Shown here: in pieces, positions 1 to 64,000 of the stretch
How positions within the stretch are numbered: position 1 is the stretch's first letter
How the letters are laid out: every line of letters starts with the position of its first letter
Assembly (NCBI GenBank): GCA_050633305.1
Contig: JBOEGF010000018.1
Span: 224,001-288,000, forward strand
Length of the DNA: 64,000 bases
DNA from: Nannocystales bacterium
Lineage (GTDB): Bacteria; Myxococcota_A; Polyangia; Nannocystales; Nannocystaceae
Direction: 5' to 3'
Notes under the pieces: generated by a model
The model's input: the letters and a program-made list of their open reading frames with translations, nothing else
Told to the model about the DNA's origin: nothing
The model's database searches: none
Program-made: the position numbers and the translations under genes

Positions 1-587
1 GTGATGTGGCCGAGTCCTTGGAGACCTGGCTCAGGGAAGCCGACGACTACTCGTTCGCCCAGCGCACCATGTTTGGCAACGAGGAGAACGCCGCGCTCGT
101 GCTCGAGCGTCTGTGGGACTGGGCGGACCTCAACGCAGATGACGAGCTCCGCGGCCGTCTTCGTAGCCTCACCGAGACTCGCTTCGTCGCAAAGGACATG
201 GACTCCTGGTGCCCGCAGACGGTCGACGGCGAGCCGGAGAACTTCGAGTTCCTTCCCCCATGTTTGCAGCGCGCCAGTGCTGTGCTGTCGGTCCTTCCCG
301 CCGAGCGATCGAACCCCTGGCTCGACACGTTCCTCTCGCAGCAGACTGAGCTGGAGCCGGTGACCCTGTCCCGGTTGGCGACGCATGAGGCGCTCAACTT
401 CAGCCGCGCCGTTGCGCTGTGGCGGGTCTACGAAGCCACGGGCGATCTCCGGTACCGCTCGAAGTACGTCCAACATGTCGAGGCTGGCCTCGACCGCATG
501 GCGCAGCGCACCGACGCTGGAGAACCCATCGACCCTTGGCACGCCGGGTACGCCGTCCAGGCGCTGGCGATGAGCACCCGGATCTGA
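1..587 (+). CDS. 5'-truncated protein, probably DUF2891 family (alpha-helical)
   Basis: Frame is open from the window edge to TGA at 587. Motifs EFLPPCL and HEALNFSRAVALW resemble the DUF2891 LNxSRAW segment (recalled). Confidence 0.55.
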   Translation, partial: DVAESLETWLREADDYSFAQRTMFGNEENAALVLERLWDWADLNADDELRGRLRSLTETRFVAKDMDSWCPQTVDGEPENFEFLPPCLQRASAVLSVLPAERSNPWLDTFLSQQTELEPVTLSRLATHEALNFSRAVALWRVYEATGDLRYRSKYVQHVEAGLDRMAQRTDAGEPIDPWHAGYAVQALAMSTRI

Positions 588-662
588 TCAGTCTTCACCG
601 GCTCGTTGCGCCGCCGTCCGGGTTCCACGACCCCGCGGCGGCGTTTCGCGTTGTGCCGACCT

Positions 663-2243
663 TCACCCGCAGGTGATGTCGATGCGAGTGGGCGTCAGCA
701 CTTGGGCGTTGGGGATCGAGTTGCCGACCTGACCTTGTGCGTTGAGGCCCCAGCAGTACAGCTCGTGGGTGTCCGAGAGCACGCACGCGTGGCCACTTCC
801 GAAGACTGCGTCGTCGATGACGATCGGCATGCTCGCTTCGTCGACCGGGTCCAAAAGGACCGGCGTCGTTGCGAACAGGTCGTTCTTGGTCTCGCCCACG
901 AACTGAAGCTTGTTGCCCGTGTTGTCGCCCCAGCAGTACATCTCGCCCGTGCCGAGTTGGGCGCAGGTGACGTTGCCGTGTGCGCTGAGGTCGGTGATCG
1001 GTGCGTCGGGCAGGAGCGCGACGACAGGCGTGATCGAATCGACGCCCAAGCCATCGCCGAGCTGACCGAGGGTGTTGTCTCCCCAACAGTTGACCTGATC
1101 GCTGACGCGCGCGCAGCTGTAGGTGTCGCCCGTTGCGATGTCGCCGACCGGCGGCACGAGGATTTGCCGAACGGTGGCGGAGAATGGGACCGTGCCCGGG
1201 TTGACGCCGAGCTGTCCGTCCGCGTTCTCGCCCCAGCAATACATCTCACCGGTGGCCGTACGTCCACAGACGTGGCTTGCGGCACCGTCGATCTCGGCGA
1301 AGTTGAACAACGCCTCGACGTTGACGGGCCCGGGCGTCTCGGCCCCGGTGAGCTGCCCTCGGGTGTTGGTCCCGAAGCAAGTGGCGAGGAAGTCGGCGTC
1401 CTGTGCGATGCAGGTGAACCCGGTCCCGAGCGCAGGTTGAACCCAGTTTGTCGCGAGGTTGACCAGGGTTGGGATGGCGGTCGTCGGCGAAGGGACGCCG
1501 GGTACGGACGCGCCGGTGACGTTCTCGCCCCAGCACACCGCGTTGCCATCTTCACGGAGCGCGCAGGTGTGAGCGGGCGATGCGTCGATGTCCGTGGCCG
1601 CGAGTCCCACTCCGCCCAGCAGCGTCTCCGCGGTGAGGACCGGGACCGCTGACGACAAGACTCCCGGGACTCCAAGTTGTCCGGTGTCGTTCGCCCCCCA
1701 GCAGAACACGGCCCCGTCGGTGCGGGTGACGCAGGTGTGGTTCGCGCCCGCGGCCATCTCTGCAACACAGCCGCAGGTGCCGCCGTAGCAGCTGAGTCCG
1801 TCATCGCAGGCATCGTCGCAGCAGGGCTGATCCAAGCTGCCGCAGGTGTCGCCGGTCTCCGATCCGGTCGCGTCGGTATCCGTGACGGTGGGGTTCGTCG
1901 TCGACGGATCCAGGGTCGTGGAGGGTTCGGTGTCCGAGGAGCTGCCCGACCCCGAGCTGGTCGAGGTACCCGCCATGGTCGGGTTGATGTCGGTGTCTGT
2001 GGCTCCTGGAGGCTCCACGCACTCGCCCGCGAGACCCGCATCGGCTTCGTCGCCGTAGCGGAAGCCTGTGGCGCAGATTGGATCTGCGTAGCTACAGTAG
2101 CCTGTTGGCTGACAGAACCCTGGCTCGACACCACGTCTGCACTGGGTGTTGTCGGAGCAGTTGTAGGCTCCGATGTTCAGGCAACCGCTTGCCAGACCCG
2201 CTGTGAAGCCCAGGGAGAGTGCGATCCGTCCAGACGCCTGCAT
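663..2243 (-). CDS. Lipoprotein with Cys-rich N-domain, Ser/Thr stalk and RCC1-repeat beta-propeller
   Basis: Lipobox LASGC. About 6-7 repeats of the form HTC..R.DG.V.CWG.N..GQLG. Start placed at ATG 2243. Confidence 0.85.
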   Translation of the reverse strand: MQASGRIALSLGFTAGLASGCLNIGAYNCSDNTQCRRGVEPGFCQPTGYCSYADPICATGFRYGDEADAGLAGECVEPPGATDTDINPTMAGTSTSSGSGSSSDTEPSTTLDPSTTNPTVTDTDATGSETGDTCGSLDQPCCDDACDDGLSCYGGTCGCVAEMAAGANHTCVTRTDGAVFCWGANDTGQLGVPGVLSSAVPVLTAETLLGGVGLAATDIDASPAHTCALREDGNAVCWGENVTGASVPGVPSPTTAIPTLVNLATNWVQPALGTGFTCIAQDADFLATCFGTNTRGQLTGAETPGPVNVEALFNFAEIDGAASHVCGRTATGEMYCWGENADGQLGVNPGTVPFSATVRQILVPPVGDIATGDTYSCARVSDQVNCWGDNTLGQLGDGLGVDSITPVVALLPDAPITDLSAHGNVTCAQLGTGEMYCWGDNTGNKLQFVGETKNDLFATTPVLLDPVDEASMPIVIDDAVFGSGHACVLSDTHELYCWGLNAQGQVGNSIPNAQVLTPTRIDITCG

Positions 2244-2367
2244 CGTGCTAAGGGCGCACACGGTGTAGGACCTGCGCGCCGCGGGGAGAATACCACGGAG
2301 CCTGGAATTGCAGCATTCCGGCGTGCGCTTGTGGCTGGTCGCGTGAGCGCGCTAGCATGGTTGCACG

Positions 2368-4158
2368 ATGAACCGAGGAACAGGCGGTGCTCATCCTGCC
2401 GCCTCGGCAGGTCCCCCACCTCCCCCCACGGCCGGGGAGGGGGCAAGCCGCATCGGTCGCTACGAGCTTCTTCGCAGGCTGGGCGCCGGCGGGATGGCCG
2501 AAGTCCACCTTGCGCGGGCGACCGGGTTCGAGGGCTTCGAGAAGCTCCTCGTGCTCAAGCGGATCCTTCCGCACCTCGCGGCCGACCGGCATTTCGTACA
2601 GATGTTCTTGGCGGAGGCGCGCCTTGCTGCGCTTCTCCAGCACCCCAACATCGTTCAGGTGTTCGACCTAGGGAAGGAAGGGACGGACTTCTTCTTCACG
2701 ATGGAACTCGTCTACGGCGAGAACGCCTACGCGATCTCACGGGCCGCGAGGAAGCGCCGTGAAGAACTCCCGATCGAGCACGCGATCTCGATCATCATCG
2801 GCGCAGCATCGGGGTTGCACTACGCGCATGAGCGCGTCGGGATGGACGGCAAGCCGCTGGGCATTGTGCACCGCGACGTTTCGCCCACGAACTTGATGGT
2901 CACCTACGACGGGTGCCCGAAGGTCGCCGACTTCGGGATCGCCAAGGTCACGAACCGCACCGACGTCACGCAGGCCGGCATCCGCAAGGGCAAGGTGCCG
3001 TACATGTCGCCCGAGCAATGCAAGGCGGCCCGCGTCGATCGCCGTAGCGACGTCTTCGCCCTAGGGATCTGTTTATACGAACTCTCGACGGGCAGTCGTT
3101 TGTTCGACGGCGACAATGAGTTCGGCGTGATGAACCGGATCGTCACCGGGGACATTCCGCTGCCGTCCACCCGGCGCGCGAACTACCCCAAGCCGCTCGA
3201 GCGCATCCTGATGAGGGCGCTCGCGACCGACATCAACAAACGCTACGCCACGTGCATGGAGATGCAGCACGAGCTGGAGGCGTTTGTCCGCGATGCACGT
3301 CTGGACGCCAGCGCATCGTCACTCGCCCGTTGGATGCATCGTGTGTTCAAGCCGCAGCCATTCCCGTGGGGGGCGTTGCAGGGCGACGGCGTCACGGGGG
3401 GAGGCGGCGCCCGGCCGACCATCGCGGACTCCGGCGCTGGGCTTGGCTCGCGACCCGGCGACGTGGTGAGCCGCCCCGACATGACGCCGCACTCCGGTGT
3501 GGGCAGCTACCCGATGCCGTCGAGCGCGAGCTCGGGGCTCATGCCTCCATCGGCTCATCCCGCGCCGTCGTCCGCTGGGACGGGGGCGGGTCCGCGGACA
3601 TCGGCGGGAGCGGCCAACGATGGCGGCACGCTCAAGGGCGTTGCGATGGGCCTCGGTATCGTGGCTGCGATCGCAGTCGCCTCGGTCGCGGGCTTGGTCA
3701 TCTACAAGAACACCGGCGACGGACCGGCCGACGCGCCTAAGGCGAGCGCGGTCGCCGGAGCCGAGGCCGAGCGCCCTGAGGTGTCCGGCGAAGCTGCGCC
3801 TGTGGAAGACGCGCCCACAGCCGCCCCCGTCGCGGAGGCGCAGGATCCTGTCGCTGTTCCCGCAGCTGACGCTCCACAAGGGAACCCGTCTGACGCCGAG
3901 CCTGAGCCTGAGCCTGAGCCCGCGGTCGAGGCCGCGCCAGTTGTCGAAGCTGCGCCGGTCGCCGAGGCTGAGCCCGAAGAGGTCATCGAACTCATCGACG
4001 ATCCGGCGACGACTCGGCCGAGGACTTCTCGTCCCAAGAACTCCAAGCCCCAGACTTCGAAGCCCCAAGCTTCCAAGTCGAAGCCGAAGACCTCCAAGCC
4101 CAAGAAGAAACCCAAGGCGGACGCTGGAGCCGACCCCGACGGGTTCTGGGGCAACTGA
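2368..4158 (+). CDS. Hanks-type Ser/Thr protein kinase with one TM helix and Pro/Ala/Glu/Lys-rich C-terminal tail
   Basis: LGAGGMAEV, VLKRIL, HRDVSPTN, DFGIAK, YMSPE. TM segment VAMGLGIVAAIAVASVAGLVIY. Confidence 0.95.
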   Translation: MNRGTGGAHPAASAGPPPPPTAGEGASRIGRYELLRRLGAGGMAEVHLARATGFEGFEKLLVLKRILPHLAADRHFVQMFLAEARLAALLQHPNIVQVFDLGKEGTDFFFTMELVYGENAYAISRAARKRREELPIEHAISIIIGAASGLHYAHERVGMDGKPLGIVHRDVSPTNLMVTYDGCPKVADFGIAKVTNRTDVTQAGIRKGKVPYMSPEQCKAARVDRRSDVFALGICLYELSTGSRLFDGDNEFGVMNRIVTGDIPLPSTRRANYPKPLERILMRALATDINKRYATCMEMQHELEAFVRDARLDASASSLARWMHRVFKPQPFPWGALQGDGVTGGGGARPTIADSGAGLGSRPGDVVSRPDMTPHSGVGSYPMPSSASSGLMPPSAHPAPSSAGTGAGPRTSAGAANDGGTLKGVAMGLGIVAAIAVASVAGLVIYKNTGDGPADAPKASAVAGAEAERPEVSGEAAPVEDAPTAAPVAEAQDPVAVPAADAPQGNPSDAEPEPEPEPAVEAAPVVEAAPVAEAEPEEVIELIDDPATTRPRTSRPKNSKPQTSKPQASKSKPKTSKPKKKPKADAGADPDGFWGN

Positions 4159-4176
4159 CCGTACTGGGATTCAAGC

Positions 4177-4962
4177 ATGCTCGTCCCCTCCGTTCTCTCC
4201 GTCGTTCTTTCGTCGTTGCTGCTGACCGCGGCGGGTCCCGACGATCTGCTCTCCGATCCCGAGGCGCAGACGCTCGTGGCCGAAGCTCAGATTCTGTTCT
4301 CTGAAGGAAACTTCGGTGAGGCCGCGAAGCTGATCGAGAAGGCGTACCTCATCGAGCCCGTGCCCGAGTTGTTGTTTCCGTGGGCACAAGCCGAACGGGA
4401 GCAGGGCAACTGCCGGGCCGCGATCGACCTCTATGGGCGACTGCTCGAGGAAATCCCCGAGGGGCGGATGGCTGATTCGGCGCGCAACAACATCGCGCTG
4501 TGCGAGCAGGAGATGCCGGCCGAGGAAGCGGTGGTTCCCGTGGTCGAGGAGGACCCGCTCGAGGAGGAATACACCGAGCCCGAGCCCGAACCTGTGCCCG
4601 AGCCCGTGACGAAGAGCGACGACCAGCCCAAAGTGAAGGAGTGGTACAAGGACCCCGCGGGCGGGGTTCTGACCGGGCTTGGCGTGGTGGGCGTGGGCGC
4701 GGGCGCGGCATTGCTGATCGTCGCCAACGGGAACGGCAAGAGTGCTTCGGACGCACCTTCCCTGGACGACTACCACTCGCAGAGCGACACGGCTGTCACG
4801 CAGCGCAACGCGGGCGCTGGTGTCCTCTCGGTCGGCGGAGCGTTGCTCGTCGCGGGGGTGATTCGCTACGTGTTGGTCGCAAAGAAGAACAAAGCCTCTG
4901 CGACCGCTTCGCTCTGGACGGCGCCGGGCAGTGGTGGCGTCGTGTTCTCCGGGCGATTCTGA
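4177..4962 (+). CDS. Secreted TPR protein with hydrophobic C-terminal region, probably co-transcribed with the kinase
   Basis: Signal peptide, TPR-like helices (FSEGNFGEAAKLIEKAY; GNCRAAIDLYGRLL), EP repeats, C-terminus GGVVFSGRF. 18 bp after the kinase stop. Confidence 0.7.
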   Translation: MLVPSVLSVVLSSLLLTAAGPDDLLSDPEAQTLVAEAQILFSEGNFGEAAKLIEKAYLIEPVPELLFPWAQAEREQGNCRAAIDLYGRLLEEIPEGRMADSARNNIALCEQEMPAEEAVVPVVEEDPLEEEYTEPEPEPVPEPVTKSDDQPKVKEWYKDPAGGVLTGLGVVGVGAGAALLIVANGNGKSASDAPSLDDYHSQSDTAVTQRNAGAGVLSVGGALLVAGVIRYVLVAKKNKASATASLWTAPGSGGVVFSGRF

Positions 4963-5085
4963 GCAGCAGGCCGCCGCGGAGGGTTGGCTTGAGACGGAGG
5001 TCACGGCAACGCTCCCGTGCTGTGACTCCACTGCCCTATGGGGCGAAGGTAGGCCTGCTACGTTCCGGCGTCTTCCGAGGTCGCC

Positions 5086-6081
5086 ATGAACCTGCGTAGC
5101 TCTTGTGTCCTACTCTCCGCCTGCCTTGCCCTGACTGCCTGCGACACCCCGTCCGACGACAGCACCTCGGGGTCGAACTCCACATCCGGTGGCAGCACGT
5201 CGGACGACGACCCCACGAACATCTCCGTGTCGGTGTCCATCTCGGCCACGACACCGCCGACCGACCCGGCGACCACGGACTCGACGGTCGGCGATACGGA
5301 CGCGTCGAGCACAGACGCGACCGACGCGACGAGCAGCCCCACTGAGCCCACCGCCGGAGAGACGGACTCGACGACGACCGACCCCACCGAGGGCGGGACG
5401 GACTCCACGACCACCGGCGGCGCAGGGGGGACGAGTGTCTACGACGTTCAGGATGGGACCGTCGCCGAAGGCGAGACCGTGACGATCGAAGGCGTTGTGA
5501 TCACCGGCCTCCGGTCGTTCGTGGGCGTGACCGTGCAAGAGATCGATGGCGGTGAATACAGCGGTGTCTACGTCGACACCGGGGACGTAGACCTGAGCAC
5601 GTTCGCGGTCGGCGACATCGTCGACCTCACCGGGGTGACCGCGGAGTCGAACCCGGGCTCCACCGGATTGGATGGCCTCACGCAGATCCTCATCGACGCG
5701 GATGGCTCGATGACCGCGACCGGCGACACCATGGAGCTCAGCGTAGAGGCGGTCGACTTCACCGTCTTGGCCGATCCCGACACGGCGGAACCATGGGAGA
5801 GCGTGCTCGTCACGACCTCCGGCGCGTTCGAAGCGGTGACCGCGACCGCGTCGTTTGGCGAGTTCGGCGAGTTCGCAGTGGAGGAGGGGGGCGCGACGCT
5901 GACGGTCGACAATTTCCTGTACGCGATCTTCGACAAGGACAACGCTGCTGACTTCCCCGGCTTCGGCGAAGGCGCAACCTTCACAGCGGTCTCGGGCGTG
6001 CTCAACTACAGCTTCGGTACGTTCAAGCTCGCGCCGCGCAGCGCGGCCGAGCTCGAGGGATACGCCGCACCGGCTGGCTGA
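5086..6081 (+). CDS. Lipoprotein with Thr/Ser/Asp stalk and OB-fold-like domains (YhcR/ExeM N-terminal-like)
   Basis: Lipobox LTAC, GAGG RBS. Motifs VTIEGVVITG, GGEYSGVYV, VGDIVDLTGV, GLTQI, EPWESVLV, GVLNYSFGTFKLAPR. Confidence 0.7.
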   Translation: MNLRSSCVLLSACLALTACDTPSDDSTSGSNSTSGGSTSDDDPTNISVSVSISATTPPTDPATTDSTVGDTDASSTDATDATSSPTEPTAGETDSTTTDPTEGGTDSTTTGGAGGTSVYDVQDGTVAEGETVTIEGVVITGLRSFVGVTVQEIDGGEYSGVYVDTGDVDLSTFAVGDIVDLTGVTAESNPGSTGLDGLTQILIDADGSMTATGDTMELSVEAVDFTVLADPDTAEPWESVLVTTSGAFEAVTATASFGEFGEFAVEEGGATLTVDNFLYAIFDKDNAADFPGFGEGATFTAVSGVLNYSFGTFKLAPRSAAELEGYAAPAG

Positions 6082-6134
6082 GCGCGCGTCTCCCGGTGTG
6101 ACCGTGGGAAGCGGGCACATCGGGGGATCAGCCG

Positions 6135-6163
6135 TTGCCCGGGAGGGACAACGGCGATAGCGT
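6135..6163 (+). promoter_or_regulatory. Putative sigma70-type promoter for a leaderless operon
   Basis: TTGCCC(6135-6140)-17 nt-TAGCGT(6158-6163), 8 nt before ATG 6172. Confidence 0.5.
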
Positions 6164-6171
6164 CGACCACG

Positions 6172-7014
6172 ATGTGTCGGATCTTCGGCTTTCGGTCAGT
6201 CATCCAGAGCCAGGTCCACCGAAGCTTGGTCAGCGCTGACAATGCGCTGATGCAGCAGGGTGGGCGGCACCCTGACGGTTGGGGGGTGGCCTACTACAAC
6301 GGTGGCGCGCCACACGTGATCAAGAGCGTGTCGTCCGCCCATGTCGACCACCTCTTCCGACGCGTCTCGGGAATCGTGGCATCTGAGACGGTGCTCGCGC
6401 ATCTACGCAAGGCGACGCAGGGAGAGCACACGATCCTCAACACGCACCCGTTCCAGTTTGGCCACTGGGTGTTCGTGCACAACGGCAACATCTCGGGCTT
6501 CGGCGAACGGCGGGAGGAGCTGCTCGACAGGATCCCTCCTGTGCTGCGGCGCTACATCCTGGGGGACACGGACAGCGAGCTGTTTTTCTACCTGCTGTTG
6601 GGGCACATGGCGCAACGGTGTCCTCTGACCCAAGCTGGGTACGGCCTGGACGATCTCGTCGCTGCGGCTCGCGCCACCGTCGAGGAAATCGTCTCGGTGG
6701 CCGGAGACCTTTGTCTCGACGATGCCGGCCCTCCCACCGAAAACTTCCTTTCGTTCGTGATCACCAATGGGACCACCATGCTCGCCCACCAAGGCGGGAA
6801 AACGCTCTACTACAGCACGTACAAGCGCCAGTGCCCTGATCGTGACGTCTGCCCGAGTTTCGGGCCCGCCTGCGAGGCGCCCACCGAGAAGGGCTTCGTC
6901 AAACATCTGCTGGTCTCGAGCGAGCCGTTGCAGGGCGACAATGAGTGGCAAAAGATGGAGCCTTTCGAGGTTGTCGGCGTCGACTGGCGCATGCAGATTC
7001 AGCACGCCCGATGA
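6172..7014 (+). CDS. Class II (Ntn) glutamine amidotransferase, YafJ/EgtC/Dug3-like
   Basis: N-terminal MCRIFG (Cys nucleophile), HPDGWGVAYY, AHLRKAT, NTHPF, HNG, TDSE, SSEP. Confidence 0.92.
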   Translation: MCRIFGFRSVIQSQVHRSLVSADNALMQQGGRHPDGWGVAYYNGGAPHVIKSVSSAHVDHLFRRVSGIVASETVLAHLRKATQGEHTILNTHPFQFGHWVFVHNGNISGFGERREELLDRIPPVLRRYILGDTDSELFFYLLLGHMAQRCPLTQAGYGLDDLVAAARATVEEIVSVAGDLCLDDAGPPTENFLSFVITNGTTMLAHQGGKTLYYSTYKRQCPDRDVCPSFGPACEAPTEKGFVKHLLVSSEPLQGDNEWQKMEPFEVVGVDWRMQIQHAR

Positions 7015-9257
7015 CCGATTCCCAGCGTCCCTTGCCCAGATGGTGGCTCGCGCTGCTGTCTTCTTTTGTCGCGGCGGTGTGCCTGTGGGCTGCCGGCAAG
7101 CTCCCGTGGTCCGATGACTGGACCCTGTTCGCCGCGATGACGACTGCGCTGGGTGTCGCCCATCTCGGCTGCGCGCTGACGGCTCTGCTCGGCAGTCCCC
7201 TGCGTGCGAAAGCGTGGCGATGGCAAGGCGCGATGGCGATGGTCTACCTCGCGTACGTGACCTGGAACCTGGTGCGGACCTCGAGCTACGTGGCTGAGCT
7301 CTACGGTGGGTTGGGCAAAGGCGTCGCGGTGTCGCTGGGGCTGGTGTGGCTCATCGTCGCCGGGCTCACCGTGCCGCTGACCGCGTGGGGGTTCGCCGTG
7401 ACGGGCGGGATCCGGCCCGGAAACGTCGCCAAGGGATCGGCGGCGGTGCTGCTCTTGCTCGCGGGTGTCGGCGTCGTTCGCAGTCGTGATGCCGCGGCCG
7501 CCGAGTCGATCGTCCAGCCAGAGGTCGCCGCGGACGTGCGGTCGCTGGTCGCGGACCACATCCCTGTCATGCCGCCCCCCCCGAAGGGCGCTCCGTCGCT
7601 GAGCACCTCCAAGCCGGCGAAGTGCCCGAAGGTTCCCGACCCCGCGTTCACGACGGTTGTCGCGACGTTTCTCGAGGCGAACGAGGCGGGGCGCCCGACG
7701 CCGGTCTCGCGCTGCTTTCAGGGCGACGGCGTTCGGGCGTTCGAGCAGATGGGGGATGCATTGCTGATGGCGTCGCTGGGGGGCCGCGTCAAGGTGGACG
7801 TGCTGACCGGCGGGCAGCCTCTGCGACACGTGGTTCCGGTGGTCGACAGCATGCTCTTGCGACCCGGCCTCGACGGGGTGTGCGAGGGGAGCCGCTGTCT
7901 CATGCCGTGGCAGATGCTGGCGCTGGACGCGTTCAATACCAACACGCCAATCCCCGTCATCCCGGACCTCCGCTTTGGCTTCGACCCGGTCGCGCTCCGC
8001 AAAGCTCTCGCGCCCACCGACGCGACCGGACCCATTCCGAGCGGTGTTGAGGGACTGACGCGTATCGAGACCCGCAGTTTCGTCTCGGACGGGAAAGGCG
8101 ACGTGCATCCTCTCCGCCGGATGCGACGGGAGCGAATGGAGCTCTCCTCGCAGGCCCTGCAAACCTCGGTCTCCGGGGCCGAAGCCTACATCCACTCGGC
8201 GATTGGGGCGGACGGGCGCTTCGAGTACAAACTCCACCCCTTCTCGGGGCTGGTCTCCTACCGAGGCTTCGCGCTGGCGCGGCAAGCCGGTACGACCCTG
8301 GTCGTTTGCGAGCTGTCGCAGCACGACGCGCGGGCACGGGCTGTCGCCCGCAAAGCCCTGGGGATGATGCAGTCGACCGAGCGGCGGAAGGGCGACATCT
8401 CCATGCTGAAGTACCCCAAGACCAAGCCCGCCAAGCGCGTGCCGTTGGGGGACACCGCGCTGGCCGCGATCGCGTTTCTGAGCTGTCGTGATCGGGTGGG
8501 CAAGCGATTCGACCCGACCATCGACCGGATCACCAAGTTTCTGTTGTCGATGCAGCGGGAGAACGGTTCCTTCCATCCGGCCTACGACTTCGAAACCGGG
8601 GAGCCTATCCCGGGCCCCGACCCGCTGTACGCCGTGGGGCAGGCGATCTTCGCGCTCGTGCTGCTCGAGGAAGCGAGCATGGAGAACCCTGAGTTGTTCA
8701 CCGACGCGGCGGTTGTGCACGAGGCTGTCGAACGCGCGATGGACTACATCGCGGAGGACTATTGGAGTGGGTTTGTGCGCGACTTCTTCTTCATGGAGGA
8801 GAACTGGAACTGCCTCGCGGCTCGCGCTGCGCTCGGCCATCACCGCCACGACGGATACGAGAAATTCTGCCTCGACTACGTCCGCTACAAGACGCGGTTG
8901 ATTCTCAGCGAGGAGGACGCGGTCGACCCCGACCTGGTGGGCGGATACGGTTACGGAAACGTGCTGCTTCCGCACAACACCGGGTCCGCTGGGTTTGGGG
9001 AGGCCGGCTCGGCAGCACTCGCGATCTCCGAGGCTCGAGGCGAAGACGCCTCGGACATCGAAGCCCCTCTGAGGCGTGCGCTCGAGTTCTTGTTGCATCA
9101 CCAATGGGACGAGGTGGCTTGTTTTGCGTGCGAAGGTCCCCACCCCGTCGTGGGAGGGTTTAGCGAACACATGGGCTCGCCGACGATCCGCATCGACTAT
9201 GTGCAGCATGCCTGGGCGGGGTTGGGCCACAGCGCACGCGTACTGGGACTGCTCTGA
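7011..9257 (+). CDS. Membrane-anchored protein (about 5 N-terminal TM) with AMMECR1-like segment and C-terminal alpha/alpha-toroid domain; function unknown
   Basis: ATGA overlap with upstream gene. PGLDGVC..LMPWQ segment; DGRFEY..ARQAGT; FLLSMQRENGSF; FLLHHQW; terminal IRIDYVQHA. Confidence 0.7.
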   Translation: MTDSQRPLPRWWLALLSSFVAAVCLWAAGKLPWSDDWTLFAAMTTALGVAHLGCALTALLGSPLRAKAWRWQGAMAMVYLAYVTWNLVRTSSYVAELYGGLGKGVAVSLGLVWLIVAGLTVPLTAWGFAVTGGIRPGNVAKGSAAVLLLLAGVGVVRSRDAAAAESIVQPEVAADVRSLVADHIPVMPPPPKGAPSLSTSKPAKCPKVPDPAFTTVVATFLEANEAGRPTPVSRCFQGDGVRAFEQMGDALLMASLGGRVKVDVLTGGQPLRHVVPVVDSMLLRPGLDGVCEGSRCLMPWQMLALDAFNTNTPIPVIPDLRFGFDPVALRKALAPTDATGPIPSGVEGLTRIETRSFVSDGKGDVHPLRRMRRERMELSSQALQTSVSGAEAYIHSAIGADGRFEYKLHPFSGLVSYRGFALARQAGTTLVVCELSQHDARARAVARKALGMMQSTERRKGDISMLKYPKTKPAKRVPLGDTALAAIAFLSCRDRVGKRFDPTIDRITKFLLSMQRENGSFHPAYDFETGEPIPGPDPLYAVGQAIFALVLLEEASMENPELFTDAAVVHEAVERAMDYIAEDYWSGFVRDFFFMEENWNCLAARAALGHHRHDGYEKFCLDYVRYKTRLILSEEDAVDPDLVGGYGYGNVLLPHNTGSAGFGEAGSAALAISEARGEDASDIEAPLRRALEFLLHHQWDEVACFACEGPHPVVGGFSEHMGSPTIRIDYVQHAWAGLGHSARVLGLL

Positions 9258-9262
9258 GGCCC

Positions 9263-9709
9263 ATGCCAATCGCGGGAGAGCGGTGGAGGCTGTGGGCGGG
9301 GACCGTCGCGCTTGCAATGACGTCAGCCATCGTGTGGCCGGTCATCCCCGACAAGGACAGCTTTCCGCTCTCGAACTACCCGATGTTCTCGACGCCGAAG
9401 ACGACGCGGGCAAAGATCTACCACCTCGTCGGATTCACGCCGACGGGACAAGGCATGCCTCTGTCGCCGTCGATGCTCGACACCGACGAGATCATGCAGG
9501 CGTACCAAACGGCGAAACTCGCGATCCGTGGCGGACGCGCCCAGCGCTTGTGCGAGGAGACGGCCCTCCGCGTGGCGAGCAGCGATGACTTTGCGGACGT
9601 CACTCGGGTCGAGGTGCGCATCGACGTCTTCGATGCGGTGCACTACTGGGAAGGGGACCGCTCGACGGAGCACAGCCGAGTCATCGCCAAGTGTGGGGTC
9701 CAGCGATGA
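9263..9709 (+). CDS. Small membrane-anchored protein, probable partner of the HTTM protein
   Basis: N-terminal hydrophobic helix, DSFPLSNYPMFS motif, two Cys. 5 bp after the upstream stop; ATGA overlap with the next gene. Confidence 0.7.
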   Translation: MPIAGERWRLWAGTVALAMTSAIVWPVIPDKDSFPLSNYPMFSTPKTTRAKIYHLVGFTPTGQGMPLSPSMLDTDEIMQAYQTAKLAIRGGRAQRLCEETALRVASSDDFADVTRVEVRIDVFDAVHYWEGDRSTEHSRVIAKCGVQR

Positions 9710-10623
9710 GCGCCGTACGGCGGGTGGTGGCTCCCGACATGCCAGCGGAGCGGCTGGCCACGCTGCGGATTTTGGTGGGGCTGTATGGCGTCGTCTACCT
9801 GCTCGCGCGGGCCAACGTGATCTGGGGCGTCACGCGTTACCCCGCGGGGCAGTTCAAGCCGGTCGGGCTCGCGATGCTGGTGCAGGCCCCGATCTCTCCT
9901 GCGCTCGTGGTCTGCGGACTTCTGCTCGCGCTCGTGTCTGGCATCGCATTCAGCCTGGGCTGGGGATTCCGCTGGACCGGGCCGCTGTACGCCGCCGCAT
10001 TGCTCTGGGTCCTCAGCTACCGGAACTCGTGGGGCATGCCGTTCCACACCGAGAACCTGCTGGTGCTCCACACCATCGTGTTGGCAACAGCGCCCAGCGC
10101 CGCAGCGTGGAGTCTCGATGCCCGGGGCCGTGCAACTCCTGGGGCGCACGCACGCTTTGGGTGGGCGGTCGTGCTGATGTGTTGGGTCACCGCGTTGACG
10201 TATTTCGTGGCCGGCTGGGCAAAGCTCTCGCACTCAGGCTTCGAATGGGTCACCAGCGACACGCTGAGGAACTTCATCGCGTACGACAACGTTCGGAAGG
10301 CCGAGCTCGGGGCGGGGTATTCCTCCCTGGGGACCTGGATGGTGGCGCACGCGTGGATCTTCCCACCGATGGCCGCGGTGAGCCTCAGCGTTGAGCTCTT
10401 GGCGCCGCTGAGTGTCCTTCACCGACGACTTGGAATGCTCTGGTGCGCCGCCGCGTGGGGATTTCACGTCGGTGTGTTGGCGCTGATGTACATCCTCTTC
10501 CACTATCCGATTCTCGGGTTCGCCTACGCGCCGTACTTCCCGGTGGAGCGCCTGGGCCACTGGGCTCTTCGAAGGTGGGGGCGAAGGTGGCGGCGTCCAC
10601 CGGTGCAGGGCGCGGGTCCCTGA
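9706..10623 (+). CDS. HTTM-domain membrane protein (vitamin K-dependent carboxylase/SdpB-like)
   Basis: RLATLRILVG, YRNSWGMPFHTENL, YFVAGWAKL..SGFEW, VELLAP, FHVGVLALM. Multiple TM helices. Confidence 0.85.
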   Translation: MSAVRRVVAPDMPAERLATLRILVGLYGVVYLLARANVIWGVTRYPAGQFKPVGLAMLVQAPISPALVVCGLLLALVSGIAFSLGWGFRWTGPLYAAALLWVLSYRNSWGMPFHTENLLVLHTIVLATAPSAAAWSLDARGRATPGAHARFGWAVVLMCWVTALTYFVAGWAKLSHSGFEWVTSDTLRNFIAYDNVRKAELGAGYSSLGTWMVAHAWIFPPMAAVSLSVELLAPLSVLHRRLGMLWCAAAWGFHVGVLALMYILFHYPILGFAYAPYFPVERLGHWALRRWGRRWRRPPVQGAGP

Positions 10624-10649
10624 GGCGCCCTGCGGGGGACCAACTCGGT

Positions 10650-11900
10650 CTAGGTCCCCGTCCTCCATCCCTCGAGGTAGCGCTGCTGTGCATCGGTGAG
10701 CACGTCGATTCGGACCCCAATCGCTTCGAGTTTCACGGCCGCGACGGCCCGATCGATGTCGTCGGGGATCGTGTGCACGCCCGGAGCCGGGACGCCTCGG
10801 CCCAGGGCAAGGGATTCCGCGGCGAGGGCCTGGTTCGCGAAACTCAGGTCCATGACATCTGCCGGGTGTCCCTCGGCGGCCGCGAGGTTGGCCAGTCGGC
10901 CTTGCGCAACGACGAGCACGACGCGTCCACCTGGCAGCGTGAATTCCGTGAGGTGGTCGCGAAGCTCGCGCTGCGCCGTGGCGATGTACTCCAGCGCTTT
11001 GAGGTCGAGTTCCACATCGAAGTGCCCCGAGTTGGCGATCACGATCCCCGATTTCATTCGCTCGAAGTGTTCGGCACGCACGACGTGTTCGTTTCCGGTT
11101 GTGGTGCACAGAAAGTCCGCCTGCTCGACGGCTTCTTTCAGGGGCATCACCGCGAGGCCATCCATCAGAGCTTCGAGCCCGCGGACGGGGTCGACCTCGG
11201 TCACGATGACACGCGCCCCCAGCCCAGCCGCTCGCTCGGCGACCCCACGTCCGCACCATCCGTAGCCACACACCACAAAGGTCGAACCGGCGATGAGTCG
11301 GTTCGTGGCCCGCATGAAAGCGTCGAGCGTGGACTGTCCGGTGCCGTAGCGGTTGTCGAACATGTGTTTGGTGCGGGCGTCGTTGACCGCGAACACCGGG
11401 AATCGCAGTACGCCTTCCCGGGCCATACTGTGCAGTCGGGTGACACCTGTCGTGGTTTCCTCCGTGCCGCCGATGACGGAATCGAGCAAGTCCGTGCGCT
11501 TGGTGTGCAACAGCGTGGTGAGGTCGGCTCCATCGTCGAGGACGAGGTGGGGCCGGTGCTCGACCGCCTGGCCGAGGTGCCGGAAGTAGGTGTCACGGTC
11601 CTCGCCGGCGATCGCGAAGACCTCGATGCCGTCGAGGACCGCGAGTCCGGCAGCGACGGTGTTCTGAACGCTCAAGGGGTTGCTCGCGCAGAGTCGAACC
11701 TCGGCGCCACCGGCTGCGAGCGTGCGGACCAAGACTGCGGTCTCGGCGGTGACGTGCATGCAGGCCGCGGCGCGAATCCCCTCGAGAGGGCGCTCGCGGG
11801 CGAATCGTTCGCGAATTGCCATCACCGCCGGCATGGCGCGCTCGGCCCATTCGATGTCCTGTTGTCCACGCGGCGCGAGCGAGTTGTCGAAGATGTCCAT
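10650..11900 (-). CDS. ahcY: S-adenosylhomocysteine hydrolase, short type
   Basis: HVTAET, SNPLSVQ, DDGAD, GTEETTTG, KHMFDNRYGTGQS, GYGWCGRG, NSGHFD, GRLANL, GHPADVMDLSF. Confidence 0.97.
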   Translation of the reverse strand: MDIFDNSLAPRGQQDIEWAERAMPAVMAIRERFARERPLEGIRAAACMHVTAETAVLVRTLAAGGAEVRLCASNPLSVQNTVAAGLAVLDGIEVFAIAGEDRDTYFRHLGQAVEHRPHLVLDDGADLTTLLHTKRTDLLDSVIGGTEETTTGVTRLHSMAREGVLRFPVFAVNDARTKHMFDNRYGTGQSTLDAFMRATNRLIAGSTFVVCGYGWCGRGVAERAAGLGARVIVTEVDPVRGLEALMDGLAVMPLKEAVEQADFLCTTTGNEHVVRAEHFERMKSGIVIANSGHFDVELDLKALEYIATAQRELRDHLTEFTLPGGRVVLVVAQGRLANLAAAEGHPADVMDLSFANQALAAESLALGRGVPAPGVHTIPDDIDRAVAAVKLEAIGVRIDVLTDAQQRYLEGWRTGT

Positions 11901-11958
11901 GCCCGTGGTGTGACTTCGAACCGCGTGTTAGTCACTTGAATCTATTTTTCGTATGGCG

Positions 11959-11971
11959 TTAGCATTGCTAA
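11959..11971. promoter_or_regulatory. LysR-type T-N11-A palindromic operator
   Basis: TTAGCA-T-TGCTAA is a perfect inverted repeat overlapping the lysR ATG, in the AT-rich gap between divergent ahcY and lysR. Confidence 0.65.
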
Positions 11972-12909
11972 TGCTTCCGGATTTGAACAGGTTGAAGGTG
12001 TTCGTCCACGTCCACGAAGCCGGGAGTGCGCGGGAAGCTGCTGTCTTGCTCGGAGTGACCCAGTCGGCGGTGAGTCAGAGCTTGGGAAAGCTCGAGGCTG
12101 AACTCGGCGTCGCGCTGTTCGTCCGGCAGCATCGCCGGCTGGTTCGGACTGCCGAGGGGCGCCGCTTATACGATGTTGTCGCTCCGTTTCTCGCGGCGCT
12201 CTCGGAGTCCCTCCCCGAACTCGAACGGACGTCGGGCGAGCTGGTGGGGACGCTTCGTGTCGGTGCGCCAGCCGAGCTGGGGGCGGCGCGACTACCTGCG
12301 GTCTTTGCCGCGTTCCGGGTGGAACACCCGACGGTGAGCTTCTCCCTGCGTCTTGGGCATCCGTCGGTCCTGGTCCCGGAACTCGCCGACGGCGGCCTCG
12401 ACATCGCGTTTGTCGACGAGTTCGACGCTCCCGCGCGGCGGGCAGGTGGCATCGACGCCCATGGGGGGCTCGATGAGCAACTGGTGTTGGCCGGGAGCCC
12501 TCAGGTCGTCGCCGCTGCCCGGGAAGGCAAGGACCGCTTCGCGCGCCTGCAGGCTGCCGACTTCGTCACGTACCACTCGCGTGGACCCTCGGTGGCGTCC
12601 TGGTTTCAGCATCACTTCCAGCGCGTCCCCGGACGCATTCGCCGTGCGGTGGTCGTGGAGAGCGTGCAGGCCGTCGTGGGTTCGGTTCTGGCCGGACTCG
12701 GGCTGGGCGTCGTCCCCTACGATGCCGTCGCAGCTGCCGTGGAGCGAGGGGAACTGGAGGTTGTCCGCACCCGGAAGCGACCCTTGCTCAACAGAATCTC
12801 GTTGCTGCGGCTCCTCGACAAGCGGCCCTCGACGTTGGAACAGAAGTTCCTCGCGACCCTCCCCACCCAGCTCCGCGGGTACTCCCGGCACTCAGCTGGC
12901 GGACTGTAG
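11971..12909 (+). CDS. LysR family transcriptional regulator
   Basis: DLNRLKVF..GS..AA..LGVTQSAVSQ..LE.ELG..LF.R HTH; GTLRVG; substrate-binding domain. Alternative start 11953. Confidence 0.95.
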   Translation: MLPDLNRLKVFVHVHEAGSAREAAVLLGVTQSAVSQSLGKLEAELGVALFVRQHRRLVRTAEGRRLYDVVAPFLAALSESLPELERTSGELVGTLRVGAPAELGAARLPAVFAAFRVEHPTVSFSLRLGHPSVLVPELADGGLDIAFVDEFDAPARRAGGIDAHGGLDEQLVLAGSPQVVAAAREGKDRFARLQAADFVTYHSRGPSVASWFQHHFQRVPGRIRRAVVVESVQAVVGSVLAGLGLGVVPYDAVAAAVERGELEVVRTRKRPLLNRISLLRLLDKRPSTLEQKFLATLPTQLRGYSRHSAGGL

Positions 12910-13611
12910 CGGGGGCGCCGGCCCGAGCGCGAGCGGGGTTGAGGGCGAGCCCATTCCCCGGAATGGCCTCAACATCAGTCGTTCGGCGACGTTTTCGTGA
13001 AGGTTCTGAAGACCGTCGAGGACGGCTTGCCACCGCTCCTGATCGCGGACCTCTGTCGCGCTTTGCGTGGACTCGGGCAGCTCGCCCGCAGGCAGCGCGC
13101 GGCGATGGATGGTGTCCGCGACCCAAAGTGTCATGAACAGGCGGGTGGCAAACATGGCGGGGAGGAGCAGAATCGCGGTTGCCCACGCGGTGAGGCTTCC
13201 TGCGATGCTCAGGGTCAACGCGCCAGCGGCGAACAGGGCAGCAGCGCCGCCGGCCACTCTCAGACCGTTGCTGGGTTGGGTCTGCTTGGCAAGCGCGACG
13301 CTGCGTGGGCTGCTTCGGGCGACGACGCGGAGTTTGTAGGCGTCGGCCTCCTCGGTGCTTCGCCCGGGGCTCTGGAATCGTTGGACGCTGACCGAGGCCA
13401 CGAACGAGCCGCGTCGCACTCGGAACGACGCGCCGCACAGAGAGCCCGACAGCCAAACCCGGCGGACCTCGTAGCCCGCGTTGGCGGGGAGGTGCCGGGC
13501 AAGAAGATCTGCGGCTCCCTCTAGAGTGTCCGCGGCGACCCGCTCCGTGTAGGTGGAACGTGCGCCGTATCGAACACTCCAGTCGAGCTGGCCGCGGGAC
13601 GTGTGAGTCAT
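12892..13611 (-). CDS. Hypothetical membrane protein (two TM)
   Basis: 239 aa ORF filling the gap, with a hydrophobic hairpin and TACGCT 9 nt upstream of the ATG. Confidence 0.6.
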   Translation of the reverse strand: MTHTSRGQLDWSVRYGARSTYTERVAADTLEGAADLLARHLPANAGYEVRRVWLSGSLCGASFRVRRGSFVASVSVQRFQSPGRSTEEADAYKLRVVARSSPRSVALAKQTQPSNGLRVAGGAAALFAAGALTLSIAGSLTAWATAILLLPAMFATRLFMTLWVADTIHRRALPAGELPESTQSATEVRDQERWQAVLDGLQNLHENVAERLMLRPFRGMGSPSTPLALGPAPPLQSAS

Positions 13612-13692
13612 CCAACGATCAGCGTAGCCGATCGGGGCGGTAAGGCCAGGCGCGTTCCGGAGGCGCCGAATCGGGCACGCCGGCGTCGCGGA

Positions 13693-14061
13693 TCAGCGAA
13701 GGGTGCGACCGAATGGAAGCAGCGATAGAGGGATCAGCTTGATGTGCTGCTTGGCAAACGGGAGCCCGACGATCGTGATGGCGAGGCAGCAGGCCCAGAT
13801 GAAGTGCGCGATCGCGAGCTCCCAACCGAACAACACCAACCACAGCAGGTTGAAGACGATCCGCAGTGCGCTGTTGGCGTGGGGCAGCTCCCGCACCTCC
13901 TTGCCGAAGGGCGTGAGGGTGGCGGCCCCGATCTTCATGGCTTGAATGCCAAAGGGGATGCCGACGATGGTGACGCAGAGGCCGAGGCCCGCGACGATCC
14001 AGGCGAGGCCGGAGAGCAACCCGCCGAAGACGAGCCAGATGAGATTGCCGAGCAAGGACAT
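13693..14061 (-). CDS. yccF: YccF-domain inner membrane protein
   Basis: Duplicated N.IWL.FGG...ITIVGIPFG...K....L.PFG unit. Confidence 0.9.
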   Translation of the reverse strand: MSLLGNLIWLVFGGLLSGLAWIVAGLGLCVTIVGIPFGIQAMKIGAATLTPFGKEVRELPHANSALRIVFNLLWLVLFGWELAIAHFIWACCLAITIVGLPFAKQHIKLIPLSLLPFGRTLR

Positions 14062-14422
14062 GGGGGGCGGATGAGACCGCGGGCGATACCGCGGCATTCC
14101 CAACCACTGTGCGTCGTCCTGTGAGCCGTGCAACCGGACACGAAGCCAGCGACCCAGGGTTCCCGGCCGGCGAACCGATAGGTCGGACCTGCTGGCCTGT
14201 CACCCCGGAACTCCTGGTGAAATCGCTCCAGCTCCGCCGCTGTCGCACTCACCTCCTCCCGCTCGTCGCGTGCGCGGAGCCAGAGGACTCCGCCACGGGA
14301 TGCCGTGCGGGCGCCGCGGCACAGGTCGACGACCGCAAAAATGCGGTTGCCCCGACGACGTTGACGTCGGACCAACCGCACTTTGAGCTCCACGCGCTTG
14401 CGCGCTCTGAAGTCGGAGCGCT

Positions 14423-15850
14423 TCAGCGCTTGGGGTTCTGAATGTGGATGGCCTCACCGATGGCGTGCTTGGCCGCTTCCATCACCGCCTCACCCAGCGT
14501 GGGGTGGGGGTGAATTGTCAGGCCGATGTCGGGGCCGTACGCGCCCATCTCGATCGCCAGTGCGGCTTCGGAGATGAGGTCGCTCGCCTCGGGTCCGACG
14601 ATGTGAACCCCGAGGACGCGCTCGTCGTCAGCATCGACGACCACTTTCACGAAGCCCACAGCCTCGTCGATCGCCATGGCTCGGCCGCTGGCGGCGAAGG
14701 GGAACTTGCCAATGTTGACCTTGTGGCCCTTGGCTTCCGCTTCCTTCTTGTTCATCCCCGCCGAGCTGATCTCGGGGTCGGTGAACACCACAGCCGGGAT
14801 CACTCGCGCATCGTTGACGGTCTTCTTGCCTGCGATGACCTCGGCGATGACCTCGCCCTCGTGGCTGGCCTTGTGCGCGAGCATGGGCTGACCGACGACG
14901 TCTCCAGCGGCGTAGATGCCAGGCACGTTGGTCTGCTGCCGGTTGTCGACGACGATGAAGCCCTTGTCGTCCAACTTCACGCCCGAACGCTCGATGGCCA
15001 AGCCGCGCGTGATCGGGAAGCGACCGACCGCGACCAAGACGACATCGGCGGAGACCTCTCGGGTCTCGCCGCCCACGTCCATCTTGACCACGGCCTTGCC
15101 ATTTCGCTCTTCCCAGCCGGTCGCGCGGGCGCCCGTGATGATCTCCCCGCCGTCCTTCTTGATCTGCTTGGCGACCGGCATACCCAGGTCCTTTTCCATG
15201 GCCGCGAGAATGCGGTCCATGCCTTCGACGACGGTCAGCTTCGTGCCCAGACGTTGGAAGGTTTGGCCAAGCTCCAGGCCGATGTAGCCACCGCCGATGA
15301 CGATCATCTCATCGGGGATTTCATCGAGCGCGAGGGCTCCCGTGCTGTCGACGATGCGCTTGCCGTCGTACTCGAACCCGGGGATCTGGATCGGAAGCGA
15401 GCCGGTCGCGAGGACGATGTGCTCCGCCTCGACGATATCGTCGGGCTTCTTCTTGCCGTCGACCTCGGGGTAGCTGAGCTTGACGCGCTTGGGCGCCAGG
15501 AACTCGGCGGTGGCTTGCACGTAGTCGCAGCCGTTGGCTTTGACCAGGCCGTGGACGCCGCTGGTGAGCTTGTGAATGACGCCGCCCTTCCAGGCTTGCA
15601 TCTTCTTCATGTCGACCTTCGGCGGGCCAAAGGTGATGCCCATGCTCTCGGCGTGCTGCGCTTTGTGGGCGAGCTTCGTCGCGCTGATCAGCGCCTTCGA
15701 TGGAATGCAGCCGACGTTGAGGCATACGCCGCCGGGCTGGGCCTTCTCGACGAGCATGGCGTCGACGCCGAGCTGGCCGAGGCGAATGGCGCAGGGATAG
15801 CCACCGGTGCCGGCACCGATGACGAGGGCTTTCTTCTTGATGATGGCCAT
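14423..15850 (-). CDS. lpdA: Dihydrolipoyl dehydrogenase (E3)
   Basis: GAGTGG, GGVCLNVGCIPSK redox disulfide, GGGYIGLE, GDV, HPHPTLGE. Confidence 0.97.
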   Translation of the reverse strand: MAIIKKKALVIGAGTGGYPCAIRLGQLGVDAMLVEKAQPGGVCLNVGCIPSKALISATKLAHKAQHAESMGITFGPPKVDMKKMQAWKGGVIHKLTSGVHGLVKANGCDYVQATAEFLAPKRVKLSYPEVDGKKKPDDIVEAEHIVLATGSLPIQIPGFEYDGKRIVDSTGALALDEIPDEMIVIGGGYIGLELGQTFQRLGTKLTVVEGMDRILAAMEKDLGMPVAKQIKKDGGEIITGARATGWEERNGKAVVKMDVGGETREVSADVVLVAVGRFPITRGLAIERSGVKLDDKGFIVVDNRQQTNVPGIYAAGDVVGQPMLAHKASHEGEVIAEVIAGKKTVNDARVIPAVVFTDPEISSAGMNKKEAEAKGHKVNIGKFPFAASGRAMAIDEAVGFVKVVVDADDERVLGVHIVGPEASDLISEAALAIEMGAYGPDIGLTIHPHPTLGEAVMEAAKHAIGEAIHIQNPKR

Positions 15851-15863
15851 GGCTGGAGGGCGA

Positions 15864-17138
15864 TCAGACGGAGAGGAACAGAAGGTTGGGGTTCTCGAGC
15901 TGGCGCTTGACCTCTTGCATGAAGCTGGCGCCCTCGAAGCCGTCGACGACGCGGTGGTCGAACGAGGCGGAGAGGTTCATGAGGTGGGCAGCGACGACGT
16001 TGTCGTTCTCGTCGAAGACTGGAGTCTTGCGGATCGCGTGCACGCCCAGGATCCCGACCTCGGGGTGGTTGAGGATCGGGGTCGCCAGCACGCCACCGAT
16101 GGCGCCGAGGCTGGAGACGGTGAAGGTCGAGCCGGTGAGCTCGTTGCGGGAGGCCGTGCCTTCCCGAGCTGCGTCGGAGACCCGGGTGATCTCGGCGGCG
16201 ACCTCGAGGATGCTCATCCGATCGGCGTCGTGGAGGACCGGGACCATCAAGCCCTGCTCGGTCGTCGCGGCGATGCCGATGTTGTACTGCTTGCGCTTGA
16301 CGATGTTGCCCCCGGCCTCGTCGAGGAACGCGTTGACGATCGGGTACTTCTTGAGCGCTGCGATGACCGCCTTGACGATGAACGGCAGGTAGGTGAGCTG
16401 CACGCCCTCGGCTTTGGCGACCGGCTTGGCATCCTTGCGGGCCTTGACCAGTTTCGTGACGTCGATCTGCTCGACGTAGGTGTAGTGGACCGCGGTCGTG
16501 TACGACTTGACCATGCCCTCTGCGATGCGGCGACGCATGCCGCGGAAAGGCACGAGTTCGTCAGCGTCGGAGACCACAGCGGGAGCAGTGGGCGCTGCTG
16601 GACGGGCGTTGGGCGGTGTCGGTGCCGCGGCGGCAGGGACGGCTGGAGCTGCGACCGGAGCCGGAGTCGCGCGAGCCTGAGCGACGTGGGCCTTGGTGAT
16701 GCGGCCGCGGTCGCCAGGGACCGTGGCGAGGTCGATCCCCGCTTCGCGGGCCATGGCTCGCGCGGCGGGAGTGGCCAGGACTTTCCCTCCGGTTGGGGCT
16801 GGAGCCGGAGCTGCGACTGGGGCCGAAACCGGAGCGGCCACGGGAGCCGGGGCCGCGGGTGCTGGCGCAGCTGCCGCGGCCGACGGCTTTGGAGCTGCGG
16901 CCCCGTCGGAGGCCAGCATCGCGATCACCTGACCGACGGCCGCGATCTCGCCTTCGGGCGCTTTGTGCTCTTGAACGACGGCATCTTGCGGCGAGGGAAT
17001 CTCGACGGTTGCCTTGTCGGTCATGATCTCGACAAGGGGCTCGTTGGCCATGACGTTGTCGCCGGGCTGTTTCAGCCAGCGCACGATTTCACCTTCGACG
17101 ACGCCTTCACCGATGGCGGGGAGCTTGAACTCGATCAT
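15864..17138 (-). CDS. Dihydrolipoamide acyltransferase (E2) with a single lipoyl domain
   Basis: Lipoyl Lys in MTDKATVEI, PSBD LATPAARAMARE, Pro/Ala linkers, catalytic FDHRVVDG. Confidence 0.96.
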   Translation of the reverse strand: MIEFKLPAIGEGVVEGEIVRWLKQPGDNVMANEPLVEIMTDKATVEIPSPQDAVVQEHKAPEGEIAAVGQVIAMLASDGAAAPKPSAAAAAPAPAAPAPVAAPVSAPVAAPAPAPTGGKVLATPAARAMAREAGIDLATVPGDRGRITKAHVAQARATPAPVAAPAVPAAAAPTPPNARPAAPTAPAVVSDADELVPFRGMRRRIAEGMVKSYTTAVHYTYVEQIDVTKLVKARKDAKPVAKAEGVQLTYLPFIVKAVIAALKKYPIVNAFLDEAGGNIVKRKQYNIGIAATTEQGLMVPVLHDADRMSILEVAAEITRVSDAAREGTASRNELTGSTFTVSSLGAIGGVLATPILNHPEVGILGVHAIRKTPVFDENDNVVAAHLMNLSASFDHRVVDGFEGASFMQEVKRQLENPNLLFLSV

Positions 17139-17194
17139 TGCAGGGTCCTTGGAGATTGGAGAAATTCGAGAGGGCGCGACAGAATCGCGGACGC

Positions 17195-18148
17195 TTAGAA
17201 CGTCGCGACGTGGGTGATGGCGGTGCTGAGGGTCTCGAGGTCGGGCAGGGCCCGGGCCTCGGCAGATGCGGTCAGAGGACCGTCATCGCCGGTGACGCGA
17301 AGCACGGGGGCGTCGAGGGTGAGGATGGCGTGGTCGGCAAACAGAGCCGCGAGTTCGGAGCCCACACCGCAGTGCCGCGGACCTTCGTGCGCGATGACGA
17401 TCTTGCCCGTGGCCTTCGCCTCGGCGGTGAGAGCATCGCGGTCCAGCGGTGCGAGGCACTCCACGTCGATGATGCGGGCATCTTGACCCGACCGGTCGAC
17501 GGCCGCTTGCACGAGGGGAAGGCATGCGCCCCAGGTGAAGACCGTCGCAGCTTCGCCGTCGCGGACTCGCCGCGGACTGGCGAACGGTCGGGCGAGTGCA
17601 TCGACGCACTCTCCGGCAGGAGCCAGCGCCAAGCTTCTGGGGATGAGCAACACAGTCGGCTCGTCCCCGGCCCAACCTTCGACAGCTGCACGAAGGGTTG
17701 CGCCGGACTCGGAAGCTTCGCCAAGAACCACCACGCGGAGGCCGGGCACTCGCGAGAGGATCGATGCGGGTCCTTCCGTGCCTCCACCACCGAGGCCGAA
17801 CCCAGGGCCGAACGGCGCGAGGAACACCACGGGCGCGGGAATCTCGTGACGCCAGCCGAGCTTGGCGGACTCTCGCAGTGCGGCGAGGCTGTCCACGAGC
17901 GACGACGCCTCCGGGCAGATGACGATCGGACGGAGCCCCTCGGCTGCCATCCCTGCCGCGTGGGCGGGGAGCACGGTGGGGCACAGCGGGGTTGCGAGCA
18001 GGCGGGGAGCCAGCTCGGGGTCGTCGGCCGCGACACGGGTGAGGCCGAGCATGGTGCCGTCGACCACGTCCTCGCCGAGGACGACACGACGCTCGTCGGC
18101 ACGAAGCAGGTCTGCGAGCACGGTGGCGAGATGTTGCAAGACGTTCAT
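17195..18148 (-). CDS. 2-oxoacid dehydrogenase E1 beta-like subunit with degenerate active site
   Basis: VVLGEDV, GMAAEGLRP, PGLRVV, TGKIVIAHE, G.ELAA, LDAPVLRVTG are retained. TPLCP replaces TPL(S/C)E; no HSQ motif. Confidence 0.88.
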   Translation of the reverse strand: MNVLQHLATVLADLLRADERRVVLGEDVVDGTMLGLTRVAADDPELAPRLLATPLCPTVLPAHAAGMAAEGLRPIVICPEASSLVDSLAALRESAKLGWRHEIPAPVVFLAPFGPGFGLGGGGTEGPASILSRVPGLRVVVLGEASESGATLRAAVEGWAGDEPTVLLIPRSLALAPAGECVDALARPFASPRRVRDGEAATVFTWGACLPLVQAAVDRSGQDARIIDVECLAPLDRDALTAEAKATGKIVIAHEGPRHCGVGSELAALFADHAILTLDAPVLRVTGDDGPLTASAEARALPDLETLSTAITHVATF

Positions 18149-19056
18149 GCGGGCTCCGTGACAGATTCGATGGCGCGGTCGAGGCTTCCGCGAACTTCCG
18201 CTTCGATCACGTCTTGAAGCGTTTGAGTCCAGGCGCCGGTTTGGTCCAAGTGCCGTCGGAGTCGCTCGACCGGGTCGCGATGCGCTGGGGGGTCGCGGTG
18301 CATTTGGGTGACCACGACCTCGACCAAGCTCGCGCCGCGTCCTTGGCGAGCGCGGTCGGCAGCCGCCTCGATGGCGGCGTGGGTTCCGAGCGCATCTGCG
18401 CCGTCCACCCGGCGGACCCAAAGACCTGCGGCCTTGGCACGGTCCGCCACTGCGTCGCCCACGGCTCCAGCCTCCGCGGGCGCGCCGTCGGGCCACAGTT
18501 GGCTGCGGCAAACCATCACCAACGGCAGCGCGAGCGAGGACGCGAGCATTGTCGACTCGTGAAACGCTCCGGTTGTGGTCAGGCCTTCGCCGAACAAGCC
18601 GAACGTGACCCCGCGCTTGTCGGCCAGCTTCTGTGCGTGGGCACGGCCTGTCGCGAGCGCGAGGTGCATACCCAGCGCGTCGGTTGGGGGCGCGATGCGA
18701 TGGCTTGCCGAAGCGATGCGTCCGGGCCCCAACTCGTCGGAGCTGAAGAGTCCGGCGACGATGGCTTCGAGCTCGAGGCCTCGCCCCAAGGCCACCGCGG
18801 CGTCGCGGAAGCCGGGATAGATCCAGTCCTGCTCCTCGCTGACCAACGCGGTGGAGATCAACGCGGCTTCTTCGCCCGCGGCAGATGCCCACATCGGCAG
18901 ACCAGCGCGGCTGAGTTTTAGGTCGAGGCAGCGGGCGGCGACCAACAGCTTATAGAGCTGCTTCGTGTCGACGCTTCCGGGGCGTGTGCCCACCAGCTGA
19001 CCGTTGGGGTCGAGAACGACCGTGACGCCTTCGGGATCCCAGGGTGTCGGCTCCAT
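18145..19056 (-). CDS. 2-oxoacid dehydrogenase E1 alpha-like subunit with degenerate active site
   Basis: GEEAA, DWIYPGFRD, FGEG....G.FHE, VDGAD, RAR.G.G.SLVE, DPVERLR are retained. The NN motif and the YR..HS..DD loop are absent. ATGA overlap with beta. Confidence 0.88.
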   Translation of the reverse strand: MEPTPWDPEGVTVVLDPNGQLVGTRPGSVDTKQLYKLLVAARCLDLKLSRAGLPMWASAAGEEAALISTALVSEEQDWIYPGFRDAAVALGRGLELEAIVAGLFSSDELGPGRIASASHRIAPPTDALGMHLALATGRAHAQKLADKRGVTFGLFGEGLTTTGAFHESTMLASSLALPLVMVCRSQLWPDGAPAEAGAVGDAVADRAKAAGLWVRRVDGADALGTHAAIEAAADRARQGRGASLVEVVVTQMHRDPPAHRDPVERLRRHLDQTGAWTQTLQDVIEAEVRGSLDRAIESVTEPA

Positions 19057-19119
19057 TGCAGGGGGGCGCCGCTCGGCAGTGGACCGCCAGAAAGGCAGGA
19101 CCAACCGTGACGCGAAAGC

Positions 19120-19149
19120 GTTGTATCTACGGCCGGCCTGGAGCGTCAA
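19120..19149 (-). promoter_or_regulatory. Putative sigma70 promoter of the E1a-E1b-E2-E3 operon
   Basis: Minus strand TTGACG-18 nt-TACAAC, about 65 nt upstream of ATG 19056. Confidence 0.55.
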
Positions 19150-19348
19150 GGCGCCACATGGGAGGCCCTGCAAGGGCGACCAGCGGAACCTCGACTGCGT
19201 TCCGATGATCCAAGCGTTGGCTCACGCTGTTCCGCCCACGCCGCGCGGGCCTGATCGCTCGCGTTTTACGTCGGGGCGCCGGCTTCGGCGCGCGGGACGA
19301 ATTGCGGACGCGCAGTCGCGTTCACGGTTCGGGCGTTCCCGGGATGCC

Positions 19349-20434
19349 TCACTGCGTGGGCTCTTGCTTGCGGACGCAGACCGCCATGTCGAGCGTCTCA
19401 CTCTTGATCGCCGTCCGGGCGGTTCCTGCCCTCCCGTGGACGACGAACGCGACGTCTTCCGCTTTGAGCGCTCGCGTTCGGGACCAGATCGCACCGTCTG
19501 GAAGGACCCGAGCTTTCGCGAGAACGTTGAGTTGCTTGGAACTGGGGGTTGTCCATCCTCGGACGCCGGCGTGTGTTCGTCCACGGCAAAGGTTCATCGC
19601 CGAGTACCAGTCGCGCGCGCGCTCGCTTGCAGCGTAGACCAGGTAGCCGCTGGCCGAGGTCACACGTTCGTGTCTGAGCGCCGCCGCGTCTTCCGAAGAC
19701 GGCGCGGATTGGGGAGGAGGCGGGGGCGGAGGCGGAGGCAACCGCGTGGGTTGGATGACCGGCGGGGCTTTGGGCGCGTCCGGGGCATCTGCGACGACGG
19801 CGGGCGCGGGGGCAGGTTCACTGAGCTCGGGCACGGGCGCAGGTGCCTCCTCGGATGGCCGGAACGCGAGCATGCCAAGTGCGGTGGTCATCGCTCCGAC
19901 AAGGGGCCAGATGAGCAACTGGGGTCGGAACGCCCGTGGTGAGCGCGCCGGGGCTGGCGTTGGGACCGGAGCCGGGGTCGTGGAGATGTCGACGACGTTT
20001 TCCTCGGCGCGTTCGAGCGGGTGGACGATTGGCGCCTCGATCGTCTCTTCGCACCGCAACGTTTTCATGCGGGCGCAAACCTGCCGGAACAGCGGCTGGG
20101 CACATCCCGCTCGTGTGCGGTCAACCCATGCGTGCTCGCGGTCGACCTCGCGGGCCAGCCGCGAGCGCAATACGGGGGTGTCGAGTTCGTCGGCGGCCGC
20201 GACCAGGAGCAGCGGCGGGCCCTCGCCCTGTAGTGCCTCTGCACAGGCCTGTGGCGAGGCCGGCACCAGACGAGTCTGATGGCCTTGCTCCCGGAGTAAG
20301 CGTGCCAAGCGGGTGGCGTCGAGTTGAGTAGGACGGCTGTAGATCAGCGCAACCTCGTGCTCCTGCGCGGGGTCGACCACCACCGAGGGGGCGGCGGGAA
20401 TGTTCGACGCGGCATGCACGGGCTTCTGCGACAT
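19349..20434 (-). CDS. Single-pass membrane protein: TIR-like N-domain, Pro-rich linkers, C-terminal DUF1566/Lcl-like domain
   Basis: N-terminal EVALIYSR..ATRLARLLREQG; TM LLIWPLVGAMTTALGMLAF; C-terminal DWYSAMNLC..G..GW..PS..QL..WS..AVCVR. Confidence 0.65.
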   Translation of the reverse strand: MSQKPVHAASNIPAAPSVVVDPAQEHEVALIYSRPTQLDATRLARLLREQGHQTRLVPASPQACAEALQGEGPPLLLVAAADELDTPVLRSRLAREVDREHAWVDRTRAGCAQPLFRQVCARMKTLRCEETIEAPIVHPLERAEENVVDISTTPAPVPTPAPARSPRAFRPQLLIWPLVGAMTTALGMLAFRPSEEAPAPVPELSEPAPAPAVVADAPDAPKAPPVIQPTRLPPPPPPPPPQSAPSSEDAAALRHERVTSASGYLVYAASERARDWYSAMNLCRGRTHAGVRGWTTPSSKQLNVLAKARVLPDGAIWSRTRALKAEDVAFVVHGRAGTARTAIKSETLDMAVCVRKQEPTQ

Positions 20435-20579
20435 CGTCCGAGTCCGGTGACGCTTGAGCGGGATGGGGGCGGACGTGCGGCCCAATAGGGGCTTGGCCCG
20501 AACGGGCTGACCCGTTGTGACCTGGGTGTCCCGCGGTCTGATGGTTGCCCCCGCGGTCAGCTGCTAGGCTGGTCCTGAG

Positions 20580-21332
20580 ATGCTGACCGTCGCATCACTG
20601 CTTGCCGCGATGACCATCGCAGGCGCATTCTGGGTGGGTGTTCTCGCGGCCCGACGCCTGCGCGACTGGGGAGAAGGGCGACGCGCGCTCGAGGAGGGAC
20701 ATGGACCACCCATGGCCCTTGCCGCCGCGGCCGGCGCTCCCCCGGACGACCCCTCCAGTCGTCGTGTTCGACAACTGGTTGCCGAACGCCTCGCCAACCC
20801 CCGCCGGAGGGCTGGCGCGGTCGCGCCCCGGCAGCTGGCCTCTTCTGATCCTGCCGCCCGGAGCGAGCTCGGTCTGAGCTCACTGCGACAAGGCGATGTT
20901 GTCGTTGTCGAGGCGGCGGACGGCGGGGCGGACGGCGACTACTTGACCGAAGGTGTGGTCCTGCTGCGAGAAGGCAACCACACCACCACCGTCGTCAACA
21001 TGGCGGATGGTTCTCGCCGACGGTGGCTCGTGGGGGGGTCTCATCTCGACGAGTGGTTCGTGCTCGAGCCGATCGCAGCCCATGGCCTCAGCGGTGAACC
21101 GCCACGCAACATCCGTCGCGACCGTGGCGACTACACGCTGCAACGTCGTGGGCAGGCGAGCGCGGCATGCACTGGACGGCACGAACGCCCCGAGCAACCC
21201 CGGGTGGCGAGCTACGTTTATGGGGGGTCGTCGCGCAACGTGCTGTGGCTGGAGCGCTGGGGGCACGAAGTGCTGATGGCCGAGGGCATCCGTCTCGAGG
21301 CCGAGTCCGTCTCGTTCCTCCCGGGAAGCTGA
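20580..21332 (+). CDS. DUF4178-like protein with N-terminal TM
   Basis: LRQGDVV, DG..RRWL, PP..I....Y.L..G.A, LERWG, C-terminal LPGS. Confidence 0.65.
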   Translation: MLTVASLLAAMTIAGAFWVGVLAARRLRDWGEGRRALEEGHGPPMALAAAAGAPPDDPSSRRVRQLVAERLANPRRRAGAVAPRQLASSDPAARSELGLSSLRQGDVVVVEAADGGADGDYLTEGVVLLREGNHTTTVVNMADGSRRRWLVGGSHLDEWFVLEPIAAHGLSGEPPRNIRRDRGDYTLQRRGQASAACTGRHERPEQPRVASYVYGGSSRNVLWLERWGHEVLMAEGIRLEAESVSFLPGS

Positions 21333-21336
21333 CCCG

Positions 21337-21549
21337 ATGGACCTCGATCTGGCGACGGCGCTGACCTGGCTGCTCCCATCCCTGCCGTTCGGGCTGGCGG
21401 GCTACGCCATCGTTTCCGGCAGGATTCCTGTTCGTCGCTGGATGTCGCCGGATGGGCAGCTGCGTAGGAACGCGCACCCGGTGAAGTACTGGATGTATGT
21501 CGCGATGCTGCTCCTGATCGGCGGCGTGTGGCTGTCGGCGGCCGGCTGA
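21337..21549 (+). CDS. Small two-TM protein
   Basis: 70 aa, 4 bp after the previous stop; R..HPVKYW followed by a hydrophobic helix. Confidence 0.6.
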   Translation: MDLDLATALTWLLPSLPFGLAGYAIVSGRIPVRRWMSPDGQLRRNAHPVKYWMYVAMLLLIGGVWLSAAG

Positions 21550-21595
21550 ACTCGTCGCTCCCGCCGAACGATGAGCCTGGGGCTGCTCTCGCGAA

Positions 21596-22423
21596 CTAGT
21601 CGCGCCGGCTCCGCAAGTCCGCACGCCGCTTCTGACCTCTGCGCCGGAACAGACTCCCGAGTGTGCTCGCGGATTCCGGGAACACGTCGACGAGCCGAGC
21701 CATCCATCCGCGGTGCCGGGGAAGAAACACCTCGAGCGGACGAGCGAGCATGGCTTCGAGCACCGCTGCCGCCACTTCGTCGGGGCTGAGTTCGCGAGAA
21801 CCGCTGAAGACCATGTCCGCTTGCTCGAAGGATTCTTGGCGGTCGAGCATCGGCGTTCGGACGGCGTCGGGGCAGACCACGGTGACCGCGACCCCCTTGC
21901 GGCGCAGTTCGCTGGAGGCGGCGAGGGAGAAACCACGCACGGCGTACTTGGTCGCGGAGTAGACCGCGATGCCCTCGACGGGCGCGAGGGCGGCCAAGGA
22001 GGCGACGTTGATGACATGCCCGCGCCGTCGCTCGACGAAGCCGGGCGTCACCGCTCGCATGCCCCGGATGACGCCCATCAGGTTCACGGCGACTTGCTGC
22101 TCCGCGTGTTCGAGGTCGAGGTCGTGGACCCAAGCGGGATGGATGACGCCCGCGACGTTGACGAGCGTGTCGAGCCCGCCCATCGCACCGACGGCGGCGT
22201 TCTCCGCGGCCGCCCATCGGGAGTCGTCGCGGACGTCGAGGGCGGCGGTGTGGATTCTGTCATCCGGCCATCCGCGATCCTGCGCCACTGCACGTAGGGC
22301 TTCCCCATCCGCATCCGTTGCGAAAACCGAGGCGCCGGCTGCGGCCAAGCGATCTGTGAGAGCGAGCCCGATCCCGCTCGCAGACCCGGTGACCAGGACT
22401 TTGAACGCACGGTGCGTACCCAT
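21596..22423 (-). CDS. Short-chain dehydrogenase/reductase
   Basis: TGSASGIG, NVAG, NVAS, YSATK. Confidence 0.95.
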   Translation of the reverse strand: MGTHRAFKVLVTGSASGIGLALTDRLAAAGASVFATDADGEALRAVAQDRGWPDDRIHTAALDVRDDSRWAAAENAAVGAMGGLDTLVNVAGVIHPAWVHDLDLEHAEQQVAVNLMGVIRGMRAVTPGFVERRRGHVINVASLAALAPVEGIAVYSATKYAVRGFSLAASSELRRKGVAVTVVCPDAVRTPMLDRQESFEQADMVFSGSRELSPDEVAAAVLEAMLARPLEVFLPRHRGWMARLVDVFPESASTLGSLFRRRGQKRRADLRSRRD

Positions 22424-22480
22424 AGGAGTACGCTACCGCGTTTTGACCGCATCTGCGTGGCGTGCAACCATCAGCGCCAC

Positions 22481-22789
22481 ATGGACACGGTCAAGGGGCT
22501 GTTCGGCTACGTCGTGCTCGGGGTCTGCTTGTTGCTGGCCTACCAGGGCTATCAGAACACCTCAGACCCGGAGGGTACGGAGTCGCTCGCCAAGTCCGTG
22601 GCGTGCGATGTCGACTCGCGATGCGTCCTCAAAGGAGAGCGACCGCGGGAGATTCGCTCGGACGTGTTGGGCCGTTACTACGACTGGAAGACGACCGTGG
22701 GTCCAGTCGAGGTCACGTGCCGCCGTGAGCTGTGGTTCTTCGGCGAGTGGACCTGCTCGTCGGCCAAGCCCGAGCCGGCTTCGCTGTGA
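22481..22789 (+). CDS. Small exported or membrane-anchored Cys-containing hypothetical protein
   Basis: MDTVKGLFGYVVLGVCLLLAY anchor, 4 Cys in the soluble part, TTGACC-17-AACCAT upstream. Confidence 0.65.
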   Translation: MDTVKGLFGYVVLGVCLLLAYQGYQNTSDPEGTESLAKSVACDVDSRCVLKGERPREIRSDVLGRYYDWKTTVGPVEVTCRRELWFFGEWTCSSAKPEPASL

Positions 22790-22833
22790 GCCGAAGGCTC
22801 GGCCGGCCCAGTGGGGACCGGCCGAGACCGACT

Positions 22834-25800
22834 CTAGGGGAGGTCGGCCGGCTCTCGAGCTTCGGGGGTTGGAGGCAGATCGTTGCAGGCCTCCTTAGTC
22901 CAACATCGCGACTGAAGCGGGTCGGTGTTGGGCTCGAGCATGAACGTGCCGAGCATGTGGAACATCGCCCACCCGACGTCGTAGCTCTCGCCGACCACAG
23001 CGTTGGCCGAGCAGGAGTCTTCGACGTCTGGGTCGCACAGCTCGAGCGCCCAGTCGCTCATCTGACCCGGAAGAGCGAAGCCGTGTTGTCCCTGCGGGAT
23101 GGCGTAGGGGAAGACCGCGCCAGAGTAGCCTCTCGTGTCGTTGCCGAACGAATCTTGGGTGCTGACCAAGTGCAGCGGTTCTTCGAGGCGCGGAATGTTG
23201 TCGCCCCAGATGTCATCGCCTTCACTGAAGGACTCGACATCCATGTGGACGCCGAGCGATCCGTCGAGTCCGAGCAGCGACCGGTCTTCGTCGCTCTCGG
23301 GGGGGTTGGTGTACTCGTAGCGACGGAAGATGTTGATCGCCTCCGCGCTATGGGTGTCGAGCAGGACCTGGTTGGGCGGGACGCCCCACCGAGGGTCGGG
23401 ATCGAGGTAGTTCACCGCGCCTGCCGCTCGGGCGACGGTGACCCCGGAGTGTGCGGGGACGCTCATGTCACCGGTGGTGGTGACGATGAGGTAGCGGGCA
23501 CCCGTTTCATCCCCGGTTCCCGGGTAGACGAGCGAGTCGCGGGAAAGGTATCGGCTGACCACGCCGGGGTCGGTCGGGTCGAGGACCATCTGGCCCAAGT
23601 CCATGAATCGACGCAGGGCCGGACGGTTACGCTCGAGTCCGAGTCCTTCGGCGAGTGCGATCAGGTCGCCGCCGGGGACGGGAATGCCCTCGATGGTGTA
23701 CGGGGTGCCGTCCTCGTGGATGGGCGTCTCCATCTGGTCGATGACCAACAGAGGCTCACCCGGGTCTTCGATCAACTCGCACTCCTCGCTGCCGGTCTCG
23801 AGTACGGGTCCTCGGTACAGCGCAATCTCGACGCCGTCGCCAAGGTCGCTGGGGAGGGAGATGCGAGCCCGCCCTGCGACGCCGTTGTCGTCCGCGTCGG
23901 GCAGGATGTACGCACACGCGACCTCCTCGTTGACCATGTTGGTGACGACCATCGTGTCACCAGGCTGCAGGCCGGGATCGGAACCCGGTCGACCCTCGGC
24001 GTCGACAGCTGAGGGCGGGACGAGGCGGCGGATCGGGATGTCGGTGAGGCTGTTGAGCTCGGTGAACTGGGTGAAGATGTCGGCCGAGCCATCATCCGCA
24101 ACGGTGATCTGATACGTGGGCCCGATGACACGCATCATCACGGCTTGAGGGACGCCGCCCTGCATCGAGCGGGCGCCCACGTCCGCCAGGCGAGCGCCAC
24201 CGGCGATGGGCACGATGGCTTCGATCTCGGGCTCCACGGCACCGAGCGTTGTCGCCATGATGCCCCCAAGAGAGGCGCCTAACATGTAGATCGGAGACTC
24301 GCTGCCGATGTCGACGAAGCCGTCTCCGTCGAAGTCGCCGGCGAGGTCGTCTTCCACGCCGTTGCCATTGACGTCCCAAGCCCATGTCTTGGTGCCGTCC
24401 CACGTCCGTACCGTGCGGATGAGCTGCATGTAGTCCAAGGACGACTGCCGCATCATGTCGCGGGTGTGGAAGAGATACGAGGTCCAGAAATCGACCCCGC
24501 TGTCGACGACGCCGTCGCGGTCGAGGTCTTGGAAGCGGCGCATCGTGCCGTCGGGCTCTTCGACGAACCCACCACGCACGAACTCGAGGGCTTCAGCGCT
24601 GGGGCCAAGGCCCGCGGTGTCGAGGAAACCGCGGAGCAGGTCACCCTCGTCCGGGTTGAGCCCCAGGCCGTGGCTGACGTTGTCGGTCGAGATCGTGGCC
24701 ATGCCGAACATCGACAAGAAGCCCGAGAACCCGATCATTTCGCCGACGCGGTTGCTGCCGTAGCCGTGGCCGAGCAGGACGATGGGCGCCATCTTGCCTT
24801 CGCCACGCGCTGAGACCTCTTTGCGGGGCAGCACCGCCCAGAACGGAACCTCCTCGGCACGCGCTCCCACCGGGGTGCGGTCCAGGTCGTGTGGCCAGGA
24901 CTGAAGGTCGAGGTTGAGCGGCTTGCCGTCTTCGTCGAACCGGTCGAACAACTGCGGCGACTGGTACGTGCCCATCGCGTGGAAGTCGACGTAGGAGTGA
25001 CCGTCGAGCATCGCCGTCGCCTGTTGCGACCCCAGCTCCAGGTCGAGCAGCGCGGTGCCGGCGAGCGTCAGAACACCAACCCAATCCTCGTGATGCATCA
25101 CGTAGGGGGTGCGTCCCTCGAAGCGGGTGCCGGGCTCGGTTTCCTTGAGCTTGAACAGCTGAGCGAGTTCGGGAGCGAACTCGTCCGCGATGTGGGACTG
25201 GACGCCGTGGCCATAGAGGCCGTCTCGAACCGCAACCCAGTCGTCGGCGGCCGACATCGTCGTGTAGGGAAACGCGAACGCGATGTCGGACTCGCTGAGC
25301 CCCTCGGGTAGCACCTCGAGCAAGGGCTCGAGAGCTTGGGTTTGCCCCGCGTGGTTGACGTAGTTGAAGGGCGAGCCGACGGGCTCTCCGTTTTCGTCGC
25401 GGACTCGCCGGGTCACGACCATCGCGTACGTGGTCTGCTCGCGCAGCGGCATCATGGGCTTGGCGATGACGGTGTTCGTCTCGCGCTCGTAGAAGCTCAT
25501 GAGGGCATCCGCGCGGCCGGCTAGGTCGTCGGCGGTGGGGTTGCGACCGGGCAGATAGTTCGGTTTGTCGAGAATGCCGTCTGCGTCGGTGTCCTCGGGA
25601 AGGTCGAGCACGCCGTTGCCGTTGATGTCTTCGCCCGCATCGAGCACGCCGTTGTGGTTGGCGTCCTCGCCGGGGTCGAGTTTGCCGTTGCCGTTGAGAT
25701 CCTCGTCGGTCTCCTCGAACATCAGCGACAAAGAACCGGCGCGGGGATCGTTCGTCCCGTACCGGTCGTTGCGTTCCAGCGTGACCGGGTAGTTGCCGTT

Positions 25801-26250
25801 GCCAAAGTCGAGGTGCACCAGCTCGCCGAACTCGTCCGAGTCGCGGTCGATGTTGATCAAGTAGATCGCGTCGTCGCTGGTGTCGTAGTCCGCATCGTCA
25901 TGGCGGTTGATGATCGACATGGGATCGATGGGCCCGGTGAACGGGACGGAGATCGCCTGGTACAGGCCCCATCCGTCGAGTTCGTCGATCAACCGACGCG
26001 TTCGCTGCTCCATCACGCTTGGCGCGATCATCGAGGCATTGACCCGCCTGCCGGTCCGCGAGTGGTCGTCCGGCCGGGTCGCGATGTCGTTGGGCAGCGG
26101 GATCTCGGGCAGCGGACGCGCGTCGAAGTCGAACTTCACGGTCACGTCCGCGTCCTGTGCCAGCAGAAGACCTTCGGCCGGACTACAGCCGGCGAGAGCC
26201 ACCAGCGACAGTCCCCACACCCACGAACGCATCGGTTTACGGCTACGCAT
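22834..26250 (-). CDS. Large lipoprotein alpha/beta-hydrolase (lipase-like) with Ca-binding-type repeats
   Basis: Lipobox LAGC; IPLPNDIATR N-domain; GHGYG oxyanion segment; GASLGG nucleophile elbow; QHGF. Confidence 0.8.
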   Translation of the reverse strand: MRSRKPMRSWVWGLSLVALAGCSPAEGLLLAQDADVTVKFDFDARPLPEIPLPNDIATRPDDHSRTGRRVNASMIAPSVMEQRTRRLIDELDGWGLYQAISVPFTGPIDPMSIINRHDDADYDTSDDAIYLINIDRDSDEFGELVHLDFGNGNYPVTLERNDRYGTNDPRAGSLSLMFEETDEDLNGNGKLDPGEDANHNGVLDAGEDINGNGVLDLPEDTDADGILDKPNYLPGRNPTADDLAGRADALMSFYERETNTVIAKPMMPLREQTTYAMVVTRRVRDENGEPVGSPFNYVNHAGQTQALEPLLEVLPEGLSESDIAFAFPYTTMSAADDWVAVRDGLYGHGVQSHIADEFAPELAQLFKLKETEPGTRFEGRTPYVMHHEDWVGVLTLAGTALLDLELGSQQATAMLDGHSYVDFHAMGTYQSPQLFDRFDEDGKPLNLDLQSWPHDLDRTPVGARAEEVPFWAVLPRKEVSARGEGKMAPIVLLGHGYGSNRVGEMIGFSGFLSMFGMATISTDNVSHGLGLNPDEGDLLRGFLDTAGLGPSAEALEFVRGGFVEEPDGTMRRFQDLDRDGVVDSGVDFWTSYLFHTRDMMRQSSLDYMQLIRTVRTWDGTKTWAWDVNGNGVEDDLAGDFDGDGFVDIGSESPIYMLGASLGGIMATTLGAVEPEIEAIVPIAGGARLADVGARSMQGGVPQAVMMRVIGPTYQITVADDGSADIFTQFTELNSLTDIPIRRLVPPSAVDAEGRPGSDPGLQPGDTMVVTNMVNEEVACAYILPDADDNGVAGRARISLPSDLGDGVEIALYRGPVLETGSEECELIEDPGEPLLVIDQMETPIHEDGTPYTIEGIPVPGGDLIALAEGLGLERNRPALRRFMDLGQMVLDPTDPGVVSRYLSRDSLVYPGTGDETGARYLIVTTTGDMSVPAHSGVTVARAAGAVNYLDPDPRWGVPPNQVLLDTHSAEAINIFRRYEYTNPPESDEDRSLLGLDGSLGVHMDVESFSEGDDIWGDNIPRLEEPLHLVSTQDSFGNDTRGYSGAVFPYAIPQGQHGFALPGQMSDWALELCDPDVEDSCSANAVVGESYDVGWAMFHMLGTFMLEPNTDPLQSRCWTKEACNDLPPTPEAREPADLP
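25567..25707 (-). repeat. Four 12-aa EDxNxNGxLD repeats (36-nt period), likely Ca2+-binding
   Basis: EDLNGNGKLDPG / EDANHNGVLDAG / EDINGNGVLDLP / EDTDADGILD. Confidence 0.75.
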
Positions 26251-26462
26251 GACGAGTTGCGCTTATACCGCGGGTTGGGGGCTGTTGGTCAGAGCGGGGT
26301 TCTCGCCGCTGCGTGAGCGAACGGAGGACACAGCTTGGTCTGCGTCGGACAACACCGAGCCGAACTGCGGTGTCCAGCCCGCGCAACGGCCCGGTGCCGC
26401 TGAAAAGTCTCGCGGCTGTGGTCGCTAGGCCTCAGGGAGGGCCGAGCCGTACGTGGAACCGC

Positions 26463-28280
26463 TTAGTAGCGGATCTCGGTGCGGAACCAGACCGCACCCA
26501 CGGGTCCGTCGGTGTTGCCGACGTCGTTCGCAATTCCGGCGCCCGGAAGCAGGAGTCCACCTTGCAGGCCGGCCTGCAGCCAGAACTTGTTGATGTCGAA
26601 GCGCGCGCGGATTCCGAGGTCGAGCTCGGTCCCGTAGTAGCGCTTGTCTCCATCGCCCGCCACGGAGTTGGTGGGGGTGCCACCCTCGAGGCGGGTGACG
26701 AAGGGATCCACAACGGGGACGGGCGCGGCGGCGAACAGAGGCCCGCCCCAGATCTCCAGCCGCTCCCAAAGGGAGTAGCGGAACTTGGGATGCGCGTACA
26801 AGGCGTTGCTCACCCCGCCGCGGGTGGGGATGAACTGGGTGCCGTTGAGCGGGACACCGGTGAGCTCGCCATCCGTCGCGAGCATCTCGCTGCGGGCACT
26901 TCGCCAGCCTTGAACCTGTTTGAACAGGACCAGGCCCGCGGTGTGACCAGCGTCGAACGTGAAGTTGTTGATCCGGCGGTCGGTTGGGTTGGGGTCACCG
27001 CTGGCGTAGCCCAGGTCGGCTCCCAACAGCCAGGTGTCGTGGTCGCCGAAGAACCCTCGCGCGACCGCGCCGCCCTGTCGGATCTTGTGGGTGCCGTGTT
27101 CGTCGCGCGCGATGGTGGTGCGTCCGGCGATGAAGGTGCTCTCGAACGCCCCGATGAGCTGCATGTCGTCGCGCAGCCACTTGGTGCCCTGGCCGGCGAT
27201 GTTGAACGCGCCGACTTCGAGGTCGTTGTCGTTGGCGTACAGGTCACCATCATCCGCGGTCGTTTGGTTGCGATAGACCGCGTAACCGCCGATCCAGTTG
27301 GTGGGGGTCTTCTCCGGCTGGTACCGGACGATCACCAACGCTTGTCCGGTGAGGTCGCCGTCGGTCAGGACGGAACGCTCGTCCCGGAAGACGATGTCGC
27401 CGCCGAACCCGATGGCCAAGTGTTTGATTTTGCCCGCGCGGTAGGAGAACGGCTTGGTCACGAAGAGCAGGCGCTCGTAGATGTCGCCCGGTCCGTCGTC
27501 GCCAAACTTCATGTCCCCGAAACGGTCGAGGTTGTTGCCGTCGTTGGCCAGAATGCCCTGGCCCCATGTGAAGGATTGCTGACCCAGACGGATCAGGCCG
27601 AACGGTAGACGTGCTTCGAAGTAGAGCTCGCGGGGGTCGACGATGGTCAGGTCGGTGCGGTCCGGCGGGTGGCCGCGGTCGATGATCTCGTCGATGACCG
27701 GGTCCTCGCTGCCCGAAGGAGCCCAGCGCCCGTTGGCCAGGTCGAGCATGCCGACGAAGCGGAACTTCTTGCGGATCTCCAGCTTGGGATTCCAGCGGAT
27801 CCGTCCGGTGGAGAACCCTCCCTCGTCGTACGTCTCGCCGTTGCGATCGAGGGTGAACTGATCCACCCAACCGATCTGGTTGCGGACTTGAATGCCGGGG
27901 TAAAACTTGACCCTGCGTTTGCCGATGGAGGCGACCTCGTCGGCGGGGACCCCGGCCACGGTGGTGAGCGCACGAGGGGCCTCGCGCCGGACCTTCAGTG
28001 CTGGCTGGGCTGCAGGCGGCTGGGCGGCGGGTGGGGTGGCAGCGGGGGCTGACTCCGGTTTGGGCTCTGCCTCCGGTGTTGCTTCCGGCTCTTGTGCGCG
28101 CCCGGCCATGTCGGCTTCGGGTGCGGGCGTGGGCACCGCTGTGGCGCCCTCGTAGCCGCGACCCTGATCGCCCTGCGAGGGGGCGCCGGGCTCAGTGGGC
28201 TCGGCGGTCGTCGCTGGGGCGTCGGTAGACGCGGTTGCAGGTGCAGCTACAGCGAGGCAGAGCAGAGCCGATGCGAGCAT
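26463..28280 (-). CDS. Predicted outer-membrane beta-barrel protein with Pro/Ala-rich N-terminal region
   Basis: Signal peptide; amphipathic beta-strands (IRLGQQSFTWGQGIL, LGADLGYASGD, YYGTELDLGIR); aromatic C-terminus WFRTEIRY. Confidence 0.8.
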   Translation of the reverse strand: MLASALLCLAVAAPATASTDAPATTAEPTEPGAPSQGDQGRGYEGATAVPTPAPEADMAGRAQEPEATPEAEPKPESAPAATPPAAQPPAAQPALKVRREAPRALTTVAGVPADEVASIGKRRVKFYPGIQVRNQIGWVDQFTLDRNGETYDEGGFSTGRIRWNPKLEIRKKFRFVGMLDLANGRWAPSGSEDPVIDEIIDRGHPPDRTDLTIVDPRELYFEARLPFGLIRLGQQSFTWGQGILANDGNNLDRFGDMKFGDDGPGDIYERLLFVTKPFSYRAGKIKHLAIGFGGDIVFRDERSVLTDGDLTGQALVIVRYQPEKTPTNWIGGYAVYRNQTTADDGDLYANDNDLEVGAFNIAGQGTKWLRDDMQLIGAFESTFIAGRTTIARDEHGTHKIRQGGAVARGFFGDHDTWLLGADLGYASGDPNPTDRRINNFTFDAGHTAGLVLFKQVQGWRSARSEMLATDGELTGVPLNGTQFIPTRGGVSNALYAHPKFRYSLWERLEIWGGPLFAAAPVPVVDPFVTRLEGGTPTNSVAGDGDKRYYGTELDLGIRARFDINKFWLQAGLQGGLLLPGAGIANDVGNTDGPVGAVWFRTEIRY

Positions 28281-28293
28281 CCCGCGGACGCTA

Positions 28294-30735
28294 TCACGTC
28301 CGTACGCGGACGAGCCAAGCCGTACACGCCAACAATGCGACGTAACACACTGCTCCGGCGTAGAGCGTCGCGGCGATTCCCCAAGCCATCGAGCACGTCA
28401 GCGCGAGGCCACTGGCCACGACACCGCATGCTCCGTTGACGCCCCACATCCACGGACCGAGGTCAGGTCGACCTTCTCCGGAAAGGGCACTGACCAGGCG
28501 AAGCCCAAGGGGGAATCCTAACCCCATGCCGAGTGCGGGAACCCCAACGACCGCGACGCCAGCGAGGACTCTGGTTGCCGTGGGGGCGCTCGCCAACGCC
28601 TGCATGATCGGATCGAGGGTCAATGCGACACCGACGACAAGCAGGGCGGGGAGCAGGGGGTACAGCCGCGCGACCACCGGATGGTCCATGGGGACCTTGC
28701 CCGAGAGCAGGCTGCCGACCCCCGTAAAGAAGATGATGCCGCCCAACAACGAGGCAAGCGCGAGGGTGGGGTGGCCTATGAAGACGTTCAGCCGCGAAAG
28801 CAGCCCCATCTCCACGAACATGAAGCCCAGCCCGATGAGCGCGAAGTAGCCACACGAAGCGCCAACATCCGCCAAGCGGTACCCCGAGAGGTCCTTGCGT
28901 CGCCACAACAGTGGAATCACCACCGCGAAGAACGTCAGCACCGTGGACGCAACCGTGGCGTAGATGAGGGTCTGTGTGGCGTAGAGGTTGCCGAGGAACG
29001 CGTGGTCGAGTTCTCCGAGATCCTCACCGTGCGTGAGCCATGCTCCGGGCCGGAGCATGTTGAAGAAGAACGGGCGCTCGTCCGTCGGCGGCGTGAAATC
29101 CAGGTCTTGCGTTCGCGCCCACGCCCACATGGCGTCACGATCGGTGAACTCGGCGAGCTCGCGAAGCATGGGGTTGAGTGGCAGGCGTCGGGGGGTGAGC
29201 AGCATGTTGTAGCCGCGCTTGACCGCCTGACGTTGCACGCGATCGATGTCCTTGTCGGAGAAGGGCAACGCGGAGACCAACAGCGTGGCGATCGCCTGGT
29301 TCTGCAGCAGCACGATGTGCTTGCGCGGCTCCTTGACGCCCAGAGACCACAAGGTCTCCATGGCGAGCCCGAGCATCCTGGCGGTCTCCCCAGGGGAGGA
29401 AGGCTTGTACCAACGGGACACCGTGAAGATGCCTTTGGGCTCGAGGCGGCTGAGGAAGATCCGCCACGCTTCGACGGTGTACAGCCCGTTCTCAGACAGC
29501 GCGTAGGCTCCCGCGCCCGTTGCAGCCCACGTGTCGATGAGCGACATCGTGAGCACCCGATAGCGTTGCTGGTCTCGGGCCATGAACGATCGAGCCTCGT
29601 CGTTGACCAGCGTGACGCCTGGGAGGTCGGCGATGCCGGAGAACTCCCGCATCGGGCCCTCGTGCAGGTGCACGATCAGGTCGTTGAGCTCCACGCCCAC
29701 GACTTTGTCGTGTCCGACCCGGACGGCTTCGAGCACATCGCGGCCTCCACCGACTCCGATGACGGCCGCCGGCCCGTGGGGCCGCAGAAGGTGTGCGAAC
29801 GAGGTGACGTCCCACGCCAGGTACCGGTGCATGTCCGGTGCGCCCGGAACATCGTCGTCGGGGTTGGTGTCGAGACCGGCCATCATGGTCCCCGCGGCTC
29901 CGTCGATCTTGACGAAGCGCTGCGGGATCGCCTGGGCGAGCTCCGGCGGAAGTTTTCGGGAGGGTGCCCACAGGGCCGGGGGCACCTCGATGGTGTCGTC
30001 GACCGTGACCCGCGAGTAGGTGTTCCACTCGCGGAAGGCGTGGATCGAGCGGACGTCCTCGAAACCTTTCACGTAGCGGGGGTAGACCAGTCCACCATCG
30101 GTGGCAGCGTTGCCGATCCCGCCGCCCACCAAGACGACGGTGAGCGCGAGCAAGCCCCGCAACTGCCCCGCGCTCACGGCTGACTGGCCGCCGCGCGCGA
30201 ATGCGTAGCCCGACGCCGCGGCGAGCCCACTGGCGATCAGGATGCCGCTGGGAGCATCAACCAAGTCGAGCAGCGGGATCACGACGACGCAACCCGCGGC
30301 CGCTCCTACCAGATCGACCCCGTACACGGTCCCTGGCGGCATGCCGGCTCGCGTGAGGGCCAGCGTGAGAACGACGCCGCTGACCGTGAACGGGATCGCG
30401 AGTGCGGTGCCGTATCCGAGGGTCTCCGCGAAGCTCGCGGCCGAGGTGATCGGCTCGAGAGGGATCTGAAGGGCGGCCCAAACGCCCACCGGCATCAAGA
30501 CCGCGAGCAGCCCGGAGCCCTGAACCAGCCTCAGCGTGATGTCTTCGTCGCGGAACCACTTGGGTCGAACGAAAACCACGACGGCGCCCGCGGTCATGCC
30601 GAGCATGGCCAGCGAGATCACGAAGAAGGCCAAGTGGTACCAGGCGACGACCGAGGTGATGCGCGTGAGCAGCACCTCGATGATCAGGGTCGCCATGGCG
30701 ATGAGGAACACGCCCGAGTAGGTGGCCTTGCGCAT
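28294..30735 (-). CDS. Polytopic membrane protein with central spermidine-synthase-like/class I SAM-binding domain
   Basis: About 7 N-terminal and 6 C-terminal TM helices; VIGVGGGRD, GVELN, DEARSF, ENGLYTVEA, PPTDERPFF. Confidence 0.85.
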   Translation of the reverse strand: MRKATYSGVFLIAMATLIIEVLLTRITSVVAWYHLAFFVISLAMLGMTAGAVVVFVRPKWFRDEDITLRLVQGSGLLAVLMPVGVWAALQIPLEPITSAASFAETLGYGTALAIPFTVSGVVLTLALTRAGMPPGTVYGVDLVGAAAGCVVVIPLLDLVDAPSGILIASGLAAASGYAFARGGQSAVSAGQLRGLLALTVVLVGGGIGNAATDGGLVYPRYVKGFEDVRSIHAFREWNTYSRVTVDDTIEVPPALWAPSRKLPPELAQAIPQRFVKIDGAAGTMMAGLDTNPDDDVPGAPDMHRYLAWDVTSFAHLLRPHGPAAVIGVGGGRDVLEAVRVGHDKVVGVELNDLIVHLHEGPMREFSGIADLPGVTLVNDEARSFMARDQQRYRVLTMSLIDTWAATGAGAYALSENGLYTVEAWRIFLSRLEPKGIFTVSRWYKPSSPGETARMLGLAMETLWSLGVKEPRKHIVLLQNQAIATLLVSALPFSDKDIDRVQRQAVKRGYNMLLTPRRLPLNPMLRELAEFTDRDAMWAWARTQDLDFTPPTDERPFFFNMLRPGAWLTHGEDLGELDHAFLGNLYATQTLIYATVASTVLTFFAVVIPLLWRRKDLSGYRLADVGASCGYFALIGLGFMFVEMGLLSRLNVFIGHPTLALASLLGGIIFFTGVGSLLSGKVPMDHPVVARLYPLLPALLVVGVALTLDPIMQALASAPTATRVLAGVAVVGVPALGMGLGFPLGLRLVSALSGEGRPDLGPWMWGVNGACGVVASGLALTCSMAWGIAATLYAGAVCYVALLACTAWLVRVRT

Positions 30736-30736
30736 G

Positions 30737-31336
30737 TCAGTCGACTTTGAACGAGTAGTCGACGCCCATCGTGGATCCGTCGAAACTCGGGAAGCGGTGA
30801 CCATACACGACCTTGCGAGCACACGGGACGACCCCGGCCTTCTTCAGGTTTCCGCTGGCCTTCACCGTCACACCGCCAACTTTGCCACTGGGCTCGATGG
30901 ACAGCACGAAATCGAGTTCGCCCTTGAGGCCTTCATCGTGTGCGAGGGCGGACTTCTCGATGCATTTGTTGAACTTAGGTTCGAGTCGCGACAGATGCTG
31001 CCGGATCGTGCGATCGGCGAGCCGCTCGGTTCCAGCGTCCATGTCCAAGCCCTTGGCGGCCTTGGGATCGTAGCCGGGGACGTTGCTATCGTCTTCGGCC
31101 TTGAACCCTCCGCCCCCGTCCTTGGGCGCGGAGGAGCCTTTCCGGCGGCGGCGTCTCTTCTTCTTGCCCGAGGTCGGCTCGGGCTCGGGCTCGGGCGCTT
31201 CGAGCTCTGCAACGACACACTTCCCTGCTTCGCATTTTGTGCCTTCTCCGCACACGCCGTAGCACGCGTCAGGTCCCGGCTTCGGGTCGCATGCGGCAAC
31301 GAGCAAGACCGCGGTGGTAGCCAGCCAGCCCCTCAT
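30737..31336 (-). CDS. Lipoprotein with AgmX/PglI (TonB C-terminal-like) domain
   Basis: Lipobox VAAC, Cys-rich segment, EP and basic linker, C..K...GLKGEL...IEPSGKV..V..C....FP....V.Y.F. Confidence 0.75.
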   Translation of the reverse strand: MRGWLATTAVLLVAACDPKPGPDACYGVCGEGTKCEAGKCVVAELEAPEPEPEPTSGKKKRRRRRKGSSAPKDGGGGFKAEDDSNVPGYDPKAAKGLDMDAGTERLADRTIRQHLSRLEPKFNKCIEKSALAHDEGLKGELDFVLSIEPSGKVGGVTVKASGNLKKAGVVPCARKVVYGHRFPSFDGSTMGVDYSFKVD

Positions 31337-31373
31337 GCGCCCGAAGGTATCAGACGCGGTATGGTCTTCGGCG

Positions 31374-32819
<1,446 letters not shown>

Positions 32820-32859
32820 CGGCGGGACCCCCCGTTCATCACGGTGCTAGGGACGCCCC

Positions 32860-33486
32860 CTAGCCCAGGTCGAGCCCGTGCTCCGCTGCGACCGCTGCGT
32901 TGAGTGCCCGCGCTTTCTGCCGGGCCGGGCGTGCCTCGAGGCGCTCGATGTACGCCTCCCAGGCTGGCTTCTTCGGAAGCATGCCGAACTTCATCATCCA
33001 TCCGACGGTTCCGCCGAACAGCATGTCCGCCATGGAGAAGTTCTCGCCCAGGAGGAACGGCCCGTCACCGATCGCCGCGTCGATCGTCTCGAGCATCTCT
33101 TCGTAGGTGCCCCAACCCGCGGTCAGAGGCTTGAATTCCCAGTTCGCCGCCTTGGCCATGCACCCCGGCTCGATCACCGATGGCCCGTAGCAGATCCAGC
33201 GAAGGTAGGGAGCACGTTGTGGCGCGTCCAAGGCGGGCGCAAGCCGTCCGGGCGCGTACTTGTCGGCGAGGTACATCCCGATCGCCGCGACCTCGGCCAG
33301 CACCACGTCGCCATCGACCAGCGTGGGAACCTTGCCCATGGGGTTGAGCGTCTTGAACGCTGTGGTCTTGTGCGCCCCTTGCTCGAGCTCGACGAACTCG
33401 AGCGTGTACTCGCAGCCGACTTCTTCGAGGAACCACAGAACGTTCGCGGCCCGAGTCCGAGGGTGGTGATGCAGGACGATGGACAT
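32860..33486 (-). CDS. Glutathione S-transferase family protein
   Basis: HPRTRA..W.LEE.G, NPMGKVPTL.DG, E..AI..YLADKY, FLLGENFSMAD, RPA. Confidence 0.93.
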   Translation of the reverse strand: MSIVLHHHPRTRAANVLWFLEEVGCEYTLEFVELEQGAHKTTAFKTLNPMGKVPTLVDGDVVLAEVAAIGMYLADKYAPGRLAPALDAPQRAPYLRWICYGPSVIEPGCMAKAANWEFKPLTAGWGTYEEMLETIDAAIGDGPFLLGENFSMADMLFGGTVGWMMKFGMLPKKPAWEAYIERLEARPARQKARALNAAVAAEHGLDLG

Positions 33487-33499
33487 GTCGCGGAGGCTA

Positions 33500-36397
33500 T
33501 CAATACCCGCGACGTCGGCGGAGCGCGCCGAGCAGAACGAACAGGAGGAGGCCCTCGCTTCCCCCCAAAGTGCCCGAGGCGGTACCCGAGGTGCACACGC
33601 AGCCGCGGTCGATGAGACCGTCGTCCTCGAGGTCGGCCATCCCGTCGGTATCGCCGTCAGTGTCCCCGCTTCCCTCGTCGGAGTCCGTGTCCTCTCCGGG
33701 GTCCTCGGGAATGGGTGCTCCGGGCTCGAGCTGGCAGCTTGCATCGCAGCCATCGCCCCCAGCCACGTTGCCATCGTCGCAGGCCTCGGGTGCCTCGACC
33801 ACGCCGTTTCCGCAGCCGGAGAGGGGGCCGTCGACAGCGACGACACAAACCTCTGCGAGTGACCAGCCTCCGAATTCCAGGCCGCCGTCGCTGCGAGTGC
33901 CGAACGTGAGCGCGACGCCCTGTGGCCCGGCGAACTCACTGATGTCGAAGTCGACGAACCGCCACTCCTGGTCCACGTGGTGGAACGAGGCCAAGGCGTC
34001 GTCGTCGGCCGCGAAGTTCTCCCAGAGCGACTCGCCGTTGACTTCGATGTACGCGCGGTCGAAGAAGCCGTCCTCGACCGCGAGCCAGCGCCGAAACTGG
34101 AGTCGGACCTGAGTGTACGGACCCGTGTCGATTGCCTCGAACGCGATCTCCTCCGTGCGTCCTGCCGGGTAGTTCCCTGGCTGCCAGACGTGGACGTCGC
34201 CTCTGAACGGCTCGCTGGGGTCGCTTCCAGAGGAGTCTGGGGTCCACGTGCCGAACTCCCAGCCCGGATCGGCGACAAAACCCGAGTCGGCGCCGAGGCA
34301 GCCGAGCTCGATGACTTCGCCGATGTACAGCTGGTACCAAGGGTCGACGATGTTGTCCGGCAGGGTCCGACTCGGATCGATGTCGTAGCCAGGAAGGACC
34401 TGAAGCTCGAGGACGGTGCCGCTCTCCTGGGCGGGGAGCACCGCGGTGTAGCCACCGACGGAGCCCGGCGTGGGCTGCATCGCAACCGCTGTGGCGTCTT
34501 GTGAGCCCCGTGCTCTCCACAACACGGTGGGCGCCGCGGCGATCGGGCAGTCGGGGAAGTTGGGGAGCGAGAGCTCGAGGGACACCACCGGCCCGCTCGC
34601 CTCCGCGCTCATGCTGACCTGCTCGTTGCCACGGCCGGGGTTGAACAGCCCATGTGGCCCGTAGGCAGCGTTGATGTCGCAGCCGTTGGGGGTCCCGTTG
34701 GTGAGGTCGCCGTCGTCGTCGTCGAGCAGCAGCGCTTCGGGGTACATCGACGGGATGTCGACGGCGCGCCGTGTGGTCTCGTACCAGACCCGGTCGGTGT
34801 ATGCGCGCCCTCCGTTTTCGCCGAGCTTGTCGATCATGCGCTTGCGGAGGTCCCACAGCGCGCCACCGATGATCAGCCCCTCGGCGTGGACTTCCCCGCG
34901 GTCTTCAGGCCACCGATGCTCGAAGCCGTCGGGGTCGAAGTCTCGCAGGGGGGTCTCGGGATCTCCGGAAAAGAAACCGCGCGCGAGTCCAGAGTCCCCG
35001 GTGAGGGTGGCCGAGAGGTAGTCCGAAATGCCTTCGCTCAGGCTGACGTTGAACTGACCTACGCCCGGGATGACCGACTGGGAGTGAATCGAGTGTCCGA
35101 ACTCATGATAGACGACGTCGGCGAGCAACGCAGTGTTCTCGCAACCACCGCCGCTGGTGAAAAAGTTGATGCTGTTGCCGTCCGAGAAGGCATTGCAGTC
35201 GTCGTCGATGTTGACGATGACAGGGATGGGCTCATCGAGCCAGTCCACCGTTGAGAACGTGCGGACGAAGTCCTTCACAACCATCGTGTGGACGTAGGCG
35301 TTGAGCTGCGCCTCGGACTCCTCGGTGGGCTCGAACCAGATCGACGTGGAGTCGCTGTTCGCCGGGAGGTTGACGGTGACCTCGGGGCCGGCGTCGTTGG
35401 TGACTTCGGCGAAGACGCCCTCGGTCGTGGGCGTGATGGTTGCGCTGGCTCCGGGGAAGTTGAAGAACCCCGCGTCGGTCGTGGTCTCTGCGACGCCGTC
35501 CACGGTGACGAACAACAGGTCGGCGGGGGCTTGAACGCGAGGCCCGCCCGGGCTGCGCACTGGGACGTCGAGGAGGAGCTGCCCCGTGCCGAACAGGAGG
35601 GTCTGTTCTCGTGCGACTGGCTCTCCCGTGCCCGCGTCGAGGTAGACGGTCCAGCGGGTCGGCGGCGATGCCAGCTCGACGGACGTTCGCCAGACCTCTC
35701 GGTACTCGAGGGTTCCGGCGTCATCAACGAGCGGAAGAACGAAGGGCCCGTGCACTGCACCCGTTTTCGTTGGGAGCCCGGCGATGTCATCCGTGACCCA
35801 GCCTCGGGCACGAGAGCTGACCTCTCGGCTTGTCGCCGCACGGGAGCGGCTTGCGACGCTCACGTCGGGGTAGGCCCCGGAGGCGATCATGACCAGTCGA
35901 TCGTATTTAAACCGGAAGCTGATGTGCCCTCCAAGGACAGTCGAACCATCGTGGGTTTGCTCGAATCCGACGCTGCGGATCCCCGCGCTGAGATCGTTGC
36001 TCACCAGGACGAAGTCGGACGCGCGGGAGCCGGGGGCGAGCAGGTCAAGGTGTCGGGCGAGTAGGTCGCTTGCGATCGTCTCGGCTTCCGCAGCGTCGGC
36101 CATGACGCCAGGCGTTGGGGTACCGGCGAGCAGCAGGTGGTGGGGGACGTCCGTCGCCAAATCCCAGGAGACCGACATCGGGCCGAGCTCCGCTTCCAGA
36201 CGGTAGAGGGCCGCTCGCCGAATCGCAGGAGCCGGCCGAAACTGTGCGTCTCGCGCGTCGCGGGACAGGACGCCGGTCGCACGTTCGAGGCGTCCGTCAG
36301 CGAGACTCCGCCCGGGGTTCTTGGCCGCAGAGGCGGGTCCAACCCAGCCGAGCGCACACGCCAACACAACCGACCCTGAAACTCGCTTCAACACCAC
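33500..36397 (-). CDS. Secreted thermolysin-like (M4/M36) Zn metallopeptidase with Cys-rich repeat and MYXO-CTERM anchor
   Basis: FTP/PepSY-like prodomain; CNAF; YHEFGH; SEGISDY; EVH; CGNGVVEAPEACDDGN..GDGC; GCVC...LLLFVLLGALRRRR. Confidence 0.9.
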   Translation of the reverse strand: MVLKRVSGSVVLACALGWVGPASAAKNPGRSLADGRLERATGVLSRDARDAQFRPAPAIRRAALYRLEAELGPMSVSWDLATDVPHHLLLAGTPTPGVMADAAEAETIASDLLARHLDLLAPGSRASDFVLVSNDLSAGIRSVGFEQTHDGSTVLGGHISFRFKYDRLVMIASGAYPDVSVASRSRAATSREVSSRARGWVTDDIAGLPTKTGAVHGPFVLPLVDDAGTLEYREVWRTSVELASPPTRWTVYLDAGTGEPVAREQTLLFGTGQLLLDVPVRSPGGPRVQAPADLLFVTVDGVAETTTDAGFFNFPGASATITPTTEGVFAEVTNDAGPEVTVNLPANSDSTSIWFEPTEESEAQLNAYVHTMVVKDFVRTFSTVDWLDEPIPVIVNIDDDCNAFSDGNSINFFTSGGGCENTALLADVVYHEFGHSIHSQSVIPGVGQFNVSLSEGISDYLSATLTGDSGLARGFFSGDPETPLRDFDPDGFEHRWPEDRGEVHAEGLIIGGALWDLRKRMIDKLGENGGRAYTDRVWYETTRRAVDIPSMYPEALLLDDDDGDLTNGTPNGCDINAAYGPHGLFNPGRGNEQVSMSAEASGPVVSLELSLPNFPDCPIAAAPTVLWRARGSQDATAVAMQPTPGSVGGYTAVLPAQESGTVLELQVLPGYDIDPSRTLPDNIVDPWYQLYIGEVIELGCLGADSGFVADPGWEFGTWTPDSSGSDPSEPFRGDVHVWQPGNYPAGRTEEIAFEAIDTGPYTQVRLQFRRWLAVEDGFFDRAYIEVNGESLWENFAADDDALASFHHVDQEWRFVDFDISEFAGPQGVALTFGTRSDGGLEFGGWSLAEVCVVAVDGPLSGCGNGVVEAPEACDDGNVAGGDGCDASCQLEPGAPIPEDPGEDTDSDEGSGDTDGDTDGMADLEDDGLIDRGCVCTSGTASGTLGGSEGLLLFVLLGALRRRRGY

Positions 36398-36419
36398 GAA
36401 CCGACCTAAACCCACATAC

Positions 36420-36448
36420 GTTGTAAACGTCGCAGGCAGGTCAAGCAA
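36420..36448 (-). promoter_or_regulatory. Putative sigma70 promoter for the metallopeptidase
   Basis: Minus strand TTGCTT-17 nt-TACAAC. Confidence 0.45.
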
Positions 36449-36489
36449 GGGATCCCCTGCGCGGCCGCCGGATCCGCGACAATCTCGAT

Positions 36490-38619
36490 GTGCGCGCCCA
36501 TCTGCTCCTCGGGCTGAGTCTTGCTGCCTGCCGCCCGCCCGAACCGTCGCCCCAACCTCGGTCGGAGCAGACCGCGCCGGAGACCGAGACGGCACCGTCG
36601 GCTCGTCCGCCGACGCGCCGAGAGTCGGTCGTGGACCGGCTCCACGGCGTCGACGTTGCGGATCCGTATCGCTGGCTCGAGGTCATGGACGAGCCCACCG
36701 ACGCGTGGACGCGGTCGCAAGACGGGTACGCCCGCGATTGGCTAAAGAGGGTTCCGGGCCGTGATGTGTTGCGGGCTGCTCTGCGTCCGCTGCTTCATGT
36801 CGAAAGCCGTTCGGCCCCGGTTCATCGGGGAGATCGATGGTTCTTCAGTCGAAGACGACCGGGGGAGGACAAGGCGCGTCACTTCGTCAGTGATGTCGGT
36901 GGTGACAACGAACGGGTGCTCATCGATCCTGCGACGTTCGGGCCTGCGGTCACGGTCCGAGCGGTGATGCCGAGTCCTGGCGGCCGCTACGTGACGTTCC
37001 TTCGGGCTACGAACGCTTCCGACGACGCGACGTTGATGATCCGCGACGTCGCAACGGGAGAAGACCTCGACGCTCCGATCGAAGGGGCTCGGTACGCGTC
37101 GCCGTCTTGGATGCCCGACGAGTCGGCGTTCTACTACACAGGGCTCTCGACCGACCCGGACGTTCCTCCGCCGGAGCGTCCGGGGACCGCATCGGTTCGG
37201 CGTCACATCGTCGGAACCGCCCCGCAGTTCGATGCGCGTATCTACGGACCGCTGGGCGACAACCAGTCGTTCCTGTGGGGGGAAGTCTCGCCGCAGGGCC
37301 GGTGGTTGGTCATCACCCGATTCCGAGAGTTCTCCACAACCCAGATTCACGTCGCGGACCTCACCGAGAAGTCTCGGACCTTCGTTCCGATCAACACCGG
37401 TGTTTCCGAAAGAGCCTACGCGCAGGTTCTTGGGGACCGCCTGCTGTTGCACACCAACCGCGACGCACCCAGGTTCCGCGTCTTGGAGCTCGACCTGAAC
37501 AAGCCGACGGCACCCTGGCGTGAACTGATTCCGCAAGGGTCGGGGACACTCGAGGGCGTGCACGTGAGCGCGGATGCGTTGACCCTGCACTGGCTGGAGA
37601 AGGCGCACTCGCATCTCGAGGTTCGGGACCTCGACGGTCAAAACCCTCGAACGCTCGAGCTTCCCGGTCGTGGCTCGGTCGCCGCGATCGTCGGTTCACC
37701 GACGCAGGATGACGCGTTCCTCTACTACACGTCGTTTGCCGACCCCCCACAGTGGCACCACATCCGTCCGGCCACAGGCGAGCGCTCGTTGTTCTGGAAA
37801 CAGCGCACGCCGATCGACACCGACCGCATCGAGGTTGATCAGGTCTGGGTGGAGAGCAAGGACGGCACGGCCGTGTCGATGTTTGTGGTCCATCGTGACG
37901 ACACCCCGCTCGATGGCGACCGTCCAACGTTGTTGACCGGATACGGTGGGTTTGGGGTCTCGCTCACGCCGCTGTTCTCGCCGACGGCCGCGCAGTGGGT
38001 CGATCACGGAGGGGTCTTCGCCGTGCCGAACCTGCGCGGCGGCGGAGAATACGGCGAGGCGTGGCACGACGCGGGTCGTGGTCCCCACAAGCAGAACGTC
38101 TTCGATGACTTCATCGCGTCCGCGCAGTGGCTGGTGGAGCGGGGGTGGACTCGCCCGGGCCGGCTCGCGATTCGCGGTGGGAGCAACGGCGGTCTGCTCG
38201 TCGGTGCGGTGATGACACAGCGCCCCGAGATGTTTGGGGCCGTCGTGTGCGAGGTTCCACTCTTGGATATGGTCCGCTACCACCTGTTCGGCGCTGGTCC
38301 CACGTGGATCGGGGAGTACGGGTCCTCGGCGGACCCCGACCAGTTTACGACCCTGTTCGCCTACTCGCCCTACCACCGCGTTCGCCAGGGAGAGCCATAT
38401 CCGCCGCTGCTGCTGAACTCTGCGGACTCCGACGACCGGGTCGACCCCAACCACGCGCGGAAGTTTGTCGCGGCGATGCAGTGGGCCACGCCGCAGACCC
38501 ACCCGGTGCTGTTGCGGGTGGAGTCCGAGTCCGGTCATGGCGGAGCGGACAGCGTCCAGGCCCGGATCGAGCACGCTGTCGACACCCTCTCATTCCTGCG
38601 GGCGACCGTCGGGCGATAG
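36490..38619 (+). CDS. Prolyl oligopeptidase (S9A) lipoprotein
   Basis: Lipobox LAAC; DPYRWLE; GYGGF; RGGGEYG; GGSNGG; DDRV; GHG. Confidence 0.96.
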   Translation: MRAHLLLGLSLAACRPPEPSPQPRSEQTAPETETAPSARPPTRRESVVDRLHGVDVADPYRWLEVMDEPTDAWTRSQDGYARDWLKRVPGRDVLRAALRPLLHVESRSAPVHRGDRWFFSRRRPGEDKARHFVSDVGGDNERVLIDPATFGPAVTVRAVMPSPGGRYVTFLRATNASDDATLMIRDVATGEDLDAPIEGARYASPSWMPDESAFYYTGLSTDPDVPPPERPGTASVRRHIVGTAPQFDARIYGPLGDNQSFLWGEVSPQGRWLVITRFREFSTTQIHVADLTEKSRTFVPINTGVSERAYAQVLGDRLLLHTNRDAPRFRVLELDLNKPTAPWRELIPQGSGTLEGVHVSADALTLHWLEKAHSHLEVRDLDGQNPRTLELPGRGSVAAIVGSPTQDDAFLYYTSFADPPQWHHIRPATGERSLFWKQRTPIDTDRIEVDQVWVESKDGTAVSMFVVHRDDTPLDGDRPTLLTGYGGFGVSLTPLFSPTAAQWVDHGGVFAVPNLRGGGEYGEAWHDAGRGPHKQNVFDDFIASAQWLVERGWTRPGRLAIRGGSNGGLLVGAVMTQRPEMFGAVVCEVPLLDMVRYHLFGAGPTWIGEYGSSADPDQFTTLFAYSPYHRVRQGEPYPPLLLNSADSDDRVDPNHARKFVAAMQWATPQTHPVLLRVESESGHGGADSVQARIEHAVDTLSFLRATVGR

Positions 38620-38693
38620 GGGGCCGCGCTGCGACCGCGTGGGATCTGGAGCGTCCGCCTTCAGAACCCAGCGGCCCGGACGAAGACACTGGT

Positions 38694-39062
38694 GTGCTCA
38701 GCAAGCTCCTCCCTTTCGCGGCTCTCAGTTTCTTGACCGCTGCGCCGGCCTTCGTCACGGCAGCGCCGACTGCAGAGACCGCAGTGGCATTTCATGCCCG
38801 GGCGACGATCTCGCACGCCGAACTGGCCGAGAACACCGCGAAAGGACTGGCCACACCTATCGGTATCGCCAGCGCATCCACGGACGCATGCGAGATTCGT
38901 TGCGTGCTCGAGACCACCGACTCGCCGACTTCAGACCACCTGCGGTGCGACTACGGCGAGTCCCGCTCGGTCACAGCCGGTTTCGAGGTCGTCGCGACCT
39001 GGTCCGAGGCCGGGGTTCAGTTCGAACCGACCGAGCAACTCGATCTTCAGTCTTGCCACTAG
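38694..39062 (+). CDS. Small secreted hypothetical protein
   Basis: GTG start, signal-peptide-like N-terminus, 4 Cys. Confidence 0.5.
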   Translation: MLSKLLPFAALSFLTAAPAFVTAAPTAETAVAFHARATISHAELAENTAKGLATPIGIASASTDACEIRCVLETTDSPTSDHLRCDYGESRSVTAGFEVVATWSEAGVQFEPTEQLDLQSCH

Positions 39063-39166
39063 CCGACCACGTGTCGACGGGCAGACGCTGACTAGCTTGG
39101 CGCCGTGAGGCGCACTCTTGAGGGAAATGGGGACAGGGAAGGGAGATGGCCTCGCCTTCGGACCGA

Positions 39167-39760
39167 CTAGCTCGGTTCGCAGGCGAGGTCTTCGACCAGG
39201 CACGCGTTGAGCGTTGTGCTGCGACCGGCCAGAGTACCGTCGAGGGGGCCGTCGAACGGGCTGAGGTAGTCGTCCGGATCCGTGACCATCGCGACCATCG
39301 AAGCCATGGATACAGCCAGCGGCTCCTCGCAGTTGTCATCTGCGGCCGAGACCGATGCGTCGGCAGACGGGAAGCACAGCGCATCGTTGATGAATGCGGA
39401 CGACGACACCGAAGCGCCATGGTGGCTCGCCGCTCGCGAGTTGGACTGCGAACCCAGCGGCTGCGACGGGTTGATGACGAGCACGAGGGCGGCCGCGGCG
39501 GCAGCCGTGTTTGCGACGGTGGCAGCCACTCGTTGCCACAGCGCGCGGCGGTGGGGTTGCGCGGCGACGGGCTGCGACTCGAACGTGGGGTGAGCTTCGT
39601 ACAGAAGCATCTCGAGTTGAGCCTCTTCGCGAAGCCGTCGAGCGCAGACCAAGCAGCTGCCGATGTGGGCTTCGACGCTGTCTTCGGCCGTGGCCTCGAG
39701 CTCGCCGCGTAGGTAGTCGGACAGATGGTCCGCCGACACGTGGTCTTTAACATCAAGCAT
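39167..39760 (-). CDS. Zinc-finger (zf-HC2) transmembrane anti-sigma factor
   Basis: HxxxCxxC motif HIGSCLVC; TM helix; GGAGG RBS; overlaps the sigma factor stop codon. Confidence 0.85.
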   Translation of the reverse strand: MLDVKDHVSADHLSDYLRGELEATAEDSVEAHIGSCLVCARRLREEAQLEMLLYEAHPTFESQPVAAQPHRRALWQRVAATVANTAAAAAALVLVINPSQPLGSQSNSRAASHHGASVSSSAFINDALCFPSADASVSAADDNCEEPLAVSMASMVAMVTDPDDYLSPFDGPLDGTLAGRSTTLNACLVEDLACEPS

Positions 39761-40397
39761 CGGATCCTCCTTCGAGTTCGGAGCGAAGGGTTTTGCGGAA
39801 CTCACAGGCGATCTGCCGGACCCGCTGGACCGAGAGGCCAACGGCCTCCGCGATCTCAGAGGCGGGTCGAGCCTCGCCGTCGTACATCAATGCGAAGACC
39901 CGGCGTGCGTTCGGGTGCGCCTGCGCGATGATCTCGCGGACTTTTCGGAGCTTGTGTCGGGCAGCGGCTTGTTGCTCGAGCTCGCGTTCGTCGCGGTGTG
40001 GCTGCACGGTGCCGTCGGCGGACTCGTGTGTAAGTCGGGAGGAGCAGCGTCGGCGATCGTCCTGCCAGAGGAACGTGGCCTGCTTGATCACGACACCGGG
40101 AAGCCGGACTTCGGTCAGCCGACCCACGCGGTGATTCTGAATCACGCGGAACCAGGCATCCTGGGCCAGCTCCTTCGCACGTTCCGGGAGCGCGCCCTTG
40201 GCGATCAGCGAGACGACGACTCGGCGCCCGTGCTTCTGCATGGCCGCGTCCCAGTCGATCACGTCTACCGATGCGTCCGCCTCAGGCTTTGAACCTGTCA
40301 GCAGCTCCAATGGGTTCCACCCCGCCACATCCGGTGCGGCAACCGCGGTTGCCGCACCGCCGGGCATCGGTGCAAGGGAGTGGGGACGCACAGGCAT
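39753..40397 (-). CDS. ECF-size sigma-70 family factor
   Basis: Region 2-like AKELAQDAW..D..RR; region 4 HTH SEIAEAVGLSVQRVRQI; coupled to the anti-sigma. Start 40397 or 40367. Confidence 0.8.
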   Translation of the reverse strand: MPVRPHSLAPMPGGAATAVAAPDVAGWNPLELLTGSKPEADASVDVIDWDAAMQKHGRRVVVSLIAKGALPERAKELAQDAWFRVIQNHRVGRLTEVRLPGVVIKQATFLWQDDRRRCSSRLTHESADGTVQPHRDERELEQQAAARHKLRKVREIIAQAHPNARRVFALMYDGEARPASEIAEAVGLSVQRVRQIACEFRKTLRSELEGGSDA

Positions 40398-40441
40398 AGG
40401 AACGGGCGGAGGTCGGAGTGTATATCGCGGAGCCCCGCCAC

Positions 40442-40891
40442 TCACTGCGCCGACTCCGCATCGAATCCCGCGATGCTCCAGGAGACCAGTCCCAAGGCCA
40501 GCAGAAGTACGCTGAGGACGATCGAGAGCCGGAGTCCACCAGCGATCCAATACGCCCCGACCGGCAGTGAAACCGCCGCGACGAAGATCGCGCGGCCTCG
40601 CGGCCCATGGGCTGGGAACAGCCAAACGACCGCCGCAGCCAGCGCTCCGAAGAACCCCAGCCACAGCCAGGCGGTCAGTCCGATGCCAGCGAGGATGTCG
40701 AAGTCGAGCTGGGCCACTCCACTGAGGACCCCACGGTCATCGGCGATGTCGAACATCGGTGCGGCCACCAGCCCCGCGGCGATGCGCCGAGCTGCGCTCC
40801 GCAGGGCTGGGCGTTGTCCCGGGTCGAGCGGCACGTCGAGAGTCTGACGCACAAGCCCGACCGTGACGAGTCGCCCCTGAGCGCTCCACAT
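40442..40891 (-). CDS. Hypothetical membrane protein (about 4 TM)
   Basis: Strongly hydrophobic ORF filling the gap; start codon uncertain. Confidence 0.55.
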   Translation of the reverse strand: MWSAQGRLVTVGLVRQTLDVPLDPGQRPALRSAARRIAAGLVAAPMFDIADDRGVLSGVAQLDFDILAGIGLTAWLWLGFFGALAAAVVWLFPAHGPRGRAIFVAAVSLPVGAYWIAGGLRLSIVLSVLLLALGLVSWSIAGFDAESAQ

Positions 40892-40963
40892 CTCCGCGAC
40901 CCGCGGCGGCCCTCAGCTGGCCGACGGTGGCGGGCGCGATGGGCTGCGTCGGCGCCCGTCTCC

Positions 40964-41875
40964 CTACTCACACCGATACTCAGGCGTCCCGTACGTATCG
41001 TTCTCGAAGGTCAGCGATCCAAGGTAGTCGAACGCGTCCCCCTCGACCCGGAACTCGATTGTCCCGTTCAGGGCCCCGGGGTTCGCGTCCACGAACTCGA
41101 TGCCCCAGTCCTCGACGATGATCGACTGCCCGAGGTCTTCCCGGGTCGCGCTGGCCATCTGTAGCTCGTAGCCCATGCCCGCGCCGCTGAGCAGACTGCT
41201 CGCAGGCATGCGGCCGGTCTTGACGTCGTAGCGAACGGTGCTGACGGACTGGGTGTCGTCGACGGTGATGTCGGAGTCGAAGTCGAGGCTGCCCAGGGAT
41301 GCCTTCACCCGGTCCCAGGCGCTGGTGTCGAGGGCGATGGGGCTGGTGGGGTTCTCTCCGTAGCCCAGCAGCTCGACGTAGGGGCCGACGTCATCGAAGA
41401 TGAGTTCGACGGAGGAGGAGAAGGGGTCGCTGATGTCGATGTTGGCTTCGACCCGCGCGCCGACGAGGTAGCTGTCGACGAGGAAGAGGTTCTCGGTCAG
41501 GACATCGCCGCTCGCAGCGAAGGAGAAGTCGGTATTGGCGTAGAACCGCGTCGTCATCTCGGCGCCGCCGCCGTTGGTGTAGTAGACGCCATCTCCCTGG
41601 AACGCCCAGTCGGATGGGGTTGCGTCGGAGCGGTTGTCGATGATCGCGTCGACGATGCCGACCGTCACCGAGCTCACGAGGGTGACGTTGAGGCCACCGC
41701 AGGCAACCATCTCGTGGATCGACTGGTCGTAGTCGACGACGATCTCGACGTGGGCCTCTGCATCGGCGCCGCCGCGGCACTCCCGGAGTAGGTCACTGTC
41801 GTCGTCGGACGAAGAGAGGCACCCGCCCAACCCCAACAACCCCAGCGTAGCCATGCAAGCCCAGACGCGTTTCAT
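40964..41875 (-). CDS. Acidic hypothetical lipoprotein
   Basis: MKRVW..LGGC lipobox; beta-rich acidic mature region. Confidence 0.75.
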   Translation of the reverse strand: MKRVWACMATLGLLGLGGCLSSSDDDSDLLRECRGGADAEAHVEIVVDYDQSIHEMVACGGLNVTLVSSVTVGIVDAIIDNRSDATPSDWAFQGDGVYYTNGGGAEMTTRFYANTDFSFAASGDVLTENLFLVDSYLVGARVEANIDISDPFSSSVELIFDDVGPYVELLGYGENPTSPIALDTSAWDRVKASLGSLDFDSDITVDDTQSVSTVRYDVKTGRMPASSLLSGAGMGYELQMASATREDLGQSIIVEDWGIEFVDANPGALNGTIEFRVEGDAFDYLGSLTFENDTYGTPEYRCE

Positions 41876-41958
41876 CGGCCGAGCGTAACAGCCGGCACGG
41901 CTCCTGGGGCTGTCCGCTTGTGGGCCAAGACACGAGCCCGGGCCCACAGGGGCATGCA

Positions 41959-44334
41959 CTAGTTGGGTGCTTCGGTCGTGAACTCGAAGACCAGCTCTTT
42001 GTCCTGCATGTCGACATGCACGGTGCCGCCGGACTCGAGTTTGCCGAAGAGCAGCTCGTCGACGAGAGCCTCCTTGATCTTCTCGTCGATCAGTCGGGCC
42101 ATGGGGCGGGCGCCGTAGAGCTTGTCGTAGCCGCGCTTGGCGATCCACGTGGCAGCCGCGTCGGTGTAGGTGATCCGGACGTTGCGGTCGATGAGCTGGA
42201 GCTCCAGCTCGCCGAGCATTTTGTCGGCGACCTTGCGGATGACCTCTTTGTCCAAGGGCGAGAACGTCACGACCTTGTCGAGGCGGTTTCGGAACTCGGG
42301 GGTGAAGACCTTCTCGAGGGCCTTGTTGGAGTCGGAGACATCGGGGCCGTCGTCTTCGTCGCTGAACCCCACCTTGCGAGCGGTCATGTCGGCCGCGCCC
42401 GCGTTGCTGGTCATGATGAGGATGACGTTGCGGAAGTCGGTCTTGCGGCCTGTGGTGTCGGTGACCGATGCGTTGTCCATCAACTGAAGGAGCACCGAGA
42501 AAATGTCCGGGTGCGCCTTTTCGATCTCGTCGAGGACGAGAACGCTGTGCGGCTGCTTGCTGACCGCATCGGTGAGCAGTCCTCCTTGGTCGAAGCCGAC
42601 ATATCCCGGAGGCGCGCCGATGAGGCGGCTGACGCTGTGCTTCTCCATGTACTCCGACATGTCGAAGCGGAGGAACGGGAGGCCCAGGAGGCGTGCGAGC
42701 TGCTTGGCAAGCTCGGTCTTGCCGACACCGGTCGGTCCGGCGAACAGGAAAGAGCCGATCGGCTTGTCGTCTCGACCCAGCCCGGCGCGGGCGCGTTTGA
42801 TCGCGTGGGTCACGGTCTTGACCGCGCTGTCTTGCCCGTAGATGACGCCGCCGAGGCCCTCCTCGAGCTTGGCCAAGAGCTGTTTGTCGTCGGTCGAGAC
42901 GGACTTGGGCGGAATGCGAGCCATGCGAGCGATGACCTCCTCGACCTCGACGATGCCGATCGTCTTGGGCTCGGGAAGCGCGGACTCTTTGTCGGCGTCG
43001 TTCTCGGGCTCGGCTTCGGCGTCTTCGTCGAGCGCGTCGTTGAGGGAGGGCTTGGGCGGCCGCAGCAGGGGGACGTGGATGCGAGCCGCCGCACCGACCT
43101 CATCCATCACGTCGATGGCGCTGTCGGGAAGGTTGCGATCACGCAGGTATTTGTGGGCCAGCTCCACCATCGACTCGAGCGCATCGGGCGTGTAGCGGAC
43201 GTTGTGGTGGGTCTCGTAGACCTCGGCCAGACCCTGGAGGATCATCAGCGCCTCCTCGCGGGTGGGTTCGACGATCTCGATCTTCTGGAACCGCCGTGCC
43301 AGCGCGGCGTCGCGTTCGAACGCCGACTTGAACTCCTTGAATGTCGTCGCGCCGATGCAGCGCAGCGAGCCGCTGGCGAGCGCGGGCTTGAGGAGGTTGG
43401 AGGCATCCATGGAGCCTCCAGATGTGGCCCCGGCGCCGACGACGGTGTGAATCTCGTCGATGAAAAGAACCGCGTCGGGATCGGCCTCGATGGCGTTGAT
43501 GACCGCTTTGAGGCGTTCCTCGAACTGGCCGCGGAACTTGGTCCCGGCCAAGAGCGAGCCCATGTCCAGCGAGTAGATGTGGGCGGTTGCGATCGCCTTG
43601 GGGACGTTGCCGTCGTGGACCCGCAAAGCGAGGCCTTCGACCACGGCGGTCTTGCCGACGCCGGGCTCACCCACGAGGACGGGGTTGTTCTTCTTGCGGC
43701 GACACAGGACCTGAATCAGGCGCAGAACCTCGCTCTTGCGACCGATGAGCGGCTCGATGCGACCGGCCTCGGCCTTGGCCGCGAGGTCGACCGCATACGC
43801 GGCGAGTGGGTCTTCGGAGGTGTCGCCCCCGTCCGCCTCTGGGTCCGCACCCGAGGGGCCCCCGTCGTCGGTGGGGGCGCGGCGAACGAGGGACTTGGAG
43901 CCACCACGGCCGATGCCGTGAGAGATGAACAGCGTCACATCCCGGCGGGTGATGCCGTGGTTGCCGAGGATGAACACCGCGTTGGACTCGGGCTCGGCGA
44001 AGAGCGCGACGAGAAGGTTGGCGCCGGTGACCTCGCGCTTGCCCGCGCCTTGAACGTGGAGCACGGCGCGCTGAAGGACTCGACCCACGCCTATGGTCTG
44101 ATGGCAGGTGAACTCGTCGTCTTCGGGCACCCGGTCCATCGCCTCGTCGAGGAACTCTTCGAGCTCCTTTCGGATGTCGTCGAGGTTGCCCCCGCAGCCC
44201 TCGAAGACCTGCGAGGCGCTGGCGTCGGAGAGCAACGCGAGCAGGAGGTGCTCGAGGGTGAGGTACTCGTGACGCCGCTCTTGGGTGTCCTCGATGGCGG
44301 CGTTGATCGTGGATTTCAGTTCATCGCTGAGCAT
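41959..44334 (-). CDS. clpA: ATP-dependent Clp protease ATPase subunit ClpA
   Basis: [49 protein letters not shown] loop; no M-domain; follows clpS. Confidence 0.97.
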
Positions 44335-44353
44335 GACTCGTCCTCACTCGCCC

Positions 44354-44698
44354 TTAGTCGTTCTCGTTTGCGTCTTCTTCAGGCTCCATCGAAGCCATCA
44401 GCGGGTGGTCGTTCTTGCGCGCGAGCATGTGAACCTGCGCCACCTTGGTCTCGGCGATCTCGTGGGTGTAGACGCCCGCGACACCCTGTCCACGGTTGTG
44501 GATGTGAAGCATGATTGCGGTGGCCTCGGTCTCGTTGCGGTGGAACACCGTCTCGAGGAGGCGCACGACGAAGTCCATGGGGGTGTAGTCGTCGTTGTGG
44601 ATGACAACGCTGTACATCCGAGGTCGCTTGACCTTCTTCTCCACACGTTCGCGGAGGACCACCCCTGTTTCGTTCTCGTCTTCGGGTCGCGTACTCAT
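44354..44698 (-). CDS. clpS: N-degron adaptor ClpS
   Basis: HNDDYTPMDFVV, MLHIH..G..VAGVY..EIAETK, HPL. Confidence 0.97.
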   Translation of the reverse strand: MSTRPEDENETGVVLRERVEKKVKRPRMYSVVIHNDDYTPMDFVVRLLETVFHRNETEATAIMLHIHNRGQGVAGVYTHEIAETKVAQVHMLARKNDHPLMASMEPEEDANEND

Positions 44699-44770
44699 CG
44701 CAGGATCTACCAACGGGACAGCCCAAGACCTCGCCGAGTCGGCGCGACCGCTCAAGTCCGTCCGGGTTTC

Positions 44771-44779
44771 ATGATAGCA
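44771..44779 (-). promoter_or_regulatory. Extended -10 element upstream of clpS
   Basis: Minus strand TG-C-TATCAT. Confidence 0.4.
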
Positions 44780-44931
44780 GGCGGCAGGCTCGATGCCTCG
44801 GCCGGACGGCTACGTTCGACGAACTCCTGTCCCACCCGGTTGGGTAGGACGGAGGTCTGCGACTGTGTGTGCGCCCTGCATTCGGGCAGTCGTTTGCGGG
44901 ACCTGGCCATTCGTCGTAGAGCGATGGGGTC

Positions 44932-46104
44932 GTGCCGCTGCAGATTCGAGCCGTTCATGCGCTCTCGGACGTCGAGGCGTCCGCGTGGAATGGTCTCGAT
45001 CACGGACACAGTCCGTTCCTGGAGTGGGGGTTCCTTCGCGCGCTCGAGATGAGCGGCAGCACCGGGGGACCCGCCGGGTGGGCGCCGATCTACCTTCTCG
45101 CGGAGGCGGAGTCCGAAGATGGGACACGTCAGCTCGTGGGTGCGGTCCCGTGCTTCCTCAAGGACCACAGCTACGGCGAGTACATCTTCGACTGGGGTTG
45201 GGCCCGGGCGGCGTCTCAAGCGGGGGTCTCCTACTACCCGAAGCTGGTGGTCGCCGCACCGGTCACCCCGGCCAGCGGCCCCCGGATCCTGCTGCGCCGC
45301 GACGACGACGACGAGCCGAGCATCGTGGCAAAGCTGCTCGTCGCCGCCGTTCGCGAGCTGGCCGACGCGACCGACTGCTCCTCGGTGCACTGGCTGTTCA
45401 CGACTGAGGAGGAACACCGCGTGCTCGAGGAGCTCGGCTTCATGTCACGGCTGAGCTTTCAGTTTCACTGGCACAACCGGGAGTACGAGGATTTCGACGG
45501 GTTCTTGGCGACGTTGGCCTCGCGAAAGCGGAAGCAGATTCGCAAGGAGCGCAGGCGTGCGCTCGCGGAGGTCGACGGGGTCGAATTTGTGCCTGGCGGG
45601 TCGCTCGGACCCGACGAAATCGAGCGGCTCGATCGGTTCTACCGAAGGACAACGGCGCGGCATGGCGGGCAGGACTACCTGCGTCCCGGATTCTTCAAAC
45701 GTCTGGTCGAGCTGATGCCCGAGCGGGTCCAGTTTGCCCGCGTGGGGCGAGAAGGGGACGTGGTCGCGGGTGCCCTGTACCTGGAGACACCCGGGGCGCT
45801 ATACGGTCGCTACTGGGGTTGCGCCCAGGAGATCGAGTTCCTCCACTTCGAGACCGCGTACTACGCTGGGATCGAGCGCTGCATCCAGCAGAAGATCCCG
45901 CTGTTCGAGGCGGGAGCCCAGGGGGAGCACAAGCTGTTGCGCGGGTTCACGCCTTCGGCGACGTACAGCTCGCACTGGATCCGCCATGATGGGCTGCGTC
46001 GTGCTGTGGGTCGCTTTCTCGCGGATGAGCGCGAGCAGCTGCCCGACTACATGAGAGAGCTCGCGCAGTACGCCCCGTACAAGAAGACCCGCGCCGAGGA
46101 CTGA
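44932..46104 (+). CDS. FemAB-like GNAT protein (DUF482/PF04339 type)
   Basis: [69 protein letters not shown]. Confidence 0.92.
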
Positions 46105-46256
46105 GCGCGCGGGTTCGGGGCGATGTGTCCCACAGAGGCGCTTGCGGCCAGATCTTCGGTCACACAGCCGATCCGTGGGTTGTAAATCATCGCGAGAACG
46201 CGGCCCGAAATGGTGAATTAGCCCCTTTCGCCTTCGGGCGTGGCATCGTTAATCCC

Positions 46257-48779
46257 ATGGACGCGGCCGGTCACGGGCGCGGTCATCCGAGTTCGACGCT
46301 GCTCGACTCGATGACCGACGGCGTCGAGGACGAAGATGCGCTTCAGGGCGAACGCCTGGAGCGGGGTACCTCGGTCGATCGGTACGTTGTCCTGTACGAA
46401 CTCGGGTCCGGTGGCATGGGCATCGTCTACGCGGCGTATGACCCGCAGTTGGACCGCAAGGTGGCCCTCAAGCTCCTGCACGCCAACAGCCGCAGCGACC
46501 GCGCTCGTACCCGACTGCTCCGTGAGGCCCAGGCCATCGCTCGCATCACGCACCCCAACGTCGTGACGGTCCACGACGTGGGGACCTATGAGGGCCGGGT
46601 GTTCGTCGCCATGGAGTATGTCGAGGGCCTGACACTGCGGCGCTGGCTTCAGGAACAGCGCCGCCCGTGGGCGGAGGTTCTTGCCGTGCTTCAGCGAGCG
46701 GGCGAGGGGCTTGCGGCTGCCCACGAGGGAGACCTCATCCACCGCGACTTCAAGCCCGACAACGTCCTGATCGAAGACGGAGGTCGAGCTGTGGTGCTGG
46801 ATTTCGGACTGGCGCGGCGGACCTCGTCCCAAGAGGACATCCCTCGGGTCACAAGCGACGACGGTGTTGCGCTCCGGCCTTCCATGGAACTCGAGCCGGA
46901 CCTCACGCGCACCGGAGCCAAGCTCGGCACACCGGCATACATGGCGCCCGAGCAGCATCTGTCTTCGCCCACGGATGCGCGTACCGACCAGTTCTCGTTC
47001 TGTGTGGTGACCTGGGAGTCGCTGTACGGCGCCCGGCCCTTCGCCGGATCCACATCTCGAGAGGCCCGCTACTCGGTGCTCAAGGGCGAGCTCCTCGAGC
47101 CCCGAGACTCGGACGTTCCGATGGCGGTGCGGCGCGTCCTCGAGCGTGGACTGTCCCTCGATCCCGACCTCCGCTTTTCGGACATGGGCAGTCTGCTCGC
47201 TGCGCTGAGTCGCGCGCCTCGCCGCCGTGTCCCCCGCTGGGCGTGGGGAAGTGCGCTCGCGGTCGTGGCGACGGGGATGGGCCTCATGGGCTGGGCGGCA
47301 GAGCACGATGCCGGGGCCGCGCCGTGTCGCGAACCTGCGGAACGCTGGCGCGCGGTCTGGGATGACGACGTGCGCGAACGCCTCAAGACCGCCTTTGTCG
47401 CGAGCGGGGCGAAGTTTGCCGAGCCCTCGTGGTTCACGGTCGAACAGACGTTGGGTCGCTACACCGAGGCCTGGTCGGGGACCTACCTCGACGCGTGCGA
47501 GGCCACGCATGTGCACCACGAGCAGAGTCACGAGACCCTCGAGTTGCGGATGTCGTGCCTACGGGGACGACAACAGGCTGTGGCCGCACTCGTTCGGGAG
47601 TTCTCGGACGCCGATGCGTCGGTTGTCGAGAACTCGGTCGAAGCGGTCAACGCTCTGCCACGCCTTGTCGAGTGCAGTGACCTGGCACGGTTGCAGGCCG
47701 CGCCCCGGCTGCGCAAGGAACTCGACGCTCGCGATACGACGCCGTTGCGCGAAGCGCTCGTAGACGCGCGGGCCAAGGAAAGCTCGGCTCGGTACACGCA
47801 GGCGCAGGCGATCGTGCTTGGCGTCCTTCGCGATGCGCAGTCGCTCGGAGCCGACGACATCATTGCGGAGGCCCGACTGCGGATGGGATCGATCCTTCAG
47901 CGACGCAGCGAGTTCGCTCAGGCGGAGCGCAGTTATCTGGAGGCAATCTGGGCCGCGCAGCGGGCTGGACATCGCTTCCTCGAAGCCGAGGCTTGGGTTC
48001 AGTTGGTGTGGGTCACGGGCGTGGAGCGGTTCAACCCCGAGCGCGCTCAGTTGTGGGAGGAGTTTGCCGAGGCCGCCTTGGATCGGGTGGGTGGAGGCGC
48101 GGTGCTCGAGGCTCAGCTTCGACACAACGTTGGCGGGGTGCTCTACACCCGGCGGGACTATGAAGGGGCGCTCGCCGAGTACCGTCTCGCACTTGCGCGT
48201 CAGATCGAACTACTCGGGCGGGACGACCCCCGCGTTGCGACGACGCACAACCACATCGCGAACGCGCTGATGGAGCTGAAGCGCTACGACAAGTCCGAGA
48301 CGTCGTGTCTGCAGTCCCTGGAGATCCGCAAACGATTGTTCGGAGACCAGCACCCCACTGTTGCCGCCTCGCTCAACAACCTTGGAGAGCTCGAGCGCAA
48401 GAGGCAGCACCCCACGGCCGCTCTGGTCCACGCCGAGGCTTCGCTCGCGATCGTCGGTCGTGGTGGCGGGCGCGAAGAAGACGTAGCAGCGATGATCGCC
48501 GGGTGGGCGCTGCTCGAGTTGGGCCGACCTCGCGAGGCGCTGCCGCGGTTTGAGCGAGCCCTGGTGATGCGGACCGAAACCGACGGCGCTTTCGCTCCGC
48601 GGGTCGTCGACGTCGAGCTCGAGTTGGCCCGCACCCGCGTAGGTCTCGGCGAGTACGACGTGGCCCTGGCCCAGCTCGAGCGGGTATTCGAGCTGGAGGC
48701 GGGCCGCCGCCCCGACGTGCTCGAGCGCGCTCGGGCGCTGCGGACCCTCATCCGTACCGAGCGGCCCTCGATCGAGTAA
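46257..48779 (+). CDS. Ser/Thr protein kinase with TM and C-terminal TPR repeats
   Basis: LGSGGMG, VALKLL, HRDFKPDN, DFGLA, GTPAYMAPE; TPR units such as HPTVAASLNNLG. Confidence 0.95.
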   Translation: MDAAGHGRGHPSSTLLDSMTDGVEDEDALQGERLERGTSVDRYVVLYELGSGGMGIVYAAYDPQLDRKVALKLLHANSRSDRARTRLLREAQAIARITHPNVVTVHDVGTYEGRVFVAMEYVEGLTLRRWLQEQRRPWAEVLAVLQRAGEGLAAAHEGDLIHRDFKPDNVLIEDGGRAVVLDFGLARRTSSQEDIPRVTSDDGVALRPSMELEPDLTRTGAKLGTPAYMAPEQHLSSPTDARTDQFSFCVVTWESLYGARPFAGSTSREARYSVLKGELLEPRDSDVPMAVRRVLERGLSLDPDLRFSDMGSLLAALSRAPRRRVPRWAWGSALAVVATGMGLMGWAAEHDAGAAPCREPAERWRAVWDDDVRERLKTAFVASGAKFAEPSWFTVEQTLGRYTEAWSGTYLDACEATHVHHEQSHETLELRMSCLRGRQQAVAALVREFSDADASVVENSVEAVNALPRLVECSDLARLQAAPRLRKELDARDTTPLREALVDARAKESSARYTQAQAIVLGVLRDAQSLGADDIIAEARLRMGSILQRRSEFAQAERSYLEAIWAAQRAGHRFLEAEAWVQLVWVTGVERFNPERAQLWEEFAEAALDRVGGGAVLEAQLRHNVGGVLYTRRDYEGALAEYRLALARQIELLGRDDPRVATTHNHIANALMELKRYDKSETSCLQSLEIRKRLFGDQHPTVAASLNNLGELERKRQHPTAALVHAEASLAIVGRGGGREEDVAAMIAGWALLELGRPREALPRFERALVMRTETDGAFAPRVVDVELELARTRVGLGEYDVALAQLERVFELEAGRRPDVLERARALRTLIRTERPSIE

Positions 48780-48909
48780 CGCGAATTCCGCGATTTTCGG
48801 CCGATTGGAACAGCTGCAGCTCTCCACACGTCGGGCCTTGGACGCCGAGATCCGCCGCAGGTACTGTACGGCGAATTTTCGAGTTCCTCGGCAGCCCTTG
48901 CAGCTCGCG

Positions 48910-50571
48910 ATGCTGTTTCCCTCGTTCGACTTTCTCGTCTTCATCATTCCGGTGTTGCTCGTCTTCTGGGCAGCATCGGGGCGACCGGTCGTGCGCGCGC
49001 TGTTCCTGCTGGGCGCCAGCTACTTTTTCTACATGGCGGGTCCTCGGCTCGATCCGCCCGGGACCCCTTGGTACTACGCCGGGCTGCTGCTGTTCTCGAC
49101 GGTGCTCGACTTCGCATGCGGCCACGCGATGCATCGCCATGCCGCCTTGGCACGCTCGTCGGACCCTGCCGTGGCCGGTCCGGCGCGGCGAGCTCGGAAC
49201 GCGGCGTTGGGGCTGAGCCTGGTCGGGAACCTCGGCCTGCTCGCCTACTTCAAGTACACCGATTTCTTCTTCGCCATCGCGACGGACTTCAGTGAGGCGC
49301 TCGGCCTACCGTTCGCGGCGCCGGTGATGCACACGCTGCTTCCGGTCGGCATCTCCTTCTACACATTCCAGAGCCTGAGCTACTCGATCGACGTGTGGCG
49401 GGAGCGACTCGACCCCGAGCCGTCCTTCCTACGGTTCGCGTTGTTCGTTTCGTTTTTTCCGCAGTTGGTGGCGGGCCCGATCGTGCGGGCGAGCGAGTTC
49501 TTGCCGCAGCTGCATCGTGGGCCTCGCATCACGGCGACGGGCATCGAAGAGGGGCTGTTTCGCATCTTCAAGGGGTTGATCAAGAAGGTGCTGCTCGGCG
49601 ATTGGATCGCCAGCCAGTTCACCGACCCGATCTTCGCCAGCCCCGACATGTACACGTCGGCGGAGGTTCTCATCGCGCTGTACGCCTTCACGCTGCAGCT
49701 GTACGCGGACTTCTCGGGCTACTCGGACATCGCCATCGGTGTCGCGCGGCTGATGGGATACGAGATCCCGGAGAACTTCGATCGTCCGCACCAGGCGCTC
49801 GACGTCGGCGAGTTCTGGCGGCGGTGGCACATGACGCTGTCGACGTGGCTGCGCGACTACCTGTTCTTCCCGCTGGGGGGTTCGCGTGGCTCGGCCGGAC
49901 GCACGTACTTCAACCTGTGGCTGACCATGTTCTTGGTCGGCATGTGGCACTACAAGGCTGGCACCAGCTGGAACTTTGTGATCTACGCCAACCTTCAGGC
50001 GGGCGCGATCCTGTTCAATCGCTGGAATCGGATCCGAGACCGCAGCGGTCCTGCGGGGAGCCGCTGGGGAAAGACGCTGGGGTTGGCGGTGTGCACGGGC
50101 GCAGCGATGTACGGCCTGAGCCGATTTGGCCTCGACCTCGAAGTGGCGCATGCCCTGTTCATCGCGGCGCTGGCCATCGCTGGCTTCGTGTTGGTGGCCT
50201 GGCTCCCGGTGAGCGGGACCCCGCTCAACAACGTCGTCCACATCGTGCTGACGTTCCACTTCACGGTGCTCTCCCGGGTGTTCTTCCGCGCCGAAACCTT
50301 CGCGAGTGCCAAGAAGATGATCGTGGCGCTGTTGTCCTTCGACCCCGCGCACCTCGTGCGTCCGGGCCTGATGACGCCTTGGCTCGTCGCCGCGCTGCTC
50401 GGTGGGACCGCGTACCACTTCACGCCCAAGCGCTGGGTGGACGAGACCGCGTTCGGGTTGTTCCGCCGGGTCCCCGGTCCGGTTCTCGGCTTGGCGATGG
50501 GGCTGCTTGCGCTGGGCATCATGAAGATCGCCGCGAACGGTCCCCGCGCGTTCATCTACTTCGACTTCTAG
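48910..50571 (+). CDS. MBOAT family O-acyltransferase (AlgI/PatA-like)
   Basis: YFKY, LPVGISFYTFQ, FFPQLVAGPIVRA, DFSGYSD, ENF, FWRRWHMTLSTWLRDY, GMWH, FIYFDF. Confidence 0.95.
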   Translation: MLFPSFDFLVFIIPVLLVFWAASGRPVVRALFLLGASYFFYMAGPRLDPPGTPWYYAGLLLFSTVLDFACGHAMHRHAALARSSDPAVAGPARRARNAALGLSLVGNLGLLAYFKYTDFFFAIATDFSEALGLPFAAPVMHTLLPVGISFYTFQSLSYSIDVWRERLDPEPSFLRFALFVSFFPQLVAGPIVRASEFLPQLHRGPRITATGIEEGLFRIFKGLIKKVLLGDWIASQFTDPIFASPDMYTSAEVLIALYAFTLQLYADFSGYSDIAIGVARLMGYEIPENFDRPHQALDVGEFWRRWHMTLSTWLRDYLFFPLGGSRGSAGRTYFNLWLTMFLVGMWHYKAGTSWNFVIYANLQAGAILFNRWNRIRDRSGPAGSRWGKTLGLAVCTGAAMYGLSRFGLDLEVAHALFIAALAIAGFVLVAWLPVSGTPLNNVVHIVLTFHFTVLSRVFFRAETFASAKKMIVALLSFDPAHLVRPGLMTPWLVAALLGGTAYHFTPKRWVDETAFGLFRRVPGPVLGLAMGLLALGIMKIAANGPRAFIYFDF

Positions 50572-50575
50572 TGGC

Positions 50576-52153
50576 ATGACTCTCCCCGAACCCAAAGCGG
50601 ATGCGCACGCGCCAGGACTGCTCGATATCGAGGAGCCCGATGCGGAGCATGTCTCGTTGGCGGGATCCGACGACGGCGGGCGAGTGCCGTCGGGGACGTT
50701 CAAGAAGGTCGGATCTGGCATCGCTACGCTGCTCGCGATGATCGTGGTGTCGTACGTGGTGCCGGCCGCCAAGTGGACGCGCCCGTGGACCTCCGACGAC
50801 CCCGTTCTGTTCTGGAACCTCATCGGTCGCGAGTTGATGGGCGGGGAGGCCGAGGTCAAGGCCCAAGAGGACCAGCTCGCGGCGATGGACGCGATCGCCG
50901 AACTCGCCACGCAGAACGAGGATGACGATGCTTCGCCGGCGCTGCCCGACCGTGCATCCGTCGACGTTCCAGCCGCCGGAGGCCTGCCGCCCTACGAGGC
51001 GCACGCCGACGATGACGAGGAGGTTCCGCGGGCCCTCGAACTCCCCAACCCCGAGGCCCTCGATTCGTTCTACGCCCAGCTCGCCGAGACGCAGTCTGGC
51101 TTTGCGGGCGCCGTGACGCGTGTGAGCCACTGGGGAGATTCGGTCATCGCCGGTGACCACGTCACGTCCGCGCTGCGCACCCGGATGCAGCGACGCTTCG
51201 GAGATGCGGGGCACGGCTGGCACCTCATCAGCACGCCCACGTTGAGCTATCGCCACCGCGGAGTCCGCTTCAAGAAGGGCGACTGGGCGAACTGCTACAT
51301 CATCAACAGCTGCCGCAAGGATGGGCACTACGGCTACGGCGGCACGGTGTTCACTTCCAAGGGCGGCTCCAAGGTCACGCTGGGCACGGCTCGCAAGGGG
51401 GCGTTTGGCCGCAAGGTCTCTCGTTTCGAGCTCTGGTACGCGGCCGAATCCCGCGGCGGTGCACTCAAGGTGAGCATCGACGGGGACGAGACCCGGACGC
51501 TCGATGGCCGGGCCGCCGAGCTGACCGATCGCTACGAAGTCTTCGAGGTCCCCGACGGCCCGCACGACCTCACCGTCCGTGTGAATCAGGGCAAGGGCCG
51601 GCTGTACGGGGTCGTGCTCGAGCGGGACGGTCCGGGGGTGGTCTGGGATGGCCTGTCCAACCTCGGGGCGTTCACCGGCCGAATGCTCAAGGCCGACCCG
51701 GAGCATATGCTGGCGCAAATCAACCGCCGCAACCCCCACTTGCTGGTGTTTCAGTTCGGGGGCAACGACTTGATCATGAAGGCGAGCAAGTACGGCCTGC
51801 TCGAGCGACAGACCCGCGAGCTGATCCGGCTGTACCGTGGCAGCGAATCCCCAAGAGCGTGTCTTGTGGTCTCGCCCGTCGACCACGGTGAGCGAAAGGG
51901 TGGTCGCACTGTCTCCGTCGAAGCGATGGCTCCGGTGACCGAGCTTCAGCGCAGGGTCGCGCTGGAGGAGGGGTGTGCGTTCTTCGACACCCAGGCTGCG
52001 ATGGGAGGTCCTGGCGCAATTGCACTGTGGCGTCAACGCAACCTCATGTCCGCCGACCTCGCACACCTCAGCGAGGAGGGGCAGAAGGTCCTCGGGCACA
52101 TGATCTACTTGGCTCTGATGCAGGGCTACCGCGCCTATCGCGAGCGCGAATGA
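50576..52153 (+). CDS. Membrane-anchored SGNH/GDSL protein (PatB/AlgJ-like partner)
   Basis: TM anchor; GDS, FGGND, DLAH blocks; 4 bp after the MBOAT stop. Confidence 0.85.
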   Translation: MTLPEPKADAHAPGLLDIEEPDAEHVSLAGSDDGGRVPSGTFKKVGSGIATLLAMIVVSYVVPAAKWTRPWTSDDPVLFWNLIGRELMGGEAEVKAQEDQLAAMDAIAELATQNEDDDASPALPDRASVDVPAAGGLPPYEAHADDDEEVPRALELPNPEALDSFYAQLAETQSGFAGAVTRVSHWGDSVIAGDHVTSALRTRMQRRFGDAGHGWHLISTPTLSYRHRGVRFKKGDWANCYIINSCRKDGHYGYGGTVFTSKGGSKVTLGTARKGAFGRKVSRFELWYAAESRGGALKVSIDGDETRTLDGRAAELTDRYEVFEVPDGPHDLTVRVNQGKGRLYGVVLERDGPGVVWDGLSNLGAFTGRMLKADPEHMLAQINRRNPHLLVFQFGGNDLIMKASKYGLLERQTRELIRLYRGSESPRACLVVSPVDHGERKGGRTVSVEAMAPVTELQRRVALEEGCAFFDTQAAMGGPGAIALWRQRNLMSADLAHLSEEGQKVLGHMIYLALMQGYRAYRERE

Positions 52154-52252
52154 GAAGAAAACATCCACGCGGGTGAAATCGGACGGGGGCGCGATGCGTT
52201 CAAGCGCTGCAACCGGCGGCAACCGCTGCCGTCTTACTCCCGAGGCGCCCGC

Positions 52253-52531
52253 ATGTCTGCTCGATCCCGCTCGTTCTTCGCTGCACTGCTCTGGTCTGTT
52301 CTCGCGGTCGCCTCCGCTAGTTTCCTCGGTCTCGCACTCGGCGCCAACGCGTTTTCGCTCCCCTACGGCCTGACCGCGGGGGCGCTCTTCGGCTTGCTGC
52401 TCGGCGCGATCGGAATGCTCCGGCATCTGTCGGGGAAGACCCGGCCGGACATTGCAGGAGTCAGCCGGCGCGACGTCGCGTTCGCGGGGTCGTTCGCGAT
52501 CGTCACTGCGGCCGGCTGTTGCATCCTTTAG
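52253..52531 (+). CDS. Small membrane protein ending in CCIL
   Basis: 92 aa, three hydrophobic segments, GAGG upstream. Confidence 0.55.
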   Translation: MSARSRSFFAALLWSVLAVASASFLGLALGANAFSLPYGLTAGALFGLLLGAIGMLRHLSGKTRPDIAGVSRRDVAFAGSFAIVTAAGCCIL

Positions 52532-52561
52532 GACGCATCGCCGCGTCGCCACACCGCGCTG

Positions 52562-53749
52562 TCACGGGAGCAGGTAGGTCACTTCGAGGACCTCGTTGTT
52601 GTAGCGGAGTCGGTCCGTGGTGCCGTTGAAGTTGGTCGGGGTGGTCATCGACAACCGATACTGGGTGTGGCTCTGGGCGTTGTCGTAGTCGAACTCGACG
52701 TTGGCGGTCACGTCGACGGTCTTCACGTTGTCCGCGGCGTAGGTGTCCTCGTCGCTGAATACGCCAAGCGTTGAGAGTGCGGCAGAGTTGTACGTTCCAC
52801 CTGGAAGAGGCTCTGGGGCGATGTGGGCGACGGTGACCGAGTTGCCGAGTCCGGGAATCGGGTTGCCCGAGACCAGCCACTGCATCGCGCGTAGTTGTGC
52901 CACCTCGAACTCGAGAATCCCCGCGGGGAGGGGGGCGATGGAGAAACCGAAGAACCCCCGACGAGCCAGGTTGTCGCTGTAGTCTCCGACGATCGCGTCG
53001 TCGCCCGAGCCCGTTTGCACGACCCCGCTGCTGATGACCCCCCCTGTGTAGCCGGGGTCGTGGGAGAGCGCGACGGTCAGCCGACGTGCGGAGGAGAACG
53101 TTGCCGTCCAGGCTTCGTCGAGCGTATTGCCTGCCAGGTCGCTCGCCGTGTTCGAGAGCGTCACGGTGAACTCGAGGGCCTCGACGCCCAGCGGGCTGGA
53201 GCCGGTCGCGTATGGGATGTCGTCGTCCGGGGTGAGGGTGAGCTCGGTGTCGTCGTCGTTCCAGCTCAGGGTCACGGCGTCCAGGGCTCCGGTATCCAGA
53301 GCGTCTGCCACCGAGAGCACATCCATTGGCTCGCTGAAGGAGAGCACGATGGTGGCGTTGGCTCTGACGGCGGTCGCCCCATCAGTCGGTGTCATCGAAT
53401 CGACGCGTGGTGCCTCGGTGTCTTGGGTCCCTGTGCTGGTGTCCGCGGCCGCCGAAGTCTCAGCGTCGGTCGTCGAGGTTCCGTCGTCCAAGGGGGTGTC
53501 TGTGGTGACGGGTTCGCCGGATGACCCGTCGCCCGTTCCGCCCGAGGTGGTCCCGAATGTGGGGTCCCCAGAGGCCGTCATCGTGGCTCCGCTGTCCCCG
53601 TTCGCGGTCGTCCCTGCCGTGGTGTCGGTGCCCTGCGCTTCCCCCGCGGTTTCGTCGTTGCCACTGATGGCGGGGACCGGCTCGAAACACCCCGTCACGG
53701 CGATGGCGATGAGCAACAGGGAGAGGCGGGGGGCGCTCACAGTGGTCAC
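52562..53749 (-). CDS. Lipoprotein with Thr/Gly/Asp stalk, Ig-like (Big_5) domain and C-terminal beta-sandwich
   Basis: Lipobox VTGC; P.V.S..P.DGAT.V...I.L.FSEPMD...DLAGN.L....F. Confidence 0.8.
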   Translation of the reverse strand: MTTVSAPRLSLLLIAIAVTGCFEPVPAISGNDETAGEAQGTDTTAGTTANGDSGATMTASGDPTFGTTSGGTGDGSSGEPVTTDTPLDDGTSTTDAETSAAADTSTGTQDTEAPRVDSMTPTDGATAVRANATIVLSFSEPMDVLSVADALDTGALDAVTLSWNDDDTELTLTPDDDIPYATGSSPLGVEALEFTVTLSNTASDLAGNTLDEAWTATFSSARRLTVALSHDPGYTGGVISSGVVQTGSGDDAIVGDYSDNLARRGFFGFSIAPLPAGILEFEVAQLRAMQWLVSGNPIPGLGNSVTVAHIAPEPLPGGTYNSAALSTLGVFSDEDTYAADNVKTVDVTANVEFDYDNAQSHTQYRLSMTTPTNFNGTTDRLRYNNEVLEVTYLLP

Positions 53750-53784
53750 GTTGAGTTGGATGCGTGAACCCGACGATGTGACAC

Positions 53785-55173
53785 ATGAAATCTTCGGGAA
53801 GGGTTTGCGGTGGTGCGGGGTTTCGACTGCTCGTGCGACGTCGTGCCATCCGAGTTGCTCTGGTCATCGCTGCGCTCATCGCGATCGTCGTGGGTGCGAT
53901 GGCGATGTGGGTGCGTTCGGACGACGCGCGGCGACGTTTTGAACGCACCGCGTCCCAAGCGTTGAACCGCGACGTCCGGGTGGCTGGGATCGGGGTGGGC
54001 TGGGATCGGGTGACCCTTCACAACCTCACGCTCTCGGACCCGTGGTCGGATCAGCCTGCCCTGCAGGTTGCGCACGGTGAGTTCGAGATCCGATGGTCGG
54101 CGCTGTGGGATGGCGGGCTTGCGGGCACCCTCACCGCGGAGGCGTTCTCCATCCGGGTCCGCAAACGCGGTCGCGAGACGAACTTTCATGGGATGCGGCG
54201 GCCCACCGCGCAGAAGCGTCCCCTCGACATCGTGCTGGCGTTGTCGGGTGGAGAGGTCCTGGTCCACGACGAGGACCGTGAGGAGAGGGTACGACTCGAA
54301 GGGGTCGAGTTGGTCGGACGCGTGGCGCGGGAGGATGCTCAGTCGGTCGTGGGATTGGAGGCGCGTGCCGACGCTGTGCACACGTATGGGGTGCTGATCT
54401 CGGACGTGTCGGTGAGCTTGGCGATCGGTCGGGAGGGCGTGGACCTGGACCAACTCCAAGCCCGCCTCGGAGGGGGGCGTATCGCCGCCGATGGACGCCT
54501 GGGCTTTGACGTCTCGTCGACGTGGTCCGCCCATGTGGAGGCGGTCGACGTCGCCCTTCGCGACGAGGTTCTGCCCATCGTTGTGGCGGCCTTCCCGGCA
54601 GCAGCCGGAGTGCCCCAAACGCCCGAGGGTCGGATCGAGGGAAGGCTGTCCCTCGTGGCCGAGGTTGAGGGCGCGGGTCTGAGCCCGTCCAGTCTGGTTC
54701 CCACCCTCCGCGGTCGTCTCCGGGTCGAGCTCGAAGGGGTCGTCCTGCCACCCGAAACAGCGGTCGTCCGGATCGCGGCACTGCTGGGTCGCTCACCTGA
54801 ACCGCTCGCGTTGGAGCCCGTGTCGGTCGAGGCGAGTTTGGCCGGTCCATGGGTCCGGGTCGACACGGTGCGAAGCGGAGGTGAGCCCATCGCGTTGCCG
54901 TTTGAGGGGCGGGTTGCGCTCGATGGTCGACTGGACCTCGATGTCGACGTCTTGCCGCTGCTCCAGGCTCTTCCTCAGGCTCACAGCTGGGCTCGTCGAT
55001 ACACGCTCGCGCTCCCCGTTCGTGTCGAGGGCACGACGGCCGAGCCGGTGGTGCGAGCGCCTTCCGCTGCGACGGTCGCACGCGCGGTGGCCGGGGCCTG
55101 GGCCCTGCGAGCGCTCGATCTCCATTCTCCGCGGGGCGGCGGACCTGCGAGCCCCAACCCCAGTTCCTACTGA
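53785..55173 (+). CDS. AsmA-like (repeating beta-groove) protein
   Basis: N-terminal TM, AL.R.V.V, beta-rich repeats, G.V.LDG.LDL, LPVRVEGT...P. True start may be about 50 nt downstream. Confidence 0.65.
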   Translation: MKSSGRVCGGAGFRLLVRRRAIRVALVIAALIAIVVGAMAMWVRSDDARRRFERTASQALNRDVRVAGIGVGWDRVTLHNLTLSDPWSDQPALQVAHGEFEIRWSALWDGGLAGTLTAEAFSIRVRKRGRETNFHGMRRPTAQKRPLDIVLALSGGEVLVHDEDREERVRLEGVELVGRVAREDAQSVVGLEARADAVHTYGVLISDVSVSLAIGREGVDLDQLQARLGGGRIAADGRLGFDVSSTWSAHVEAVDVALRDEVLPIVVAAFPAAAGVPQTPEGRIEGRLSLVAEVEGAGLSPSSLVPTLRGRLRVELEGVVLPPETAVVRIAALLGRSPEPLALEPVSVEASLAGPWVRVDTVRSGGEPIALPFEGRVALDGRLDLDVDVLPLLQALPQAHSWARRYTLALPVRVEGTTAEPVVRAPSAATVARAVAGAWALRALDLHSPRGGGPASPNPSSY

Positions 55174-55325
55174 ACGGGTCGCGGCGTGGCGAGGCGCGGC
55201 GTCGCGATGTGCAACAAACTCGGCCTCGCTACACTCCGAGCCCACGACGAGGGCGCTCGAAGCCCCGAGATCACTGGGGTTCCTGCGGCAAAGGCGGCGG
55301 CATGCCGCTCGCAGAACACCCAGGC

Positions 55326-56315
55326 ATGCGCTCGACCTGGATGCTCGCCGCCACCCTCACTGCCACGCTCACCGGTTGCTTTGATACCGACGTCGCACCG
55401 ACACCGACATTCAGTGCGGAGGACGTGAGCATCGAAGTCCCCACGGGGAACCTCCGAGCGCTGGGCGGTCGAGGCGAGGTCATGGAGCTTGCCGACGAGG
55501 TCAGCGGTGACGTCAACAGCTGGGTCGGGGAGATGGCCGCCTCGTTTGGCGAGATGCTGTCCGAGCTCGCGAAACACGAGCCCACGCGAAACGAGGGGGA
55601 CTGGCGCATCTACGGGCCGTTCGAGGGCGACGACGGAGAAGACTTGACGGTGATGGTGCGGGTCGAGGGGGATGCGTCACGCGGTCGTTTCGAAGTGCTG
55701 GCGGGCTCCGCTGGAACGCCCGCATCGGACCTTGTCATCGTGTTCTCTGGAGGCCTCACAGAGACCGATGACGCTCGCACGGGAAGCATTCGAATCGACT
55801 TCGACACGATTCACGGGATCACGGCGCTGCGGGAGCAGATGGGCGGCACCGGTGACTTCGGCGGCGCGATCGAAGTGGAGTTCGACCGTGAACTGGAGAC
55901 GAAGGCCAAGACCGTGGAGCTGCACTTCGACGGCTTCCACTACGCCGACGAGGATGAGGACCTCGAGTACCGAGACGAGGTTTACTCGTTTGAGCGCGAG
56001 GACGGCGGTGCTGGCTCGTTCCACTTCGCGACCTGGGGCACGTTTGACGAAGAGGGCTGGAGTGGCCCAGAGCGTGAGCGCATGACGGTGGACATGGTTT
56101 GGGACGACGCCGAGTCGGGGCGTGCGCGTGCGCAGGTCCTCGAGGTCGAGGGGGAAGGCGACCTGCTGTTCGGAGACCTCGTCCTCGAAGAGTGCTTCGA
56201 TCCGGGCTTCTCGCTGACCTGGGCCGAGGTCAACGCGCCCTACCGTGGTCTTGGTGGCTACGCCGAAGGCGACGCGACCGCGTGCAGGATCGACGCATCG
56301 GCGTTCGATGGCTGA
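55326..56315 (+). CDS. Acidic hypothetical lipoprotein
   Basis: Lipobox LTGC; beta-rich; C-terminal Cys pair. Confidence 0.7.
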   Translation: MRSTWMLAATLTATLTGCFDTDVAPTPTFSAEDVSIEVPTGNLRALGGRGEVMELADEVSGDVNSWVGEMAASFGEMLSELAKHEPTRNEGDWRIYGPFEGDDGEDLTVMVRVEGDASRGRFEVLAGSAGTPASDLVIVFSGGLTETDDARTGSIRIDFDTIHGITALREQMGGTGDFGGAIEVEFDRELETKAKTVELHFDGFHYADEDEDLEYRDEVYSFEREDGGAGSFHFATWGTFDEEGWSGPERERMTVDMVWDDAESGRARAQVLEVEGEGDLLFGDLVLEECFDPGFSLTWAEVNAPYRGLGGYAEGDATACRIDASAFDG

Positions 56316-56351
56316 GCTGCCTGGAACCTCCGTGTATGGGCGTAGAAGGGC

Positions 56352-57212
56352 TCAGCCCTTCACGCCCCCGGAGGCCAGCCCTGCGACGAGGTGCCGCTGC
56401 ACATAGTAGAACAGGGCCATCACCGGGATGCTGACGATGATCGCTCCTGCGGCGAACTTCTCCCACTGCGCATCGTACTCCCCGATGAAGCGCTGCAGCA
56501 TCACCGGGAGCGTGAACATCGACTCGTCGTCGAGGAAGGTCGCCGCGAGGATAAACTCGTTGTAGGCGCTCATGAAGGCGAACAACGTCGTCACGGCGAT
56601 GGCGGGCCGGGCGATCGGGAGGACAACCTTCACGAAGGCCTGAAACTGCGTCGCGCCATCGACCATGGCGGCTTCTTCGAGGTCGATGGGGATCGACTCG
56701 AACGCGGCTCGGAGCTGGAAGATGGCGAACGGGACCGATGTGCTCGCATAACAGAGCACCAGGCCGGTACGGGAGTTGAGCAGGCCAACCGCGTCGAGGA
56801 CGAGGTACAGGGGAATGGCGCTGGCGACCGCCGGAAACATCTGCGTCGCGAGCAGACTTCGGGTGCCGGCTTGTTTACCCGCGAACTCGAATCGGGCCAA
56901 TGCGTACGCCGCAGGGATGGCGATGAGCACTCCGACCGCGGCCGTCGCAGTGGACACGATGAGCGAGTTGAGGAGCTGCCGACCGAACAGCCAGAGCGTC
57001 TCTCCCTCGGGGGTGACCTTCGAGGCTGTCGCGACGGCCTCGAAGTGTTCGAGGGTGGGCTCCGCGGGAATCGGGATGGCGTTGGGCTCGGGGGAGGGCG
57101 TCCCGGACAGCGCCAGTGCCACGACCCAGAGCACGGGGTACAGGGCGAAGATCACCGCGCCCACGAGAACGACGTGGACCAGGACCGATTCGAGCTTGGC
57201 CGCACGCGTCAT
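56352..57212 (-). CDS. Carbohydrate ABC transporter permease (MalG-like)
   Basis: NSLIVS, AAYALARF, QMFP, LEEAAMVDGA (EAA loop), NEF, GGVKG; ATGA overlap with the upstream gene. Confidence 0.93.
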   Translation of the reverse strand: MTRAAKLESVLVHVVLVGAVIFALYPVLWVVALALSGTPSPEPNAIPIPAEPTLEHFEAVATASKVTPEGETLWLFGRQLLNSLIVSTATAAVGVLIAIPAAYALARFEFAGKQAGTRSLLATQMFPAVASAIPLYLVLDAVGLLNSRTGLVLCYASTSVPFAIFQLRAAFESIPIDLEEAAMVDGATQFQAFVKVVLPIARPAIAVTTLFAFMSAYNEFILAATFLDDESMFTLPVMLQRFIGEYDAQWEKFAAGAIIVSIPVMALFYYVQRHLVAGLASGGVKG

Positions 57213-59443
57213 TCGGTGGACTCTCCTCGGCCGCTCCCCGACCACCGCGCCTTCCAGCGGTCGAGAATCTTCGTGCCAAAGAACAGCAGCAAGAAGATGA
57301 GCACCGCATACGCGGCCGCGTATCCGTATTGTGCCTCGCGCGTGAACGCCCAGCGGTAGGCGTCGGAGACCAGGATGTCCGTGCTGCTGTCCGGGTCACC
57401 GCCCGAGACGAGGAACACGACGTTGAACATGTTGAACGTCCAGATCGCGCCGAGGGTCACCGCTGGCATGAGCGTGGGGCGAATGATCGGCAGCGTGACC
57501 CGGGTGAGCCGTTGCCAGCGAGAGGCACCGTCGACCTCGGCCGCTTCGAGGACGTCCTTCGGCACCGAGGTGAGTGCACCGATCGTCACGACCATCATGA
57601 ACGGGAAACCAAGCCAGACGTTTGTGGCGATGTTGGCCGTGAACGCGGTCGAGAATTGTGCGAACCAGGAGATGGGCTGGATCGAGGTTCCAAGGAGGTC
57701 GTTGAGCGCGTTGATCATCCCGGTGATCGCACCGAACTGACGGTGGAACATGCCCTTCCACGCGAGCGCGGTCACGTAGTTGGGCACCGCCCAAGGCACG
57801 ATCAGCAGCACCCGGTAGATCGCCTTCATCCTCAACACCGGGCGCGAGAGCAGCAGGCCGACCGCGAGTCCGATGCCCAGGTGGAACACCACGTTGATGA
57901 CGGTCCACAGCAAGGTGACGAGCAGGACCAAGTAGAACGAACCCGAGCCGAGGAGCTCGCCGCCGCGTGCGGTCAGAATCTCGACGAAGTTGCCCAGCCC
58001 GACGTAGTGCATGTCGGTGGACGGGCCCGCGAAGAGGGATGTGCCGGCGCCGACCGAGAGCGGGAGGATGACCAGCACGCCGACAGCCACGATCGCGTGA
58101 ACCAGGTAGCGATAGGCGTGGGCGCTTTGTCGGAACGTGGGCCCCGTGTTCGTGCGTCGAGCGCGCGAGACCCACACCAAGGCGCCGACGAGGGACAACG
58201 CCGCGAGTACGACGGCCGGCCACGGAGATGCGGGCGGCGGGGGAGGGCGCCGGACGTCGCGGAACCTTCGCTCTGCCTCGATCAGGGCGGGGCCCGGTTC
58301 TTTCTGGCCTCGCAAAATCTTTCGCAGTGCCTGGCGCGCGGGCTCCCACGTGGAGCGCATTGCCGCGGACGTCGGCATGGGCACCGCGGTCTTGGCTTGA
58401 GTCGTGAAGGCCTGCAGCAACGCGTCGGTTGATGGAACGTCGACGCGGGCGGAGGGGACTCGGGCGCTTCGCTGCCGGTCAGAGGCGGCGTCTTTGCCTG
58501 CGAGGTACCGAGCGAGGTCGCGGGCGACGCTGGAGGCGGCTCCCTTTGGGCTCAGCATGACGGCCTCGACGGTGAGGAACGGTGCAAGTGGACGTCCGGT
58601 CTTCGCAAGCGGCGGAAGGGGGACGACTTCGTACGACACCGAGCCTTCCACGTCCGAGGCCAGCCACGGCCCGCTCATGGCGTAGGCCGCCTTCCCCGAA
58701 CGGAAGAGGTTGGTGACAAGCGCTCCGTCGGCGTCGGAGGGGACGACGCCGGCCTCGACCAGGGACAGCGCAAAGCGAGTGGACGCCTCGGCTTCGGCCC
58801 CGACCATGCCGAAGCTGCCGTCCGCACCCAGCATGGTGCCGCCGAACGCATGCAGGAGCGGAGCGTGGGCGTAGGGATTCATCGCCTCATAGGCGAGTGC
58901 ATACACGCCTGTCGGCAGGGCGTAGTCGCTGGTGTTGAGCGCATCGGCCCACGCGGTGATCTCCTCGAAGGTCTCCGGTGCCGAGACGAGGTCTGTGTTG
59001 ACGTACAGCGCGAGCGACTTGAGGTTGAGGGGGACGGCGTAGACCTGCGCGTCGAGGGTGACGGCGTCGAGGGCTGCGGGGAGGAAGACTCCAGCCTCGA
59101 GTGCGTCGCCCACCGGAGCCACGACTTCGCGTTTGCGGTAGTCGCCGAGTCGCTCGTGAGAATCGATGAAGATGTGGGGTCCATCGCCGAGTGGGACCGC
59201 CGCGGAGATCTTGGACGCAAACGCGTCGTACGGGATCGCGAGGGTCGAGATTTGGACCTCCTGGCCCTCAGAGCGCGCGGCCTCTCGAAAGTCTGCGAGC
59301 GCGCGTTGCAGCGCCGCCTCTTCCTCCCCCCGGTAGGCGTGCCAGAGCGTGACGGGCTCCGCCGCTGCGGCAGGCGACGCCCACAATACGAACAACGCTG
59401 CGAGCCAAAGCGTGCGCAGCCACAGACGGCTTCCAAGCAACAT
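57209..59443 (-). CDS. Fused sugar-binding protein (MalE-like) and permease (MalF-like)
   Basis: Signal peptide; SBP motifs (GPHIFI..H.RLG, YAVP, LYVN.DL, F.SGKA...SGPW); then YVGLGNF, PWAVP, WLGFPF, EAAEVDGA in one frame. Confidence 0.9.
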   Translation of the reverse strand: MLLGSRLWLRTLWLAALFVLWASPAAAAEPVTLWHAYRGEEEAALQRALADFREAARSEGQEVQISTLAIPYDAFASKISAAVPLGDGPHIFIDSHERLGDYRKREVVAPVGDALEAGVFLPAALDAVTLDAQVYAVPLNLKSLALYVNTDLVSAPETFEEITAWADALNTSDYALPTGVYALAYEAMNPYAHAPLLHAFGGTMLGADGSFGMVGAEAEASTRFALSLVEAGVVPSDADGALVTNLFRSGKAAYAMSGPWLASDVEGSVSYEVVPLPPLAKTGRPLAPFLTVEAVMLSPKGAASSVARDLARYLAGKDAASDRQRSARVPSARVDVPSTDALLQAFTTQAKTAVPMPTSAAMRSTWEPARQALRKILRGQKEPGPALIEAERRFRDVRRPPPPPASPWPAVVLAALSLVGALVWVSRARRTNTGPTFRQSAHAYRYLVHAIVAVGVLVILPLSVGAGTSLFAGPSTDMHYVGLGNFVEILTARGGELLGSGSFYLVLLVTLLWTVINVVFHLGIGLAVGLLLSRPVLRMKAIYRVLLIVPWAVPNYVTALAWKGMFHRQFGAITGMINALNDLLGTSIQPISWFAQFSTAFTANIATNVWLGFPFMMVVTIGALTSVPKDVLEAAEVDGASRWQRLTRVTLPIIRPTLMPAVTLGAIWTFNMFNVVFLVSGGDPDSSTDILVSDAYRWAFTREAQYGYAAAYAVLIFLLLFFGTKILDRWKARWSGSGRGESTE

Positions 59444-59502
59444 CTCGCGCCGGGGAGCATACCAGGACGTCTGCCCAGAAACGTGGGATGTTGGGGTCCT
59501 CG

Positions 59503-62172
59503 ATGGCGACGGATGACCTCACGCCCCCCGGCGACGCGGGCTTGGATGACACCCTCGCTGCTGTATCGGAGGAGCGGGCCCAGCCGGAGACCTCGCCCGA
59601 GCGCTCGCCAAGCCAGCAGAAATTGCACGAGGAGGTCCGTGGTCGGCTGTTCGAGGGGCGAGAGCCTCGCCATTCGCTGGAGCCCGGGACCACGATCGCC
59701 GGGCGTTACCGCATCGTCGAGCTGCTGGGCGCCGGAGGAATGGGAGAGGTCTTTCGCGCCCGGGACCTGGTGCTGGGCGAGGATGTCGCGGTCAAATTCC
59801 TTCCCGAGGACCGAGCGACGGACGAAGGTTTCATGGGTCGCTTCGTCAACGAGGTCCGCCTCGCGAGGCAGATCTCCCATCCCTCGGTCTGCCGCGTGCA
59901 CGACATCGGGGAGGTCGACGGCCGGGCGTTCCTCTCGATGGAGTACATCGATGGTGAGGACTTGGCCTCGCTGCTCCGGCGAATTGGGCGCCTTCCACCC
60001 GAAAAGGCGTACGAACTCGCACAACAACTCTGCGCAGGTCTCTCCGAGCTCCACGAAGCGGGACTCCTGCACCGTGACCTCAAGCCCGCCAACCTGATGA
60101 TCGACGGTCAGGGGCGTCTGAAGCTCGCGGACTTTGGGCTGGCCGCCGTGCGGGGGGAACTCAACGCCCACGAGTTCGGCGACGGAACGCCCGCATACAT
60201 GGCACCCGAGCAGCTGGACGGGCGTGAGGTCTCGGAACGCTCGGACATCTACGCCCTTGGGGTGGTTCTGTACGAGCTGCTCTCTGGACGCCACCCATTC
60301 GAGGCGCGAGAGGGCACGCTCAGTGGCGAGCGCGGGAGCATCGACCGCACTGCGCCGGCCGTCGCGCTCAGCGCTCGTGTGACGGGGTTGGCCGAGGACA
60401 CACTCGAGATCATCGACCGCTGTCTCGAGACCTCGCCTCGGATGCGGCCGGCCTCGGTGCTCGACGTCGCGGCGGCGCTACCGGGAGGAGATCCCATCGC
60501 GGCGGCGCTCCGTGCTGGCCGTGCCCCTTCGGTGGATGCGCTCGCCAACGTCGAGTCCGGAACGCAGTTGAAGCCTTGGGCCGCATGGACGCTGGCCGGT
60601 TTCTCCCTGCTGGTGGTGCTCGTGTTCGCCGTGTTGTCGCCGGCGCACACGCTCTGGGGGGCAGCGTCTCCCAAGCTCGCGCCGGCCGTTCTCGAAGACC
60701 GCGCTCGTGCGACTGTGGAACAGCTTGGACTCGAGCACCCCGGCGGTGGCTCGATGCACCGGCTTCTCTACGAGGACAGCTACCTTCAAGCTCCGCCTCC
60801 TCGTGTGCATCCTGGGGATGCCGGGCCTGTTCCGGTTCTGTTCGAGTATCGGGCCTCGCCCAGGTCGCTCGCTCGGCGTGGGGCGGCCGCGACCCACGAC
60901 GATCCCGCGATGACTACGCCGGGTGAGGTCCGGGTGACGCTCGACGTTCGCGGATACTTGCGAGCATTCGAACGTGTCGCGGATGGCCCAGCGGAGGGGG
61001 ATGCCTCGGCCGCCAACTGGGCTGCCGCATTCGAGCTCGCCGGGTTGTCCGAAGTTGAACCGGTGGTGCCCGAGGGGATGCCGAGTGGAGTCCACGACCG
61101 CCGTGAGGCGTGGACGGCACGCCCGGTTGGATTCGAGAATCGGGTCCGGGTGGACGCCGGGAGCTGGCGTGGACACCCGGTGTGGTTCGAGGTCTCAGCT
61201 CCCTGGGCGGTCGAGCGAGCCGCGCCTATGCCGAGCGGGGAGGTGTCCTCCGGTGTGGCGCGGGCGCTGTTGAGTCTGTTCATCCTCGGCGTCGTTCTGT
61301 TGGCCCGTCGTCTGTACCGTCGCGGAGAGGTGGACTCGCGGGGGGCGGTTCGCGTGGCAACGGTTCTCGCGGTGAGCGTGACCATCTCGACGCTGCTGAC
61401 TTCGGTCGTCGGAAAGTCCAGCGGGGTCGAGACCTTTGGTGGAGCGCTGCAAGAAGGTCTGCTCGTGGGTGGGTTTGGCCTGCTCGGGTACGCCGTTGTG
61501 GAGCCGTATGGCCGCCGGTTCCTGCCCGCCGCGATGGTGTCGTGGGTTCGGGTGACCCGGGGCCGGTGGAGGGATCCCCTCGTTGGCCGGGACCTGCTCC
61601 TGGGAATGGCGTTCGGCGCCTTGATCGGTGTGGCCGTCTTGGTGCGCATGCTGTGGGTGGGGGATGGGCCTGCAGCGCTCCCGGTTCGCCTCGATGCACT
61701 GTTGGGTCTTGGGCCTGCTGCGGGACTGGGCCTCGGCGCGGTTTGGGGCGGTGCCTTTGGCGTGATGCAGGTTTACGTGATGTTCCTGTTCTTACGCTGG
61801 GCGGTTCGCAGGACCTCCGTCGCCGTCGGGCTGTTCTTCTTGCTGTGGACGGCGGTGGAGTTGCTCCGGTTCACGCGGCCAGACTTGAGCCCGACAGACT
61901 GGGCCGTTGGGATCGTGGGGGGCATCCTCGTGGCCGCGATCCTCGGCATTCTGATCGTCCGGGTCGGCCTGCTCGCCCTGACCGCCGCGCAGGTCCTGCT
62001 CAATGTTTTGGTGAGCTTTCCGCTGAGCGTCGAGCTGAGCGGCTGGTACGGGACCGCGACCGGGGTCGCCACCGCGTTGGTGCTGGCCCTGTTGGCAGGC
62101 TCCCTGTACGTCGCACTCGGCCGGGCCCATGCGAGTGACCGAGTCAGTCGGACGTCCCGAACCCGGGCATAA
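59503..62172 (+). CDS. Ser/Thr protein kinase with extracytoplasmic domain and polytopic C-terminal membrane region
   Basis: LGAGGMGEV, VAVKFL, HRDLKPAN, DFGLA, GTPAYMAPE; one TM, a loop of about 200 aa, then about 8-9 TM. Confidence 0.93.
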   Translation: MATDDLTPPGDAGLDDTLAAVSEERAQPETSPERSPSQQKLHEEVRGRLFEGREPRHSLEPGTTIAGRYRIVELLGAGGMGEVFRARDLVLGEDVAVKFLPEDRATDEGFMGRFVNEVRLARQISHPSVCRVHDIGEVDGRAFLSMEYIDGEDLASLLRRIGRLPPEKAYELAQQLCAGLSELHEAGLLHRDLKPANLMIDGQGRLKLADFGLAAVRGELNAHEFGDGTPAYMAPEQLDGREVSERSDIYALGVVLYELLSGRHPFEAREGTLSGERGSIDRTAPAVALSARVTGLAEDTLEIIDRCLETSPRMRPASVLDVAAALPGGDPIAAALRAGRAPSVDALANVESGTQLKPWAAWTLAGFSLLVVLVFAVLSPAHTLWGAASPKLAPAVLEDRARATVEQLGLEHPGGGSMHRLLYEDSYLQAPPPRVHPGDAGPVPVLFEYRASPRSLARRGAAATHDDPAMTTPGEVRVTLDVRGYLRAFERVADGPAEGDASAANWAAAFELAGLSEVEPVVPEGMPSGVHDRREAWTARPVGFENRVRVDAGSWRGHPVWFEVSAPWAVERAAPMPSGEVSSGVARALLSLFILGVVLLARRLYRRGEVDSRGAVRVATVLAVSVTISTLLTSVVGKSSGVETFGGALQEGLLVGGFGLLGYAVVEPYGRRFLPAAMVSWVRVTRGRWRDPLVGRDLLLGMAFGALIGVAVLVRMLWVGDGPAALPVRLDALLGLGPAAGLGLGAVWGGAFGVMQVYVMFLFLRWAVRRTSVAVGLFFLLWTAVELLRFTRPDLSPTDWAVGIVGGILVAAILGILIVRVGLLALTAAQVLLNVLVSFPLSVELSGWYGTATGVATALVLALLAGSLYVALGRAHASDRVSRTSRTRA

Positions 62173-62212
62173 AAAAAGACGCCGACCCGCTCATCCTAAG
62201 CAGGCCAGCGCC
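62171..62212 (-). terminator. Intrinsic terminator for the 62238-63863 gene
   Basis: Minus strand GGCGCTGGCCTGCTT-AGGAT-GAGCGGGTCGGCGTC (15-bp stem including G-U pairs) followed by T7. Confidence 0.75.
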
Positions 62213-62237
62213 ACGAAATGGAAGCTGTGCTGGGTTG

Positions 62238-63863
62238 TTATGGGGCGATGCGAGCGACCCAGGCATCGCGGGTCCCGCTAGGACCTGTCAGGGCACCGGT
62301 GATGGCGATCGAGTTGTCCTCGAGCACGGTGACGTCTTGGACGGTGTCCGCACCTTGGTCGGCATCGCCCGCGTAGGTCTGTGCCCAAAGGCGGGTTCCG
62401 GCGGAGTCGTACTTCACGATGAGGCCATCGAAATCCCAGTCGAGGACAGGCCCAGAGCGGAGCGACCCAACGATGAAGACGTTGCCCTCGGAGTCGATCG
62501 CCGTCGCTCTGACGATCACGGTGTCATCACCGGGGTGGTCGTAGAGCGTGTCCCAAGCCAGCGACCCGTCGGTATTGAAGCTGGAGATCAGGACCTGATT
62601 GTCCGCGCTGCCAGAGGTGGTATTCGCTGCGACGAACTGCTCTGCACCATTGATCGCGACGGAGGACTCGACCCACTGGGAGAGGTCTCCACTGGGCGGA
62701 AGGTCGTAGAAGGTCCGGTACTCGAGGGTCCCCGTGGCCGTGAATCGTGAGAGCGTGGCTTCGAGCCCCGCCCCGACGTCGACCGCACCGATCACGATGA
62801 CGCTGTCGTCACCCGCGGCCAGGACGCCGCCGTCGTAGATCGCCAAGTTGGAGGGACTGAAGTGGGTCTGGGTGCCCGTGTTGTCCACAACGAACCACTG
62901 CGTGGGGTCGAGCGAGTTGTCTCGGTGCAGGTAGATGCCGCCTCCATCGGGACGCCGCACGACGTCGGTCGCGTCGATGGCCTCGACGCTCCAATCGATG
63001 AAGTGGTCCCCCGAGTATGCGAACACATCGTCGGGATTGGTGGTGAAGCTCGTCGAGATCCAGCTGAGCAGGTAGCCCCCACTCGGATCGATGCTTTGGA
63101 CCCCAAGGTCGACGGAGTTGGGAGCGCTGTTGATGTGGACCTCTTCGCCTAGAGGACTCCCGTCGAGGGTGTAGTCGGTGAGGAGGAGCTGCTGGGTGAA
63201 CTCCGTGGGCTCGGACCGGCGGCCGACACGAATCGAACCATCGTCGAGGGCGGCGATCGAGTACCCAATGTCGTCGGACTTTGCACCGATGGAGGTTTCT
63301 GTGACCTCCCACAGCGTTGCGCCCGAAACGACGCAGTCGATGTTGCAGCCGTTGCCGTTGACCGCATCACCATCGTCACACGCTTCGAACTCGGCGTCGG
63401 TGTTCCCATCGCCGCAATACGCGCCCTGAGCTTCGCATCCGGCGGCACAGAAGCCATAAGACCCGTTGTCGTCTCCGTCGTCGCAGAGCTCGTCTCCGTC
63501 AACCTGACCATCACCGCAGACGGGATCGGCCCCCGTGGTGTCGTCCCCGGTGGTTTCGTCCCCAGTGGTTTCGTCCCCAGTGGTTTCGTCCCCCGTGGTG
63601 TCGGCCCCCGTGGTGTCGGCCCCCGTGGTGTCGGCCCCCGTGGTGTCGCCCCCTGTGGTGTCAGCGCCAGTGGTGTCAGCGCCAGTGGTGTCAGCGCCAG
63701 TGGTGTCAGCGCCGGTGGGGTCGTCGTCGGTGGGGGCGTCGGTGGGGTCCGCGTCCGAGGAAGTCGACCCCGTGCTGCCCTCGTCGGTGTCAGTCGAGGA
63801 TGCTGGATCTGCGTCACAGGCCAGAAGCAGAAGCGGCAGCAAGCAGGCGAGGTCTCTCGTCAT
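62238..63863 (-). CDS. Lipoprotein with DTTG stalk, Myxococcus Cys-rich repeats and C-terminal beta-propeller-like region
   Basis: Lipobox LLAC; CGDG..D..E.CDDG twice; A.DSEGNVFIVG and KYDS.G..LW blades. Confidence 0.85.
   Translation of the reverse strand: MTRDLACLLPLLLLACDADPASSTDTDEGSTGSTSSDADPTDAPTDDDPTGADTTGADTTGADTTGADTTGGDTTGADTTGADTTGADTTGDETTGDETTGDETTGDDTTGADPVCGDGQVDGDELCDDGDDNGSYGFCAAGCEAQGAYCGDGNTDAEFEACDDGDAVNGNGCNIDCVVSGATLWEVTETSIGAKSDDIGYSIAALDDGSIRVGRRSEPTEFTQQLLLTDYTLDGSPLGEEVHINSAPNSVDLGVQSIDPSGGYLLSWISTSFTTNPDDVFAYSGDHFIDWSVEAIDATDVVRRPDGGGIYLHRDNSLDPTQWFVVDNTGTQTHFSPSNLAIYDGGVLAAGDDSVIVIGAVDVGAGLEATLSRFTATGTLEYRTFYDLPPSGDLSQWVESSVAINGAEQFVAANTTSGSADNQVLISSFNTDGSLAWDTLYDHPGDDTVIVRATAIDSEGNVFIVGSLRSGPVLDWDFDGLIVKYDSAGTRLWAQTYAGDADQGADTVQDVTVLEDNSIAITGALTGPSGTRDAWVARIAP
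63526..63716 (-). repeat. 15-bp tandem repeat, about 12 copies encoding (A/G/D)(D/E)TTG
   Basis: Plus-strand units gtggtgtcagcgcca, gtggtgtcggccccc and gtggtttcgtcccca in consecutive blocks. Confidence 0.95.
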
Positions 63864-64000
63864 CGCGGGCCCTGTCGGCCACCGCGGCTCGGCGTTGCAG
63901 AAAAAAGCGACCGCCGGTCAAAAAACTACAGCGCAGCCCACGCGACGGCCGGGAACCCGGATGTCCCGGCCTCGTCGTAGTAGTTCTCTAGAGCCACTTT

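Follow-up and report, generated by a model that had tools for sequence, protein, structure and literature searches.

Introduction

To our knowledge, the only well-known pseudoenzyme part of 2-oxoacid dehydrogenase complexes is E3BP, which is derived from E2. In the eukaryotic pyruvate dehydrogenase, E3BP (protein X) is an inactive paralogue of a complex subunit and recruits a peripheral enzyme, as far as the accessible text of two papers goes (PMC10156792, PMC466950). In Myxococcus xanthus, the esg locus (Bkd E1 alpha and beta) encodes a branched-chain E1, which supplies isovaleryl-CoA for iso-fatty acids according to the accessible part of its description (PMC3950526). Our literature search found no paper on a dead E1 or on an architecture such as the one proposed here.

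Results

Architecture of the locus

The locus lies in a stretch of 64,000 nt (the window) from a genome of Nannocystales, a myxobacterial order of which we surveyed 72 genomes, 42 of them of high quality. Its parts, in coordinates of the window unless stated otherwise, are:

19144..19149, minus strand: -35 hexamer TTGACG of the operon promoter (sequence pattern)
19120..19125, minus strand: -10 hexamer TACAAC, 18 nt past the -35 hexamer (sequence pattern)
18145..19056, minus strand: candidate pseudo-E1 alpha, 303 aa, E1_dh fold, with SQ for NN, the His loop deleted and the C-terminal arm missing; the kept residues R84, L128, GEG, Q186 and P193-x-E195-A-G are predicted to line the tail pocket
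17195..18148, minus strand: candidate pseudo-E1 beta, 317 aa, without the cofactor-activating Glu, IQF and the catalytic His; L278-D279-A280-P281 and the terminal aromatic are kept as a putative E2-docking face, and E26, D27, M33-L34-G35, L55 and F117 are predicted to line the tail pocket
15864..17138, minus strand: E2, intact, with a single lipoyl domain, a peripheral subunit-binding domain and a catalytic domain carrying DHRxxDG
14423..15850, minus strand: E3 dihydrolipoyl dehydrogenase, intact (TIGR01350 score 523.6, cut-off 408.8)
G000:C24:272827-275088, plus strand, outside the window: fused E1, the proposed partner

A sequence-only reading of this DNA had described the alpha and beta genes as ATGA-coupled behind a TTGACG-18-TACAAC promoter and followed by intact E2 and E3 genes, and all of these elements are present. 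The alpha start was placed at the ATG that is M1 in 115/120 homologues. Of 21 loci from the order, 19 have the promoter pattern 5' of alpha, versus 0/21 control stretches, and it occurs seven times in the 11-Mb genome. A generic sigma-70 scan gave it no score, and in a generic promoter and terminator scan nothing exceeded chance. The E2 nests with the E2s of canonical alpha-beta-E2-alpha-E3 operons. In this genome GC3 is 0.78 for alpha and beta versus 0.83 and 0.87 for E2 and E3, so the expression of the pair might be below what a stoichiometric adaptor needs.

Residues lost and kept in the E1 pair

Both chains keep the fold of an E1 subunit. The predicted models reach a pLDDT of 89.8 with a TM of 0.84 to 1w88 for alpha, and 93.5 with 0.90 to 1qs0 for beta; the Pfam cut-offs of E1_dh (alpha) and of Transket_pyr and Transketolase_C (beta) are exceeded. 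Scores for the curated families fall below cut-off (161.5 vs 411.35 for TIGR03181; 96.8 vs 321 for NF006667), and identity to canonical E1s is only 24-33%. A search of the ESM Atlas returned E1_dh clusters only, and a plasmid search only distant E1s with less than 60% identity.

Alignment to solved E1s puts alpha S185-Q186 on the NN pair and a deletion of about 17 residues on the His loop. In beta, P57 falls on the catalytic Glu, C78-P79-E80 on the IQF motif and G123 on the His. The motif replacements quoted by the earlier reading were all found at their positions, and, as it had anticipated, the losses are common to 120/120 alpha and 121/121 beta homologues. The Asn that ends the motif as a Mg ligand is absent from the Q186 column in all 120 alphas, none of which has the active-site loop with the catalytic His. 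Among the 121 betas, none has the cofactor-activating Glu (also 0/60 genomes), the EIQF motif or the catalytic His-Ser motif; a lone His occupies the column of beta 123 in 4/60 genomes. The diphosphate Tyr is also gone. Alpha H259 was considered as a substitute catalytic His and rejected: it looked invariant, at 119/120 homologues, yet 13 of 60 genomes have Glu there.

Other positions are frozen. The GEG that starts the thiamine-diphosphate motif (G[DE]G) occurs in 120/120 alphas, R84 and G156-E157-G158 are invariant, and Q186 takes the Asn position in 117/120. New invariant pocket motifs are also present. Thus the Mg/diphosphate half-site, which had been read as simply lost, is better described as changed, that is, remodelled.

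On the other hand, the beta chain retains a C-terminal surface whose counterparts in 1W85 chain B are E285 and F324, which we take to be E2-binding residues. The docking motif L[DE][AS]P is kept in 119/121 homologues, and the last residue is aromatic in 111/121. The beta C-terminal domain had been called the best conserved part; this does not hold within the family (0.67 vs 0.68), but it does hold for the fraction of canonical-conserved columns retaining the canonical residue (0.61 vs 0.34). From the residues kept and lost we infer both E2 docking and the absence of catalysis by the pair, hereafter the dead pair.

Conservation and selection across the order

The dead pair is present in 67/72 genomes of the order, in all 42 of high quality and in all 17 genera, with no internal stop in any of the 60 genomes examined. 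Cultured hosts exist in Nannocystis, Plesiocystis, Enhygromyxa and Paraliomyxa. The values of dN/dS were 0.07-0.17 for alpha and 0.08-0.24 for beta, similar to those of E3 and the fused E1 and well below 1, as the earlier reading had expected. At the level of sequence, then, the pair is held by purifying selection even though the residues that activate thiamine diphosphate and transfer the acyl group are gone.

A fused E1 with a conserved C-terminal tail

That an active E1 is encoded elsewhere had also been surmised, and catalytically complete E1s do exist elsewhere in the genome. One of them, an alpha-beta fusion unlinked to the dead pair, occurs in 69/72 genomes of the order and in 42/42 of high quality. 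All its catalytic motifs are complete, and it lies closer to the E1 alphas of the branched-chain type than to those of the pyruvate type. The E2-docking motif was found in 0/66 of its loci and 0/120 homologues, and no match to E2 or E3 was found in the flanks of 67 loci. With the query used, no canonical branched-chain-type beta was found in the 72 genomes; the best matches, at 41-45% identity, were of the pyruvate type. A second fused E1 of the genome (C18:758456-760681) was dropped as a partner, being present in only 19/72 genomes. Records of Plesiocystis and Enhygromyxa name the fused enzyme '2-oxoisovalerate dehydrogenase E1' by automatic annotation.

The C-terminus of the fused E1 is an 11-residue tail, and no other six-frame ORF end in the genome carries the motif. 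The Ala/Pro-rich linker before it is of variable length, with 40-57 residues counted from the last helix. The distance from the tail's Arg to the stop, by contrast, is exactly four residues in 68/68 genomes and 120/120 homologues, as would be expected if the C-terminus were buried.

Model of the tail in the former cofactor pocket

In the complex model, this tail occupies what was the thiamine-diphosphate pocket of the dead pair, with a score of 0.71, the best of three controls reaching 0.02; the score is a model confidence, and the job differed from the calibration in having three chain types and alignments made for this analysis. In that calibration the mark was reached by 116/157 solved pairs and 2/215 mismatched pairs. 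Near relatives of a true partner can also reach the mark, so that a different E1-like pocket, for example that of the fused enzyme itself, could be what the tail really targets. The runs have at least 45% of contacts in common, and the pLDDT of the partner is 45-47. The modelled tail sits on the pocket residues that stayed invariant. Conservation of the predicted interface is 0.86 vs 0.69 elsewhere, with 0 of 10,000 random sets as high, as computed from the same alignments that the model saw; the interface includes positions unlike canonical E1s but fixed in the order. Ser for Asn in the tail goes with alpha V57 in 9/13 vs 2/46, but eight of the nine belong to one genus.

We consider it moderately probable that the dead pair is a pseudo-E1 adaptor, analogous to E3BP, and that the 2-oxoacid dehydrogenase complex it serves has four components and is probably of the branched-chain type. 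Under purifying selection and without the residues for cofactor activation and acyl transfer, the pair would still bind, through its beta C-terminal domains, to the co-transcribed E2 at the latter's peripheral subunit-binding domain, as its conserved residues suggest. The decarboxylase would be the unlinked fused E1, which by its sequence has lost the docking face and carries the C-terminal motif. In the model, the tail would enter the vacant cofactor pocket that lies between pseudo-alpha and pseudo-beta', where its final two residues would occupy the former diphosphate/Mg site and its Arg would lie close to the former ring site. The active E1 would then hang on the complex, reachable by the lipoyl arm. 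The sequence-only reading had foreseen a non-catalytic E1 docked on E2 as competitor, scaffold or sensor; the docking residues are indeed kept and the scaffold is the role favoured here, but the form of an adaptor for a fused E1 was not foreseen. As to history, the fused enzyme may have docked first in one site of an ancestral two-alpha E1; that site would then have lost catalysis, and in some lineages the second site would have died too.

Degenerate E1s outside the order

Outside the order, a degenerate E1 subunit was seen in 29/30 loci of genomes with a fused E1 versus 2/23 without, in a sample where 40/60 loci had been chosen with the fused-E1 status known. An independent-pairs test of the co-occurrence of fused E1 and dead beta counted 2-4 independent pairs and was not significant. 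A single clade of the E2s that adjoin degenerate betas is rejected (AU p 0.0002), and we conclude that degenerate E1s arose at least two separate times. In alpha trees asking whether the dead alpha came from the first or the second alpha, long branches meet and the origin is not decided, so that the clustering of all dead alphas is not trusted.

All 21 degenerate betas of other families keep the docking motif and the terminal aromatic, many with the intervening loop deleted. Conservation of the pocket residues does not extend to the degenerate alphas of these families, where an equivalent of E157 occurs in 4/24. Tails also occur in families with an intact operon beta and an intact second alpha; in these intact-beta families the degenerate subunit is the first alpha, with a single locus as the exception. 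In two genomes, G292 and G282, an alpha is degenerate and no fused E1 is present, and there the split relative of the fused E1 has no tail. In a third, G291, a fused E1 is present and the examined stretch shows no degenerate subunit.

Evenly balanced, in our estimate, is the broader claim that myxobacteria contain an undescribed four-component architecture, in which the pocket of a dead E1 is the receptor for the cofactor-mimicking tail of a fused E1. It may have arisen more than once, via intermediates that are still visible (death of the first alpha, then of both alphas, then of beta as well).

Discussion

Alternative explanations

The pair could instead be a regulator on E2, competing with E3 and the active E1 for subunit-binding domains, while its pocket senses a diphosphate metabolite (thiamine diphosphate, a nucleotide or CoA) or tail capture holds the fused E1 from productive turnover. 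The order retains R84, GEG, Q186 and the L128 wedge position, whereas other degenerate alphas do not; this would suit a Mg-diphosphate ligand. The E2-docking face of beta is kept, the lower GC3 of alpha and beta fits a lower abundance, and the accessible part of one source describes bacterial subunit-binding domains as unselective between E1 and E3 (PMC10156792). However, the modelled tail accounts for the same pocket residues and the ring-binding IQF motif is gone in every beta. A regulator would also leave unexplained the co-occurrence and how a universal fused E1 without a docking face gets to E2. We regard this reading as unlikely.

Less probable still, and in our view doubtful, is a reading in which the tail has another binding site (on the dimer of the fused enzyme itself, the E2 core or E3), the fused E1 reaches E2 alone, and the pseudo-E1 is retained solely for its contact with E2, as a structural spacer or assembly factor. 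Tails beside an intact beta and second alpha would fit this, as would the degenerate alphas of G292 and G282. Yet a spacer needs no frozen, lineage-specific pocket, the variable linker suits a tether in trans, and the near-constant degeneracy of the first alpha in intact-beta families also speaks against it.

The pair might still be an enzyme, either a thiamine enzyme that works without the Glu or a half-site to which the fused E1 contributes its beta half, forming a hybrid. Glyoxylate carboligases function with Val for Glu, according to the accessible part of one source (PMC3534367), and the changes at the Mg/diphosphate ligands of alpha are conservative (Glu for Asp, Gln for Asn), with the wedge Leu kept. 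Nevertheless, Glu, IQF, both His, the diphosphate Tyr and the loop were lost together, and no substitute acid/base is fixed, neither alpha H259 nor the His at beta 123; we hold continued catalysis to be very improbable. Pseudogene-like decay once the fused E1 took over would fit the low identity to canonical E1s and the scores far under the NCBIfam cut-offs, but simple decay is refuted by the near-universal presence across 17 genera, the shared losses, dN/dS of 0.07-0.24 and the stop-free genes, and the new invariant motifs and conserved promoter leave it practically no probability.

Comparison with known systems

If the adaptor reading is true, a conserved pseudo-E1 with its thiamine pocket turned into a peptide-binding site would represent a new assembly principle, and a natural case of a displaced enzyme becoming an obligatory adaptor, with intermediates surviving in related families. 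It would also correct the annotation: databases label the pair as E1 subunits, while the decarboxylase proper would be encoded elsewhere.

The dead pair shares with heterotetrameric E1s (Geobacillus PDH 1W85/1W88; Thermus, Pseudomonas and human BCKDH 1UMB, 1QS0, 1DTW) the fold of both chains (TM 0.80-0.90), the operon order and a beta C-terminal surface that aligns with that of 1W85 chain B. Unlike them, it has no catalytic Glu and no His on either chain, its NN is replaced, its His loop and alpha C-terminal arm are deleted, and it carries new invariant pocket motifs. The esg product of Myxococcus xanthus is an active split pair, whereas the E1 proposed here is fused. The fused enzyme of Plesiocystis and Enhygromyxa is the proposed partner itself, its substrate, tail and docking mode not being described in the literature searched. 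As with E3BP, the pair is, by sequence, a catalytically dead subunit paralogue under selection. E3BP, however, is derived from E2 and recruits E3 via a subunit-binding domain, whereas the dead pair is bacterial, derives from E1 in both chains and would recruit an active E1 via a dead active site. By analogy, it would be a functional analogue of E3BP rather than a member of the E3BP type.

Both E1 chains of a conserved operon lack catalytic residues

The operon under study consists of four genes on the minus strand of the window:

19056-18145, minus: alpha*, degenerate E1 alpha
18148-17195, minus: beta*, degenerate E1 beta
17138-15864, minus: E2, with lipoyl Lys, subunit-binding domain and DHRxxDG
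15850-14423, minus: E3, over the TIGR01350 cut-off

These features agree with the sequence-only reading that E2 and E3 are intact, and the ATGA overlap of the alpha and beta genes and the promoter that it described are present as well. Nineteen of 21 loci of the order Nannocystales share the promoter pattern, versus 0 of 21 control stretches. Gene order alpha-beta-E2 was kept in 20/20 fetched loci of the order, with E3 present too in 19; in the remaining locus the contig ends. A DUF4178 gene (20580-21332, plus) is divergent from the operon, an arrangement seen in 13/20 loci, and a 378-aa ORF without Pfam match (19349-20485, minus) lies between them, in only 2/20 loci.

We aligned both chains to solved E1s and recovered the motif losses noted previously. 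In alpha*, the NN pair ending the thiamine-diphosphate motif is S185-Q186 and the His-bearing loop is about 17 residues shorter; in beta*, P57 stands at the catalytic Glu, C78-P79-E80 at the IQF motif and G123 at the His. The accessible part of one preprint gives roles for the equivalent Asp, Asn, wedge Leu and Glu of a homologous E1 (bioRxiv 10.1101/2020.01.20.912931). As had been supposed, both chains are full-fold: E1 folds were predicted with pLDDT 89.8 (alpha*) and 93.5 (beta*), and Foldseek gave TM scores of 0.84 to 1w88 and 0.90 to 1qs0, respectively. Profile scores were far below the NCBIfam cut-offs. Two earlier statements stood only in part. The diphosphate half-site persists in remodelled form, with R84 and GEG invariant and Gln at the Asn position in 117/120. 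The C-terminal domain of beta shows no higher conservation within the family (0.67 vs 0.68) but does keep more canonical residues (0.61 vs 0.34). Judged by sequence, alpha*beta* is an E1-family homologue and not a functional member, as five defining catalytic features fail; it is presumably without catalysis.

The pair is kept across the order and is under selection

Among the best 120 of 207 alpha matches, the loop His was absent throughout and the C-terminal arm motif was found in 0/120, and GEG plus a new [RK][ST]xxW[PA] motif was found in 120/120. Among the best 121 of 2341 beta matches, the Glu, EIQ and His-Ser motifs were each missing from every protein. Homologues with a name in both sets are from Nannocystaceae. 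Overall, alpha* was present in 67/72 genomes of the order, including 17/17 genera and 42/42 high-quality genomes; the five genomes without a match are 72-88% complete. Whole genes of the order scored 370-530 bits with the family profile; in the other genomes of a 300-genome sample of the class, no score exceeded 190 bits.

By a simple counting method, comparison with four congeneric loci (dS 0.4-1.0) put dN/dS at 0.07-0.17 in alpha and 0.08-0.24 in beta. E3 (0.07-0.15) and the fused E1 described below (0.05-0.16) gave similar values. Pseudogene-like decay, for which canonical relatives and dN/dS near 1 had been named as the signature, is practically excluded, because the losses are common to the homologues, dN/dS is low, the pair is present across the order and internal stops numbered 0 in 60/60 genomes examined.

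A fused E1 is the probable active E1 of the operon's type

The proposal that the active E1 is encoded elsewhere held up: the source genome contains four further E1_dh genes, one in a canonical pyruvate-type alpha-beta-E2 cluster, one in a 2-oxoglutarate cluster and two that encode fused alpha-beta E1s and have no E2 neighbour. One of the latter, with catalytic motifs, is the partner candidate:

C24:272827-275088 (contig C24, locus L111): fused E1, 753 aa

It was found in 69/72 genomes of the order and 42/42 high-quality ones. Its homologues keep Glu, E[IV]QF and His-Ser in 120/120 and GDG in 116/120. No E2 or E3 match was found in the 1.5-2 kb flanks of 67 loci. A canonical branched-chain-type beta as query retrieved nothing above 45% identity in the 72 genomes, so the fused enzyme is the only active E1 that matches the operon's E2 in type. 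The fused E1 is closer to branched-chain than to pyruvate E1 alphas, and its substrate is presumably branched-chain. The second fused E1 (C18:758456-760681, L131) is patchy (19/72 genomes), with intact motifs and neither docking motif nor tail. On contig C10 (about 326880-327095, minus), an ORF outside any E2 carries a lipoyl-like domain with several Cys-x-x-Cys pairs after it.

Complementary motifs and a predicted complex

The two E1s carry complementary motifs. In alignment, D279 and the last residue of beta* correspond to Geobacillus beta E285 and F324, residues of the E1-E2 structure 1W85 that we take to be contacts to the E2 subunit-binding domain, a role for which the literature searched gave no source. 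Among the best 121 of 2341 beta matches, L[DE][AS]P was found in 119 and an aromatic final residue in 111; the docking motif was found in 0/66 fused E1 loci and 0/120 homologues. The fused E1 ends instead in an 11-residue motif (the tail) with invariant W, P and R, after a variable-length Ala/Pro-rich linker. The distance from Arg to the end is exactly four residues in 68/68 genomes and 120/120 homologues; in other families the fused enzymes end in related tails, of which 34/38 have three to five residues beyond the Arg. A sample of 401 genomes of the phylum included about 85 with fused E1 relatives bearing similar tails, in three tail variants.

Having seen these motifs, we modelled alpha*, two beta* and the C-terminal 34 residues of the fused E1. 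The complex scored 0.71 (0.68, 0.72, 0.71), against 0.02 for the highest-scoring of three controls. The mark for such scores is reached by 116/157 solved complexes and 2/215 mismatched pairs, and holds only roughly here because the job used its own alignments and more than two chains. Runs had at least 45% of contacts in common, with partner pLDDT of 45-47, and confident contacts were limited to the last 11 residues. The tail is predicted to lie in the former cofactor pocket of alpha*/beta', contacting alpha* 54-58, 82-84, 128-129, 155-159, 186, 193-197 and 251 and beta' 26-27, 30, 33-35, 55, 79 and 117. Its final two residues contact G156-E157-G158 and Q186, and its Arg contacts L128, L55 and E26. 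This placement would account for the odd retention of diphosphate-site residues and the fixed tail length. Interface conservation was 0.86 against an average of 0.69 (0/10,000 random sets as high), a comparison not fully independent of the model because the model had the same alignments. Interface positions unlike canonical E1 and nearly fixed in the order include beta M33-L34-G35 and F117 and alpha E195-A196-G197. The model supports, rather than shows, binding of the tail to alpha*/beta*; the true target could be some related pocket, e.g. the fused enzyme's own.

Degenerate E1s in other lineages

We also compared E2 loci from outside the order, 60 in all: 20 taken by E2 similarity and 40 picked knowing fused-E1 status but blind to E1 state. 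The usual arrangement was alpha-beta-E2-alpha-E3 with canonical residues. E1 genes were visible in 30 of 35 loci from fused-E1 genomes, and 29 of the 30 included a degenerate subunit. In genomes without fused E1 (absence checked one by one in all but G227 and G263), E1 genes were visible in 23 of 25 loci, 2 of them degenerate. These represent only 2-4 independent pairs, and the association was not significant. Degeneration forms a series of first alpha only, both alphas, then beta too, an order of events that we infer. Degenerate betas outside the order kept the docking motif and aromatic end in 21/21, with the Glu still present in 10. In a quick tree, the order's E2 nested among canonical operons without fused E1 (support 99). 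Monophyly of the E2s next to degenerate betas was rejected (AU p 0.0002) on a set of 45 rows, from which rows without beta, three rows that were long or of 2-oxoglutarate type and twelve near-duplicates had been dropped. The order's pocket residues were not common to other degenerate alphas. By a rough pattern count drawn from the best 150 cluster representatives, 32/140 near-full-length proteins outside the family lacked both NN and loop His, so the occurrence of degenerate alphas extends beyond this system.

Separate degenerate-E1 lineages with the same kind of E2 include L100, L103, L106, L107, L171 and L196, and also L104 and L172-L195; one group has a truncated alpha of about 190-260 residues and a beta that has lost the loop between docking motif and last helix. 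Genomes G292 and G282 lack the fused E1 itself and carry a split, tail-less relative of it. Their loci L203 and L209 combine a degenerate alpha with a canonical beta, a canonical alpha adjoining E3 elsewhere, and may be half-dead two-alpha tetramers, unexplained by the tail model. Loci L272-L275 encode a relative of the fused E1 that is split into alpha and beta and has no tail. The nearest ESM Atlas clusters to window positions 18148-19056 are short E1_dh proteins (284-306 aa) from Acidobacteriota, Chloroflexota and Actinomycetota, which may be further degenerate alphas.

Proposed role and comparison with known systems

Taken as a whole, we consider it rather probable that the pseudo-E1 docks on E2 through the C-terminal face of beta* and grips the tail of the active fused E1. 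Against this stand the small number of independent pairs, the degenerate alphas of G292 and G282 and the pocket residues that degenerate alphas of other families do not share. The beta* face would bind E2, as the docking residues suggest, and the tail would sit in the alpha*/beta' pocket, keeping the active E1 on the complex. The chief alternative, a regulator or sensor on E2, appears unlikely. A spacer with the tail bound elsewhere is less probable again. Residual or hybrid catalysis by alpha*beta* is more doubtful still, even though glyoxylate carboligase works without the Glu, according to the portion of PMC3534367 available.

The literature searched, mostly without subscription papers, held nothing relevant on a dead E1, this enzyme in these organisms or a tail adaptor. 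The Myxococcus xanthus branched-chain E1, esg, provides background only (PMC3950526, in part). A closer comparison is E3BP of eukaryotic pyruvate dehydrogenase, described in the accessible parts of PMC10156792, PMC466950, PMC8146983 and PMC6270654 as an inactive E2 paralogue recruiting E3. Although unrelated to E3BP beyond membership of the same kind of complex, the pseudo-E1 would likewise recruit an enzyme to its complex.
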